Source: Eukaryota sp. TZLM1-RC
Taxonomy: Eukaryota; Protista; Metamonada: BaSk clade
DNA: 64,000 nt
Direction of reading: 5' to 3'
Assembly (NCBI GenBank): GCA_040285825.1
Contig: JAUPSS010000004.1
Span: forward strand, 2,150,550 to 2,214,549
Shown here one piece after another: positions 1-64,000 of the stretch (positions within the stretch are counted from its first letter, which is position 1; every line of letters starts with the position of its first letter). The position numbers and the translations under genes are program-made. The notes beneath the pieces were generated by a model. It saw only the letters and a program-made list of their open reading frames with translations, was not told the DNA's origin and did no database searches.

Positions 1-2305
1 CTGCCTCCCAATCAACAATTTATTAATTACAATTAATTATTGGAGATTCAGAAAATATACCAAAAGAAGAGTGTGAATCAGAAATTAATTTCACCATTCT
101 CTTGAAAATAGAAAATACAATTCTGTTGTGGCAGTAAATACGATTGAAAATTTTTCCAGTTCTTTCCTTTACAACTAAATCAAAATTTTGAGGGAAGCCA
201 TAGCAGCCTTACCTAAAGATCCAAGCAAGGAAAAAACAAAGGGACATAAATTATATTGGACATGAGAATTTCCATTGACAGAAGAAATAGATTTCGCATA
301 TTTAGCAATTTTGTGTTGTTCGCCAGCAAGAAGAGAATTTTTGACATCTGAGTTAATGAAATGTTCGCAATGAAATGAATTACAAGGGTCTATGGACATG
401 GCATCTAAAATAGTAAAACTAACATTTAAGACAGGAACAACCAAATTACCTCTTGTTAGATCCATAGAAGCTCTGTTGTAGCACGCATCATCAATATTGG
501 GGTCATCCAGAATTATTTTTGATGGCAAGGGCTCTGAAAAGGAAGCTACTCGATATGATTTGCACATTACATAAATTTGGTTCCTGAAATTATGATGCAC
601 TTGACCTCTAAATGTAATGAAGTGTTTACAGTTCAAAAAATGAGTAAACAAAACAGGTTTACCCCATTTCCATGTTAAGTGGTTCGGCATATTGTTTGGC
701 CATAGAAAACAACGAAGACGTATGTTTAAAAGCCATTCATTGTTTATCAAAAAAAGTCCATAAACAGAGGGAACTTGAGTTACTAAAGCAGCAGCTGAAC
801 TATCACGAATATCCTTTAAAAAATTACCGAAAGCGGGATTTTCAGTTTAATCCCTAACCAAGTCTTACTTCATCATCTCAGCTTTCATATAATTTAACCA
901 GATGGTGCTGAAGCTTTTTCAGGCAAAAGCGCAAATTTGGGAGTGATCAGTTGGGAATTTCTTGAACATTCCGAGGAAAACACTGAATCCAGATAACCCT
1001 GAGCAGATAATCTAATTCAAATTGAAGTTGATTCAAATATAAATTTGACTCACCATGGTTCAGCTGAACATCATAAGGAAACTTTTGAAAAAATTCAAAA
1101 ATAAAATTTTTTCCACCTTCTAAAAAAGCTGCTTTACATAAAATCGAAGATTTGATGAAACCGATTCCACCCAATTCAGCAGAACAAAAAACATGTCTTC
1201 GAATTAAAGATTCATGTACCTCCAATAAAAAAGAACAAATTTGACCCGAAGATTGTTGAAAGATCTACAAAAAATTAAGAGAAACTGAAGAAGGAGTTTA
1301 CCTCAAAATATTAGTGAATTTTCCAGAATAGCAAATTTTTAAAATAAAAAATTTGATGAGTTTTTGAATAACACATTGAGCAATAAAACTAAAATCTTTG
1401 TCAAAATTCTCCAATAAATTGTTCAACTGGGAATAAATTTCATCCGAATTACCTAACCAACATCCAAGGAACTTGAATGCTTGTTTTTTCATAATTAATG
1501 AAGGGAGTTTGAACATCATCAATCAATAAAGATTGTTTTGTTCTTCCAATCAAGAGACATTTAGGTGGATTCAACGCTAATCCGTTTCCTTTATATTTCG
1601 GGCAGTGCCTTCCGTAACCCTACAAATGCTTTCAAAAGAACCGATGATAGAAATTTCATCCATATAAGCAACAATGCGCAATTCAGGGAATTCTTTGTGG
1701 GAGATTTCAATAATATTATAGATAGCCAAACAAAATAGCAATGTACTAAGAGGGTCACCTTGTTTCACACCAGCAGATAATTCAGAGGTAAAGGTGTCAA
1801 AAAAATAAATCGGACTTCCTTCCATAAAATAAATCAAAAAACGCAGACAATTCAGGAAATCTTGATGAGGCACATCATAAACACAGTTACGTTTTAATGA
1901 ATTAATAACATGTTTAATATCGAAATAGAAAATATGTTGAGGTTGTTGACATTGAAAAAAACCTCTGAAATCTTTGAAGCAACAGAAGCACCTTCACTAA
2001 TTTCAATACCACATAAGAATGGCATTAAATAATTCCTCGCTTTAGTAGAAATTCTGTTAAAAATAGAAGAAGCAATCTGGTGAAAGACTCTCCAATAGCA
2101 ATAAGTCTAAATCCATCTGTTTGTTACTTTTTCCGCTTTCACCGAAAGCAATTAAACGGGCAGCAATCAATTCAGGCGGAGAAACATAATTCAAACACAT
2201 TAAATTTTGAACATAATTGGCAAGAACCTCGGAAATTTGGAGAGTTCTTACAAAACTGATTGTCACAGTTCAAATGCAATGCTTGAAGGACCAGCAGCCT
2301 TTCAT
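1..2305 (-). mobile_element. Decayed CRE-like RLE non-LTR retrotransposon, family A
   Basis: Broken ORFs carry GVKQGDPL and AYMDE (RT), HFLNCKHF (Zn knuckle remnant) and RGNLVVP...TILDAMSIDP (RLE). Colinear with 17820-20350. Confidence 0.9.
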
Positions 2306-2319
2306 TTTTTTTATTTTTT

Positions 2320-3330
2320 CTTTATTTTTCCATTTTTTCCATACACATATTATTATTTTTTACACGTATATTTTTATTTTAAAATTTTTCACTATTTTTT
2401 TGCTTCATTCGATTAATTTAAGCAACATATGATTGACTTATATACTAAATTGTTTCCTTTGGAGCGAGACTTCCTGATACTGATACCAGTTTGGTATCAT
2501 ATTCGTTAGGGTCTATTCCAGCAATGATTTTACCTTTTTAGGAATTCAGTTCATTCTCACAAAAGTCACGAATTTTTAATTCATCCCTTTCTTTTTGTTT
2601 GTTCTTACATAAAATTTTTCAGATCATTGCGCTTGTTTTGAACAGAAACTCCAAATCTATCTGTCAGAATACTGTCGTTGAAAAAGCAACCATGAGTATT
2701 TTTGGTCAAGGTACTATGCTGCATGTTGAGTACCCTTTTCCAAGTTTCAAGATATTTTTTCATCAACGTCAATCATTTGATCACCACTTTCTTGAGTTTC
2801 ATAACACTCTCTAATGGGAAGTACGGTGGATTCACCAGACAGTTTTCTTGATTGATTAATACCAATTTGCATACTTCTGGTTGCAACTCGCATATACGCT
2901 ATTCTGATAGAAATAAGGTTGTAAATGAATAAATGATTAGGTTTTTTCCTTCAGCGTTTTTAATCAATTCTTCAGAAATACGACTGACTTTCGCCATTAG
3001 TATAAAAGATCTTTTAAGATATTTTTCCCTATTTACCCGTTTATCATGAAATATATTAAACAAATAAGGCTTTCCTTTCTTTGACTTGCAATTTGGGGTA
3101 GTCAACTAAAAAATCCAATTTTTCAAGTATTGATTGACATTTTTGCATTCTGTCGTAGGGAAAATGTTTTCATCAAGTTTTTCTTCATAGATGAACAATG
3201 AATTTATTGATTTGTACCTCGCCATCAATTGATGCTTAAATAGGTGTGTGGTCTGGTCTAAAAGTACACTCTTGAATTTTCCAAAGGTGATTCACTGCAA
3301 TTTATCGTTAGCGTCTTTAGTTTGTTCACA
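2320..3330 (-). pseudogene. Degenerate Fanzor/TnpB-like gene, family D
   Basis: Manual minus-strand translation gives FHDKRVNREKYL, VLPIR, TWKRVLN...FFNDSILTDRFGVSV (compare family C FNFSIRTDGVSCS) and KIIAGIDPN (RuvC-I), with several stops and frameshifts. Confidence 0.65.
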
Positions 3331-3404
3331 GTTTCTTGATCATGTATTTTAGTCTCTGATGGAAATTGATAAAAACTCTGAAATGAATCCTCATCAGAGG
3401 TTTG

Positions 3405-3760
3405 TTAATCCAAAAGTAATGAGATCCATTGAGGTTGAACTGCGTTTTTTCTTGGCTTTTTTTCGCTCAATAAGTTTATGCTCACCTTGTTGATCAGCAA
3501 ACAGGAAGCAAAATCAGATAAACTATTCTCAGCACCACATAGATAGAAATTGTTACATAATTGAAGAGTATCAATAACTCTAAAATTATATACATCTTCA
3601 ATAAATGAAATCAAAATGTCATTGAATGGTCCAGATAAATATTCCTTTTGGGATAAATCCTTGCCATAAATGATAGAGCGACATTTCATAAAGGGCAAAT
3701 CAAATTGTTTGATGTTATGTCCAGCCAAATAGTCTAATTAATAATTATTTAAGCAATTAT
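3405..3760 (-). pseudogene. Family-B DNA polymerase 3'-5' exonuclease fragment
   Basis: LAGHNIKQFDLPFMKCRS (ExoII motif), followed by VIDTL and NSLSDFASCLL. No polymerase domain follows. Confidence 0.7.
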
Positions 3761-4602
3761 CATTATTGCTAAAGCGGAATCATTAGGTCCAGAAATGCCA
3801 ATACTATTTAGTAAAATACAATATTGTTCAGTATTATGCGGTTTCCGACAGTGACATAAACAGAAACTTAAAAACCTTTACTTTATGCTCATCAATTAAC
3901 TGATCTAAAAAATCTCTTCCAGATAATCACCTGTTTGTGACACGATATCTTTAAGGACTGTTTTCAAGTAGATTTCTGAGTTGCCGGTTGATGCCACAAA
4001 CAAAATTCAAAGGTCTGTGAGACAAGAAAAAAGAACTTCATCTATTCAGTATTACTGGAGCCGTGTTCGAATTGTTCCTGCATTTCCTGAAATCAGAAAC
4101 TTATTTTTAAATTTACAATTCAGAAACCGGATAATACATTTCATAACAGCAATATATGAAACAGAGTATCAATAACGTTTGGAAGTTTTCAGCAGATATC
4201 GAGTCTAACTGTAACAGGAGGACATCAAAAAACGAAATTATTCCTCCGTCACCCTGATATTGGGGATATACAGCTACTGTATCAGGATTGTTACGAATGT
4301 TGATTCCCTCTACATTAATTGCTGCATGAACGTTGGAAAAAATGATTGGTTGGGTAAAGAAGGACGAGTGATGAATGGAGAATCATCTTCTGGAATCTCC
4401 ATAACCTCCGCATCCTGCATGGACAATAATTCAAGGCCCAGGGAGGAGAATGAAGAATGACCTATGGAAGAACATTAACAGTACATAAAAAATACTGGTG
4501 GGGAATTTGTCCACTTCAATAGACGTTGACTTCTGTTGACGTGACCAATTTCCAAAAGTGGATTCGCCATTTTGTGCATCAAACATACTTTCAATACTCT
4601 GT

Positions 4603-7600
4603 ATGTCGCTGTACTTCTTTGTGAATGGTCAAGAACGTGAACTAACTTCCTTTGAACCTGCCCAATCTTTCTCTTCTTGGCTCCAGAACAAAGGCTATCA
4701 GGGAGTCAAAACTGCTTGTAATGTAGGTGGATGTGGATCGTGTACTGTTCTTCAATCCTATTTTGATTTAACTCTCAAAAAGGTCGTCCACCGTCCTGTT
4801 TTAGCCTGTTTGCTTCCTCTCGCAGCAGCACATGGTACTCATATCACTACAGTGGAAGGTGTTGGAACCGCGGATGACCTTCATCCTATACAAGAACGCA
4901 TAGTCGAGATGTCTGCTACTCAGTGTGGCTTCTGTACCCCTGGTATTGTCATGCACATTTACGCTTTCCTGCTCAACAACCCATCCCCCACCTCACGGGA
5001 TATTGAGGATTCCTTCTCCACTGCTCCTAATCTTTGTCGATGTACAGGATACAGACCTATTCTTGAAGCAGCCAAGAGCTTTGCTGTTGATTCCTCGTCA
5101 AACTGCTCCTCTTGTAACTTCTCCCTTTCTTTCCCTCCGTCGCTAGTCTCTTTTGATCGATACTTATCATACTCATCACCTACATGCAAATGGTTCGCCC
5201 CTTCCTCCCTTCATGAACTTCTCTCTCTCAAGTCCACGTATACCAAAGCCAAGCTGGTTGGTGGGAACTCTGAACTGGGGGTACAACGTAATGTGAACAA
5301 TCACGAACCAGAAGTCCTTATCTACACTAATAATATTCAAGATCTCGCCACACTTTCCCTTTCTGGAAGGTCTATTTATATTGGAGGCGGAATCACCATT
5401 TCATCAATGGTTGATGGTCTGGAAGCTTTGAATCTACCCCCATCAAAATTCCAATCATCACGTGCTTTGATTGATCAAACTGCCCACTTTGCTTCTGGAC
5501 ACATCAAATCAATTGCTACTGTTGCTGGTAATGTGGTCACTGCTTCACCTGTCAGTGATTTGCTTCCTGTTTTTATTGCCACAAACTCCGTATTTGTAAT
5601 TTCTAAACTGGAAGGTGACGTTATCAAGTCAAGGAAAGTCAAGGCAACTGATTGGGTGATTGGTTATAGACAGGTTGATTTGAATGATGATGAAATTCTA
5701 GTGGGTATTGAAATGCCTCTAGGTGTTCCGAACGAGTTTATTAAGTCATTTAAGGTTAGTAAAAGAAAAGAAGATGATATTGCTGTTGTCAATGGTTGTA
5801 TTAGGTTCAAATTGACCCCTTCCTCCAATCAATCGTTTTTGATTGAAGATTCTTCAATTGTTTTTGGAGGAATGGCACCTACTACCAAGATTTGCAATGT
5901 CACCCAAGAATTATTACAGCACAAACCTTTTGCTTCTGAAACTCTACCTGCCATCCTTGAATCATTAGCTAAAGAACTTAAGCTTTCCCCTAATGCACCT
6001 GGGGGTATGGTAAGGTTTAGAATGGTAACATGTGGTACATTTTTTAGTGAATTTTGGAATGAGGTTGAGAGCAAAATGCTTAAAAACTCCAGTAGAAATG
6101 GTAAGTCTCACACCACACGGCCTTTATTTAGTTCCAAACAAGAATTCACTGAAAAATCTTCAATTGTCGGCTCTAATAGGGTTTCAAAGTCCAGTGTTTC
6201 TCATGTTACCGGAAATACCACCTATTCAATAGATTTAAAAGGGCCAGATTCTACTCTATTTGCAGCCATTGTTCCTTCTCCAACGGCAAGTGGTCGTTTG
6301 ACTTCAATTGACTATACCAAAGCACTCCAAATGCCAGGTGTCACGCACGTGATTACTGCAAAGGATTTAAAGTTTGCCAAAAAGTTTGGGCCTATTCTTC
6401 AAGATGAAGATATTTTGGCTGTTGAACATGTTGTTTACCAAGGTCAACCGGTCGCCTTGATTCTCGCTGAATCACGTGATGAAGCTTACAAGGCAGTCAA
6501 AAACGTTGTCGTCACAGTCGAACCTACATCTCCCATTCTCACAATTGAGGACGCTATTACCAATAATAAATATCTTACTGAGGAAAAAGTTCTTGAGCAA
6601 GGTGATTTAAATGAAATGAAAAAGCTTGCTGATGTTGTTGTTTCTGGAGAAATTAAACTAAAGGAGCAAGAACATTTCTATTTTGAAACCCAAAACTCCT
6701 TGATTATTCCTGATCAAGAGTTTATAGTCCACGCCTCCACCCAAAACCCAACAGAAACTCAACATGCTGTTGCACATGCCCTGGGAGTTCCTTTCAATAG
6801 GGTTGTGGTCAAGGTAAGGCAGTTAGGTGGAGGGTTTGGAGGGAAAGAGGTTGCTTTGTTGGTTCCTTCACTTAATGCTGTTGCTGTCCAAGTAGCTAAA
6901 CGTCCAGTTAAGATGGTACTATCTCGACAAGAAGATATGGTTATTTCGGGGAAACAACATCCGATGCTAATCAAATACGAAGCTGGGTTCTCTAACAAAG
7001 GAGAGTTTTTATTTAGAGATATCTATATTTATACAAACGGTGGGTGCTCGTTAGATCTTTCTCCTGCCATTCTGGAACGAACTCTGTTCCACTCTGATGG
7101 TGTTTACAAGGCTAGAGCTTCTAGAATACGTGGTAAGGTTTGCTTCACCAACAAACCTTCCTTCACGGCACTAAGAGGGTTTGGGGCTCCTAATGGGTTA
7201 CTTGTAGCAGAGGAAATCATGTCTAGGGCTGCTATTAAACTAGGTTTCACAGACGAAGAACTCAAAGAATTAAACTTTTACCAAGAAGGTGATGTTACTC
7301 ATTTCAATATGCCACTTGAATACTGCAACATCATTCCCTCCTGGAACCAATGCAAACAGAGTTGTGAATTCGAACGAAGATCCAAAGCAATCGAGTTATT
7401 CAATGCATCTGATCCCATCATTAAAAGAGGAATCTCAATGCAGGCTGTGAAGTTTGGCATTTCTTTCACCAAAACTTTTATGAATAAGGCAGCAGCTCTT
7501 GTCCATTGCTACACAGACGGTTCAGTCTACATCTCTCATGGTGGAGTTGAAATGGGTAATGCTATTCACACAAAGATTGCGCAAATTGCGGCTCAAACTC

Positions 7601-8424
7601 TGGGTGTATCCATTGACGATATCCATGTCTCAGAAACCAGCACTGATAAGACAGCTAATACGTCGCCTACCGCTGCTTCCACGGGATCTGATCTTAATGG
7701 TAAAGCAGTTGAAGATGCTTGTTTGCAGATTTTGAAGAATTTGGAACCTTTAAAAGAAAAGTTTCCCAAAGATGATTTTAAACAACTTTGTAGTAAGGCG
7801 TTCTTTGAGAGAATCTGCACTTCTGCTGTTGGGTATTACAAAACCCCAATCAAAGGTTGGGACTTTGAGAAATCGACAGGAGAACCTTTTTACTACTACA
7901 CATATGGCTCAGCTTGTGTTGAATCTGAGGTTAATACTAAAACAGGAGAGGTATCTGTCGTTAGAGCTGATATTGTTATGGATGTTGGTGATTCTCTAGC
8001 CCCCAACCTGGATATTGGTCAAATAGAAGGCGCTTTTGTGCAGGGATTGGGATGGATGACGATGGAGGAAGTCGTGAGAAATCCAACCGGAAAAGTTTTG
8101 AATTCAGGACCAGAAGGGTACAAGATTCCAGCATTTGCCGACATCCCAAATGATTTCAGGGTGACTTTAATGAACAGTGTGCCAAATCCAAAAGCTGTGG
8201 GTTTTTCTAAAGGAGTTGGTGAGCCTCCGCTTTCGCTTTGTGGTTCAGTATATATGTCCATTAAGAATGCCATAAACTCATACAGGAAAACTAAAGATCT
8301 CTCGCCAGTTTCTTCATTTAGTTTCCCTGCTTCGGTGGAGAGAGTTCGATTAGCTTGTCCTGATGAGGTCTCTAGAGTCATGACTTCTGTATTGGAAAAA
8401 GGCGAAGAAAAGGAGGATTGGTAG
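4603..8424 (+). CDS. XDH: Xanthine dehydrogenase/oxidase (2Fe-2S, FAD, Moco)
   Basis: CNVGGCGSC, QCGFCTPG, CRCTGYRPI, GGGFGGKE, ERTLFH, RGFG and VGEPP. First ATG at 4603 (MSLYFFVNG). Confidence 0.96.
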   Translation: MSLYFFVNGQERELTSFEPAQSFSSWLQNKGYQGVKTACNVGGCGSCTVLQSYFDLTLKKVVHRPVLACLLPLAAAHGTHITTVEGVGTADDLHPIQERIVEMSATQCGFCTPGIVMHIYAFLLNNPSPTSRDIEDSFSTAPNLCRCTGYRPILEAAKSFAVDSSSNCSSCNFSLSFPPSLVSFDRYLSYSSPTCKWFAPSSLHELLSLKSTYTKAKLVGGNSELGVQRNVNNHEPEVLIYTNNIQDLATLSLSGRSIYIGGGITISSMVDGLEALNLPPSKFQSSRALIDQTAHFASGHIKSIATVAGNVVTASPVSDLLPVFIATNSVFVISKLEGDVIKSRKVKATDWVIGYRQVDLNDDEILVGIEMPLGVPNEFIKSFKVSKRKEDDIAVVNGCIRFKLTPSSNQSFLIEDSSIVFGGMAPTTKICNVTQELLQHKPFASETLPAILESLAKELKLSPNAPGGMVRFRMVTCGTFFSEFWNEVESKMLKNSSRNGKSHTTRPLFSSKQEFTEKSSIVGSNRVSKSSVSHVTGNTTYSIDLKGPDSTLFAAIVPSPTASGRLTSIDYTKALQMPGVTHVITAKDLKFAKKFGPILQDEDILAVEHVVYQGQPVALILAESRDEAYKAVKNVVVTVEPTSPILTIEDAITNNKYLTEEKVLEQGDLNEMKKLADVVVSGEIKLKEQEHFYFETQNSLIIPDQEFIVHASTQNPTETQHAVAHALGVPFNRVVVKVRQLGGGFGGKEVALLVPSLNAVAVQVAKRPVKMVLSRQEDMVISGKQHPMLIKYEAGFSNKGEFLFRDIYIYTNGGCSLDLSPAILERTLFHSDGVYKARASRIRGKVCFTNKPSFTALRGFGAPNGLLVAEEIMSRAAIKLGFTDEELKELNFYQEGDVTHFNMPLEYCNIIPSWNQCKQSCEFERRSKAIELFNASDPIIKRGISMQAVKFGISFTKTFMNKAAALVHCYTDGSVYISHGGVEMGNAIHTKIAQIAAQTLGVSIDDIHVSETSTDKTANTSPTAASTGSDLNGKAVEDACLQILKNLEPLKEKFPKDDFKQLCSKAFFERICTSAVGYYKTPIKGWDFEKSTGEPFYYYTYGSACVESEVNTKTGEVSVVRADIVMDVGDSLAPNLDIGQIEGAFVQGLGWMTMEEVVRNPTGKVLNSGPEGYKIPAFADIPNDFRVTLMNSVPNPKAVGFSKGVGEPPLSLCGSVYMSIKNAINSYRKTKDLSPVSSFSFPASVERVRLACPDEVSRVMTSVLEKGEEKEDW

Positions 8425-9589
8425 TACATGAGAAGTTTTTAAGGTCTATAAATTTTTTTGTAAATGTAATTCACTTTAATGGAAAAAAGATGTACATAAA
8501 TTGTGAATAAAAATGATTAAATTTAATAAAGCCGGAACTACTAGTTTAACACCAGATCAGTTTCTTTTTTAATTGAACAATGATATGAAACACAACGGCA
8601 TTTTAAGAATAAATTTATGACAAATGTTCGATTGTAATTTCTACCCAGCAGTATTGTACCGATTTTTTGTGGCTTTTAATTCAAATGATCTCAACAATTA
8701 ATTGTCACAATATTAAATTCCAATATGGTAACTTAATAAGTTGACAAATCCTAGTAATTTCCCACGAATACAATCAGTCAATTTTGTACATACTTTTCTA
8801 AAGAGATTTATAAGAATCAAGTTTAAGAGAATGAAGAAATAGCCAAATTTTTCCACAGTCGAACGAAACAGTGGATCTTGGATTCATTAGAACAATTCTC
8901 CATAGATAATGTCTCTTAAAGGTGAAAACTTTTTATGAGAATCACAATCCGTGCCAGTAACTGTTTTAACTAGATTGGATTGGAATTTATTTGGAATTTC
9001 ACAAACACAAATCAGTTAAAGTAATGTTTTTCCACTATATCTTGATCTTTGGCTCCCCAATTCTTTTCTCTTTCGCACAAATCAACAACAGCTTTCTCAG
9101 ATTCTCAATCATTGCCAGAAATCATCTAATCTAAGTGACAGCAACATTTAAGAATCTGAAGGTAGGAAATTTTAATTTATAACTGTGTTAGTTTTTAAAT
9201 AACCAAAATATAGACACATTCATTTAAATTCGCCGGCCCTTGTATAGGTCATCACTAGTGAAGTCTATGTTATTACAAATGTATTAGACAAATTGTCGAC
9301 GTTACAGAAGCCAGGGACTTCGGAGAGTGATAAATTGGTTATGACGGAGTGTTGGTTATATAGATCTGTTGTTCAAGAAACAGTAATGATTTTGAACCAA
9401 TGAAGTATGTTTTTCAACGTTAATAAACAATCCTTTTTTTCCCTATATTTGTAAGTAATCTGGTTCAGTTTTTCAAAAAACTTTTTCCAAAATGATAAAT
9501 TATAAAAAGCATTGGAAAATGATTTTTGGGTTTATTGTTTTTATTTTGATTGAAATAAAAACTCTTTTGTGCATATTTCTATTATTTCA

Positions 9590-9846
9590 TACTGTGAAAT
9601 TCACTCCTGTTTTCAACTTCCTCAATGTCTACTCACAGACTGTAAGGGACATGTAGTATCATTTGACAAAGACAATCATAATCTTCATCAATGGGCTACC
9701 TCACTTAAATACACCTACTGCTTTCACAGAACATAGCCTCGCGACTTGATGTATCTAAGTGGATCTACCAAATGCTACTAAGGCATTTGTAGATCGCTCT
9801 CAAAAGTTTTTCAAAAAAATCAAAAATAAAATAAAAAACTCAAATA
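9590..9846 (-). ncRNA. Solo copy of the family-A Fanzor 3' structured tail (candidate omegaRNA locus without ORF)
   Basis: Reverse complement of the tails at about 14260-14511 and 54554-54768. Ends in GTGAATTTCACAG followed by TA. No Fanzor ORF is adjacent. Confidence 0.65.
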
Positions 9847-10040
9847 TTGAAATAGTCTTGTGAATAGATAATTTTAAATTTATATTTGTTGCAGAAAAAA
9901 TTACTAAAGTTAGTAATTGAATGACGTTAATTGAAAATTATTATTTGTCTCTGAAAAGGATCACAGAGAGTAAAGTATTGAACAAAAGTTTTCCGGTATC
10001 TTTTAGCCTATAAAATAAATCTTGTCTTTATTTAATAAAA

Positions 10041-10880
10041 ATGCATGACCATTTCACCAGATTCTCACCCCATTACACCACATCAACCAATGGTTCAAAG
10101 CTCTATGTCATTCCAGGAGACAACAATACTATAGCCGTTGATGATAATCTTGATCCGCTTCATTCAACACCCATACACCATAATTCATGCACACACATAT
10201 TTCTTGGAAATCACAACACCCGTTCTATCTTCCTTATCTCGTCAGACCAACCTTCCTCTCTTCCTTTGCATTTTGAGTCCCTGCGATCACTTCAAGAATC
10301 ACAGTCCACTGAGGTGTCCTCCATTTTGTCTCTTGCAAACTCTTTGCATCATTTCCACGTCTCACATAAATTTTGTGGAATCTGTGGTTCAAGAACTGAG
10401 CTTTCCTCATCAGGATGGTCACGTAAATGTCCTCATCACCCGAAAAACGAAATTTTTCCACGTCAGGACCCCTGTGTCATAACCCTAGTTCGCAACATTA
10501 CTAGTACCCATGTTCTATTAGCAAGAAATTCTAAATGGAAACTACCAAGATACTCAACTATTGCTGGTTTCATTGACATTGGGGAGGTTCCTGAAGATGC
10601 CGTAAGAAGGGAAGTAAAGGAAGAGGTCGGAGTCACCGTTGATGAAATTGAGTACATTTCATCCCAGTTTTGGCCTTTTCCTCGTTCGCTTATGCTTGGC
10701 TTCTTTTGCGTTGGAGATGATGACCAACCTATTGAACTTGTGGATGGAGAAATACAGCATGCAAGATGGTTTAGTAGGGATGAAGTGGAAAGAATGGTAG
10801 ATGCTGGGAAGGAAGAGGATCATGTTCCAGGTGTTGATACAATTGCCGGAACATTGATTAGGAAATGGGTTTTTGGTTGA
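10041..10880 (+). CDS. NudC-like NADH pyrophosphatase (NUDT12/13 family)
   Basis: FCGICG Zn motif, FPRQDP, Nudix box GFIDIGEVPEDAVRREVKEEVG and SQFWPFPRSLM. Confidence 0.93.
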   Translation: MHDHFTRFSPHYTTSTNGSKLYVIPGDNNTIAVDDNLDPLHSTPIHHNSCTHIFLGNHNTRSIFLISSDQPSSLPLHFESLRSLQESQSTEVSSILSLANSLHHFHVSHKFCGICGSRTELSSSGWSRKCPHHPKNEIFPRQDPCVITLVRNITSTHVLLARNSKWKLPRYSTIAGFIDIGEVPEDAVRREVKEEVGVTVDEIEYISSQFWPFPRSLMLGFFCVGDDDQPIELVDGEIQHARWFSRDEVERMVDAGKEEDHVPGVDTIAGTLIRKWVFG

Positions 10881-11688
10881 TATTTGATTTTGAGAATTCA
10901 TTTCTTTTTCATTAAAATAAATTAAATGAATTAATTAATTAATTTATTTTTTCGTATTTATAATATTCAATTTTTCTTGATTTTAAGCTTAAAATAAATT
11001 TTTTATGAAGAACTTTACCCTAAGTTTACTTATCAGCTTAACTGTAAATGTTTATTTCAAAGTTTCTTAAAGTTCTTGTGTGATCTCGAGTAAACTATCA
11101 AAGAATATGCCAGGACAAGATCTTGATCCTTTAAAAAGTCAAGCAAAACAAAATTATTCAATCAGCAGTAACTAAATTTATGTATCATTAATCAGTAAAG
11201 GAACAGCAAGACTCATAGTCGGACAAGATCACTTAGACAAGTTGATACTTCATTTAATTGATTTGTTTATTGAACAATTTGAAATATGAATGAAGTTTGT
11301 TTCTGAGTATTTATTATTGTAATTAATCAATTGGTTAAAAAGTCATTATGTCATTATTTTGTCATGACGTCATCTTTTAACTATGGAAATTCACTAAAAT
11401 TCATCGTTTACCTGATCAAGGAGTATTACCAAACTAAATTTTCACAAGTGATAGACATTTATAATGATGTTTTCAAACTAACTCGAGAGGAAGAAACGCG
11501 AAAACCTTTTTATGGAAGCAATGATAAGATTAGTAATCATTTCAAGGTAGATTAGATTAGCGTTTTTGTGGAAAACCTGTATTCCATTGATTTTAAATTT
11601 GATGTTCTGTATAATAATAATCTGTATAATAAAGTTCAAATAAACAACAAAAAACATCAACTATTTATTTACAAAATAACTTACTTTA

Positions 11689-12050
11689 TTACAGATTGTC
11701 TAAATGAACAGGGCTATCTTCACCAGTATTGAAAAGGGCTTCCAGCCCTCGTTCGTCTAGCTCAATGTTAACATTTTCCTTCGAGATGCCATTAGAAAGC
11801 TTCAAGCCAAGTAAAACGCTAGGGACAGAAGTGTTTTTGTTTGATGAATGACTAACAGTGTTGTTTAACTTCCAATCAGACCTTTCAAGAAACGTTTTCC
11901 TGGTATTATTACCGGATAAGCGAAAAGCAGGAGGTGTGTACATGGACTGCACCGGTTGAGGCGTCGGTGGGAGAGCAGCATAAGTTGCAGTTTGTGGAGG
12001 GCCCGTAGTGGGGTCATGAACTGAGGGAGTAATAGAAAGAAGTTGAAAGA
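11689..12050 (-). pseudogene. COMM-domain (COMMD10-like) 3' gene fragment carried as cargo
   Basis: DWKLNNTVSHSS...PSVLLGLKLSNG...VNIELDERGLEALF...LDNL*. The 5' part of the gene is absent on both sides of the element. Confidence 0.6.
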
Positions 12051-12251
12051 TTACAGGGGAGTCCTAAAGCTTGAAAGAGAAGTTAAGTGAGGGATATAAG
12101 AACCTAGTTTATGAAGTAAAGGGAAAGTGTGAGAATAGTGAAAACCTCCCGAAACCACGTTGAGGGTTAAACCTCCCAGAACAGGCAACCAGAAGTCAAA
12201 AATGGGGTGACAAGTGTAAAATTTGATAGATGAGCTCCTTATTCTCATTAC

Positions 12252-14208
12252 ATGTCAGACACCCCCTTTGTGTTACGTGTATTCACTCGGTCTTGTGCAC
12301 TTAACTTGTTGCTGACCCCTGCAACGGTGCAACAACTTCAGACTGACCTTCCTTTGGTCACCGAAATTTGTCATGAAGCTTCTTTATTACTTCAATCTTT
12401 TCTTCTAAAATTTCCGTTGGCATCTAGAGCTTTAGTGGAACAGGATGTATGGTATCTTTTTATGACCGTCATCACCACTGGTGCCTTTCGAAACCCATCC
12501 ACCTCTAAAGGTCAACGCCAATTACTCCATATCTTTTACAATGGATTTCTTCCAGAATGCCCACAAAACAGGTTTCTTGTCTCTTTGTGGAAAAATTCTT
12601 TGTTGCCTTATAGAAATTCATTCAATCTTTTTCTCAATGCTTGGCTGCAGTCTCAGAATTGAAATTTTATCAATAGACAAGGGTTTTCTCCTTACCTTGC
12701 TTGTCGGGCTCGTCAATTGGCGTCTAACGTGAAGACAAGTTTACCTAAAATTTGTCAATCCTGGACAAAAAACTTTATTCGTGCTCATTGTAGAGCTCTA
12801 GATAAAACAAATGTCCTTGACAATTATATTTTCTCACTTTTGCCAGACGAACCATTAGCCCAACCCGAGGAAGTAGTTGTTGATTCTGTTCTTGAACTCT
12901 ACATCAATTTCAATCTGAATAATTCAAGAGAAAGATTCTTTTTATTAAATGCATGTAAGTTTATCTTGAATCTCCTTCATTGATTTCCTACCACTGCCTC
13001 CCTACTGTCCTCACATGATAAAATCACTTTTTCATCAAAAGAAATTGGTGAGCTTTTTCTCTTCAATCTTAAAATTTCACAATACTTACTCACTTTCTAT
13101 TCTCATATGCATTGCTGGAAGAAATTTAGAATAATACCTTTAGCTTCTCATAAAGGTTCTAAATTTATTGAGGTACCTTCACAAATTTTCCACTCTGTGA
13201 AAAAATTTCCAATTATTGAAGGATCATCTTCCAAAACAAAGTTTATCAAAAATACATGTCTGAAACGAGTATTCAAACGATGTCCTTACCAAAAATTCAA
13301 TATCAACAGAAAAAATTTGAAAAATAGATTTAAAAAATTTTTTTATTGAAAACTAATAATAATGAACTGCTTTTGACCTTTAAAGGTAAAAATCATGACT
13401 GAGAAAACACAGATGAGCTGGATGAACCACCGAAAAAGAAAAGAAGATCAAAAAAAGAAATGAAAAGTGACCCTATTGCCAACAAAACAAGAGAAACACA
13501 GTTGAAGAGCACTAAAAAATGGCCCGTTGAAGACGTAGACATCCAGTCGAAATTTTACCTTAAAGGCCCCTTATTGGCGTTGATCTGGGACAATCCAGAT
13601 GATGTGGTTACTTCTTAAATGATTATCAATGTGGAGTTATCCCTTGTCCAACTGGCAGAAGATACATGACAGAACCTTCACCCAGTAAAGACTCTCCCAA
13701 CCAATATTTCATTCAAAATTTCAACCAATATTTGAACCATTGGAATTTGGTCAAGAGGAAAGTGTATTTCGAAAGTAAACGCCAGAAATGGAAAACAATT
13801 AAATTTGATCACCGCAGACGAAAAGAGAGACGGTTCAGTGAGAGTCTCAACAAATTTCAAAGGCTGGCTGGACATCCTGATGAACTCTATCTTGCTGTGG
13901 GTTTTGCTAATTTCCCTTCTCATTGCCGAAAAGTCAATGATTATGGATCAGCAAGGGCTTTCAGAAAATGGCTGTGTTATCAAAAGGACGTGAAGCACTT
14001 GTCAACCAGTGAATTCAATACAAGCAAACTGTCAAGTTGTTGCATGGCCGTGAATATTCAAGCAGGCTCATGGCAGATGCGTATTTGTACTGAGTGTCAA
14101 ATAGTATATGACAGAGATATATCCGCTGCAAAAAATATTCAAATTAAGAAGAAAACGGAATTGTGGCCGGAAAGATACATTTTCCCAGATGCTCTGTTGA
14201 GGAGATGA
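12252..14208 (+). pseudogene. Fanzor (TnpB-like RuvC nuclease) family A, disrupted ORF of about 650 codons
   Basis: RuvC-I IGVDLGQ near 13572-13592, RuvC-II SEFNTSKLSSCC, Zn finger CTEC, RuvC-III YDRDISAAKNI. Has internal stops and frameshifts. Confidence 0.88.
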
Positions 14209-14297
14209 AAAGGGAACGTGAGCATTCAGAAACAAATTTTGTTTGAAAAACTTAAATTTTATTTTGAGTTTTTTAATTTTGATTTTTTTTGAAAATC

Positions 14298-14539
14298 TTT
14301 TGAGACCGATCTACAAATGCCTTGGTAGCATTTTGTAGATCTACTTAGATACATCAAGTCGCGAGGCTTTGTTCTGTGAAAGCAGTAGGTGTATTTAAGT
14401 GAGGTAGCTCATTGATGAAGATCATGATTGTCTTTGTCAATTGACGCTACATGTCTCTTACAGCCTGTGAGTAGACATTGAGAAAGTTGAAAACAGGAGT
14501 GAATTTCGCAGGGGAATGCATAATAAGTGAAATTCACAG
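14298..14539 (+). ncRNA. Candidate omegaRNA scaffold of Fanzor A1
   Basis: Conserved in three copies. Hairpins at 14308-14341, 14451-14478 and a terminal 11-bp stem at 14499-14537. Confidence 0.7.
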
Positions 14540-14564
14540 TAAATTTGATGACATGTACATTTTG

Positions 14565-15480
14565 ATCAAAATTTTGAATGCTTGGATTTTAATGTTCGTC
14601 TTGGCTCGGCCCAAAAAGATAATCCCGCTATCGCAAATTTTTTGTTAGATGCCCAAAACAGTTCCTCTACGTGTTTAATTATTCAGATTCCTCAAATTTA
14701 TGGTCTTCTTTTAAATGATACCGAATTTTCTTGTACAATGCGCGATTGTTGTTTTAATTGGCCTGATAACGTGCCCCATAATTTGATTTGTAAATGTGGA
14801 TCAAAAACTTCTCCAAATCATTTATTCAATTGTAAACATTTTATTACTTTCCGATCAAAAGTTCATGATGCGGTAAGAGATCAACTCTATTGTATGTCAA
14901 AATCACATAGAATTGTTTCCTATTTAGAACCCTTACTTTCCCGTTTGGTTGATGAAGATACTTTGAATTCGTTTGGTCGAAATAGAGGTGATTTAATGCT
15001 TGAAGGACTTGAAGGTACTACCATTATTACAGATGTGAAATCCACTGATGTATGTAATGATCCTTTTATTCCAATGGCTCAATCAAAAAACAGGGACCCC
15101 TTAACTGTTTCCGAAAAAGCCAAAAATGACAAATACAAAGCAAAATTGTTATCCTTGAATGCAGAATCGCATACTCCTTACGTCCTCTGTCCATTTGCAG
15201 TTTCCCTTCATGGCACGCTTGAACGTCTTGCTTTGTCTTTTCTGGATGATTTTGTTGAAATTGTGAAAAAACGTACTGGAAGAGTTTTTGACAAGAGTTT
15301 TGGCAAAACAGAATTGTATTTTCCAATTTCAAAGGTGTTGTTCCCTTATTATCTTTAGCTTTGTTATCTCTTGGACGCATTTATGAAAGAAAAAACCTCC
15401 AGTCAATTCTTGTTGGCTGACTTGAATTATGAAGACAGAGAATTTTAACCTGGTCGTATAATTTATTTTTTATTCGAACA
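14565..15480 (+). mobile_element. CRE-like non-LTR retrotransposon 3' fragment, family B
   Basis: CKCG...HLFNCKHF...HDAVRD...EP...RGDLML...ITDV (RLE domain). Related to 32810-33565. Confidence 0.87.
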
Positions 15481-15592
15481 AATAAAAAAGTTTTTGGAAA
15501 TAAAACATTTTGATCATCTTTCAAAGAAACCTCATCACCACATTTCATTTTTATAGACAGCCCATTGTTATACACAATACAATATCTGTATC

Positions 15593-16183
15593 ATGACCAA
15601 CTACGCCCTACAAAGCTATTGGGATTACCGTTACGCTCAGGATGATGAGGTTTTTGAGTGGCTTATTGATTGGTCGGACTTACAGTCTTATATGACACCT
15701 CATCTCACCACTACATCAGAAATTCTTGTTACAGGTTGTGGAACTTCTCGTTTAGTTGCTGATTTATACAACTTTGGGTTTCCCTACGTCACCGCCATTG
15801 ATTTTTCTGAGGTTGCCATAGCCCAAATGAAAGACCGGTGGTCGGATCTATCAGATACACTAGAGTTTGAGGTAATGGATATGACTGAAGGTTTAGACTA
15901 TCCCTCACTTATATTTGATGTGGTCATTGACAAGGCAGCACTAGATGCCGTTCTCTGTGGAACTGATGCTCTGTTAAAATCTAGAAGAGTACTCAGAGAA
16001 ATTTACAGGGTATTGAAGCCCAATGGACTGTTTTTCTGTGTGTCTCATGCTGGTGAAGATGCTCGAATTAGTTTATTGTGTTCCCAGAAATGGAAAGTTA
16101 CTTGCTGTAAAGTTGAGAATAGCGTTAGCAAAAGCTGTTGTTTTGTCTATTTATGTCGTAAGTTTGTTGAATCTTTAGCTTAA
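15593..16183 (+). CDS. EEF1AKMT4/METTL13-N-like SAM methyltransferase
   Basis: YWDYRY...FEW, LVTGCGTS, AIDFS, VIDKAALDA and RVLKPNG. Confidence 0.9.
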   Translation: MTNYALQSYWDYRYAQDDEVFEWLIDWSDLQSYMTPHLTTTSEILVTGCGTSRLVADLYNFGFPYVTAIDFSEVAIAQMKDRWSDLSDTLEFEVMDMTEGLDYPSLIFDVVIDKAALDAVLCGTDALLKSRRVLREIYRVLKPNGLFFCVSHAGEDARISLLCSQKWKVTCCKVENSVSKSCCFVYLCRKFVESLA

Positions 16184-16405
16184 TATTGTTGATATCTGTG
16201 TTTTTGAACACTGTTTTTGTATTTATATTCATACCTTTTATAACCATTTGTGTTGTAAAAGTACATAATTGAGAATTTATTGTAAAGAAGAATGGAAATA
16301 AATCTTAGTTTAATCATTTTACTTAACTAAACTGGTAAAATCCTGCCAAAGTAAACAATTGTTGAATCATAAAGAATTGGGAAGACCAAAAAATGGCAAG
16401 ATTCA

Positions 16406-17092
16406 CTAACAACTGGCATCTGAATCATAATCATATTCATCGCTAGAACCTGGAGGAAGTAGAGAGGCATCGAGGTAACTACCCTTATCTTCTTGCTTCC
16501 TTGCTTCTTTCTCCTCATGATGCTTTGCTATACTAGAAATAAAAGCTTCATGCACATGTTTCACCTCATCAGAGTCGCTGCAATTGGAATAAGCGTTAAG
16601 GTACTCTTCGTTCAGATCAAAGAAGGAAGGACCCCAGTTGAAAGAGTCTAGGACCTTATAAGCGTCCTCTTTGAATCCAGTAATGAAAAGACCAGCTGCA
16701 AATGCCTCGGCATCATTCAATTTAAATGGTCGACCATAGTTAATAGTATTAGCAGCTACTAGAAAAGGTAAAATTCGTGCCCAATGGTTTGCAGTTCGTT
16801 TTAAAATAGCAGTGGTTTCACGCTCATCTACTCGATTCCAACTACAATCAACTACACATATACCATGGTCTTCAACGACTGGACGATCACTGGGGGATAT
16901 GTAGGTGGATGAAGCAGGTGTGAGGACAACTCCGCGAAAACGTGCTTTAACAGATATCTCAGAAACTAGGCCCAAGCGTGCTAATTTTTTTCCAGAGCAT
17001 TTAGAAGATTCACATTGACCAGTATCAAACATGGAAAGATGTATACTAAGGGGATTTGTAATGTCGCTGTTGTTCTTGACTTTATATTTCAT
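16406..17092 (-). CDS. TSR3: 18S rRNA aminocarboxypropyltransferase Tsr3
   Basis: KCSGKKLAR, VVDCSWN, LPFLVAANTINYGRPFKLNDAEA and FNWG. Confidence 0.95.
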   Translation of the reverse strand: MKYKVKNNSDITNPLSIHLSMFDTGQCESSKCSGKKLARLGLVSEISVKARFRGVVLTPASSTYISPSDRPVVEDHGICVVDCSWNRVDERETTAILKRTANHWARILPFLVAANTINYGRPFKLNDAEAFAAGLFITGFKEDAYKVLDSFNWGPSFFDLNEEYLNAYSNCSDSDEVKHVHEAFISSIAKHHEEKEARKQEDKGSYLDASLLPPGSSDEYDYDSDASC

Positions 17093-17149
17093 AGAGATTA
17101 ATAAATGGTGTTGTAAAAAGTGATGAAAACTCAGTGGTTTTCATTTGAA

Positions 17150-17780
17150 GTGCAACAAAAATTTTATTACCCTTTCAATATGAAATTAATACCACAGATG
17201 GAGTTTCTTCAGCGATATTTGCTACTGATGTTTTATTTCGCCAAAATGAATCCAATGTTTGTATGTCATTGGATTTTAGTAATGCTTTCAATTCACTAAG
17301 TCGTCGCAGTATCCATGGTGCTCTATTGCAATATATGCCGGAATTAATGCCGTATTTTCAATCAACATATTGCACATATTCTAATTTACATTTTGGTAAT
17401 AGCATTTTGAGTTCATCAAATGGTGTAAAGCAAGGAGATCCATTAGGACCTCTTTTGTTTTGCTTGGCCATTCATCCTATTTTACTGCAAATTCAAGAAA
17501 TGTTTCCTTCACTAAAAATGAATGCATATATTGATGATGTTGTGCTTATTGAATGAATTAAATATTGTGAAACAAGCAACTGTATGTTTTAAAAAATTAT
17601 TTACCAAAATGGATCTCCGACTTAATTTACTTAAATGAGTTTTGTTATCGAATTCTCCAGTTTCCACAATAGTTGATGGTATTGAAATTCAAGCCAAATT
17701 ATATTCAATTGATGCTGTTCGTCATTTGGGTTCGTTTTTAGGAAATAATGATGAAATTACCAAAGAATTGTTTGAAAAGT
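17150..17780 (+). mobile_element. Non-LTR reverse transcriptase fragment
   Basis: LDFSNAFNS, GVKQGDPLGPLLF and AYIDD. Confidence 0.85.
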
Positions 17781-17819
17781 TTTTTTTAAAAAAAACTCTT
17801 TTTATTTATATTCAACAAC

Positions 17820-20350
17820 AAATATGAAATACACAATTAAAACTCCACATCCTCAAAACCTGCCTCCCCTACATCAAAACAATTAATTGCTAAAGATTCA
17901 GAAAATTTCCCAAAAGAAGATAGTGAATCAGAAATTAGTGTTACCATTCCCTTAAAAATAGAAAATACAATCCTGTTTTGCCAGTACAGTTCTTTCCTTT
18001 ACAACTACAACAAAATCCTCAAGGAAAGCCATAGCAGCCTTACCTAGAGATCCAAGCAAAGAAAAAACAAATGGACAGAAATTATATTGGGCATGAGAAT
18101 TTTCATTAACCGAGGAAATGGGTTTCGCATATTTAGCAATTTTATATTTTTCTCCTGCAAGTAGAGGATTATTTACATCCGAGTTAATGAAATGTTCGTT
18201 AGAGGAATTACAAGGGTCAATAGACATGGCGTCCAAAATAGTAAAACTACCATTTAAACCAGGAACAACTAGATCACCTCTAGTCAGACCCATAGAAGCT
18301 CTGTTGTAACGCGTACTATCGATATTGGGATCATCAAGAATTAATTTTGATAACAGCGGTTCTAAAAAGGAATCTACTCTATATGATTTGCACATTACAT
18401 AAATTTGGTCCCTGACGTTATTATGCACTTTGCTTCTAAACGTAATGAAATGTTTACAGTTCAAAAGATGAGTAAACAAAAGAGGTTTACCACATTTACA
18501 AGTTAAATGATTGGGCAAATTGTTTGGCCACAGAAAACAACGAAAACGCATGTTTAGAAGCCATTCAGTGTTTTTTAACAAAAGTCCATAAACAGAGGGA
18601 ACTTGAGTTACTAAAGCAGCAGCTGAACTATCACGAATATCCTTTAAAAAATTACCGAAAGCGGGATTTTTAGTTTTGGCCAAGCCAAGTCTTACTTCAT
18701 AATCCAAGCCTTCATATAATTTAACCAGATGGTGCTGAAGCTTTTTCAAGCAAAAACGTAAATTTGGAAGTGATCGGGTGGGAATTTCTTGAACATTTTG
18801 AGGAAAACACTGAATCCAGATATCACTAGGCAAATTATCTTATTCGATTTGAAGTTGATTCAAGTAAAAATTTGATTCACCATTGATCAGATGAACATCA
18901 AAAGGGAACCTTATGAAAAATTCAAAAACAAAATTTTTACCACCTCCCAAAAATGCTGCTTTACACAGAATCGAAGATTTGGTGAATCCAATTCCACCCA
19001 AATCTGCTGAACAAAATACATGACTTCGAATTAAAGATTCATTTACTTCTAATAAAGAAGAAAAAAATTTGACTCGAAGTTTGTTAAAAGATCTACAAAA
19101 ATTGAGAGATATTGATGTTGGAGTTGACCTTAAAATATGAGTGAATTTTCCAGAATAACAAATTTTTAAAATAAAAAATTTGATGTGTTTCTCAATGTCA
19201 CATTCAGCAATAAAACTAAGATCCTTGTCAAACTTCTCCAATAAATTGTTCAACTGGGAATAAATTTCATCCAAATTGCCAAGCCAACATCCAAGAAACT
19301 TAAAAGCTTGTTGGTCATAATTGATAAAAGGAATCTGAGCTCCACCAATCATCAAAGATTGTTTTTCTCTACCAATCAAGAGACATTTAGATGGGTTCAA
19401 AGCTAATCCAATTTCTTTGTATTTCGCCGCAATGTTTTCAGAGACCCTAGAAATGCTTTCAAAAGAACCAATAATAGAAATGTCATCCATATAGGCAACA
19501 ATACGCAAATCAGGGAAATCTTGTTGTGTCATTTTAATAATATTATGAATAGCCAAACAAAACAGCAAAGGGCCAAGAGGATCACCTTGTTTCACACCAG
19601 AAGAAGATTCAAGGGTAAAGGAGTCAAAAATTAAGTCTGATATTTTTCCATAAAATAAATAAAAATATGCAGAAAGTCAGGAAAATCATGAAGAAGCACA
19701 TCAAAAATACAATTACGTTTCACAGAATTGAAAGCATTTTTGAAATCCAAATTGAAAATATATTGATGTTGTTGACTATTGAAAAAAACATCTGAAGTCA
19801 TTGAAGCAACAGAAGCACCTTCAACAGTTTTTATGCCAAATTGGAAAGGCTTCAAATAGTCCTTTGCTTTAGTAGAAATTCTGTTAAAAATAAGCGAAGA
19901 AAGCAATCTGGTTAATGACTCTCCAATAGCAATTGGTCTAACTCCATCAGGTTTGTCACCTTTACCAGGTTTAACTAAAGCAACTAAACGGGCAGCAGTC
20001 AATTCAGGCGGAGGAACATAATTTAAACACATTAAATTTTGAAAATAGGAAGCAAGATCCTCAACAATTTCAGGAGCATTTTTACAGGCAGTTTTTAACA
20101 AATCAAAGGAAATGCCTGAAGGACCAGCTGCTTTTCCTTTTGGTAATTTAGCAACGGCATTCAATACTTCTTGAGCCTGAAATGGATTTTCGAGCCAATA
20201 TTGACAAATAGAAGGCTTACTGGGGCAAAAATTTTCAGTTGGATGGAGGGATTTCAATTTTTCAACAGTTTCGAGATTGGTATCAGCCAGTTTTCCCGAA
20301 AAATTATTTTTTAATCCGCTTCCATATCTACCTCTCAAAAACAATTTTCT
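17820..20350 (-). mobile_element. CRE-like RLE non-LTR retrotransposon family A, most complete copy (frameshifted)
   Basis: KAAGPSG, VRPIAIGE, DFKNAFN, QGDPLGP, AYMDD, GGIG, CKC/HLLNC and RGDLVV...ILDAM. Spread over three ORFs. Confidence 0.92.
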
Positions 20351-20569
20351 TGCTTGAAAAGATGAATTAGCTTTTCTCTGTTTTGGCTTGTAATTAATTT
20401 TCTTCTTATTCTTTTTGGCAAAGAATTTCCAAAATCTTGTTATGTTCCATTTGTTTAATTTTGAAAAGTTGAACTCAATTTCTGACAAAATTGACCGAAT
20501 GATGAATTTAGATATAAAAAACACATCAAATGTACCATTATAAGACTGTGTTTTAGTTCCAATTTTAAT

Positions 20570-21915
20570 CATATATTTCGATCTACAAATCCTCTCGTCA
20601 CTAGACCTATGCTCAGAAGTTTAATGAATTACGTGCAAAAATTCTGTCTCAATTACTGGGATGTAAAATGTTTCAAATTCCAGATCATGCTTACCTTAGT
20701 CCACATTATGGCGGTTTAGGGTGGACGAAGGCTTCTATTCTTACCTCGTGTGCTTTTGTTGGTGGATGCAGAAATGCAATCTTTGAGTTTTCCGAAAGAT
20801 TTGCAGATTGGGAAGATTTATTGATGACAACGCAAAGTTCCACTGTTTTTGCATTAAATGAAGAAATTTCAAGAATTGATGTAGAAAAATGGGGTCGATG
20901 TTTTCCCCAATCATTCAATGGCAATGTTCCAGAAAAAAATGTTTTAAATTTGAAGTATACTCTTCGAACATTACAGAAAAGATTGACTGGAATGTATGAA
21001 AAAGATCTTTATAATAATATTTGCAGCTCGGCTGTTTTAAATCAAGATCTTCACTCATTGTTATTGGAAAAGGGTGTTTGTGAAAACAAGGTGTCAGATT
21101 CTTCACTTTTTGTAACCATTGTACCACGAAGATTTGGATTGTGTGCTTCTAATAAAGCATTTGTAACAAAAATGAGATTATATTTGAACATCCCCATTAA
21201 CCAATTATTATCAAAAGAAAAATGTATTTGTTCGAATTCACCTCAACTCACTTTGCGCCATGCTCTAAATTGCTCTAAATTGATAACTTATCGTTCTTCA
21301 TTACATGATGCTGTTAGAGACACTGTTTTCAATATGGCACAAACTGCAAGGATATCGTGTATCAAAGAGCCCCTGCTGAAAGAAACACTTTCTCTGAATA
21401 ATTTTGGTTCTGATGATAGAGGTGAAGTATACTGTGATTTGATTGATAATTTTGAAGCTATTGTTGACTTTGTATCATGAAATGTTGCAAATGAAATTTT
21501 GGTTCACAGAAGAAAATTTAATCCTGTGAGTGCTCTTGATTTCAAAGCAAAAGAAAAACATGGAAAATATGATAAAGATAGTGAAGAGGCTAATGTTGAT
21601 AGAAATACACAGCTGGTTTTTATTGCTTTCCCATTTTCGATAAATGGAAGATTATCAGTTGAAGCAGAAACTTTTTTGAATGACTTCCAAAAAATGGTGC
21701 AAGAAAAACAATGAAAAGATTTGATATTTTTTTATAACGTTCACGCATTCAATTTGCCATTATTAATAGATTACCTTGGTTTTTCAATCGAATGAGAGAA
21801 GTTTTAGCTATGCGGCAAGCAGATCAAGAATGTGTAGAGGAAATCATGGTTCAATGATAGTCGTCCCATTAGTTATGAGTTAATTTAATTAAGTGTGCAA
21901 ATTCAATAAATACAA
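20570..21915 (+). mobile_element. CRE-like non-LTR retrotransposon 3' half, family C
   Basis: GGLG, CICS...HALNC...HDAVRD...KEP...DRGEV...IVDF. The 3' tail is shared with 30866-31090 and 31668-32060. Confidence 0.85.
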
Positions 21916-22043
21916 TATTTGAAGTGCATACTTTCGTCAAGCATCATTCAAACTTATCCCACGAATTTTCATTCTTGGTGACATCGTCCACAGACGTTCT
22001 AGAATCCTCGAATAATTGGCCATCAATCTCAAAGTGAAGAAAA

Positions 22044-24050
22044 CTGAGAATTTCACCTCAAATGGATATTGAATAAATATCACCAAAACTGATTTAAACT
22101 TTTCAGCACCAAGAGTTAATATGCACTAAACACCTTGGAAATACGTTGATGAAAGCAGCTACTGCTGTCTCCTTAGACGTCTTACACGCCTTGGTCTTCG
22201 GAATTGCTCTGGTCTAGTACCAGTGAAGTACTCACTGCTTGCAATCTCCAGCTGATTTTTAGAGGCTGTGATGTCCCTAGACCAGTTGGTCTCACATCGA
22301 GGGCAATCGAACTTAGCGTTATTTACCCTTCCGTCATCATGATATATCTTTCTATGGAAGACTTTACAGCAATTCACTTTTGCTGAGTTCATAAACTCGT
22401 TCTCCACTTTCACGTTTTCAAAGTATTTTTGAATTTGTTTTAGAGATCTCTATCTGGGGGATTTCACAGTTTGACGAGAAGGTCCACCACAGCCATTACC
22501 GAACCAAACTGTACTGTTTCTTCTTTCAGACCAGATTTTGATTTTGTTGATAAAACTAGTTATTCTCTTTTGTCTTCGTATGAAAAAATCAAACTTATTT
22601 CTTCTAAGTTTTTTTCTTGCATTACGCTGCAGGTCTCCACACATAATTGAAGAATATTCAGGCCCTTCATCAGATTCAGAAACATAAGGTAAATTTATTT
22701 CAATCAGATACTCTTGACAGCTCTGAGCGGAATAAGTATTAGAAGTTGCTTGAGTGAGGGGAGGAGGGTGATTTGATTTTCGTTCCTTTGGGTTCAGCAG
22801 TATTCCAGAACCCCCATATACATTTGCAGAATTTCGGAAAGAACCAGTAATCCAACCACAAAGATTACTTCGGTTGGGATCAATGGCTACAAAAAACAAA
22901 TTTTAAACAACGATAATTGGGGTGTTCAAATTCTGGTAACCGTGACCTTCGCTGTGGATTTGCTTTTCTATGGACATTACTTTTTGTTTTCGCTACAGAG
23001 TTAGGAGAATCATAATTTCGAGACACGTCTCGACTCAAATTCTACTTTAGTCGGGTAATTATATGTTTTTCTTGCCTTTTGGGTGAAGTTGAACCGCAAA
23101 GAATCACCATTTGAAAAAATGGTACAGTCAATAAATTTAGATTGATTGAAGAACCCTCAAGGGTTGTTCAGAAGCTCTTTGCTTTCATTTAGCTTTGTAA
23201 AATAAGGTTCCAAACTGCAGAAACATAAACACCAACTGGATAAAGGTGAGAGAAAGTGCTTTTTCATGACTTCAGGCCAGTCATCTTCTAGAAAAGATAA
23301 AATATTCGGTCCTGACAAAAAGACTGTGGCTGTAATTTTTATATTTATGGTAAATCTATCATTTCTGATCGAAGAGTCCAACATACTTTGACCCCCCCCC
23401 CCCAATATAGGCATTGGATGTCATATTTAGCAAGTGGGTCAAAATATGTTGGTGCATTTCTTGATACCATTGTGAAATGGTATCATTCGGCCGAAGATCT
23501 TGAAGTACACAGTCGGCGTACTTTTTGGGACAAGGGCAGTTAAGACTCTGAGCACATCTCTTGAAAAAATTGTGTTTCCAAACAACAGGGCCGTCAGCCA
23601 ACAGCTGGCAAAAAGCTTCCCTCAGTTGAATGGCTCGACTGCCAAGCAGACTGGAATGGCACCAGAATCTACCACCGTCGGCTGATGTGGTTTCATTCAG
23701 TGGGCACCAAGGCCAAAAGTGTTGAACGAAATGTTGCAGCACTTGAAAAACCAGAATATGGTTCTCAAATGGCCGTCTTTGTTTGGGTTCTCTTTCACAA
23801 ACAAAGTCGAAACAGAAACTCCAGAACTGGCTTTGAGTAAGCCACAAAGAATGTTCTAGGTATTGAAGGACAAAAAGTCGTGCTAGGTGAGTAGCATGAG
23901 CTCCAATATTTGCGAGAATTTGGAACTGGCGTTCCATAGCTTCTCGTGCTTCTGAGCCAAAGAACCGGTTCACAGACGCTTCCACAGTTGTAGTTTGTAG
24001 AGCGTTTTTGAACACAGAAGGGAAACAGATAGAAATGATCAACAATTGGT
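22044..24050 (-). mobile_element. Fanzor family B element (disrupted ORF of about 630 codons plus about 115-nt tail)
   Basis: FVAIDPN (RuvC-I), VWFGNG, ENEFMNSAKVNCC (RuvC-II), CPRC and WSRDITASKN...GTRPEQFRR (RuvC-III). The tail ends in GGTGAAATTCTCAG at 22044. Confidence 0.87.
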
Positions 24051-24778
24051 TTCCCTATTTTGAAAATTTGGTGTATTCAATCAGACTTATGGTTGTCAAT
24101 TCAAAATAAATTAGTTTTAAATGTTTATTGATGATGAATATCGCTCAAGATTACATCTTGCATGTTTTCGTTTCTTCATAAAAGAACTAGATGATACAAA
24201 AGTTGGTGAATGGAGTTTGGTTGTTTGCTTACCATTTCTCTTATTCGCATGGGAATTTCATTTCAGTACAGTAAATCTGTAGCATTTTTGGATTTTTCCA
24301 TAATTTAAAGCACTCCCCTATACAAAACATATCTTATTCACAAGCATCTTGCAATAAGCTATGGAAAAATGATGGATACCCATGTACTCTCAGTTTGGCT
24401 GTTTATTTAAAGCATGTTGTGTCATTTGATGCTATAGCTAAAATTCATAGTGTAGAGTAATACAAAAAGTCCTAGGAAAGAGTTGCAGTGGCACAAGATG
24501 ATTGGTTGTCCTTGTTTCAGCAAGACAATGCCGCAGAACTCATCGACGTGGACGATGTTCATCCACCCTCAGACATGGAAAATCATTTCGACTTGCTGAA
24601 TGACGATGTAGCATTGACTAGCATTAAAAATAAACACTTTGATGACAAATGGTCTTAATCAACTCTAAAGTGATATAAACTCTTCGTATAGGTGATGTCA
24701 ATGTTGGTATAACCTCAACTGAACATAGCAATGTCAGGAGAATGACCAATGGAATATAAGTAAAGGTGGCCCAAAACG

Positions 24779-25384
24779 ATGAAATCAGAAATAGAGAAAC
24801 TCCAAAGTTTAGACTACTTCTCGATGAGTACGGGCATTACAGTTGATAACTTCTCGGTACTGACACAATGTGATCCTGAGCGCTTCTTTTCCATACTTTT
24901 TGAACTTTATTCCAATCCATCTAAAGCTGTTCTGGAGAAACTATCTGTTGTTGCCTCTGAATCAGATGTCTCTCTCATGGAATTGCGTAAAGTCTTCACA
25001 TTCTGTCTCGACTTTGTCAGACGTTCTTATAAAACTAGTGCCAGTCCAGTAAAAGTTAGATCAGAGCTACAAAGTAGAAAAATGCCTGATGAGCTTATTG
25101 CACTCTTCCTCTCTCATTACAGTTCACACAAACCTCCTATGTCTTCCTCTTCTGCCGAGAAGGCCATTCAGTCTGCCACATTGATAGACATGGACTGGAG
25201 ATTTCTTGGCAATATTGCCAGTAGTGATGGTCCTGGATGCGGGGCACTGGTACAGTTGTCGTTAAAGCTTGCTGATGGTGAAAATGAACCCAGATTTGTT
25301 TTATTTGAAGTTACTATTCCAGAATTTTTCGCTTTTCTATCTAAAATGGAGCGTGTTAAATCCAAAATAGATTCATATTATTAA
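24779..25384 (+). CDS. COMM domain protein, COMMD7-like
   Basis: LIDMDWRF...ASSD...VQLSLKL...FEVTIPEFFAFLSKMERVK. Confidence 0.82.
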   Translation: MKSEIEKLQSLDYFSMSTGITVDNFSVLTQCDPERFFSILFELYSNPSKAVLEKLSVVASESDVSLMELRKVFTFCLDFVRRSYKTSASPVKVRSELQSRKMPDELIALFLSHYSSHKPPMSSSSAEKAIQSATLIDMDWRFLGNIASSDGPGCGALVQLSLKLADGENEPRFVLFEVTIPEFFAFLSKMERVKSKIDSYY

Positions 25385-25583
25385 TTTATTTGTAAATGAA
25401 ATAAACTTTTTTATCAATTCAATGATGTTAATGACTTTTAATTGATACGCAAACATTCTACCATTCTCTCTCAAAAGACAACAAAAACAGCAATAACAGT
25501 CAAAAAATACCGTGCTGGGTTCAAAAACTTTGGGAATTGTGCCCCAAAATGCTTCCAAACATACAAGCGCCAAAGAATAAAAC

Positions 25584-25997
25584 TTAACTGAAAAACATTT
25601 TAAAATAAATGTGCAAAGATTTTGTTAGAGTGGTAGGTGTTACATTAACGTTAACCAGACGAACACTACCCAAATATGGAAGAAAAACGTTGATAGGACA
25701 GGGATCATATGAGGGAATGAATTCAACAACAGTTCCTGTTTCAAATAAACTGAATAAAGTTAAGTGAAATGAATCAAGATTCAAATCACAGTTTACATAG
25801 AATGGACCTTTTGAAAGGAAAACAAGCAAGAATTGCGTACGAGGTACTGGCCATGGATGATCGTAGATCTGATCGATAGAATTAAAGGGACACGTCGTAC
25901 TGCCATCTTGTTTCAAACAATAATCCATAGAGACTTGATCAAAGAAGTAAACCGCATTACAAGAAGCAAAGAAGAATAGAACAAACCACTTCTTCAT
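25584..25997 (-). CDS. Putative secreted protein (may be truncated or spliced at the 3' end)
   Basis: Signal-peptide-like MKKWFVLFFFASCNA and a DGSTTCPFNSI motif. Confidence 0.5.
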   Translation of the reverse strand: MKKWFVLFFFASCNAVYFFDQVSMDYCLKQDGSTTCPFNSIDQIYDHPWPVPRTQFLLVFLSKGPFYVNCDLNLDSFHLTLFSLFETGTVVEFIPSYDPCPINVFLPYLGSVRLVNVNVTPTTLTKSLHIYFKMFFS

Positions 25998-26299
25998 CTT
26001 GAATCATTAAAGTAAAGATCGATTTATTCAAAATTGATGCTTCTCTTGGCGCCCTCTATCCCTAAGACTTAAGGCAACACTTCTCTCAAAACAAATGTAT
26101 ACCTTCAGGAAAGCTATGAAAAAATTTCCACAATCAAATTGTTTTTCGGTTTCATTTGTAATTGAATGATTTGAAAATTATATCTTCAATTTGTGCTTCA
26201 AAAATGCAATTAGTTCTGTTTAAAGAAAAGCAATTTTTGATGTAATTGAATCTTAATTTCCTGAGCTTTCGAGTCTATTCTTGCCATTCTGAAGGTAAA

Positions 26300-26550
26300 G
26301 AATTTGGTTCAATTTTCAATTCATTTGTTCTGAAATCAGCCTACTGTGTGAAACAAGGTGATCCTCTACACCATCTACATTTTTGTTCTCTTGTGAATTC
26401 ACAATTTGTGTTGCAGGAAACCTTAGTAAGAATTGTCAAACATTCTTGAAAGCTTGGATTTTGATGTTAGACTTGTCTTGGCCAAGAAAAAGAATCCTGC
26501 TTTTGCAAATCTTTTACAAGATATGTGTGATAGTACACTTCCGCTTTAAC
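26300..26550 (+). mobile_element. Short non-LTR fragments (RT motif and a family D piece)
   Basis: VKQGDPL. 26450-26540 matches the reverse complement of about 60180-60270. Confidence 0.7.
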
Positions 26551-26637
26551 TGATTCCTCTGGGACATTGGATATGACAATTCACGCCTTTTTAACTATTT
26601 TTATTTGGTCTATTTATTTATTTATTTATTTATTCAC

Positions 26638-28134
26638 CTACTGCAAAATCCACTGCATCAAACTACCCTTATCTCTTGCACCTTGATACACCTCAGGAGC
26701 ATCTTTAGTACCTTCTTTATACTTCAATAAAGTAGGTAGGGATTGAACATCGTGATTAGGAACAACATTCTTGTCCATATCAATTTCAGCAACTACAATA
26801 TCGGATCTTCCCATCTCTACCAAATCTTCAGCAAGTTCAGTCCAAATAGGAGCCAAATTCTTACAACTGCGATAAGAAAAGAGAAGCAAAACACATACTG
26901 ACCGCACCAATCAGTGTAACATTTGAGAACTACTGTTCTAGGTTCATTATAGACCAAGTCAAAAAAGTTATTCGTGACGACTTTATATACTGGCCCTTCA
27001 TTAACCTCTGGAACATCTTCACTCTTGACCTTTTGCTTAATCTTGCCTTCCAAAAATTGCTTAATGAATAAGGAAATTTCTTCAACATTAAGCTCGTGAT
27101 CTTCTGGATAAATAATCTGTTGCTGGTTAGAAAGATCCAAAACACCAACAGAAGGTAGCTTCGTCACACCAAATTTAGTAATAAACTCACCAAATGTAGT
27201 TGAATCAACAGACCAATACGAAACTTTCTGTGGTTTAACCCCCTGGTCTGTTTCTATTAATATGGTTTCTCCTTGACGAGCCACTTCCTTGGCAATAGGG
27301 AAGATCGAGTTCTCGTTGAGTTCTAGGGTGAAAAATGATAAAGATGTACAAACCATGGAAGAAAAAGACGACAGGAAGACCAGAAGAGACGATATGTCCA
27401 AACGATTCTGGATGAAGATTCTCAACCAAGAGTCTGCGGTTGTCATCAGTCCAATCAACAATGTCAGCAGTCTTCAGCTTTCCACTGTAGTCAATGGGAG
27501 TCTCGTCCTCCTTCCATAACTGAATGCTAGGGGTCTGTTTAAGTTTCAAACCTCTAGCTAAGATTTTATCAGTAACAATGTAAAAAGGCAAATTGGTATA
27601 GAAATGGGAAGCGTCGACAAAAGCTTTGGCTTCAGGTGATGTGGAAGATTGAAAGTAACCAACAACTCTGGGGGAGTGTTGATTTTGGAAGCGTTTTCTG
27701 CCTTGCTTTGAAGAAAGTTCAATAGGATTTGAGTTCTTTAGTTGGGAAAGATATCCAATCATGCCTCTGGTGTCTCTGGGTCCATGGTAGTTGCGTACAA
27801 TACCATGACGAACGAAGAATAGTGCTGGTTGGTCAGGAGGGGGAGGAGCAGGAAGATTGAGCAATTGGAGGGTAGATCGGTTGAGATCAGTAAAGACAGT
27901 AAAGTATGTTGTGGGAAGACCTTGTGATACCTCCTTGATCAATTGAATAAACTTCTGGAATTGTTCTGATTTTTCGTCAGAACCTACAACGATGAAACCA
28001 AAAGGAACAGATTCGATAAATTTGGGAAGTGTCTCAGTGGTCTGTCGCGTAATGGTGGGTTGTTGTGGTTGTTGCTGAGAGGCGAGGGTTACAGCAAAGA
28101 AACATATACAAAGAAGAAGTACAGATTGAGTCAT
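26638..28134 (-). CDS. Protein disulfide isomerase-like protein, 2 introns (27323-27353, 26867-26898)
   Basis: Signal peptide and thioredoxin folds. Splicing the 32-nt intron restores WCGHCK, followed by VAEID and SLPTL. Confidence 0.9.
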
Positions 28135-28424
28135 TGTTACAGTTATTGTCTACAACAATGAAATAAGTGTCTTTTTTACACCGATGTAGAGGGACTAATC
28201 AAAGTAATGCTCATATTTTTGGAATTCACAATCAGTTTTCAATCCGTGTCACTTGAGTCATTGTTGAGACTATTTGAACTGAGTTAAGTTGTGTGATCTT
28301 TCCACACGTTTGATTTCGTGGTGAGTTACTTTTATATTTAAATGATCAACTTGTAACCCATGACCATTATATTATATATTATTTTATCAAACAACGATGG
28401 TGTTTTTTGCCCTTGGTATATTGA

Positions 28425-28630
28425 GAAGTCTAAAATGAAAACCATGTGTAAACAGTTAGCATTTCAAGCTCTCAATTGCTCGTACTGCATCTTTTCTGGT
28501 AGAGAATCTCTTATATGGTTTTCTGATGGAGTAGAATAAAAGAAACACACCATAGGCGGGAGCTTAAAAATGTTGCATGCTCAGTACTTCACGTTGATTG
28601 TTAATAGGAAAAATTGTTCTGTTTATTAAT
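28425..28630 (+). mobile_element. 3' end of RLE non-LTR family E
   Basis: About 200 bp homologous to 32445-32650 (ORF C-terminus plus 3' UTR). Confidence 0.75.
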
Positions 28631-29211
28631 ACAATGTATTTTATGAATGACGTGTGGTGCGGTGTGATTTTCTCACCAGTGTGATACATTCGGGTTTTCG
28701 AACCTTAATCTGAATTGAAAGAATTCTCATTCTATCTGCCAGCAGACAAGATCTACAAATGCTGCTTCTGGCTACCTGAAACATAGCGTGTAGTACAAAC
28801 TATATTCTCTCTAAATTGGAACTTCCCTTTTTTAAGCTATAAACTTGAGCTGAGACAAGGTCATGAGTTGAACCACACCAATCATTACAAGGTAATTTTC
28901 GGAAACGAAATTTAGTTGAGCATATGTTGAAACTGTGTGCATGATTTATGATGCCCGTTACAATACTGACAAGCGTGTTGTATCACACAAGAAAAGACTG
29001 CTAAGTGGTTTAGAAATCATCAACTAATTGAATTCCAATAAACAAATATAGAATAACCGAATAAATAAAAAAAGTATAATGAAAAAAAAATAACTCTTAG
29101 GTAAATTCAACACTTCAAAGCAATCAAAGCAACTTGTACCTGAAATGTGTGACATAGATACAGCAAATAACCCTCTGGAAATAATACACTCAGTAATGGT
29201 AGATAATTAAA

Positions 29212-29668
29212 TTAATGATCGGTATCAATGTCTACAATTTCCGGTTGATGGGGAGTGGGGGCTTCCATCTGAGTCTTAGGCTCTTCAGAATTTGGAGCAG
29301 TGGTTCCAGAAGACTGTAGTTTTTCTGCTTTTAGTCGTTCCTTGTACTCTAAATGAACTGAAGTTAATAAGAAAAACAACAAACAGTTGCGGGCTGCATC
29401 AGCAAAATCAACGAAGTCTGCATCGCATAAAGCGGCTACAAAATCATCCGCAGTGAGAGTGGAGCGCTTGCTTTTTTTAGCATGTTTAGTAGCTCTTTAA
29501 TAAATTGAAGTAGCCAAATACATACAAGTCAGTTATGAAAGAGATAAAAGTAGTTGTTGCATGATTGATAGCTAAACTTGCATCCTTTGCTACGCTGGTA
29601 CCCTGTGGAATTTGACTCTTTATGATTCTGGTGATGACAGCTTTGGGAAGATCGTATTCATCTGCCAT
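29212..29668 (-). CDS. Histone-fold protein, POLE3/DPB4 (NF-YB-like), 2 small introns
   Basis: DLPKAVITRIIK...VAKDASLAI...FISFITDL|ATKHAKKQKRSTLTADDF. Confidence 0.85.
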
Positions 29669-29717
29669 TGTTATCTGAATTAGGTTTATTGAATTCGCCT
29701 TCTTTTTTCCATTCAAT

Positions 29718-30395
29718 ATGAGCAGGTATGTCATTTGATTCTCTCATCTTAGAATTCCAAGCGACCACCTACGTACTTGCATCGACACTATCCTTAAGTT
29801 CTCTGAAGAACACAAGAGAAACTTCCCAGAAACTATCGAGCTCCAAATCGGTTTGAAGCACTACGATATCAAGAAGGACAAGCGTTTCGCTGGTTCTTTC
29901 GAACTCCCAGCATGTCCCAGACCAAATTTAAACTGTTGTGTTCTTGGTGATGCTTCTCATTGTGAACAAGCCGCTGCCCTTGGTCTCCCCTACATGACTG
30001 TCGAAGATCTTGGTAAATTGAAAGGACAAAACAAGCTTGTCAAGAGACTCTGTAAGCGTTATGCTTTCTTTGTCGCTTCTGAATCTGTTTTCAAATCTCT
30101 TCCTAGAATTGTCGGTCCTGGCTTCAACAAGGCTGGTAAATTTCCCTCTTTGGTAAAGAAAGACGAAGATCTGATGAACAAAATCAACGGTCTCCGTTCT
30201 ACTATCAAGTTCCAATTAAAGAAGAGTCTTTCCCTCAACATTGCATGTGCTAATGTCAACATGGATAAGGAAGACATCGCCAAGAACATTATCCTATCTG
30301 TCAACTTCTTGATCTCCCTCTTGAAGAAGGGTTGGACTAACATCAACACTCTCCACATCAAGTCCACTATGGGTCCTGCCCAAAGATTGTTCTAA
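29718..30395 (+). CDS. RPL10A: 60S ribosomal protein L10a (uL1), 27-nt intron at 29726-29752
   Basis: MSRI...KRNFPETIELQIGLK...GPGFNKAGKFP...KSTMG. Confidence 0.96.
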
Positions 30396-30639
30396 ACAAT
30401 GTCGATGCCGTAGACACCATGAATATGATTCATGGAAGCCCAGTTTTCTGCCATCAATAAAGATAATTTTAGACTTTGAGTTTTCTGCAGCTTCTTGTGC
30501 ATTTACCAGACAATTAAACTTTTTACCATAAATATTTGTATAAAATGATCATTTACTCATTCAAAAATTCAAAGTATTAACAAAATAACCCCTGGTTTGC
30601 CTGAGAAGCATTAAATGTATGATGAAATTGACCAGCTAC

Positions 30640-30840
30640 ACAAAACTTGTCACAGTGGAGTATCTGTATTGACCCTAATTCAAGGGTGGTCTTGGTTTTC
30701 TCGATCTTGCTTTATTGTTGAAAGAATGTCAAATTCAGAAATACAACATTTTGCAAAGTTCTTTTGATCCTGATCTGAGAAATCTATTTGAATCAATGAA
30801 CCAAGGAAGATCTGATTGGAAACGGAAATTTTTCTCCAAT
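30640..30840 (+). mobile_element. Non-LTR RT thumb fragment
   Basis: Manual translation gives EYLY.P...GGLGFLDL...SSFDPDLR. Confidence 0.55.
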
Positions 30841-30865
30841 TGAAAAGTTGGAAAAATACTCTCTA

Positions 30866-31090
30866 TTGGAAAAGAAACAACAATGAAAAGATTTGATATT
30901 TTTTTATGGCGTTCAAGGATTCAATTTGCCATTATTAATAGATTACCACGGTTTTTCAATCGAATAAGAGAAGCTTTAGCTAGACAGCAAGCAGATCAAG
31001 ATTTTGTAGAGGAAATCTTGATTCAATGATAGTCGTCCAATTAGTGTTGAGTTAATTTAATTAAGTGTGCAAATTCAATAAATACAAAAA
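30866..31090 (+). mobile_element. 3' tail of CRE-like family C
   Basis: Near-identical to 21700-21915. Confidence 0.85.
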
Positions 31091-31667
31091 TCACTCTATT
31101 GGTTGAAGAATGGATTCACAAATATCCATCTTTGTAAAAAGATTATTTCCAAATTTAAACATGATAAAATTCAAGGAAAATTCGACACATTTGTGGAGTG
31201 TAAAGTACATTCTTCAATGAACATCGTCATATTAGACTCAGAAAATGTGAACGCTGATCATCATTTGTTAGCCTTAGATAGCCTTAATGTTATATTAGTT
31301 CAAAATAGTTTTAATAGTTTGAGTTTATTCTAGGTTATAGTACAATTGCGTTCTAGCGCTAAGTCGAAGGAAACCCTTTTGTCTTCGTAATAAATTACAT
31401 TGCTTTTAGGTATATTATGTCTGACCCCCGCAGATCGTCACATTGGTTGTTTTCCACTTTAGCATGTTGCATTTTGCAATTGATCCTCCCTTGACTGTAT
31501 TGCTTACTGTTGATAACCCTTATTGATGGAAAACTTATCAGAAAATGCCTGATCTCAACTATTGCCTCCTGTGTCCTCATTATGTCAATCTGGACCATCA
31601 ACTTTGTGTCACATTTTATGCAGTTGTCCAAGTTATCAAATTCCTGAACACAACAAACCTCAAAAGT

Positions 31668-32060
31668 ATTTATTGAATTTGCACACTTACTTCAATTAAC
31701 TCAATACTAATGGGACGACTATCATTGAACCAAGATTTCCTCTATAAAATCTTGATCTGCTTGCTGTCTAGCTAAAGCTTCTCTTATTCGATTGAAAAAC
31801 CGAGGTAATCTATTAATAATGGCAAATTGAATCCGTGAACGTCATAAAAAAATATCATATCTTTTCATTGTTTTTTCTTGCACCAATTCTTGGAAGTCAT
31901 TCAAAAAAGTTTCTGCTTCATCTGATAATCTTCCATTTATCGAAAATGGAAAAGCAATAAAATCAGCTGTGTATTTCTATCGGCATTAGCCTCTTCAATA
32001 ACTTTATCATATTTTTTATGTTTCTCTTTTGCTTTAAAATCAAGAGCAGCCACAGACCTC
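31668..32060 (-). mobile_element. 3' end of CRE-like family C
   Basis: Reverse complement of about 21525-21912. Confidence 0.85.
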
Positions 32061-32089
32061 AATGAAGACATAATTCAATTATAAATAGT

Positions 32090-32650
32090 TTTGTTAACCT
32101 CTTACTTCCTTTCCTAGATCATTATGATGTTGATTGCGATTTACCTTATCACACAAATCATCAAATTTATTTTCCTTTGGTTGTGACTGAGTTAAGACAT
32201 AATGTAATTCTTACCACAAACAATGCTGGTGAATCAAGAAGGAATACATTCTAGATTTGTGAGTTAATATCGTCGATGAAACATTTTTCAGATAGTAGGC
32301 ATACATTAAAAAGAAGGAAATATCGGAGTGTTGAATTGTTATCGTCAAATTTAGATTTTTTGGTTGAATCATTTCTTTTTGAAGTTTCAGTAAGAGGAAT
32401 GGTTGCTTATAGCTGCATTTTATTGGTGAAAAGATTACTCATTCCAAAGTCTAAAATGAAAACCATCTGTAAAGAATTAACACTTCAAGCTCTCAGTTGC
32501 TCATACCGCATCTTTTCAGCTAGAGAATCTCTTATATGGTTGTCTGATGAAATAGAAGTATAAAAGCACACCAGGGGCGGAGTCTTAAAAGTGTTGGAAG
32601 CTCAATATGTCACGTTGATTGTTAATAGGAAACATTGTTTTTCATTAATA
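32090..32650 (+). mobile_element. RLE domain and 3' UTR of a second non-LTR clade (R2/NeSL/HERO-like), family E
   Basis: DL...FP..VTELRHNV (RPD-like), ICELI, KRRKY, FEVSVRG and SYRIFSARE..W. Confidence 0.72.
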
Positions 32651-32809
32651 GAACTTACTTTTTACTCCCATTTATTTCTGCAGTGTAAACGGTGTTTCGA
32701 CATTGAAGTTATTGGCTTGGTTTTGTTTTTGTTTGGGTATTCTTGAAGTCAAAACCAAAAGAAAGCCGTTTTTTTGCTAAATAATTTTTACAACCCAGAT
32801 TCTGTAAAC

Positions 32810-33565
32810 TTTTTTAATTTATTTAAACGAGAAACTAAATAAACTTAAAATTGTAAATCTTTATATCCCAGATCAGACAAAAAAGTTGACTGGAATTTTT
32901 TCTTTCATAAAAACAACCAAGAGATAGTAAAGCAGAAGACAATAAGGGGACAACACCTTTAAAAATTGAAAATACAATTCTTCTCTGCCAAAACATTTTG
33001 TCAAAAATTCTTCCAGTACGTTGTTTCACAATTTCAACAAAATGCTCCAAGAAAGATAAGGCAAGTGGTCCAAGCGTGCCATGTAAGGAAAAAGAAAATG
33101 GACAAAGGATATAATGAATGTGGGATTGAGCATTCAAGGTTAGCAACTTTGCTTTATATTTATCAATTTTAGAGTTTTCAGCAACAGACAGCGGATTCTT
33201 GTGTTATGACTGAGCTACTGGTATGGAAGAATTATTACACACATCAGTGGATCTCACATCAGTAAAGATAGTCGTCCCTTCATGAATTTCAAAAATTAAT
33301 TCACCTCTATTTCGATCAAAATAATTATAAATTTTTGGTTGGAAAAAATAAAAATACAATATGAAAAACAAAAAAAATTTCGATCAAAAGAATTCAAGGT
33401 ATCTTCATCAACCAAACGAAAGAGTAAATGTTCTAAGTAGGAAATAATTCTGTGTGACTTTGACATACAATAGAGTTGATCCCTAACTGCATCATGAACT
33501 TTTGATTGGAGAATAATAAAGTGTTTAATATTAAACAAATGATGACCCAGACTCTTTGGAGTGAA
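32810..33565 (-). mobile_element. CRE-like family B 3' fragments
   Basis: HDAVRDQLYCMSKSHRI and LCPFSFSLHGTLG...FWQRRIVF. Matches 14800-15430. Confidence 0.85.
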
Positions 33566-33595
33566 ATATACAATTATTTTTTGATTTATAATTCT

Positions 33596-34459
33596 ATGCT
33601 GAATTCATTAGCTTGTTTTGCTTCACATGCCAGGCCTCAACTTGAACCACCGCCTCTTGGTGCCCATATAAACATTGCATCCCATTTCTCCCCTGCTGCA
33701 AGTGTATCACATCATTTCAGTTATGGTCAAGGACCACAAGATCCCGATGTTCCAACAGGATATCACGCCACACTCAATGTACATTCTCAGAGATCAGCAT
33801 TATCCTTTACAGCCTTTCCTCCTTCTCGATTTGTTGCACATGCTGCTAAATCACTCAAATCGTGGCTTTCTGTCCACACCACAGCTCAAAACATAGACCC
33901 AGAATCTCCTCCACTCTCCCTTGAAGTCGATATAAATACCTCTAAATGTTCGATTTCATCTAAAGTGGCAGGCTCAATTCATAAGGCAGTGGCTCTCTCA
34001 GTTACCCCATTTCCCTCCATTTCTATAGGGGGTCAGGTAGATATAGCTGGGAAGCATAAGCAGACCACTCTTGCCCTTGAATCCAGAGTTGGGAGTATCT
34101 GGAAGAAGGATAAACGGAAACCAATCAATTTTGATTGTTTACCTCGTTTTATTAGCACAGTTTTGGGGAATAGAGACAATTATTCAATAACGAACACAGT
34201 AAACATAAACAAGAACTTTTCAATTTCCAGTGAAACTTCTGGTAACTTCTCTTCCAAAACACCTCCTTCTTCCTCAATTGGTTACAGGTATACTGCACCT
34301 CATGCAGGAATTGAGGTCAAAGGAGGATTGGAGAATGGGATGCTTTCCACCAGTGCACACGGTGCAGTTCTTCCAGGGGTAGTTCTAGGTGTTGGACTTG
34401 TCGGGAGTTTGGTAGAAGGTGTTGTGAGGACTGGGTTGAGTGTTGATATTGGTGATTAA
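33596..34459 (+). CDS. Tom40-like eukaryotic porin-family beta-barrel
   Basis: GAHINIASHFSPAASVSHHFSYG resembles the first Tom40 strands. Alternating beta pattern, SSIGYRY, and a C-terminal beta-signal-like RTGLSVDI. Confidence 0.68.
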   Translation: MLNSLACFASHARPQLEPPPLGAHINIASHFSPAASVSHHFSYGQGPQDPDVPTGYHATLNVHSQRSALSFTAFPPSRFVAHAAKSLKSWLSVHTTAQNIDPESPPLSLEVDINTSKCSISSKVAGSIHKAVALSVTPFPSISIGGQVDIAGKHKQTTLALESRVGSIWKKDKRKPINFDCLPRFISTVLGNRDNYSITNTVNINKNFSISSETSGNFSSKTPPSSSIGYRYTAPHAGIEVKGGLENGMLSTSAHGAVLPGVVLGVGLVGSLVEGVVRTGLSVDIGD

Positions 34460-35904
34460 TAAAGGGTTTTATTCAAAGTCTTCCTAGACAAGATTTCATA
34501 TCTTTGCAATAATTGATTGTTTAAAAACTAATTGTTGTATTAATGCTCAACCCAGAACACTGAAATGTCACAAATTCCTTTTCAAAACCTTCAATTTTTG
34601 GTATAGTTCCATGTATTTCTGATTAATCATAACAAAACGCAAAGAATGCACTATTCATTTAGTCAACTCTAAGCACAAAACTAATAAAACGAAATTCATA
34701 ATAGAGGTGTTTGCTGGGAGAAATCACCAATGTCTTTAAAGCCCAACTAGTTATTATGAGCGCAAATACAAAATTGGTTTCACCAAGGATGAACAAAGTC
34801 TTTGATCGAGGATTGTGGAAGAAATTTTGCACAACAAATAGACGATTCTTCGAATGAAGAAGTCCTGAATAGTGGGGAAATTTGTTTTAACGTTGTGCAA
34901 AATGTTGTCATTGCTGGCTCCAAATAAATGTTGGAAGTTTCCCTGCCACTTAACTAGTGTAAGTCCAGTTGTCCTGCTCAATCCTTACCACTGAAGAAAA
35001 CTCCCCACCACTGACAAAAGGAAACAAGAGTATTGTGAGATGTGGATAAGTATATTGGAAGAAATGAAGGTTAGCTGAATTTCGGCCTCATAGTTGCAAG
35101 TCTTTTATGTTTAATTGAAAAGTTAAATGTATAATGAAATTGGATGAAATATAAATTGTTTTGTCGACACTTAAACAGGTAAACTGAGACCATTTTATCA
35201 AACTAGGCATATTCTTTGACTAATCTTCGAAAAAAGAAGTGTTTCAGCTAGCGAGATATAGTAAAATGTGACAGAATGTAGTACAAATTGAAAAATGTCA
35301 GCCAAAGGAGACACCATCAATAGTTAATGGAAGGAGAGCAGCTTAGGTTGATGAGGAGAGGGAGTTGATAGAAAGATCCACATCCTTTTCTTGGAATTAA
35401 TAAAAACAAATCACTGTTTCCTGTCCCGCCTTTTTTTCTTTTGAAAAGATTTTCATAACTAGTCATCTCTCCTAAATTAATTCAAACGTTTTAATAACTA
35501 TATTTTATCTCATCATTATTACTAGATTCAGAGGAAGTATCACAATAAGAAGGAGAAGACATCTCCTTGAGAACAGATTTGAAAATGCAATATAAAGGTG
35601 ATGGTTTCATAGCAGATAATTGTTGCAATTGAAGCAACAGAAATTGAAAGAATAATACCAAAAAGATTTCAAGGGAGGAATAAGGCCAGGGATAATTCTG
35701 AGGGGATTATTATTCAACCTAACAGACTACCGCAGACTACCTACCAGAAGAAGTCGAGAATGGGGTAAAATTCAAAGAGTGAATTACTTTTTAAGTGTCG
35801 ACCCACTCAAATACCTGATCTCATGTTTTTGTTTGTTCAAGGAAAGTAATTTTTTGAAAAATAATTATTTCACAAACAATCCTCATTTTTTAAGTATAAT
35901 TTAT

Positions 35905-37181
35905 TTCCACCTCAGACCACTGAGCTACCTGGGCATGCTTTCTGGAATATCCAATCAATTTACAGAATTTTAATCCAAATGAATCAAATTACCCGAAAAA
36001 TTCGGCAGCGCTACTGGGTGGAAATTTAGAAAAATTCCAACATCAATACTGGAAATGGATAATGTGGACAGGTAAAAGTGTTTTCCATCAGAAAGATTAC
36101 TGTTTTAATTTTTCTATTAGGACTGATGGTGTAAGTTGCTCATTACATCTCATAAGAAAAGATAAAGCTGGGAAGAGTCGCCTTAAGAAGCCCGAACAAG
36201 GTGAAAAAGGTCCATACATGACTGATTTTCTACCGGATGAGCTGATAAAAAATAGCTTCACAGTAATTGACCCTGGCATTAGGGACCAATTGATGGCTGG
36301 GAAGCGAAAATTAAATTGCCCAAATCCCAACATGTTAACTGAACCACATTCAACACCAACAGATGCAAGACAAGAATGGGACGAATGGCGTCATTAAGAA
36401 AACAAAGGAAGAAATACAGGTTTTATTAACAGAATGGAAAAAAACCAAAAAAACAAAACAGTAGATTCTAGACTTCAGGCCAAAACAAAATCCTCCTCCT
36501 GCAAATGAAAACAAGAAAACAAAACTAAAGGAATATACTTTCAAGAGGCTCACTGCTTCCCAAAGGAGAAGAGAAACTCTGAACAAAGAACATCAAAAAT
36601 TCTAAAAGGATGGCAAAGAATCATGGATTTATCAAAACAAAACTGTAAAGGAGTGGAAAGAAGAATTAAAACAATTTTCAAAAAAAACTCTAGATCATGA
36701 AGCATTCCTAGCAAAAAACAACTCTTCTCTCCATGTTGGAGCTTTTTACTTTAACAAAGAATTAAGAGTCAGGAAACTGCGAAGATTCATGGCCACAGAG
36801 AGGTTTGAAGCAAAATGGATGAATTAATTTGAAAATAAGTTTGGAGGTCCAGAAGATAACATTGTAGTGATCTGTGATTGGAAGCAAACCAATTTTAAAC
36901 ATCAAGCACCTACAGAGAATGTTGGTTATCAAAAGATGTTTAAAAAACGTAACTTCCGTCTATTGTTGCTGGACGAATATAGAACTAGTTGTCGATGTCA
37001 TGTATGTGTACTCCAGGGAAAAGAAGGCGAAAATGTGAAGAAACATCGAGTACCTAACCCAAGAGCTTACATGAGAGCAAAGACTCCAACAGTCCTTAGA
37101 CATGGAACACTCACTTGCAAGTTTCGAAAAGATCATCTTGATTCATTTCATCTTCATATGACATTTTTGTGCTATTAGCCG
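35905..37181 (+). mobile_element. Fanzor family C, copy 1 (decayed, RuvC-III region deleted)
   Basis: FNFSIRTDGVSCS, VIDPG (RuvC-I), CDW, LDEYRTSCRCHVC (RuvC-II) and RHGTLTCK. Confidence 0.85.
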
Positions 37182-38405
37182 ATGTCCAGTTGGATTGAAC
37201 AGTTTGATGAAGACTCCCAGGTAGGTCCTCCACCATCATCCAAATCGGTACTGCGTTCCTCCTCTACTCCTGTGCGACTTCCTACATCTCTTTCACATCA
37301 TACAAAGTCCACACCTTCTCTCCCCTCTCCAAGGAAACTAACTCTGAGAAAAGTTGGTTTGCCTACACCCAAACTTTCTCGTCAGCCATCCATCCTTTTA
37401 CAACATTCAAAAACATCAACCTCTTCACAACCTGTTCTCTCCCAAAGGTCCTCCTCTCAACCACCTCTTCCTGTCCTCCTCAAAAGGGCACAGCCTTCGT
37501 TACAATCCCCACACATCCCCAAGTCCAAAGTCACCCGAACTCAGTCTGAGGAGGTCACCGCCAAGCACCAAGAAGCCGCCATTACATCCCTTTCCAAACC
37601 AACGCAACCTCGTGAAAGGAAAACACAACTGAAGGAACCCTTTTTTAGTTGTTTTGCTGATCTCAGCGCTTTAACTATACCAAAAAAAGTTATTTACACT
37701 GATTTTGCTATTCATAAGTTGACAAGTGATTTAATTAACTCTCTTGAGTATTTGAATACCATAAATTTAGCCAATCTGACCGATTCTGATACATTCAAGG
37801 TTATTCAATATTTAATTTTAAATTGTGAAAAAGATTACTCACTGCTGACAGTACTTGGAAAGTTTTGCTCCCTTGACAATTTATCTATTTTAATCAACTC
37901 CTTCAATGAGAATAGGTTTCCTACTTTGACTTTTTTAAATAATTTAATTTTATATTTGATTAGAAAACCTTGCATTGAAATTACTGTAGCTTTGTGTCAA
38001 ATTGCTTGTTTTGTTATTTGCAATATTCATTTTTTAAATAACGTGGCTGGGACAGACAAAGAAGTTGAGCAAATCTTGCGTAAGTTCTTCAAAATACTAC
38101 ATCTGCCAAGATTTTCAGATCCCAAAGATGATAATCTTTTCAGTACTGAATTGATTAGGTTGTTCTTTTTTTCTTGTAATGCACACCCAAAGACCAAACA
38201 GAGACTCACTCAGCATGTTCTCTTATTAATGAAAAGGGTTAGCTCTAGTGACTATGAAAATCAAATGTTTTTTGATTTATGTTTTCAATTCTTCAAAATT
38301 CAAGCACCACAGTTAAAAGACCCTTGTGTGACAAGTGATAGAACATTCATCAGGGGTTTTTTTAAAAGTAAAGGGTACGATATTGTCTCGCTTTGTCAAA
38401 ATTAG
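37182..38405 (+). CDS. Unknown protein (S/P/K-rich N-terminal half, helical C-terminal half)
   Basis: Intact 407-codon ORF. Confidence 0.8.
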   Translation: MSSWIEQFDEDSQVGPPPSSKSVLRSSSTPVRLPTSLSHHTKSTPSLPSPRKLTLRKVGLPTPKLSRQPSILLQHSKTSTSSQPVLSQRSSSQPPLPVLLKRAQPSLQSPHIPKSKVTRTQSEEVTAKHQEAAITSLSKPTQPRERKTQLKEPFFSCFADLSALTIPKKVIYTDFAIHKLTSDLINSLEYLNTINLANLTDSDTFKVIQYLILNCEKDYSLLTVLGKFCSLDNLSILINSFNENRFPTLTFLNNLILYLIRKPCIEITVALCQIACFVICNIHFLNNVAGTDKEVEQILRKFFKILHLPRFSDPKDDNLFSTELIRLFFFSCNAHPKTKQRLTQHVLLLMKRVSSSDYENQMFFDLCFQFFKIQAPQLKDPCVTSDRTFIRGFFKSKGYDIVSLCQN

Positions 38406-38815
38406 ATTGTGGAATTTGTTCAATTCTTTTTTCAAATTTTCTAAATTTGGTTTTTGTGTTTCTTGGTCGACATAACCTCATCAATGTCACTTATTTGATT
38501 AGGCCTTCTCAATTGTCAAATCTGATTAAAAAGGGGAGAAAAAGATGAAATTGTTATTGTTCATGGTATATTATAATGTTATTGCCACTAGTTATTTCAT
38601 TCAACATTCAATTATCAAGAAACATCATTAAGTTGTGATGATATTAACACGACTCGGATATCAATAAGACCTTTTAATTGATAGTTTGATGTTATATCTA
38701 ACCTTTAAAGTTACCAACTCACTATCTTGTTGATTATTTCCTCAAAAAATTAAAGTAAATTTGTTTTTTTAATCTAATTTAATCATTCATAAATTCAATA
38801 CACAGTTTTATAGAA

Positions 38816-39934
38816 TCACCCACACACCATTTGTAACAAATCGTTAATTGCAATCACGTTATATGAAGAATTGAAGTTTGCCAAAGCATCCCACAACAAC
38901 CTCAACTGCTTTAGTTCCTTTTCTTCAAGATCATCATTTCTGAACAACAACACATTAATCGCAGTAGAAATAAAAGGCAGGAAAGAACATGATTGCCTTT
39001 GCGATAAAAGTCTAGCGCAAAGGGAAATGAAAGTAATGATAAACTCTCTATCATTTTGATATTGTTTCCAAAATGCAAAAGGCTTGTCTTGTTGTACTGC
39101 AAAAAATCTGTCCAAGCTATCATAGTCATTCAGCGCCAGTACATCTTCAAACCTTACGGGATCAGCTGAAGGAGCAACGTTAAGGGCGATAAGACGGGAG
39201 GAAAGAGTAGCTAAATGCCGTTCTATTTCAGTAGCATCCGATGGTACTTCAAACTCTGGAACCAATACCTTGCTCGATTTGTGTAGATGAGGGTTGCTTG
39301 TGGTCAGTTTTTGTAAATCTGAGACTAATTCTTCTGGCAAAACACTGCTTTGACACAGATGGTTTAAACTATCTCTCAGTGGGTTTAGGAGAGAATCAAC
39401 TTCTGTTTTCACTATAGTGTTGATCACGCCAACATCAAAGATGGGAGAATCATTTTGTTGTTGGAGGTGGTTTTGAACCTCGTTGCAAGTCTTCTTAACC
39501 AATTCTATGGTTTGTGCTTGTGTGTGTAACTGCTGTGTCAAGAAAGACGACATCGTGGCACTGACAGAATCTTTAACTAGATTTTCAACCTGTGACAGAA
39601 CCCGCTTTGACACTCGATCAATAACTTCTTCTGAGGAATTGTGTTGAATATCATGGGTTTGCGAGGGAGATAGAGGTTCTTCGGAGGAGGGATCACGCTG
39701 CTCCAAAACTGGAGAAGGAGAAGGAGAATCAGCTACATGTGACGCATCATTACTGATATATTCATCACATGAGGTTGCAGAATCATCATCTACAACAACA
39801 GCCTTGGTGGAGGTTTGCATATCGCTGGTGTTGGAAGCTGCAACTGAGTCCTCACGCACTGAATTCGAATGTACTGAGCTCCTACTCGATTTGCCACTGT
39901 CTGAAGAAGACTGTTTCTTGCCAAATAGCCCCAT
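38816..39934 (-). CDS. Unknown coiled-coil protein with an EDC4-like C-terminal domain
   Basis: 372-codon ORF whose C-terminus aligns by eye with that of 40433-43051. Confidence 0.7.
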   Translation of the reverse strand: MGLFGKKQSSSDSGKSSRSSVHSNSVREDSVAASNTSDMQTSTKAVVVDDDSATSCDEYISNDASHVADSPSPSPVLEQRDPSSEEPLSPSQTHDIQHNSSEEVIDRVSKRVLSQVENLVKDSVSATMSSFLTQQLHTQAQTIELVKKTCNEVQNHLQQQNDSPIFDVGVINTIVKTEVDSLLNPLRDSLNHLCQSSVLPEELVSDLQKLTTSNPHLHKSSKVLVPEFEVPSDATEIERHLATLSSRLIALNVAPSADPVRFEDVLALNDYDSLDRFFAVQQDKPFAFWKQYQNDREFIITFISLCARLLSQRQSCSFLPFISTAINVLLFRNDDLEEKELKQLRLLWDALANFNSSYNVIAINDLLQMVCG

Positions 39935-40432
39935 GAGAATGTCCTGTCAAGAAAACAAAATTTTTGATAAAAGAATTTTGATATTTATATTCACACAAAT
40001 TGAGAATAGAGGCGCGGATAATCAAAAACCAGCAAAAGAAACCGCAGAAACATCCTGAATGTCACAATGTGACAGCTTTGTAATGACCCTTTCAAGACTT
40101 TGTACACAAACCCTGATAGTAGTCATAAATCACATTATTATCAAAAGATTCAATGCATTTACGAAGCGTAAAATTTGTCATTTCGAACAATAACACTTTA
40201 AATAAATAAAGCAAGTAGACAAACATATGAATTTTAATGTATTCACATTTTACGATAGATTCCTGAATGACGAATAATTCCAAAACAATTCTTTTGCTGT
40301 TGAAGCTGTGTGAAACACCAACAAAGTTAAATTCGACGGTGAAAATTTGATTTTATGGACGAGAGTTGTTGACAATGGTTGATTCTTGAAAATTAAAAAA
40401 AGTACAAAATTTTGAGTTCATTTTCCAACACA

Positions 40433-43051
40433 ATGTTACCAATCAATGACCACATTCAACCAGTAGTTCAGTTGAAGGAACTTCCCTCACAGAATCTCCA
40501 TGGTTTTGCATCTCATAATGTGTTATCTGTATTCTTCCAGAAGAAGCTGATTTTCGCTGATACCTCCGCTGAGCCTGCCCTCTTGGCAAAGGTCAAGAGT
40601 ATCAAGGGAGCTATTGCTGAAACCTTCCTTGTTCCACTTTCTGATGTTTCCTATCTCTGTATTGTTTCCACACCCGCTAAGAAAATCCATGTATTGAGAG
40701 CTCAAGTCTGTGACCAAGATCCATCCGAAGCACCACCCACCGTTGCACCTCTCCATACCATTTGCACCGCCTTGCTCTCTGATGATGTGCCACGAGTCTG
40801 TTGTTCCACTCTTCCCGAACAAGATGAATGTCATCTCTACATTACCTCATCTTCCTTCATTTATTCTATTTCCCTCTCAACATCTATTCCTTCTACAGAA
40901 ATATATACCCTATCCACTGAAGATCCCCATCATTCATTTGCTTCGCCAATTACCTCCCTTACAGCCATCCTCTCCACAAGGAACCAAGAACACCTAATTG
41001 CTGTTGCTGTTGAGAAGGAACTTGTCCTTCTTTCCGAAGGAAGTACGTCCAAAGCAATGCAAGTAGTGACTCATCATTCGTTTGAACAACCAATCACTTC
41101 TCTTTTCTTCCACAATGATGAACTCGTCTCTGTATGTACATCCACTACCCTTCATGTTCTTGCTCTTACGCCCTCCTCTTTTATTCCAATGTCTACCATG
41201 GTTCTCCCTGAAGTAGAACAAGGAAGGTGGATGACTCGGGCTAGCAGTAGCTCAAAGTTTATTTTGGCTTTTAATGGAGGGTTGCTTTATCTGTTTGAGT
41301 TGGAAGGTCATTTGTTAAAAGAAAGCTATAAGTTCCAGAATGAAGGTGGTGTTGTTATTCCCAGCTCTCCCGTGTTCTGTTCTCATGATAGAGAACATTC
41401 TTGGTTGGTGTGTACCAGTCAGGAACAGCAAGTTTTTTTGAGTGTTCAAGCGATAAAGGATGATGCTGAGGTTGAAGTCTCTGAAATGCCTGAACAAGTC
41501 TCTCAAAGCCAAACCGAAGAAGGAGCGAAAGAGGTTGACAGTCAGAAAGTGGTCGTTGAAAGTCAAGAAGAGTGTCAGAAAGAAGAAGAAAATGTCGAGG
41601 TTGTCCAAGAAGAGATTGTTGATATCCCTCAACCCCAGGAACAACCAGTAGAAGTAGCTCCACAAGAAGAAAACATGGTTCAAGAGTCAAGCCAAGTCAA
41701 TCCCAATTTTGAGCCTGTTGAAGAACCCAAGAAAGAAGTTGCTGCTGCAGTGATTGAAAAACTTTCACAAGAAATCTCCCAAATTCCCGACCGAGTCGCT
41801 GAAAGTCAAACAGAACCCCTTGAAAAAGAATCAGTAACTGAAGATTTTCAACGTCGTCATGCTGAGTTAGTGGAGGAAATCGAATCTTTGAAGGTGTCCA
41901 ATGAACGATTATTGGATGAGAATCATTCCATGACACGTAAATTAGCAGAGAAAGGCCCCCAGATTTCACAACAACCAATCAATGTTGATCTGATTGTAGC
42001 AGCCGTTTCTGAAGGTTTAGAAGCACGTGTTCAGTCAATTGTCACATCATCAGTCAATCAATCACTTCAATCAATCACTCCTTCTTTAAATCAATCAATT
42101 GAACAGGTTGAAAAGGCAAATGCATCCCTTCAAAATTCAGTGGGCCATGTCTTGAACAAGATCAAGGCAACTAGTACTCAGATTGGCAACAAACTCGCAA
42201 CATGCCAAAATCAGTTTAAAGAAGAGTTGTTGTCTGCAGTTTCAAAGTTTGAAAGTCAGCTAAACCATAAGATGGCCAATTTTGCCAAACAATTCAATGA
42301 AGTCCACAAGGATTCCATGGCTGGAGTCTTCTCATCTTCCATAGTCCCTGCCATCAATGAAACCTTGAATGAAACTTTAGGCCCTCTTTGTGCAATGATT
42401 AGTCAGTTAAAAACCAAACTTCGACAAGAAGTCTCTGGAAGTCATGATGATTTGAGCGTTCAGATTGGAGCACTAGTGTCGGAAGTATCCAATGTGCAAA
42501 AGGAATTAGCAAAGGTTTCTAAAAACATTCAGAGTCAAGGCAAGACCCAATCTAATCTAGATGCATCCATCAATGACTTATCTCTCCAAATTCAAAATAT
42601 TTCCAGAAAATTATCGCAAGTTGGAAATATATCCGATCCTGCCACAATATTTGCTAATGAACAATTAATGTTGATTTCAAATGGCAAAATAGAAGATGCC
42701 TTTATTAATCTATTGTCTAATAGTGACGTCAGTTTCATCGGGAGAGCCTTTGAGCACATGTGTTGTAACATTCCAAAACCTTTCACTATTGTTAAGAAAT
42801 TGAATGTAGATTTCATTTCAAGGTTGCTTTTGTTGCTCAACATTGTACTCAAATATGCTGACGACACCTCTCCTCTCCTTCGCTTTGCTTCTGCCGTGGT
42901 TCTCCGAGCTACTGCTGAGGATGACCTCAGTGGGGAGCTTGGGAAAAATTTGGTAGATCTCTCTGAATCTATTAGTGGAATGCAGCAATCAAAGGAGCGT
43001 GATGAATTGCTGAGTGTTTTTGGTGTCTGTGGATTGTCTTCTTGTTATTGA
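40433..43051 (+). CDS. EDC4/Ge-1/VARICOSE-like decapping scaffold
   Basis: Beta-rich (propeller-like) N-terminus, acidic linker, coiled coil, FSSSIVPA, and DP...LISNGKIEDAFINLLSNSD C-terminal motif. Confidence 0.6.
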   Translation: MLPINDHIQPVVQLKELPSQNLHGFASHNVLSVFFQKKLIFADTSAEPALLAKVKSIKGAIAETFLVPLSDVSYLCIVSTPAKKIHVLRAQVCDQDPSEAPPTVAPLHTICTALLSDDVPRVCCSTLPEQDECHLYITSSSFIYSISLSTSIPSTEIYTLSTEDPHHSFASPITSLTAILSTRNQEHLIAVAVEKELVLLSEGSTSKAMQVVTHHSFEQPITSLFFHNDELVSVCTSTTLHVLALTPSSFIPMSTMVLPEVEQGRWMTRASSSSKFILAFNGGLLYLFELEGHLLKESYKFQNEGGVVIPSSPVFCSHDREHSWLVCTSQEQQVFLSVQAIKDDAEVEVSEMPEQVSQSQTEEGAKEVDSQKVVVESQEECQKEEENVEVVQEEIVDIPQPQEQPVEVAPQEENMVQESSQVNPNFEPVEEPKKEVAAAVIEKLSQEISQIPDRVAESQTEPLEKESVTEDFQRRHAELVEEIESLKVSNERLLDENHSMTRKLAEKGPQISQQPINVDLIVAAVSEGLEARVQSIVTSSVNQSLQSITPSLNQSIEQVEKANASLQNSVGHVLNKIKATSTQIGNKLATCQNQFKEELLSAVSKFESQLNHKMANFAKQFNEVHKDSMAGVFSSSIVPAINETLNETLGPLCAMISQLKTKLRQEVSGSHDDLSVQIGALVSEVSNVQKELAKVSKNIQSQGKTQSNLDASINDLSLQIQNISRKLSQVGNISDPATIFANEQLMLISNGKIEDAFINLLSNSDVSFIGRAFEHMCCNIPKPFTIVKKLNVDFISRLLLLLNIVLKYADDTSPLLRFASAVVLRATAEDDLSGELGKNLVDLSESISGMQQSKERDELLSVFGVCGLSSCY

Positions 43052-43135
43052 TCCTGTGTATTAAGTTTTTGTTAAAAATCAAAAATCAATAAATTTTTTA
43101 TAAATCAATGTTTTTAAAAATACCCCATCTTCAAC

Positions 43136-43432
43136 TCAGTCCTCCTCTTCCTGCAATTCATGAATAGAAGGAGCCAACAACCGCAACAATTCGGGGCTCT
43201 CATGTATTGCAAGGATAATGTGGCGAGGTCTTATGATTCCAACTGCTGTTTTTTCACAAATGTCAGAAGCTCCTTCTAGTAGATAAGTGGTAATTGTGTC
43301 TAGAACTGATGCTAGATACACTGCACCTGAGGACGACACACGACCTTGCTTGTGAAATCCAATAAGCCTCCGATGAATCTTGCCCCCTGGAAAGATAACT
43401 TCTGGTGGTTGGGGAATTAAATTATCAGACAT
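43136..43432 (-). CDS. Divergent short histone H2A-like protein
   Basis: FPGGKIHRRL...RVSSSGAVYLASVL...LLE...IRPRHIILAI...EL.RLL. Confidence 0.85.
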   Translation of the reverse strand: MSDNLIPQPPEVIFPGGKIHRRLIGFHKQGRVSSSGAVYLASVLDTITTYLLEGASDICEKTAVGIIRPRHIILAIHESPELLRLLAPSIHELQEEED

Positions 43433-44409
43433 GAAGAAACAAAAGTGAACATCAGGAGTAGTAAGAGATCCTCATTCTTGCGATTGCTGATGAACTCAAT
43501 ATCCCACACTACCTACAGGCTACAATGTGTTATGAACAATCTCGAGTCAAATCTGCAGTACACAAGGAACAAGAACAAGATACCATTCAGTGAATCTCAG
43601 GTTGATCTAGTGAGACAGTTGCTAACATGTAAGGAAAAACTGCATGTGATTAACGCTGAAGAGCATAAAATGATGCATTGAAAGTGGCGACTTTAGTACA
43701 CCCTTTTTCTTATTAGAAGAATTAGAACAAAATAGGGATAATGACTTTCATTATTCAATAGCGAGTGGGATGAATAATATAAATTGCCTTGAAGTACATG
43801 ATGTAAAAATATGTTTTGTGGTAACGTGGTAACAAAAGAAAACATATGATATATTCAAGTTTTGTTTAGGAGAAAATCTTCCACTTCGTGTGACAAATCT
43901 CAATCCGTCAACATTAGGATAGAAGAAACTAATTTCCACTATAGACAAACGATACTGGTATCATGGACAGTATCATCATAAAAAGCGAAACGCTAGAAGC
44001 TGGAAAATTATCATAGTGGAACACCGCAAAGTATCATCCAAGATCCATTTGATACATTAATGGCGTTTTGTTGAATTTCATTACAATAATCTCCCTAGTC
44101 ATCACAATTGTGACTTCTTAACCATAATAACAGGGATAGCAACAACAATTGGATTCTAATCAAAATCAAATCTATTTTAACAGCAATTAATCTATTTTTG
44201 GAGTAGTAAAATTGATTGGATGTTGACTATAATTAGTTTTGGTTGTTCGGCACTTCAATAACTGACACAGCGCACATCACAGCTAACAGGGCAGTGAGGA
44301 CCACATATGCAAATGGTGGAGATCGACCAGTATCCTTACAAAGAACTGATGGTGTTGTTTGGAAATTCTTTCATTTTCAAAACAAACTCAGTCCCTCAAC
44401 ATTTACAAT

Positions 44410-47400
44410 ATGGATGAATCTAGTTCAGTCTTCCATTCAACTCTAAACTTCACCCTGGACCAGTTCTCTCTTCCTGAATCTCCACTTCCTTTAGCTCCAT
44501 CAGATCTTGAATCATCTCTCGAAGAACAACTTTTTTCCAACAAAGGTGGTGGTAATATTTCTGTGATATGGGCTGTCAAAGCTCATGTATTTCACCATTC
44601 CAAGAAGAAAAAAGAAGATAAAATCGTTGCCATCGTCCGCCACTACTCTGCTACCTATGCAACCTTCATCATTAACCCCATTGGATGGAGAGGAAACCGC
44701 TATTCCATCAATGACGTCATTCCCATCACAGATTATCCCCAAGTTTCTAAATCAACTTTCCGCAAGCCAAAGGATGATGATTCCGTTGTTGTTTGTATTG
44801 ATTTTGGTTGCCTCAAGCTTGAAGTTGACCTCTCTACTCCTCAGTTGTACACTTTGTACACCGCTTTCTCTTGCCTATGTGACGAAATGTTCTCTTCATC
44901 TCCTCAACACTCCTTCTTGCGTCGGGTCTCCTCTGTTGAATGGACATCATCTTTTCTTTCAGAGACACGGGAAGACACGGATCATAGTGTGGAATGTGTA
45001 TCAAAACTTCTTTCTCCTTCCATATCTCAATCTCTGAGGGAAGATCTCATAACGGAACTATGTAGGTCAATTCTATCAAAAACGGTATGTGTAATGATTG
45101 CTAAACAAATCAAAACATGTTTCACAGATAGAACTTCTGTGCCAGGAATCATGGAAAGTGCCCTTTTGGTAATCAAAGCTATGGTGAAAACTCCGCATAA
45201 TGATTTAAATTTAGTAAAGGAGTTGTCATTGATTATTGAAAAAGCTAAGACTTTTTTCTGGAATGAAGGGAGTTTAGGAAATTTGGTTGGTGGATTGGCT
45301 GGTGATCTGGAACAGTTAGAGGGTTTACTACCCTTTCCCGACCTTGATGTGCTTGATGACGTGGTACCCCAATCAAAAATGATTGCTGACGTCATGAACA
45401 AGGATTTTATTACCCGAAAAGGTTCTTTTTTTGAAGGAAAAAGACATGAATTGGGAAATTGTGTTGATCGCAACTCGTTAACTCTGTTTGGTTTAGTTTT
45501 TAATGAAGATTTCACCTCAATTCTTGTCGATTCTGACTGGAACCCGCCTAATCAATCAATCGTAAATCCCTGTCCTTCCAATATGGACCGTGATCATCCA
45601 GAATTCACAAGAATTCTTTCTCTAACTCCAAGTTTACCTTTATACTCAAATCAGGTCAAAATTGATCCATTTCCTCTTCGTAGCTGTATTAACAATGCTT
45701 ACGTGACTTTGACTGAAGAGTTGGGCAATTTAGATCTAGGGTTTACTTATGCTGACGTGATCAATCTGACCTTGATTGACTCGGTTGCCGTCTGTACGGT
45801 CACCAGTATCAGCACAAATGACTTGCCCTTTGAATGTGCAAGTGGCAAATACGAATGGATTCCTTTTAGAGAATATGAACATGATTTCTATTTTAAATAT
45901 TTAAGGAATTTTGATTTTAAATCACGGGTATCAACAATGGATAATCGTTTTCTGTCGATGATTGTTGAGTGGTATCAATCAAATCACATAACCCGACCGT
46001 TATCACCAGGTTTTTACCTGGGCTGTGTTCAGATAGTTTCCGATTTGAACGGGTTACACATAGTTCCTGACCGTGACAATCATGATCACGTGCCTTTGGT
46101 TTTGATTGACAATCAACTTCCGACTGCTGAAGAGGCAGCATGGTTACAGACAGTTAATTACAAACTGACGAATGGCGATGAGCCCTTATGTCCCTCTTTT
46201 GATCCCAATTCGAAATATTTGAATTTTGAACAAAAATTTGTCCTTGCAGTTGACAAACTCAAGCAAAAACTAGGTTTTGATGACTTGGGAGAGTTTTACG
46301 ACTGGGAAATGATTCCAATCAATCAAACAAACCAGTCAAAAATGATGGTTTTTATTAAACTTGGTTCTGAGCAAGATTTGCTTAATCTAACCCCTCTTGA
46401 GTCTTTTGAAATTAGACACTTCACTTACAACTTTAATTCATTCGTCAATCCTTTATACCGCAAATCCGATCAATTAGTCTCCCTAGAAGCTTGTCAACGG
46501 CTGGAGGCCGCTAGTTACTCTCAAGTGGATGATTTTGCAGAACAAACAAGTATTTTGGAAAAGATTTCAAATGAAACAATACTACTGGAAAGGGCTTTTT
46601 CTATCATTCGTTGGATTACAAGGCTCGTCACTTGGGTTTTGGAAGGATCAACGCCTGTGTATGAGAAGGTCGATAATCACAGCTCTTTGTGTCTTTCTGA
46701 GCTTGGAGCTCTTTGTTTTGAACTAGTTCAACAAGAATCTCAACGACTTTTGGAACAATTTGACCTTTTACTTTCAATCTCATACCCCTCCACATTTGAT
46801 TCTATGGTATCTTCTCTTCAAGTTTTGTGGTCAAGATACGATCGAGAAGATCAAGCCCTTTTGGATGTGGAAGATAGCGATGTCATGTACCAACCAAAGC
46901 TTAAACCCATTGGCCAAGTTGCTGAAGTCAAAGTTGATGAAGTCGTTTCTAGGTTTTCTTTATATGACTTGGCTGACCATGTTGATTTTGAATTAACTGG
47001 AAGTGATATCTGTCTAGGAATTGTTGAAGAAATTGTGGAGTCTGTGTTAGTTGAGGTCATTGATGTACCAGAGTTGATTGAAATTGAAGACATAATTTCA
47101 GAAAATGTTGAACTACTTGAAATAATGGACTTGATAGTTGAAGAAGCTGCTCTAATCACCTTGGAGAATCACCATAAGGCTCTTTTAATACAAGAGCAAG
47201 AGAAGTTCAGGTCTCAGCTGGTTTCCCTCTTTTCCCAGCCTCTCCCCTCTTATGAAGCCTGCCCCATCACTGGCAGAAAACCAGATGCCGTTGAATTATT
47301 AAAAACATGTTATACCGATTTTATCAAAGATCAAGTAGCTTTTTTTAATTCTACAGTCAATCATGTGGAAATGTTTTTTGAGCGTTTAAATGACTTGCAC

Positions 47401-48684
47401 GACTTTGAGGAAAAGCTAGGGCTGCTAGATGAAGGTTATGAGTTGGCACAGGTGGGAGAGGAGGGAGAAGAAAATGAAGTAGATGATGCCGCAAAAAATC
47501 AAGTTGTCATATCACTAAAAGAGTTGGTGCCTGAAATGGGTCAAAAGGAAGCTCAAAAAAGGTCAAGAAAATCTTTGAAAGTCAGACCAAATCTGACCCA
47601 ATCACCAACTGTTAGAAAGACAAGGAAAGTCAAGAGTCTTTCCTCACCAACAAGAAAAAATATTTCTGGATTGCGTCATTTGAATTCTATTTATGGTAAA
47701 AGTAGAAGGAAACCTGGAAGTACACGTGATGATTTCAATCAATCAAATATGGAGGTTATCAGTCAAAATGATAGTCGAAATGATGGGAAGCAGGTTGCCA
47801 CCATTGATCAACTTTCGTTAATCATTCAGGGGTCAGAGTTTCTTATACCAAAATCATTGTTAACTGAGTGTCTGGCAATCAATCAGTATGATCAAAAGAT
47901 CGAAATTGATGATGTATCTCCAGAGGCATTTGAACTTGTCCTCAAATTTTTAGAAAATCCGGCCCTTGCTCGTCATGATCCTATGTCTGACAACAAAAGA
48001 GCTCATTTAGATCTCAGTCGTCACTGTATTGAAATTTTGATGATTTCTGAATTGTTAAAAATTCCTTTCCTTTTTATCTTTACTCTTGATTTTTTCATCA
48101 ACTCCATTGGAGATACAAGAGAAACATTTCTTATTTTAAAAGATTCATTTTTTGTGAAGACTTTGTCACTCAATCAATGGTTCTCTCTGGAACTTTCACA
48201 TGGGTTACCAGTGTTTGATTTGTTTTGGTTTGTCAATTGTTACATTCACTATCCTAGTTATCTGTCCCTTAGTTCAAAGTCTGATTTAAGCGAGGTTGTT
48301 GAAATTTATTACTCTGAGCAAGGCGAGTGGTGTTATTCTTTTTGTTCATTCAAACTTACCTTTGATTTACTTGAGTTGAAACAAGATGTTCTTGGTAATA
48401 GTAAAGTGACTGAGGTTTGGAACCTAATAGGAGAACGTATTTTTTCCTTGAAACTGGCTAATTTCACCTTTTTAAACGATGAATTAATTACACTGATCTC
48501 TGAATTTTGTCCGAATTTGCTCTATATAGATTTAAGTAACACTAAAATCTCTCATTTAGGTTTAGAAAACCTTGTAACAAATTGTGATTTATTAAAAGAA
48601 GTCACAATTAATAATTCAAAACTTAATGCTAATTTTGTTCTCGAGTTGCAAAAGAAATTTAACAATATAGCATTTTTGTCATAA
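44410..48684 (+). CDS. Large protein with an ANKFN1/WAKE-like duplicated domain and C-terminal BTB-like and LRR regions
   Basis: More than 1400 open codons. LGNLDLGFTY and GFYLGCVQI...EEAAWL, DDVSPEAFELVLKFL, and CPNLLYIDLSNTKI. Confidence 0.7.
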   Translation: MDESSSVFHSTLNFTLDQFSLPESPLPLAPSDLESSLEEQLFSNKGGGNISVIWAVKAHVFHHSKKKKEDKIVAIVRHYSATYATFIINPIGWRGNRYSINDVIPITDYPQVSKSTFRKPKDDDSVVVCIDFGCLKLEVDLSTPQLYTLYTAFSCLCDEMFSSSPQHSFLRRVSSVEWTSSFLSETREDTDHSVECVSKLLSPSISQSLREDLITELCRSILSKTVCVMIAKQIKTCFTDRTSVPGIMESALLVIKAMVKTPHNDLNLVKELSLIIEKAKTFFWNEGSLGNLVGGLAGDLEQLEGLLPFPDLDVLDDVVPQSKMIADVMNKDFITRKGSFFEGKRHELGNCVDRNSLTLFGLVFNEDFTSILVDSDWNPPNQSIVNPCPSNMDRDHPEFTRILSLTPSLPLYSNQVKIDPFPLRSCINNAYVTLTEELGNLDLGFTYADVINLTLIDSVAVCTVTSISTNDLPFECASGKYEWIPFREYEHDFYFKYLRNFDFKSRVSTMDNRFLSMIVEWYQSNHITRPLSPGFYLGCVQIVSDLNGLHIVPDRDNHDHVPLVLIDNQLPTAEEAAWLQTVNYKLTNGDEPLCPSFDPNSKYLNFEQKFVLAVDKLKQKLGFDDLGEFYDWEMIPINQTNQSKMMVFIKLGSEQDLLNLTPLESFEIRHFTYNFNSFVNPLYRKSDQLVSLEACQRLEAASYSQVDDFAEQTSILEKISNETILLERAFSIIRWITRLVTWVLEGSTPVYEKVDNHSSLCLSELGALCFELVQQESQRLLEQFDLLLSISYPSTFDSMVSSLQVLWSRYDREDQALLDVEDSDVMYQPKLKPIGQVAEVKVDEVVSRFSLYDLADHVDFELTGSDICLGIVEEIVESVLVEVIDVPELIEIEDIISENVELLEIMDLIVEEAALITLENHHKALLIQEQEKFRSQLVSLFSQPLPSYEACPITGRKPDAVELLKTCYTDFIKDQVAFFNSTVNHVEMFFERLNDLHDFEEKLGLLDEGYELAQVGEEGEENEVDDAAKNQVVISLKELVPEMGQKEAQKRSRKSLKVRPNLTQSPTVRKTRKVKSLSSPTRKNISGLRHLNSIYGKSRRKPGSTRDDFNQSNMEVISQNDSRNDGKQVATIDQLSLIIQGSEFLIPKSLLTECLAINQYDQKIEIDDVSPEAFELVLKFLENPALARHDPMSDNKRAHLDLSRHCIEILMISELLKIPFLFIFTLDFFINSIGDTRETFLILKDSFFVKTLSLNQWFSLELSHGLPVFDLFWFVNCYIHYPSYLSLSSKSDLSEVVEIYYSEQGEWCYSFCSFKLTFDLLELKQDVLGNSKVTEVWNLIGERIFSLKLANFTFLNDELITLISEFCPNLLYIDLSNTKISHLGLENLVTNCDLLKEVTINNSKLNANFVLELQKKFNNIAFLS

Positions 48685-48788
48685 CCTCTGTACATTATAA
48701 AGTTATTAGAAAATTATTTTAATTTATTATGTATATTATTTTAAAAAAACCTATTTACAATTATATCCCAATTCTAAACCATCTTCTA

Positions 48789-49793
48789 TCAACTCACAAT
48801 GTTCCAAATTTCTTTCAAACTCTGACCCTCTCCTATAGGTTGAATCGCCAAGCCTAGTTCATTAGAATAAACACAACCAGAAGCATTACCATCAACAACA
48901 TAAGTGTTCTTCTTTTCAAAAACAAATTCTTCATCAAAAGCTACAGACTCGCTCTTTGCATTGACTTTCAATTCTTCCAATGGCGGTGGAGCTTCTTCCA
49001 TAGAGAAAGAGACCCCGAAAAGTGGAGAATCATTTGCAATTTTACTTAAATTCTGAATCATTTGTGCAATATTACTCAATCTATCAACAGGATCGACCCT
49101 AAAACCCAAAACAAACCCACCACATGAAGCACAGGTTTGGACAACTAATGCAGGGCCAAACTTGCTTTTACGAACTTTAATTACAGAAGTTCTAGTGTAA
49201 GGAATGGAAACATTAAATGAAGCAGTACAATTGGCACGCCATACAATTCTAATATTTGTCAAGTACATTGTTCCAAGATTGCCCTGATCAGAAGCCAGAT
49301 TCCAAACAGAGTCAATCACTTCATAGAGCTGCTCATCTGGAAGGATGTTGAGTTTGCCTTCAGAAAAAAGAGAACCTCTAAGTTTCAATTCCCGGTAGAG
49401 ACGAGAGCTATCGTAGGCTCTATGGACAGCCTGAACAGTGCTAAACAACCTAGGGGTTCCAGGAACACAATGTGTGAATATGAATTGATATCGTGTACCT
49501 TTGTGGAAGGCATCCACGAATAGAGCTTGTGTTTGGCCTCTGATTTTAGAAACAGTAGACTGAATGGACAGTGTACGTGTACAATTCCAACCTACAGAAA
49601 GGTTTTGTTTAGGTTTGTTGGGATTCACCCAAACTAAACGAAGATTAGTGACAATGAGGACACCAATTGTACCATTGTTACCTTTAGTATCTTCAACATT
49701 GCTGAGATTGTCTATCATGAATTCCCCTGGTGAAAGTTCAAGCTGTGCCTTTGCAACTTCGAAGCGTATTTCCAGATCCTGCCAAAAAGTCAT
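48789..49793 (-). CDS. BBS5: BBSome subunit BBS5
   Basis: WQD.EIRF, VEDTKGNNG...VTNLR, SSRLYRELKLRG, WNLASDQGNLG and GGFVLGFRVDP. Confidence 0.97.
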   Translation of the reverse strand: MTFWQDLEIRFEVAKAQLELSPGEFMIDNLSNVEDTKGNNGTIGVLIVTNLRLVWVNPNKPKQNLSVGWNCTRTLSIQSTVSKIRGQTQALFVDAFHKGTRYQFIFTHCVPGTPRLFSTVQAVHRAYDSSRLYRELKLRGSLFSEGKLNILPDEQLYEVIDSVWNLASDQGNLGTMYLTNIRIVWRANCTASFNVSIPYTRTSVIKVRKSKFGPALVVQTCASCGGFVLGFRVDPVDRLSNIAQMIQNLSKIANDSPLFGVSFSMEEAPPPLEELKVNAKSESVAFDEEFVFEKKNTYVVDGNASGCVYSNELGLAIQPIGEGQSLKEIWNIVS

Positions 49794-50023
49794 TGTAGTG
49801 ATGGTGAATCGTGGGATTTAATTTAAAGGGATGTGAAGGTTTTGAAAAATTAGATCCATTCAGAGCACCAAGACGACCACTTCGTCGTTGTATTTTTAAC
49901 TGTCAGCAAAACTCAAATTTCAACACTCCACCTAATAGTTATAATTCCAATAGTTTATATGGTTTAGATAAAAAATTTATTAAACTACAACACTTAATAA
50001 AATTGAATCAGAACTAATGGGAC

Positions 50024-50480
50024 TAGGACTGTCCAAGTTCAGCTCAGTTCAGAAGAGTTTTTAGAAACTGAAGGGAACCAAACCTCTTTCCCTGTGAATC
50101 CCTACCGAACTGAACCTAGCATTACTGAACCTGAACTGAACTGAACTGAATCGGTTCAGGACCGGCAATTCATACAGGTGAAGTTTTCTATTTTATCTAT
50201 TTTTCAAACAATATAAACTAATATTTTAAATATCTTTTCCATTCCTTTAAAGAGACATATTGCATCAACACTTTCCTTACTCAAAGAAGCTCTGTATTCA
50301 GTACCCGTACGCCCAGCTGAGTTTAACAACTGTTCACCTGCAACAGAAGGAGCTTGGACAGAAAGAAAATCCTTTGCAAGAGATGACAAATTTGGAAATC
50401 TACCTGTATTATACTTCCACCACTGAAGATGGTCATCAAATTGACAAAGTAGCTCTTCTGCTTCATTTGATTTGATCACT
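50024..50480 (-). mobile_element. hAT transposon 3' remnant (dimerisation domain plus CTGAA subterminal repeats)
   Basis: LQWWK...FPNLSSLAKDFLSVQAPSVAGEQL.NSAG...RASL. CTGAA/CTGAAC repeats at 50105-50150. Confidence 0.8.
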
Positions 50481-50699
50481 AATTGTTAATTTAGTATCCT
50501 GTAGTTATCTGTTATTTGAAGGGTTAAATGAATATATTAAACACAAATAACTGAGAAACACATTGCAACTAAACTACAAACAACTAAACGTTACAAGGTT
50601 CTCATTTTAGTTCACTGTTGCAAGGTCTCTCCTCGGTGCCAACAACAATTCGGAATTACTCAAAAAAATAAAGAAAATTGCTTCTTCTTCTTATCATTG

Positions 50700-51060
50700 T
50701 TGTTGTTGTAAAGCAACAACATTGGAAATGAAGGAGCTTGTGCTTAGCTCATGCTGTAGAGTCTAATGCACTGCTTTCTACATTGAACCCCTTTTGGTGT
50801 GTACAGCAACATTAGTAATGAAGGTGCTTATGCACTTGCTCATGCTCGTGAATCCAATGTAACTCTTTCCGTTTTTGATCCTTTGGCTAACAGCATCGGT
50901 ATTGCAGGAGCTTGTGTGTTTGCTCTTGCTTAATCGCTTATGTTGTTGGGCTCAAGATTCAATGAGTCAGAGTGGAATTTGATTCAAGAGCACGAGCAAG
51001 TGCATAAGCACCTTCATTGCTTTTATTATTCCAACAATCAATCAATCTGGGATATGCTGT
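50700..51060. pseudogene. RNI/NLRC3-type LRR gene fragments in both orientations
   Basis: NNIGNEGACA and NISNEGAYALAHARESN on plus, NEGAYALARALESNSTLTH on minus. Confidence 0.7.
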
Positions 51061-51544
51061 ATTAGATTCAAGAGTGGAAACATCTCTATCAACATTTCCA
51101 TCACCAATGTGTTGGTTAATAAGGTCATACTGGTGAGTCAAGTTTCATAACTGTTCTTGACATTCTTCAATCCATCGTGTTATGGAGGATGTTGATCCAT
51201 TATCATTTTACCACAGTGTTATATGTGTCGGATAGTCACTTCTTTAAATTATTTAAATAAAAAACATTTTTAATTATAAACAAAATATATAAAAAATAGC
51301 ACACAACAGGCGTGACAACATTCATATGTTTTTTAAACACATGACTTTAAGTCTAAACTTTAGACAATAACTTGTTGATCTGCTTGACTATGAATCACTG
51401 TTGTTGTGATTTCGTGTTAATGTAACACCTTTAACTCCTATGACATTGGAATATTCATAGAACTATCAGTTTATTAAGTAATGATGCACATTGATCATTG
51501 CCTAATACATTGACCTCAACCTATATAAATTTGATGGGGACCAA

Positions 51545-51913
51545 AATGACAAATCCAAAAACACTTTGAAAATATCAAAGTGGGGACGAGTTTATGACAT
51601 CAGCAAAAGTGACTTTCTGTAAGGTCTTTCACGATAAAAGATATATCACGATGGCGGAAGGGTAAATTACGCTAAGTTCGATTGCCCACGATGTCAGACC
51701 AAATGTCTATGGACATCTCAGGCCCCAGCAACCAGCTGGTGATTGTAATTAGTGAATATTTCACTGGTACTAGGCCAGAACCAGTCCGAAGGCCAGGACG
51801 TGCAGGACATCTAAGGAGATAGTAGTAGCTGTTTCCATCAACATATTTTCAAAGTGTTCAGTGTATACTAACCCTTGCTGCTGAGAATGTACATCAGGAT
51901 TTTTGAATACTAT
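51545..51913 (+). mobile_element. Fanzor family B 3' remnant (its last ~25 bp resume at 54810-54834)
   Basis: Homologous to the reverse complement of about 22075-22440. The terminal ATCAATTTGATGCGAAATTCTCAG lies beyond the family-A insertion. Confidence 0.85.
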
Positions 51914-51926
51914 TATATTGTAATTG

Positions 51927-52363
51927 GGGGTAGTTGTTGCCTAATTGGTAGATTTGTTCAGACCAAATCCATAGCAATTACCACAAGCAGTGAGTGCCAA
52001 TGTATGATGAACACCTACACTACAAGAAACAATGTTAGAGAAGAAGGGTAACTGGAAATTCTTTCTACCAGTAGCATGAGGAGGAAAACATCGGGAGAGA
52101 ACACCAGGTGTTGGAGATGAGAATAAAGAAACAGAAGGTGCAACAGAGCCAATAAGGTTGATTCGTTTTGTGCGAGACCAGAGAATTGAGTTTCCTTTAG
52201 ATATGTAGCGAATTCTGTGAGATAGTACAGATAAGGCAAGAAAATCGTGAAGAGGGAGGAAGGATACACCGCCAAATCTATCCTCAAAACCAACAAAGAA
52301 ACGTTCTTTAGACAAAGAAGTATCGTGGACTAATCTGTTGATGATGCTGAGAGCGTCTTTCAT
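51927..52363 (-). pseudogene. MJ1316-like RNA-repair domain plus RCC1-repeat 5' gene fragment carried as cargo
   Basis: IINRLVHD...FFVGFEDRFGG...HRIRYI.KG..LWSR..RINL, then SVGVHHTLALTACGNCYGFGLN. A frameshift precedes YQLG, and the gene is cut off at the direct repeat. Confidence 0.72.
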
Positions 52364-52568
52364 GAGTTACATAGAGTTGAAATTCCAGAAACTTTTACAA
52401 AGGATACCTAGTTCATGAACCTAGTTTATGAAGTAAAGGGAAAGTGTGGGAATAGTGAAAACCTCCCGAAACCACGTTGAGGGTTAAACCTCCCAGAACA
52501 GGCAACCAGAAGTCAAAAATGGGGTGACAAGTGTAAAATTTGATAGATGAGCTCCTTATTCTCATTAC

Positions 52569-54515
52569 ATGTCAGACACCCCCTTTGTGTTACGTGTATT
52601 CACTCGGTCTTGTGCACTTAACTTGTTGCTGACCCCTGCAACGGTGCAACAACTTCAGACTGACCTTCCTTTGGTCACCGAGATTTGTCATGAAGCTTCT
52701 TTATTACTTCAATCTTTTCTTCTAAATTTTCCGTTGGCATCTAGAGCTTTAGTGGAACAGGATGTATGGTATCTGTTTATGACCGTCATCACCACTGGTG
52801 CCTTTCCAAACCCATCCACCTCTAAAGGTCAACGCCAATTACTTCATATCTTTTACAGTGGACTTCTTCCTGAATGTCCACAAAACAGGTTTCTTGTTTC
52901 TTCATGGGAATATTCTTTGTTGCCTTATAGAAATTCATTCAATCTTTTTCTCAATGCTTGGCTGCAGTCTCAGAATTGTAATTTTATCAATAGAAAAGGG
53001 TTTTCTCCTTACCTTGCTTGTCGGGCTCGTCAATTGGCGTCTAACGCGAAGACAAGTTTACCTAAAATTTGTCAATCCTGGACAAAAAACTTTATTCGTG
53101 CTCATTGTAGAGCTCTAGATAAAACAAATGTCTTTGCAAATAATATTCTCTCACTTTTGCCAGACGAACCATTAGCCCAACCCGAGGAAGTAGTAGTTGA
53201 TTCTGTTCTTGAATACTTCATCAATTTCAATCTGAATAATTCAAGAGAAAAATTCTTCTTATTAAATGCATGTAAGTTTATCTTGAATCTCCTTCAAAGA
53301 TTTCCTACCATTGCCTCCCTACTGTCCTCACATAATAAAATCACCTTTTCATCAAAGGAAATTGGTGAGCTTTTTCTCTTCAATCTTAAAATTTCACAAT
53401 ACTTACTCACTTTCTTTTCTCATATGCATTGCTGGAAGAAATTTAGAATAATACCTTTAGCTTCTCATAAAGGTTCTAAATTTATTGAGGTACCTTCACA
53501 AATTTTCCACTCTGTGAAAAAATTTCCAATTATTGAAGGATCATCTTCCAAAACAAAGTTTAGCAAAAATACATGTCTGAAACGAATATTCAAACAATGT
53601 CCTTACCAAAAATTCAATATCAACAGAAAAAGTTTGAAAAATAGATTTAACAAAATTTTATTGAAAACTAATGGTAATGAACTGCTTTTGACCTTTGAAG
53701 GTAAAAATAATGACTCAGAAAACACAGATGAGCTGGATGAACCACCGAAAAAGAAAAGAAGATCAAAAAATGAAATGAAAAGTGACCCTAATGCCAACAA
53801 AACCAGAGAAACACAGTTGAAGGGTACTAAAAAAATGCCCCGTCGAAGACGTAGACATCCAGTCGAAATAATGTCTGAAAGGCCCCTTATTGGTGTTGAT
53901 CTGGGCCAATCTAGATTATGTGGTTACTTCTTAGATGATTATCAATGTGGAGTTATCCCTTGTCCAACTGGCAGGAGATACATGACAAAACCTTCACCCA
54001 GTAAACACTCTCCCAACCAATATTTCCGTTCAAAATTTCAACCAATATTTGAACCATTGAAATTTGTTCAGGAGGAAGGTGTATTCGGAAAGTAATCGCC
54101 AGAAATGGAAAATAATTAACTTTGATACCCGCAGACGAAAAGAGAGACGGTTCTGAGAGAGTCTCAAAAAATTCCAAGGCTGGCTGGACATCCTGAAAAA
54201 CTCTATCTTGCTGTTAGTTCTGCTAATTTCCCTTCTCATTGCCGAAAAGTCAATCGATATTGATCAGCAAGGGCTTTCAGAAAATGGCTGTGTTATCAAA
54301 AGGACGTGAAGCACTTGTCAACCAGTGAATTCAATACAAGCAAACTGTCAAGTTGTTGCATGTCCGAGAATATTCAAACAGGCTCATGGCACATGCGTAT
54401 TTGTACTGAGTGTCAAATAGTATATGACAAAGATATTTCCGCTCCAAAAGTATTCAAATTAAGAAGAAAGCGGAATTGTGGCCGGAAAGATACATTTGCC
54501 CAGATGCTCTGTTGA
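52569..54515 (+). pseudogene. Fanzor family A ORF, copy 2 (open for about 490 codons, then frameshifted)
   Basis: LIGVDLGQSR, SEFNTSKLSSCC, CTEC and YDKDISA. Confidence 0.9.
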
Positions 54516-54553
54516 GAAGATGAATGGGGAACCTGAGCATATAGAAACATAAA

Positions 54554-54796
54554 CTTTTGAGACCGATCTACAAATGCCCTAGTAGCATTTGGTAGATCCA
54601 CTTAGATACATCAAGTCGCGAGGCTTTGTTCTGTGAAAACAGTAGGTGTATTTAAGTGAGGTAGCCCATTGATGAAGATCATGATTGTCTTTGTCAAATG
54701 ATGCTACATGTCTCTTACAGCCTGTGAGTAGACACTGAGGGAGTTGAAAACAGGAGTGAATTTCACAGGAAAATGCAAGATAAGTGAAATTCACAG
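54554..54796 (+). ncRNA. Candidate omegaRNA scaffold of Fanzor A2
   Basis: Same hairpins as A1, ending in GTGAAATTCACAG. Confidence 0.7.
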
Positions 54797-54895
54797 TATA
54801 TTGTAATTGAATCAATTTGATGCGAAATTCTCAGAAGACTCAACCTCTCTCCATCAAAGCAACTTATTCCATTGTTTTAGACACTTTCTCTAAAA

Positions 54896-55504
54896 ATGGG
54901 AAAAATACGCAAGGTCCCAGCACCCAAACTCAAGAGGATGATTAATCCCAAGGACAGTAGAATGTTTGCTCACTTTTAATCTTATCCCAGTGTCAAGAAT
55001 CAAAAGGAATCAGCAAAGAAACCTTCACAACCAAACGAAGTAGCAATACGTCATGTTCCACAGGTGTCCTCTTCTTTCTTCTTCCAACACAACTCTGCTC
55101 TTGGTCCTCCTTATCATGTCATTTGTGATACCAACTTTATCCACTTTTCCGTCAAGAACAAGCTTACCATTGATCAAGCCCTCATTGACTGCCTTCACGC
55201 AAAATGCATACCGCTTGTCACCGACTGCATTATCGCTGAACTTGAAAAACTTGGTCAAAAGTATCGTGTGGCTCTCCGTATTGCCAAGTCCTCCATGTTT
55301 CAAAGACTTCCCTGTACTCATAAAGGAACATATGCCGATGATTGTATATGTGATCGAGCGACTGCACACCCCATATACCTTGTGGGAACATGTGATCGAG
55401 ATTTGAAGAGAAGAATTCGCAAGATCCCAGGTATTCCAATATTGTGTATCAAGGCAAGAAAGTATACAGTGGAAAGGTTACCAGAAGCTTTAAATGCACC
55501 ATAG
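54896..55504 (+). CDS. FCF1: rRNA-processing PIN nuclease Fcf1/Utp24, 27-nt intron at 54964-54990
   Basis: FFQHNSALGPPYHVICDTNFI, CTHKGTYADDC and TCDRDLKRRIRKIPG. Confidence 0.96.
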
Positions 55505-55546
55505 TTTTAGTCAGCTCCATTTAATTTAGAATTTTATTCAAAAAAT

Positions 55547-56203
55547 TTACTGGAAGTTTATTGTTTCAAAAACAACACTAGATATGTCATTTAACCAGTC
55601 ATCCAGTGAATAATTCAGTTCATTAGTATTTTTAGCATTATTAAAAACCTTTTTTAATCTGTTTTCAACATTATTTACATTCACATTGTAGAAAATATCT
55701 CGAATCCAACTAACTAATTCCCGTATTACAGAGTCGTGACAGAGATCTTCAACTTCTATTAATTGATATAAAAGTTTAACATTTTCAAAAAGTCTCTTGA
55801 TACTCAAAAAAGAAGAAATTGCTGATCTGAATCTCTCATATGGAACTAGCTCAAAAGAGTCAGCTGAAAGAAGTGTTAAAGCTCTGGTAGATACAGTTGA
55901 AGGAAGAGGATCCAATAATAATGACAAAAGCGAATTGAAAGAATCACCTAGAACAAAGTCCGAAAGAGCCTGATAAGCAGCTACACAATTATCATTTAAA
56001 GAATTTTCATCTGTAGGATTGAAGATGAGGGAAATGTACCGTGCAGCTCTCTGTATCGCAGTATGCTCAGAAGTAGCAGACTTAAAGTAGTCATGTAAGA
56101 ATACTTCAGGGTCTGTTGGACGTAGTTCCAACAATAACGTTAAAACATCTTCATAATACATAGACAAATTTTCTCTCTGAAACAAATCTGATAGAGGGGA
56201 CAT
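55547..56203 (-). CDS. Tubulin polyglutamylase complex subunit (TPGS1/CSTPP1-like)
   Basis: RIIa-like LLELRPTDPEVFLHDYF, then RAARYI...DNCVAAYQAL...ELVPYERFR. Confidence 0.75.
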   Translation of the reverse strand: MSPLSDLFQRENLSMYYEDVLTLLLELRPTDPEVFLHDYFKSATSEHTAIQRAARYISLIFNPTDENSLNDNCVAAYQALSDFVLGDSFNSLLSLLLDPLPSTVSTRALTLLSADSFELVPYERFRSAISSFLSIKRLFENVKLLYQLIEVEDLCHDSVIRELVSWIRDIFYNVNVNNVENRLKKVFNNAKNTNELNYSLDDWLNDISSVVFETINFQ

Positions 56204-57198
56204 CGTCTAGCAGCACAAAAATGTCAAATAGTAGTAACCCGTTGAGATTTCTGGAATATGAAGATGAAATGAATCTTTTCAAAACTCGGGCACTTTCATT
56301 TCCTTCAGGATACTGATCAACATGAATCATATAAGAGCAGCATTGACATTACGATTCCATAGACATCCACACATCTTGCAAGTGAGTTATCCATGTCTAA
56401 GGACCGTTGGAGTCTTTGCTCTCCTGTAAGCTCTTGGGCTAGGTACTCGATGTTTCTTTACATTTTCGCCTTCTTTTTTCTCGAGTACACATGCATGACA
56501 TCAACAACTTGTTCTATATTCATCCAGCAGCACTAGACGGAAGTTACGTTTTTTGAACATCTTTCGATAACCAACATTCTTTGTAGGTGCATGATGTTTA
56601 AAATTGGTTTGCTTCCAATCACCCATCACTACAATGTTATCTTCTGGACCTCCAAACTTATTTTCAAATTCATCCATCCATTTTGCTTCAAATCTCTCTG
56701 TGGCCATGAATCTTCGCAGCTTCATGACTCTTAATTCTGTATTACAGTAAAAAGCTCCAACATGGAGCGAAGAGTTGTTTTTTGCCTAGTTTAGGAATTC
56801 TTCATGATTTAGAGTTTTTTTTGAAAATTGTTTTAATTCTTCTTTCCACTCCTTTACAGTTTTGTTTTCATAAATCCATGATTCTTTGCCATTCTTATAG
56901 TATTTTTGATGGTCTTTGTTCAGAGTTTCTCTTCTCCTTTGAGAAGCAGTGAGCCTTCTGAAAGTATATTCCTTTAGTTTTGTTTTCTTGTTTTCATTTG
57001 CAGGAGGAGGATTTTGTTTTGGCCTGAAGTCTAGAATCTACTGTTTTGTCTTTTTGTTTTTTTCCATTCTGTTAATAAAACCTCTATTTCTTCCTTTGTT
57101 TTCTTAATGACCCCATTCGTCCCATTCTTATCTTGCATCTGTTGGTGTTGAGTTTGGTTCAGTTAACTTGTTGGGATTTGGGTAATTTAATTTTCGTT
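56204..57198 (-). mobile_element. Fanzor family C, copy 2 (3' half, decayed)
   Basis: Homologous to 36303-37181. VMGDW, LDEYRTS and CKMCGCLWNRNVNAA. Confidence 0.87.
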
Positions 57199-57324
57199 TA
57201 CAGATTCAACTACAGAGAAGGTAATTATTGAGTGAAAGTGTAAAGAAATCATTTTCCAATTTCATTCAATAAAATTGTTTTTTCTTACAATAAAGGTCCT
57301 CATCTTAATGTAAACTTTGTCAGC

Positions 57325-58026
57325 ATGTCATTTAACATAGCATTCTTAGATGATGTACTTCTTCAATTCAATAGTTTTGATGATAAATCTTTCAAAGCAT
57401 TTCGTCAACTTTGGTCGGCTGTTCATGGACCATCCTTTACTTTGCATCTCCCTCAACCTAAACTTTTCACTCAACAATACAATCCTGTTCAACCTGATGG
57501 TCCTATTGATCTCAATTTCACAGATCCCGAGTACGCACCTATTCAACAGTGTTTTGTTTACATAATAACCAAACACATTGAACCTTTCCTTCACAGTTCA
57601 CCTTCATCCATTACCCCCGCTGTATTCCTCCTTTACTCTCTATACTACACTCAATATCCCCCCATTTCCAGCATCCTGTTCCCTGCCTCTCTTGCCTCTT
57701 CTCTTGTAGAATCATTACATCAATTAATGTTTTCTGATTGTTATATATGCCTTTCTCGACTGTTCCACACTGGAGCCATTGTGCTGTATGATTCTGTATG
57801 TCCTCCTTTTGGTATTGAACATCCTTCTTGTACTCCTTCTCTAGAAGATGTTTCTCAGTTTCCTCTCACTGAAGCCTTACCTGATCATTTTGTTGATTCA
57901 TTGGATGTATTAAGTAGATCATTGGCTAGCGAGTTGGCTGAGAAGGGTATTGAATTAGACCGTAGCTACTCTGATGGTTTTGGTAGTCAATTGAAGGAGG
58001 AAATGATGTCATTTGAGGATGGTTAA
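57325..58026 (+). CDS. SNAPC1 (SNAP43)-like snRNA transcription factor
   Basis: DDVLLQF...SFKAFRQLW and AVFLLYSLYYTQ pattern. Confidence 0.6.
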   Translation: MSFNIAFLDDVLLQFNSFDDKSFKAFRQLWSAVHGPSFTLHLPQPKLFTQQYNPVQPDGPIDLNFTDPEYAPIQQCFVYIITKHIEPFLHSSPSSITPAVFLLYSLYYTQYPPISSILFPASLASSLVESLHQLMFSDCYICLSRLFHTGAIVLYDSVCPPFGIEHPSCTPSLEDVSQFPLTEALPDHFVDSLDVLSRSLASELAEKGIELDRSYSDGFGSQLKEEMMSFEDG

Positions 58027-58044
58027 AGCATCTTGAAGTTTTTT

Positions 58045-60630
58045 TTATTATTAATTTTTTTGGTTTTAAACAATCTTTATTTATTAAAAAACTTATAAAT
58101 CAACATCTAAATAATCCATCTCTCCCAAAACAAAACAACTAGATGCAACTCTCTCATAGTGAGATCCAAGAAAAAACAAAGCATCAGAGACCATCTTAAA
58201 CATCCCCTTAAAAATAGAAAACACAATTCTATTTTGCCAAAACAATCTGTTGAAATTTCTGTTGGTTCTTCTCTTTACAATCATTTCAAAATCTGCCAAA
58301 AAACGTAAGCCGTGGGAGCAAGCGAACCAAATAGAGAAAATACAAAGGGAAAACTCCAAAATCCACACGTTTTTCAAAGATAGAACAAAATCCACACTTG
58401 CAAAACAAAATCCACACACTTTCATAGATTCACAACACAATCCACATTTCCTATGAACATTGATCTTAAACGTCTTAGGAACGATGCAACATTGGTGGCA
58501 ACAGAACATAAGACATTTGAGTCGAGATTGGACTTACAGACCTTCTTACATCAACTTGCACTTCACCACAACAGTAGATGCAGCTGGACATACATTTCCT
58601 CTTGCTTTCGGAGTAGTTGAAAATGAACATTATGATTCTTGGAAATGGTTTATAGAAGAGCTAAAGAAGGTTTTTGATTTGACTGGTATTACTGTCATAT
58701 CTGATCGACAAAAACGACTTATCAAGGCTGTTGGGGAAACGTTGCAAACCTCTGCTCATGCATTTTGTGTAAAGCATCTTGCCGATAATGCCAACGGTAA
58801 AGGTTCTAAAAAGGCCCGACCGTTCATATTCCGATTGGCCAAATGCGGTTCCAAAGTTGAATACGAGAAATTGTTGCGTGAAATGACGTTAGTGAGTCCA
58901 GTTGCTGCAAACTACATCCGTAATACGGCTGAACCACACCATTGGGTTGAATATCAATTTCCAGGGAACAGATGTGGTCATGTTACCAGCAACATAGTTG
59001 AATGTGTAAATGCGTGCATTGCAGAAGCTCGTCAGCTTCCAATTGTACATATGTTTGAATCGATTAGGTCAATGTTGGCGAGATGGTTTATTACGAGAAG
59101 AAAAGAAGCACGAAACTTATCATCAACTATTGTCTGCAGAGCAAATGATATTTTGGAACAGAGACTGTTACAATCTCGAGATTTAAAAGCTGTGGAATTG
59201 GACCAAGCTGAATTTGAAGTGAGAGAGAACGGCATTGTATTTACTGTCAATGTGGATTCCAACGAATGCTCATGTGGAGCTTTTTTCAAGTCTTAATATA
59301 GTTTTTTAATATACTAACTCAACCTCCAATTCCTACACCGCGAGCAGGAAGACCAGGAGTCGTTAGGAAGAGGAGAAGTAATGAACCAAGAGGACCCAAC
59401 AGCCGTAGTGAGAAGTTTACTGATGCAGTTGAACCAGCGCCCAAACAACGACGCAAGTACACATGTAAAGTATGTGGTGTCGAAGGACATAACGCAAGAG
59501 GATGTCCCAACAAAGATAAAGAATAGCTAATAAACAAGATTGTGTGGATATTGATGTTTTTGGAGTTTCTGTGTGGATTGTGAAATCTTTTGATGAAAGT
59601 GTGTGGATTTTGCTCCATTTTGAAGAAAAATGTGGAAAATGAATTTATCCCAAATACAAATGGATATATAATTTGTATTTTACATGCTGTTGGCTGAACA
59701 ATTTGGACAAAGGTTCATTGTATTTTTTGATTTTGAAATTTTCAGCATTTGAAAGAGAATTATGAATTTCATAATTTGTAAGCCTTTCGTTTGAGACATA
59801 ACAAGGATCAACAGACATCACGTCTATTAAAATGAAGGTTCCATCTAATCCAGGTAATTCACCTCTATTATTCCTATGAAAATCATCTTCATTATCAAAC
59901 AGATTTGACAACAGAGGTTCCAAAAAAGAATTCAATTCTATGAGACTTACACATACAATATAATTGGTCTCTTACAGCTTCGTGAACCTTGCTTCTAAAA
60001 GTAATCAAATGTTAACAATTTAACAAATGAGTAATTGTAATTTTTCGAGAGAACATTTACAAGTAGAATTATGAGATAAATTGTCCGGCCAGATAAAGGA
60101 ACGAAATCTTTTATTCAAAGTTTAAACAGAATCATTTATGAGAGTGCCATGAACTTAAAGAATTGTTGTTACTAAGGCAGAAGAAGTACTATCACACATA
60201 TCTTGTAAAAGATTTGCAAAAGAGGGATTCTTTTTCTTGGCCAAGCCAAGTGTAACATCAAAATTCAAGGTTTCAAAAATCTTTGACAATTTTTGTTGAA
60301 GCGTTTTACAGCAAAACTGTAAATTAAAAAGAGATCGTTGGAATTTCTTGAATTGGTTGGGGAAAACATTTGGTCCAAATTTGTGGTGGCAATCTATCGA
60401 GTTCACAAGATAACTCATACAAATATGGACTGCAACTGGGAACTAACAGATGAGAATCTTCAGGAAATCTACCAGAAAATTCACAATTAGAATTCTTGCC
60501 CCCACCCAAAAATGCTGATTGACACAAAATAGAAGATTTACTAAATCCAATACCACCCAAATTTGCTGAAGAAAATAAGTGATTTTTCAACATTCCTGGT
60601 TCTACATCCAATAAATCAGCAAAAAACAAA
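58045..60630 (-). mobile_element. CRE-like non-LTR family D, split by a MULE
   Basis: GGIG, FLEPLL, ILIDVMSVDP and FWQNRIVF. The PFVFSLFGSL motif is restored when the MULE and one TSD are removed. Confidence 0.85.
58347..59651 (+). mobile_element. Mutator-like (MULE) DNA transposon, internally deleted
   Basis: 9-bp TSD AAATACAAA at 58338-58346 and 59652-59660. Imperfect TIRs start with GGGA and contain ATCCACAC repeats. VDAAG.FPLAF, ISDR, FCVKHL, TSNIVEC, SWIM start CSC and CKVCGVEGHNARGC. Confidence 0.95.
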
Positions 60631-60688
60631 TATTAATAAATTTGAATATATATTATCTCTTCTTGATTTGAACATTCTTTATATTTCT

Positions 60689-61249
60689 ATGCGTGCTGTA
60701 GTTAAATCAACTGATATAGTACCCCTGTTATCCAATCAAAGTCTCCTTTCGATCAGAGACCATTTTAGCTCTGAACTTGACTACCTTTTAGTGGTTTATA
60801 AACCATCAACAGACTTTTGGAATGTACGTGATCTATTACCTCATCTCGGTCTTACTGCATATCAAGCCCCACTTTCAGAATTACCTTATCCAATGGAGCG
60901 TGTAATCGATTGCATGGATGTTATTCTTTCTCAGTTTGTTGAGATTGTGTCACAATTTGTGGAGCTTTCTGTCCGTTTAGAGACCTTGATCAACAATATT
61001 TATACATATACGGGAAACTGGCCATCCTCTGGCGCTGTGAATATTGTTATATTCAGCTTGTTTCTTATTTCCCAATCTCCAGATAGGGATATTCACGACA
61101 TACTAGAAACCGTCAATACAATCGTTCAGCGCAGAGGAGTGTTCTCCACGGGGTTGACATCCATTAAACAGTTCAAAATAAGCAGGGTGGTCAAGGCCAT
61201 GCAGGAAAGGTGTGAAAGGACACCTGCGTTATTTAAAGTGGATGATTGA
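60689..61249 (+). CDS. Unknown protein
   Basis: Open frame from the ATG at 60689 with host-like composition. Confidence 0.6.
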   Translation: MRAVVKSTDIVPLLSNQSLLSIRDHFSSELDYLLVVYKPSTDFWNVRDLLPHLGLTAYQAPLSELPYPMERVIDCMDVILSQFVEIVSQFVELSVRLETLINNIYTYTGNWPSSGAVNIVIFSLFLISQSPDRDIHDILETVNTIVQRRGVFSTGLTSIKQFKISRVVKAMQERCERTPALFKVDD

Positions 61250-61368
61250 TACAATCCATTTGGGATACAATTGTAGATTAAAGTTTAAGATATACATAAC
61301 CATATCTAGGTAAAAATCATCAATATTGTAATATTCAAGAATCATTTAAAAAAACACAGTTAAAGTTA

Positions 61369-62127
61369 TTATTTAGATAATTCTACCAAAAATAAGTTGA
61401 AATTTTTTACTAATAAATCAATGGATTTGAAAAGAGTTTTCCTTGACTCTCGATCAACCTGAGTATCGTTAAACAATTTTGAACATAATTGACCAACAAA
61501 ATGATCACTAAATTGACAAATTAATTTAATATTATAACAAAAATAATTACTTATAAACAACAAACAATTATTAGTTTCCAATCTATTTAAAGAAACTTGG
61601 GTACAAAGAAAATCACATCCCAATTGAGAGAAACAAACCCTACTTAAAAGACGACATTTCTGTGGTATATCGAGATCAGAATCATTACAGTTGCTATTTA
61701 CGGAAACAAACTCAAAAGTCTGACAAAAGGACCTCAACCTTGTGATTCCAATGGTTGCTAGTAGTTGTCTCCGCCTATGGTTGGATGTAGATCTCTGGTG
61801 TTGACTACCTTTGACGACTGATAAAGATGAGAGGTCTTTGAGAGCACAAGACCTCGAGTGACACAGACTAAGCAGATATTGATTTGTTTGGTGCTGTTGG
61901 GCCAGAGCTGATCGTAAACCAGAGAGTTGAGTACAATCGTCCTGAAGAGATAATTCCTTCTCAGAAAGTGTATGTTGAAGCAGGGGATAGTCCGTATGGA
62001 TTTTAATATCATCTAGTTTTGTAGAAAGAACAGATGACAAATGATTGGCTTCAATACGAAGAGAAGAGACTTCATGTGCTAGTGAAGCTGTCATTATTTG
62101 ATCTCTCTCAAAAGAAAGTATATCCAT
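61369..62127 (-). CDS. Unknown coiled-coil protein
   Basis: 252-codon ORF with an ATG start. Confidence 0.65.
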   Translation of the reverse strand: MDILSFERDQIMTASLAHEVSSLRIEANHLSSVLSTKLDDIKIHTDYPLLQHTLSEKELSLQDDCTQLSGLRSALAQQHQTNQYLLSLCHSRSCALKDLSSLSVVKGSQHQRSTSNHRRRQLLATIGITRLRSFCQTFEFVSVNSNCNDSDLDIPQKCRLLSRVCFSQLGCDFLCTQVSLNRLETNNCLLFISNYFCYNIKLICQFSDHFVGQLCSKLFNDTQVDRESRKTLFKSIDLLVKNFNLFLVELSK

Positions 62128-62570
62128 GATGAGGTATCCAGATTAACTTAGAGACAATGGATTTGCGTAGTCTAGGCGACTGGCTTCTGTTTGAAGTACC
62201 AGTCTATAAGAAAGAATTGGTGTGCACTTCAAAAATGCTTCAATGCCTTCAACATATGAGAATTTCGTTTTTTAGCAATGTATTCACAATACATGTTTAA
62301 AATGGCAATAACAACTGAAAGCAAAGGTTTGATAAGGTATCGTGTTGTCAAACATTATCGGTTGTCCTTCATTATTCACCAAGAGAAACTCCTAATAAAA
62401 GCTTGTTGTGTGGTACTTCTCTCCATAAAAGTGAAAACAATGAATCATGTGTTCTATTGGTAATTTGAAAGTGCATTTAGTGAAAACCATTTCTTTTAAA
62501 AACAAACCTAGGTAATTTACTATTAAAACCGACATTTCATATACACAAACTCCAAAAATTACACTTATAA

Positions 62571-63296
62571 TCAACAAGAGCAACCTGAATTTCCGCGACC
62601 TTCTTCCAATGACATCAAAGAAGTGTCTTCAGAAACTTCTTCTACCCCGCTGTTGACATAATCTTCTACAATGGTCTTGAATAATTCTGGAATATCTGCT
62701 CCCGTTTTGGCAGAGGTTTCAAACATTTTTGCGGACACTTCTTCAGCAATTTGGGTGACAGCAGACTTCGGGACGGCACGAGTGTGTCCTTCGTCAAGAA
62801 GATCTACTTTAGTGGCGCAAATGTAGACTGCACAATTGGGTTCATTTGCTTGAAGCTGGTTAATCCAAAAGAGCGTTCTGTCAAATGTGCTCTTATCTGT
62901 GATATCATAACAAACGATGGCAGCTCTGGCTCCTCTGTAGTAAATGCGTGACATGGCTTCGAAGCGCTCGCTACCTGCTGTGTCCCAAATCTAGAGTAAG
63001 TAAGATAGAAGCTCATACTCCTAAACGGAGTGTACGGTCGCCTACGGTAACAGCTTTGGCAGCAAAAGCTGCGCCAATCGTCTGTGATAAGAGAGGTTGT
63101 GAAACAAACAAGTTCATAGTCTCCATCGAACTTTTCATTAATGAAGCGACCAACCAAACAAGTTTTGCCGACTGCGGCACTGCATGAGGTGAAAAGAAGA
63201 AAAGAAGAATATACCTTTAAATTAGAAGGATTAAGAAAGGTATATACCTAAAAGAACTACTTTAAGATCGACTTTTTGAGATTGAGAAGAGGCCAT
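62571..63296 (-). CDS. RAB24: Rab24-like small GTPase with several small introns
   Basis: DLKVVLLG, VGKT, TIGAAF, WDTAGSERFEAMSRIYYRGA, TKVDL, ETSAK and a CSC terminus. Confidence 0.9.
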
Positions 63297-63339
63297 TGAA
63301 AGCTGGCTTGGATGTTTGGGGTGATTTGAGAAAGTCTGT

Positions 63340-64000
63340 TTTTCTTATTTTCGATTTTTACTTTAACAAACTGCGGGTTAAAATCTTTTTCTTCATTAGA
63401 AGTAAATGAATCTTTGATTCGAAGTCATTTATTTTGTTCTGATAATTTGAGTAGAATTGGTTTCACGAAATCTTGGATTTTGTGTTAAGCAGCGCTTTTA
63501 GGTGATGGTAAGAATTTAGTTCAAGAAATTCCCAACCGATGACTCCCAAATTTACGTTTTTACCTGAAAAAGCTTCGGCACCATTTGGTTAAATTATATG
63601 AAAGCTTGGATTATGAAGTAAGACTTGGCCTGACCAGAACTGAAAATCCCACTTTCGGAAATTTGTTAAAAGACATTCGTAATAGTTCTGCTGCTGCTTT
63701 AGTAACTCAAATTTCCCATGTTTATGGACTTTTGTTAAAAAAACAATGAATGGCTTTTAAACATGGGTTTTCGTTGTTTTCTATGGCCAAACAATTTGCC
63801 CTATCATTTAACATGTAAATGTGGTGAACCCCTTTCGTCTACTCATTTTTTGAAACTGTAAACATTTTATTACATTTAAAAGTAAAGTGCATAATAATGT
63901 CAGGGACCAAATTTATGTAATGTGCAAAACATATCGAGCAACTTCCTTTTTAGAGCCTTTGCTATCAAAATTAATTCTGGATGACCCCATTAATGATTGT
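63340..64000 (+). mobile_element. CRE-like family A fragment, runs off the window
   Basis: Reverse complement of about 18320-19100, with deletions. Confidence 0.88.

Follow-up and report, generated by a model that had tools for sequence, protein, structure and literature searches.

A Fanzor-bearing TIR transposon of a metamonad with TA-flanked full-length copies and left-truncated copies inside longer target duplications

Introduction

The closest described systems are CRe-1, CRe-2, and CRe-3 of Chlamydomonas reinhardtii, which are non-autonomous Helitron2 transposons bearing Fanzor1 (Bao & Jurka 2013, PMC3627910). Their 3′ ends are intact, 5′ truncation is frequent, and extra captured 5′ sequence occurs occasionally. 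Target site duplications (TSDs) of 7–19 bp directly follow a T-rich target motif in truncated copies only, and in none of the copies reaching the consensus 5′ end (PMC3627910). This signature was present in 70% of Fanzor-bearing CRe-1 copies compared to 1 of 200 copies of the Fanzor-less Helitron-1N1, which uses the same target; Bao & Jurka did not decide whether the variable TSDs are due to Fanzor (PMC3627910). Their cause was still given as unknown in later work, where cleavage by HUH and Fanzor during integration was put forward tentatively (Craig 2023, PMC10288648). MCi-2 of Mucor circinelloides likewise carries Fanzor1 and combines a constant 3′ part with 5′ arms that differ between subfamilies and with TSDs of 11–12 bp (PMC3627910).

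A different type of element is Spu-1 of Spizellomyces punctatus, which carries SpuFz1. It is a transposase-less Fanzor1 element bounded by inverted repeats (IRs) of 30 nt, with ghost copies, in which conserved bases upstream of the left IR form the TAM (CATA, i.e., CA plus TA) and the omegaRNA overlaps the right IR (Saito 2023, PMC10432273). In bacteria, TnpB of IS605 and IS607 elements acts in restorative homing, i.e., an RNA-guided cut of the empty site and gene conversion after scarless excision (PMC13565253). The role of Fanzor in its hosts is still inferred from bacterial TnpB, and according to a recent review, it is unclear what DDE cut-and-paste elements gain from an OMEGA nuclease (PMC13565253). 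Finally, Pack-TIRs and Pack-MULEs are elements with terminal inverted repeats (TIRs) that contain host gene fragments, acquired via template switching and microhomology and then amplified (Tan 2021, PMC8277862).

Here, we compare these systems with a Fanzor family from Eukaryota sp. TZLM1-RC, which corresponds to Skoliomonas litria. The window, i.e., the whole stretch of DNA that was analyzed, comprises 64,000 nt of contig JAUPSS010000004.1 in assembly GCA_040285825.1, to which it was assigned through an intact BBS5 gene, and includes three copies of this family A, named A1, A2, and A3.

Results

Sample

The family A sample consists of 15 copies, which comprise A1, A2, and A3 and those from 11 further loci (prefix L). 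These loci were chosen via annotated open reading frames and represent a family of at least 100 copies; two of the 15 copies, L008 among them, come from the isolate GEM-RC1. The search for further copies of the A2 13-mer covered 513 kb of sequence.

A2 Entered the Tail of a Family-B Fanzor as a Single Piece

The A2 insertion and its target comprise the following features:

51549–51913, plus strand: family-B Fanzor remnant B2, left part (C-terminal coding piece and 3′ tail), target of A2, 82% identical to B1
51911–51915, plus strand: target or TAM-like motif TAT/TA (consensus TNT/TA; the slash marks the junction)
51914–51926, plus strand: left copy of the 13-bp duplication, the last 3 nt of which (TTG) are microhomologous with the arm
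51927–52416, no strand assigned: inner 490 bp of the inherited left arm alpha, the "cargo" of a preliminary description of this locus
51941–52363, minus strand: host-like gene fragment of 140 codons (MJ1316 domain and RCC1-like piece), divergent from the Fanzor gene
52406–52431, plus strand: 13-bp tandem repeat, joining point of the alternative arms alpha and beta to the core
52569–54523, plus strand: Fanzor1-type gene, broken in A2 by 1-nt indels at 54023, 54168, and 54444; an intact copy of 651 aa is found in L002
54551–54796, plus strand: candidate omegaRNA scaffold with right end CACAG; terminal hairpin pairing 54756–54768 with 54784–54796
54797–54809, plus strand: right copy of the 13-bp duplication, made up of TA and the 11 nt with which the guide presumably starts
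54810–54834, plus strand: displaced 3′ end of B2

The preliminary description had reported a 13-bp duplication flanking 51927–54796, and this is borne out: the 13-mer TATATTGTAATTG was found at just these two sites, with no further copy in the 513 kb, and a match like this would arise by chance within 3 kb with a probability of ~2e-4. The interval entered B2 as a single piece. Its excision restores collinearity with B1 and with a family-B copy in L012 on another contig, and positions 54811–54834 match B1 at 21 of 24 positions; B1 excepted, no site elsewhere in the window matches this 24-nt tail at 19 or more positions. The rejoined site is 9 nt longer around the 13-mer than three other B copies, so that the split target supports one insertion and the rejoining of the family-B tail claimed earlier, but not to the exact base. 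Family B is a second Fanzor family, and A2 therefore landed in the 3′ tail of another Fanzor; tblastn with the Fanzors P0076 and P0078 matched B1 strongly and B2 weakly. Neither poly(A) nor a transposase was found in the A2 unit.

The Protein Resembles Fanzor1 and Is Followed by a Candidate omegaRNA

The Fanzor of family A is represented by 82 proteins within one 90% cluster. Relatives are present in GEM-RC1 and TZLM3-RCL, and one distant match is a Logan contig. RuvC motifs I–III with the zinc finger (D ... TS-x-x-C4 ... RD) were identified, PF07282 scored above its cut-off, and the residues E, T, S, C, C, and D were invariant in an alignment of 10 sequences. The intact copy retains D444, E590, and the aspartate of the C-terminal RD. 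Its RuvC-II is rearranged: GSANF occupies the canonical position (N553), and the invariant E590 follows ~37 residues on in SEFNTS, the rule for rearranged RuvC-II being an alternative glutamate ~45 residues on. In a profile search, no solved structure other than SpuFz matched over the entire RuvC region, and its similarity is remote (E 0.006). Foldseek returned TnpB, Cas12f, and Fanzors, and SpuFz had the best query TM-score (0.37) with a weak model of the C-terminal part (pLDDT 62), usable in part. Judged by these motifs and matches, the family A protein is likely a Fanzor1. Sequencing errors may account for some of the 1-nt indels that break the A2 gene.

Conservation between isolates is far higher in the 250 nt before the right end, which fold into stems and a terminal hairpin, than in the coding region. 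The fold of the candidate omegaRNA is conserved across copies of TZLM1-RC and GEM-RC1, including three pairs with two-sided change.

Full-Length Copies Are Bounded by TIRs and Duplicate 2 bp of the Target

Intact left ends were identified in 7 of the 15 copies (L002, L003a, L004, L007, L010, L011, and L008 of GEM-RC1), with TA or TT directly at the TIR, and intact right ends in 14 of 15. The exception, L002, is clipped by 2–3 nt at the right, which leaves six copies scorable at both ends. Full-length copies begin TA/CTGTGGTTGAATTT on the left and end GAAATTCACAG/TA on the right; all seven have imperfect TIRs (TA/CTGTG...CACAG/TA) and a 2-bp TSD. In TZLM1-RC, the TIRs are limited to 5 bp and a sub-terminal match, and the 11-bp TIR of L008 is perfect. 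The earlier statement that the element lacks TIRs is thereby overturned. The TSD is TA in L004, L007, L010, L011, and L008. In L003a and L006, it reads TT, shifted by one base (leftwards in L003a). The motif 5′ of the left junction, for which the preliminary description had called, could be derived as TNT/TA, which applies to 7 of 7 TA-type junctions, and both GEM-RC1 sites read TGA/TA. The right flanks hold no mirror of this motif, i.e., it is one-sided.

The TA TSD and the TIRs both agree with a non-autonomous IS630/Tc1/mariner element; an element with a cognate DD(E/D) transposase and family A ends was not found in the loci examined. Assignment to Helitron or Helitron2 was rejected based on the ends CTGTG...CACAG, the 2-bp TSD, and the absence of Helitron end features. 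The poly(A) or repeat tail expected before the TSD of a LINE retrocopy is also absent, with CACAG directly against the target in every copy. Family A is a non-autonomous TA-duplicating TIR DNA transposon with a probable Fanzor1 gene, a candidate omegaRNA at the right end, and a left arm composed of host gene pieces. It is probably transposed in trans by a TA-duplicating DDE transposase of the IS630/Tc1 type.

The Left Arm of A2 Is Shared by Copies on Other Contigs

The 490-bp piece of A2 had been taken for host DNA freshly captured together with the Fanzor. It is 97.8% identical to positions 9083–9578 of L004 on another contig, where the shared sequence extends to ~1,380 bp upstream of the core, and it is common to L002, L003, L004, L006, L007, L010, and L011. 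L002, L003a, L007, L010, and L011 carry arm alpha with internal deletions or an insertion and start at the identical base. The full arm alpha measures ~1.38 kb, and the 52416/52417 junction is not the left end of the element. In other copies, the left boundary was placed at about −1,380 (full length), −1,140, or −350. As the arms of both A2 and A1 are common to copies on other contigs, the host-like DNA is inherited and was not captured at these insertions. Nor is there a 490-bp length ruler, as had been proposed; with boundaries between ~350 and ~1,380 bp, the similarity of 490 and 495 bp in A2 and A1 is a coincidence.

Arm alpha is a mosaic of a C-terminal piece of a TCP-1 chaperonin (Cpn60_TCP1, E 5.6e-17) and the MJ1316/RCC1-like piece, for which a Pfam search with the L006 copy gave MJ1316 (E 1.4e-10) and a weak WD40_RLD match. 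Pieces of arm alpha, in whole or in part, occur in eight copies, i.e., host gene fragments lie inside the TIRs of a multicopy element as in Pack-TIRs. In L005, a third left neighbor was identified, an open reading frame of 452 codons encoding a coiled coil, which is either arm or flank. Since fragments of host genes make up the mosaic arms, shuffling of gene pieces is real at the family level; this part of the earlier proposal stands, and the A2 event itself involved no capture.

Long Duplications at Left-Truncated Copies

Longer duplications of 7–13 bp were identified at copies with a truncated left side and clean junctions, which applies to A2, L006, L009, and A1. They begin at the target TA or TT after the upstream motif, as in full-length copies. 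The preliminary description had expected distant duplications at every copy; they were present in these four, and intact left ends showed TA or TT alone. L006 is truncated ~1,140 bp from the core and has a 13-bp duplication (p ~7e-4) and 32 nt of AT-rich filler resembling the flank. L009 stops ~24 nt short of the left end with a weak 7-bp duplication; this 7-mer overlaps element sequence and may be due to chance. The 11-bp duplication of A1 comes with a short tandem scar, and this copy is probably left-truncated, as we assume. No duplication above chance was found for L003b, L005, L012, A3, and B1. L003b, L005, L012, and A3 lack a left end, and in L003b and L012, other repeats directly adjoin the left side. 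Four duplications among 15 copies correspond to a Fisher p-value of 0.05–0.30, depending on the counting of four unresolved copies, and the evidence is carried by the single matches and where they lie, not by these small counts.

A1, A3, and a Mosaic Shared by A1 and A2

The other family A features of the window are:

9592–9844, minus strand: A3, a tail-only ("ghost"-like) copy ending at the inner repeat, then TA; no duplication found
11594–11604, plus strand: left 11-bp duplication of A1, with TTT just before
11605–12099, no strand assigned: left arm beta of A1 with a COMM-domain gene piece (11692–12063, minus strand; COMM E 1.7e-08)
12100–14539, plus strand: A1 core with broken Fanzor and omegaRNA tail, 94.6% identical to A2
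14540–14550, plus strand: right 11-bp duplication of A1

The right end of A1 is CACAG/TA as in A2, and its 11-bp duplication (p ~0.005) has its left copy 495 bp upstream of the core. The fixed right end and the 11- and 13-bp duplications previously noted for A1 and A2 were thus both recovered. Arm beta is likewise found elsewhere: 11749–12153 is common to L012 on another contig (93% over 405 bp). A split target was looked for at A1 and gave no support for its empty site: the repeat on the right is not carried on in the left flank. A1 and A2 share 22 private substitutions, all within the first 600 bp of the core, and carry different arms, each common to copies without this patch. Such a mosaic would fit template switching, with a polishing error as the alternative.

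Discussion

The presence of right-flank bases on the left implies either that a pristine site was broken downstream of TA or that a free 3′ end at TA was extended. Gap repair after excision should not be able to place such bases there, and an offset break in a pristine allele should. We lean towards the view that the A2-type scar arose when Fanzor1 cut the empty allele and one-sided repair was aborted. The omegaRNA of a new copy would take its guide from the right flank, and the TAM would be the TNTTA of the left junction, by analogy with other Fanzor1s. The RNP would then cut the still-empty sister chromatid or homologue ~11–17 nt downstream of TA. The right-hand broken end, which has long homology and is flush with the filled allele, could invade it and copy leftwards via the guide bases and CACAG. 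Complete repair would yield an ordinary full-length copy with TA alone duplicated. Aborted synthesis would instead be end-joined, with microhomology or filler, to the left-hand end, on which TA and everything as far as the cut would be retained. This would leave a copy truncated on the left and enclosed by a duplication of the guide start; in A2, synthesis would have ended after 490 bp of the arm. Such copying from the right, aborting short of the left end, would explain why truncation is polar, why the duplications start at TA and how long they are, as well as the microhomology and the filler. The preliminary description had already named a Fanzor cut within the guide match followed by one-sided copying past the left end; the cut and the one-sided copying remain the best-supported mechanism, and the copying would have stopped short of that end.

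The anatomy and junctions of family A are read directly from the copies, and from these we infer the cut, the role of the TAM, and the repair route. Beyond TA, the duplications measure 11, 11, 9, and 5 nt. For SpuFz1 and GtFz1, published cuts in the non-target strand lie behind nt 14–17, counted from the TAM (PMC10432273). As the duplications are shorter than these cuts, trimming of 3–8 nt or more, or a nearer cut, has to be assumed. An 8-bp match 28 bp outside the intact left end of L004 (p ~0.001) counts against the model of a homing scar.

The main rival that remains is a one-ended integration by the transposase, and retroposition by a LINE is a lesser one. One-ended integration would join the right end at TA, extend the free target 3′ end by a few bases through strand displacement, and join it to a degraded left end, with Fanzor uninvolved. 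Bao & Jurka favored one-ended transposition for CRe-1/2/3 (PMC3627910); here, it would explain why the duplications start at the TA and motif of the transposase, as well as the microhomology and filler, and the imperfect left TIR of arm alpha could bias failure to the left. We nevertheless consider it rather unlikely. It predicts truncation at either end, and right truncation beyond 2–3 nt occurs in none of 15 copies; L009 is left-truncated despite the perfect 11-bp TIR in its sister L008; and Helitron2 ends in Chlamydomonas give the same polarity, hardly ever in Fanzor-less relatives. Retroposition in trans would have a LINE reverse transcriptase copy the element transcript by target-primed reverse transcription, resulting in 5′ truncation and TSDs of 7–20 bp. 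5′ truncation, variable TSDs, microhomology, and filler are hallmarks of LINEs, and such hallmarks were seen, as were RVT_1 genes in several of the fetched loci. However, there is no poly(A) or other tail, no donor guide was carried over, CACAG of every copy lies directly on target TA, and the targets share the motif of the full-length copies with a 2-bp TSD. This route would also need a transcript that begins as much as 1.3 kb before the Fanzor ATG and crosses a divergent gene piece, and introns are present in the Cre copies, which together make it improbable.

In the preliminary description, each move was thought to capture ~490 bp of host DNA past the left end, by a ruler or by copying beyond it; insertion at ectopic sites resembling the guide was considered along with this model. 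The unrelated arms of A1 and A2 (495 and 490 bp) gave rise to this idea, and three types of arm do join the core within ~50 bp; since both arms are common to copies on other contigs and arm lengths range from ~350 to 1,380 bp, we regard it as barely tenable. Guided ectopic retargeting was rejected because the right flanks of 12 copies resemble each other at chance level (4.70 vs. 4.68 matches of 15). An artefact of assembly or polishing, or chance repeats in AT-rich DNA, appears very unlikely. The Skoliomonas litria assembly is an early Nanopore assembly, polished with short reads and 55% repetitive (PMC11316075), and the single-base frameshifts and the patch shared by A1 and A2 could be effects of polishing. 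By contrast, the unique 13-mers (p 2e-4 and 7e-4), the split target, and the recurrence on other contigs and in the separate assembly of a second isolate speak against this explanation.

The preliminary description did not recognize the pattern as described; in fact, Bao & Jurka 2013 (PMC3627910) report it in CRe-1/2/3 and MCi-2. New here is that the known signature recurs in a TIR/TA element without HUH chemistry in sight, together with a specific repair model, and Fanzor is thereby left as the shared factor. Searches of the literature on Fanzor and TnpB TSDs, cuts, and homing, with most subscription journals outside their scope, returned no statement of an abortive-homing reading of truncation plus duplication. 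With somewhat less assurance than for A2 itself, we suggest that scars of polar truncation plus duplication may be footprints of Fanzor homing in eukaryotes regardless of transposase class, i.e., for Helitron2 in Chlamydomonas and for TIR/TA elements here. Their lengths would map the cut in vivo, and break-and-copy would swap host-gene arms, with Fanzor driving the shuffling. Such scars would offer a route to reading TAM and cut distance from genomes, and family A, being young and high in copy number, with full-length copies carrying a 2-bp TSD and truncated copies carrying long duplications, makes the cause of variable TSDs directly testable.

Regarding the known systems, family A resembles CRe-1/2/3 in its intact right ends, left truncation, occasional extra sequence on the left, and long duplications that lie right behind the target motif at truncated copies and are lacking in full-length ones. 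It differs from them in having TIRs and a 2-bp TA TSD instead of the ATIR and hairpins of Helitron2, in its left arm, which is an inherited mosaic of host genes, and in its host, a metamonad. With MCi-2, it shares the constant right part, the different left arms, and long duplications (11–12 bp in MCi-2); however, the TSDs of MCi-2 start with ATAATT and flank presumed complete copies without TIRs, whereas full-length copies of family A have TIRs and a 2-bp TSD. Like Spu-1, family A is transposase-less, with a one-sided motif at the left flank, a candidate omegaRNA at the right end, and a ghost-like copy; Spu-1 has IRs of 30 nt and no host-gene arm, and no long duplications were found in the sections consulted on it (PMC10432273). 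The homing shown for TnpB in bacteria (PMC13565253) is the process proposed here for family A, a eukaryotic element presumably of the DDE type. The arms make the element work like a Pack-TIR; in contrast to Pack-TIRs, which have no RNA-guided nuclease and a TSD length fixed by the transposase, family A carries Fanzor.

Target sites and flanks of family-A copies

Among family-A copies at other loci, TT is duplicated in place of TA at L003:8773-8774 and L006:8643-8644. This TT lies one base to the left within the same TATTA motif, and its duplication points to a transposase cut in a shifted register. At a further locus (L004:8145-8187), where the left TIR is intact, an 8-bp match to the right flank was detected 28 bp outwards from that TIR (p ~0.001), which could reflect copying beyond the element end with filler. 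Short tandem duplications were also observed in the right flanks just past the element end (L005:11804-11843; L003:530-567); end joining may have left these as scars in the guide region.

Core, arms, and the A3–A1 bracket

Arm genes, located in the host-like DNA left of the family-A core, start divergently ~45-55 bp from the core boundary (window 52363; L005:9804), hinting at a putative two-way promoter at the left edge of the core. The left part of the core further contains a private substitution patch, restricted to this part and common to A1 and A2 (window 12113-12700 and 52430-53020), two copies 40 kb apart. Local conversion, a template switch, or a polishing artefact may each account for it.

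Furthermore, a NUDIX gene (10041-10880) is framed by the inverted, tail-only copy A3 and the A1 right end (window 9592-14539), and this bracket has TIR-like ends. It would form a ready-made composite element, showing no sign of having moved, and offers a possible route by which new arms could arise.

Family B and its surroundings

The window contains a second Fanzor family, related to query proteins P0076/P0078, and a further repeat pair:

22044-23994 (-) and 51549-54834, family B
36302-37121 and 56375-57199, inverted repeat pair (826 bp, 93%)

Upstream of family-B copy B2, the two halves of a 53-bp inverted repeat are separated by a 102-nt spacer (window 50814-51021). A host gene, apparently similar to Fcf1/Utp24 as judged from its translation, starts 62 bp past the B2 right end (window 54897-55503). 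A2 is inserted inside the family-B tail, ~37 nt before the family-B end, and the right end of family B resembles that of family A.
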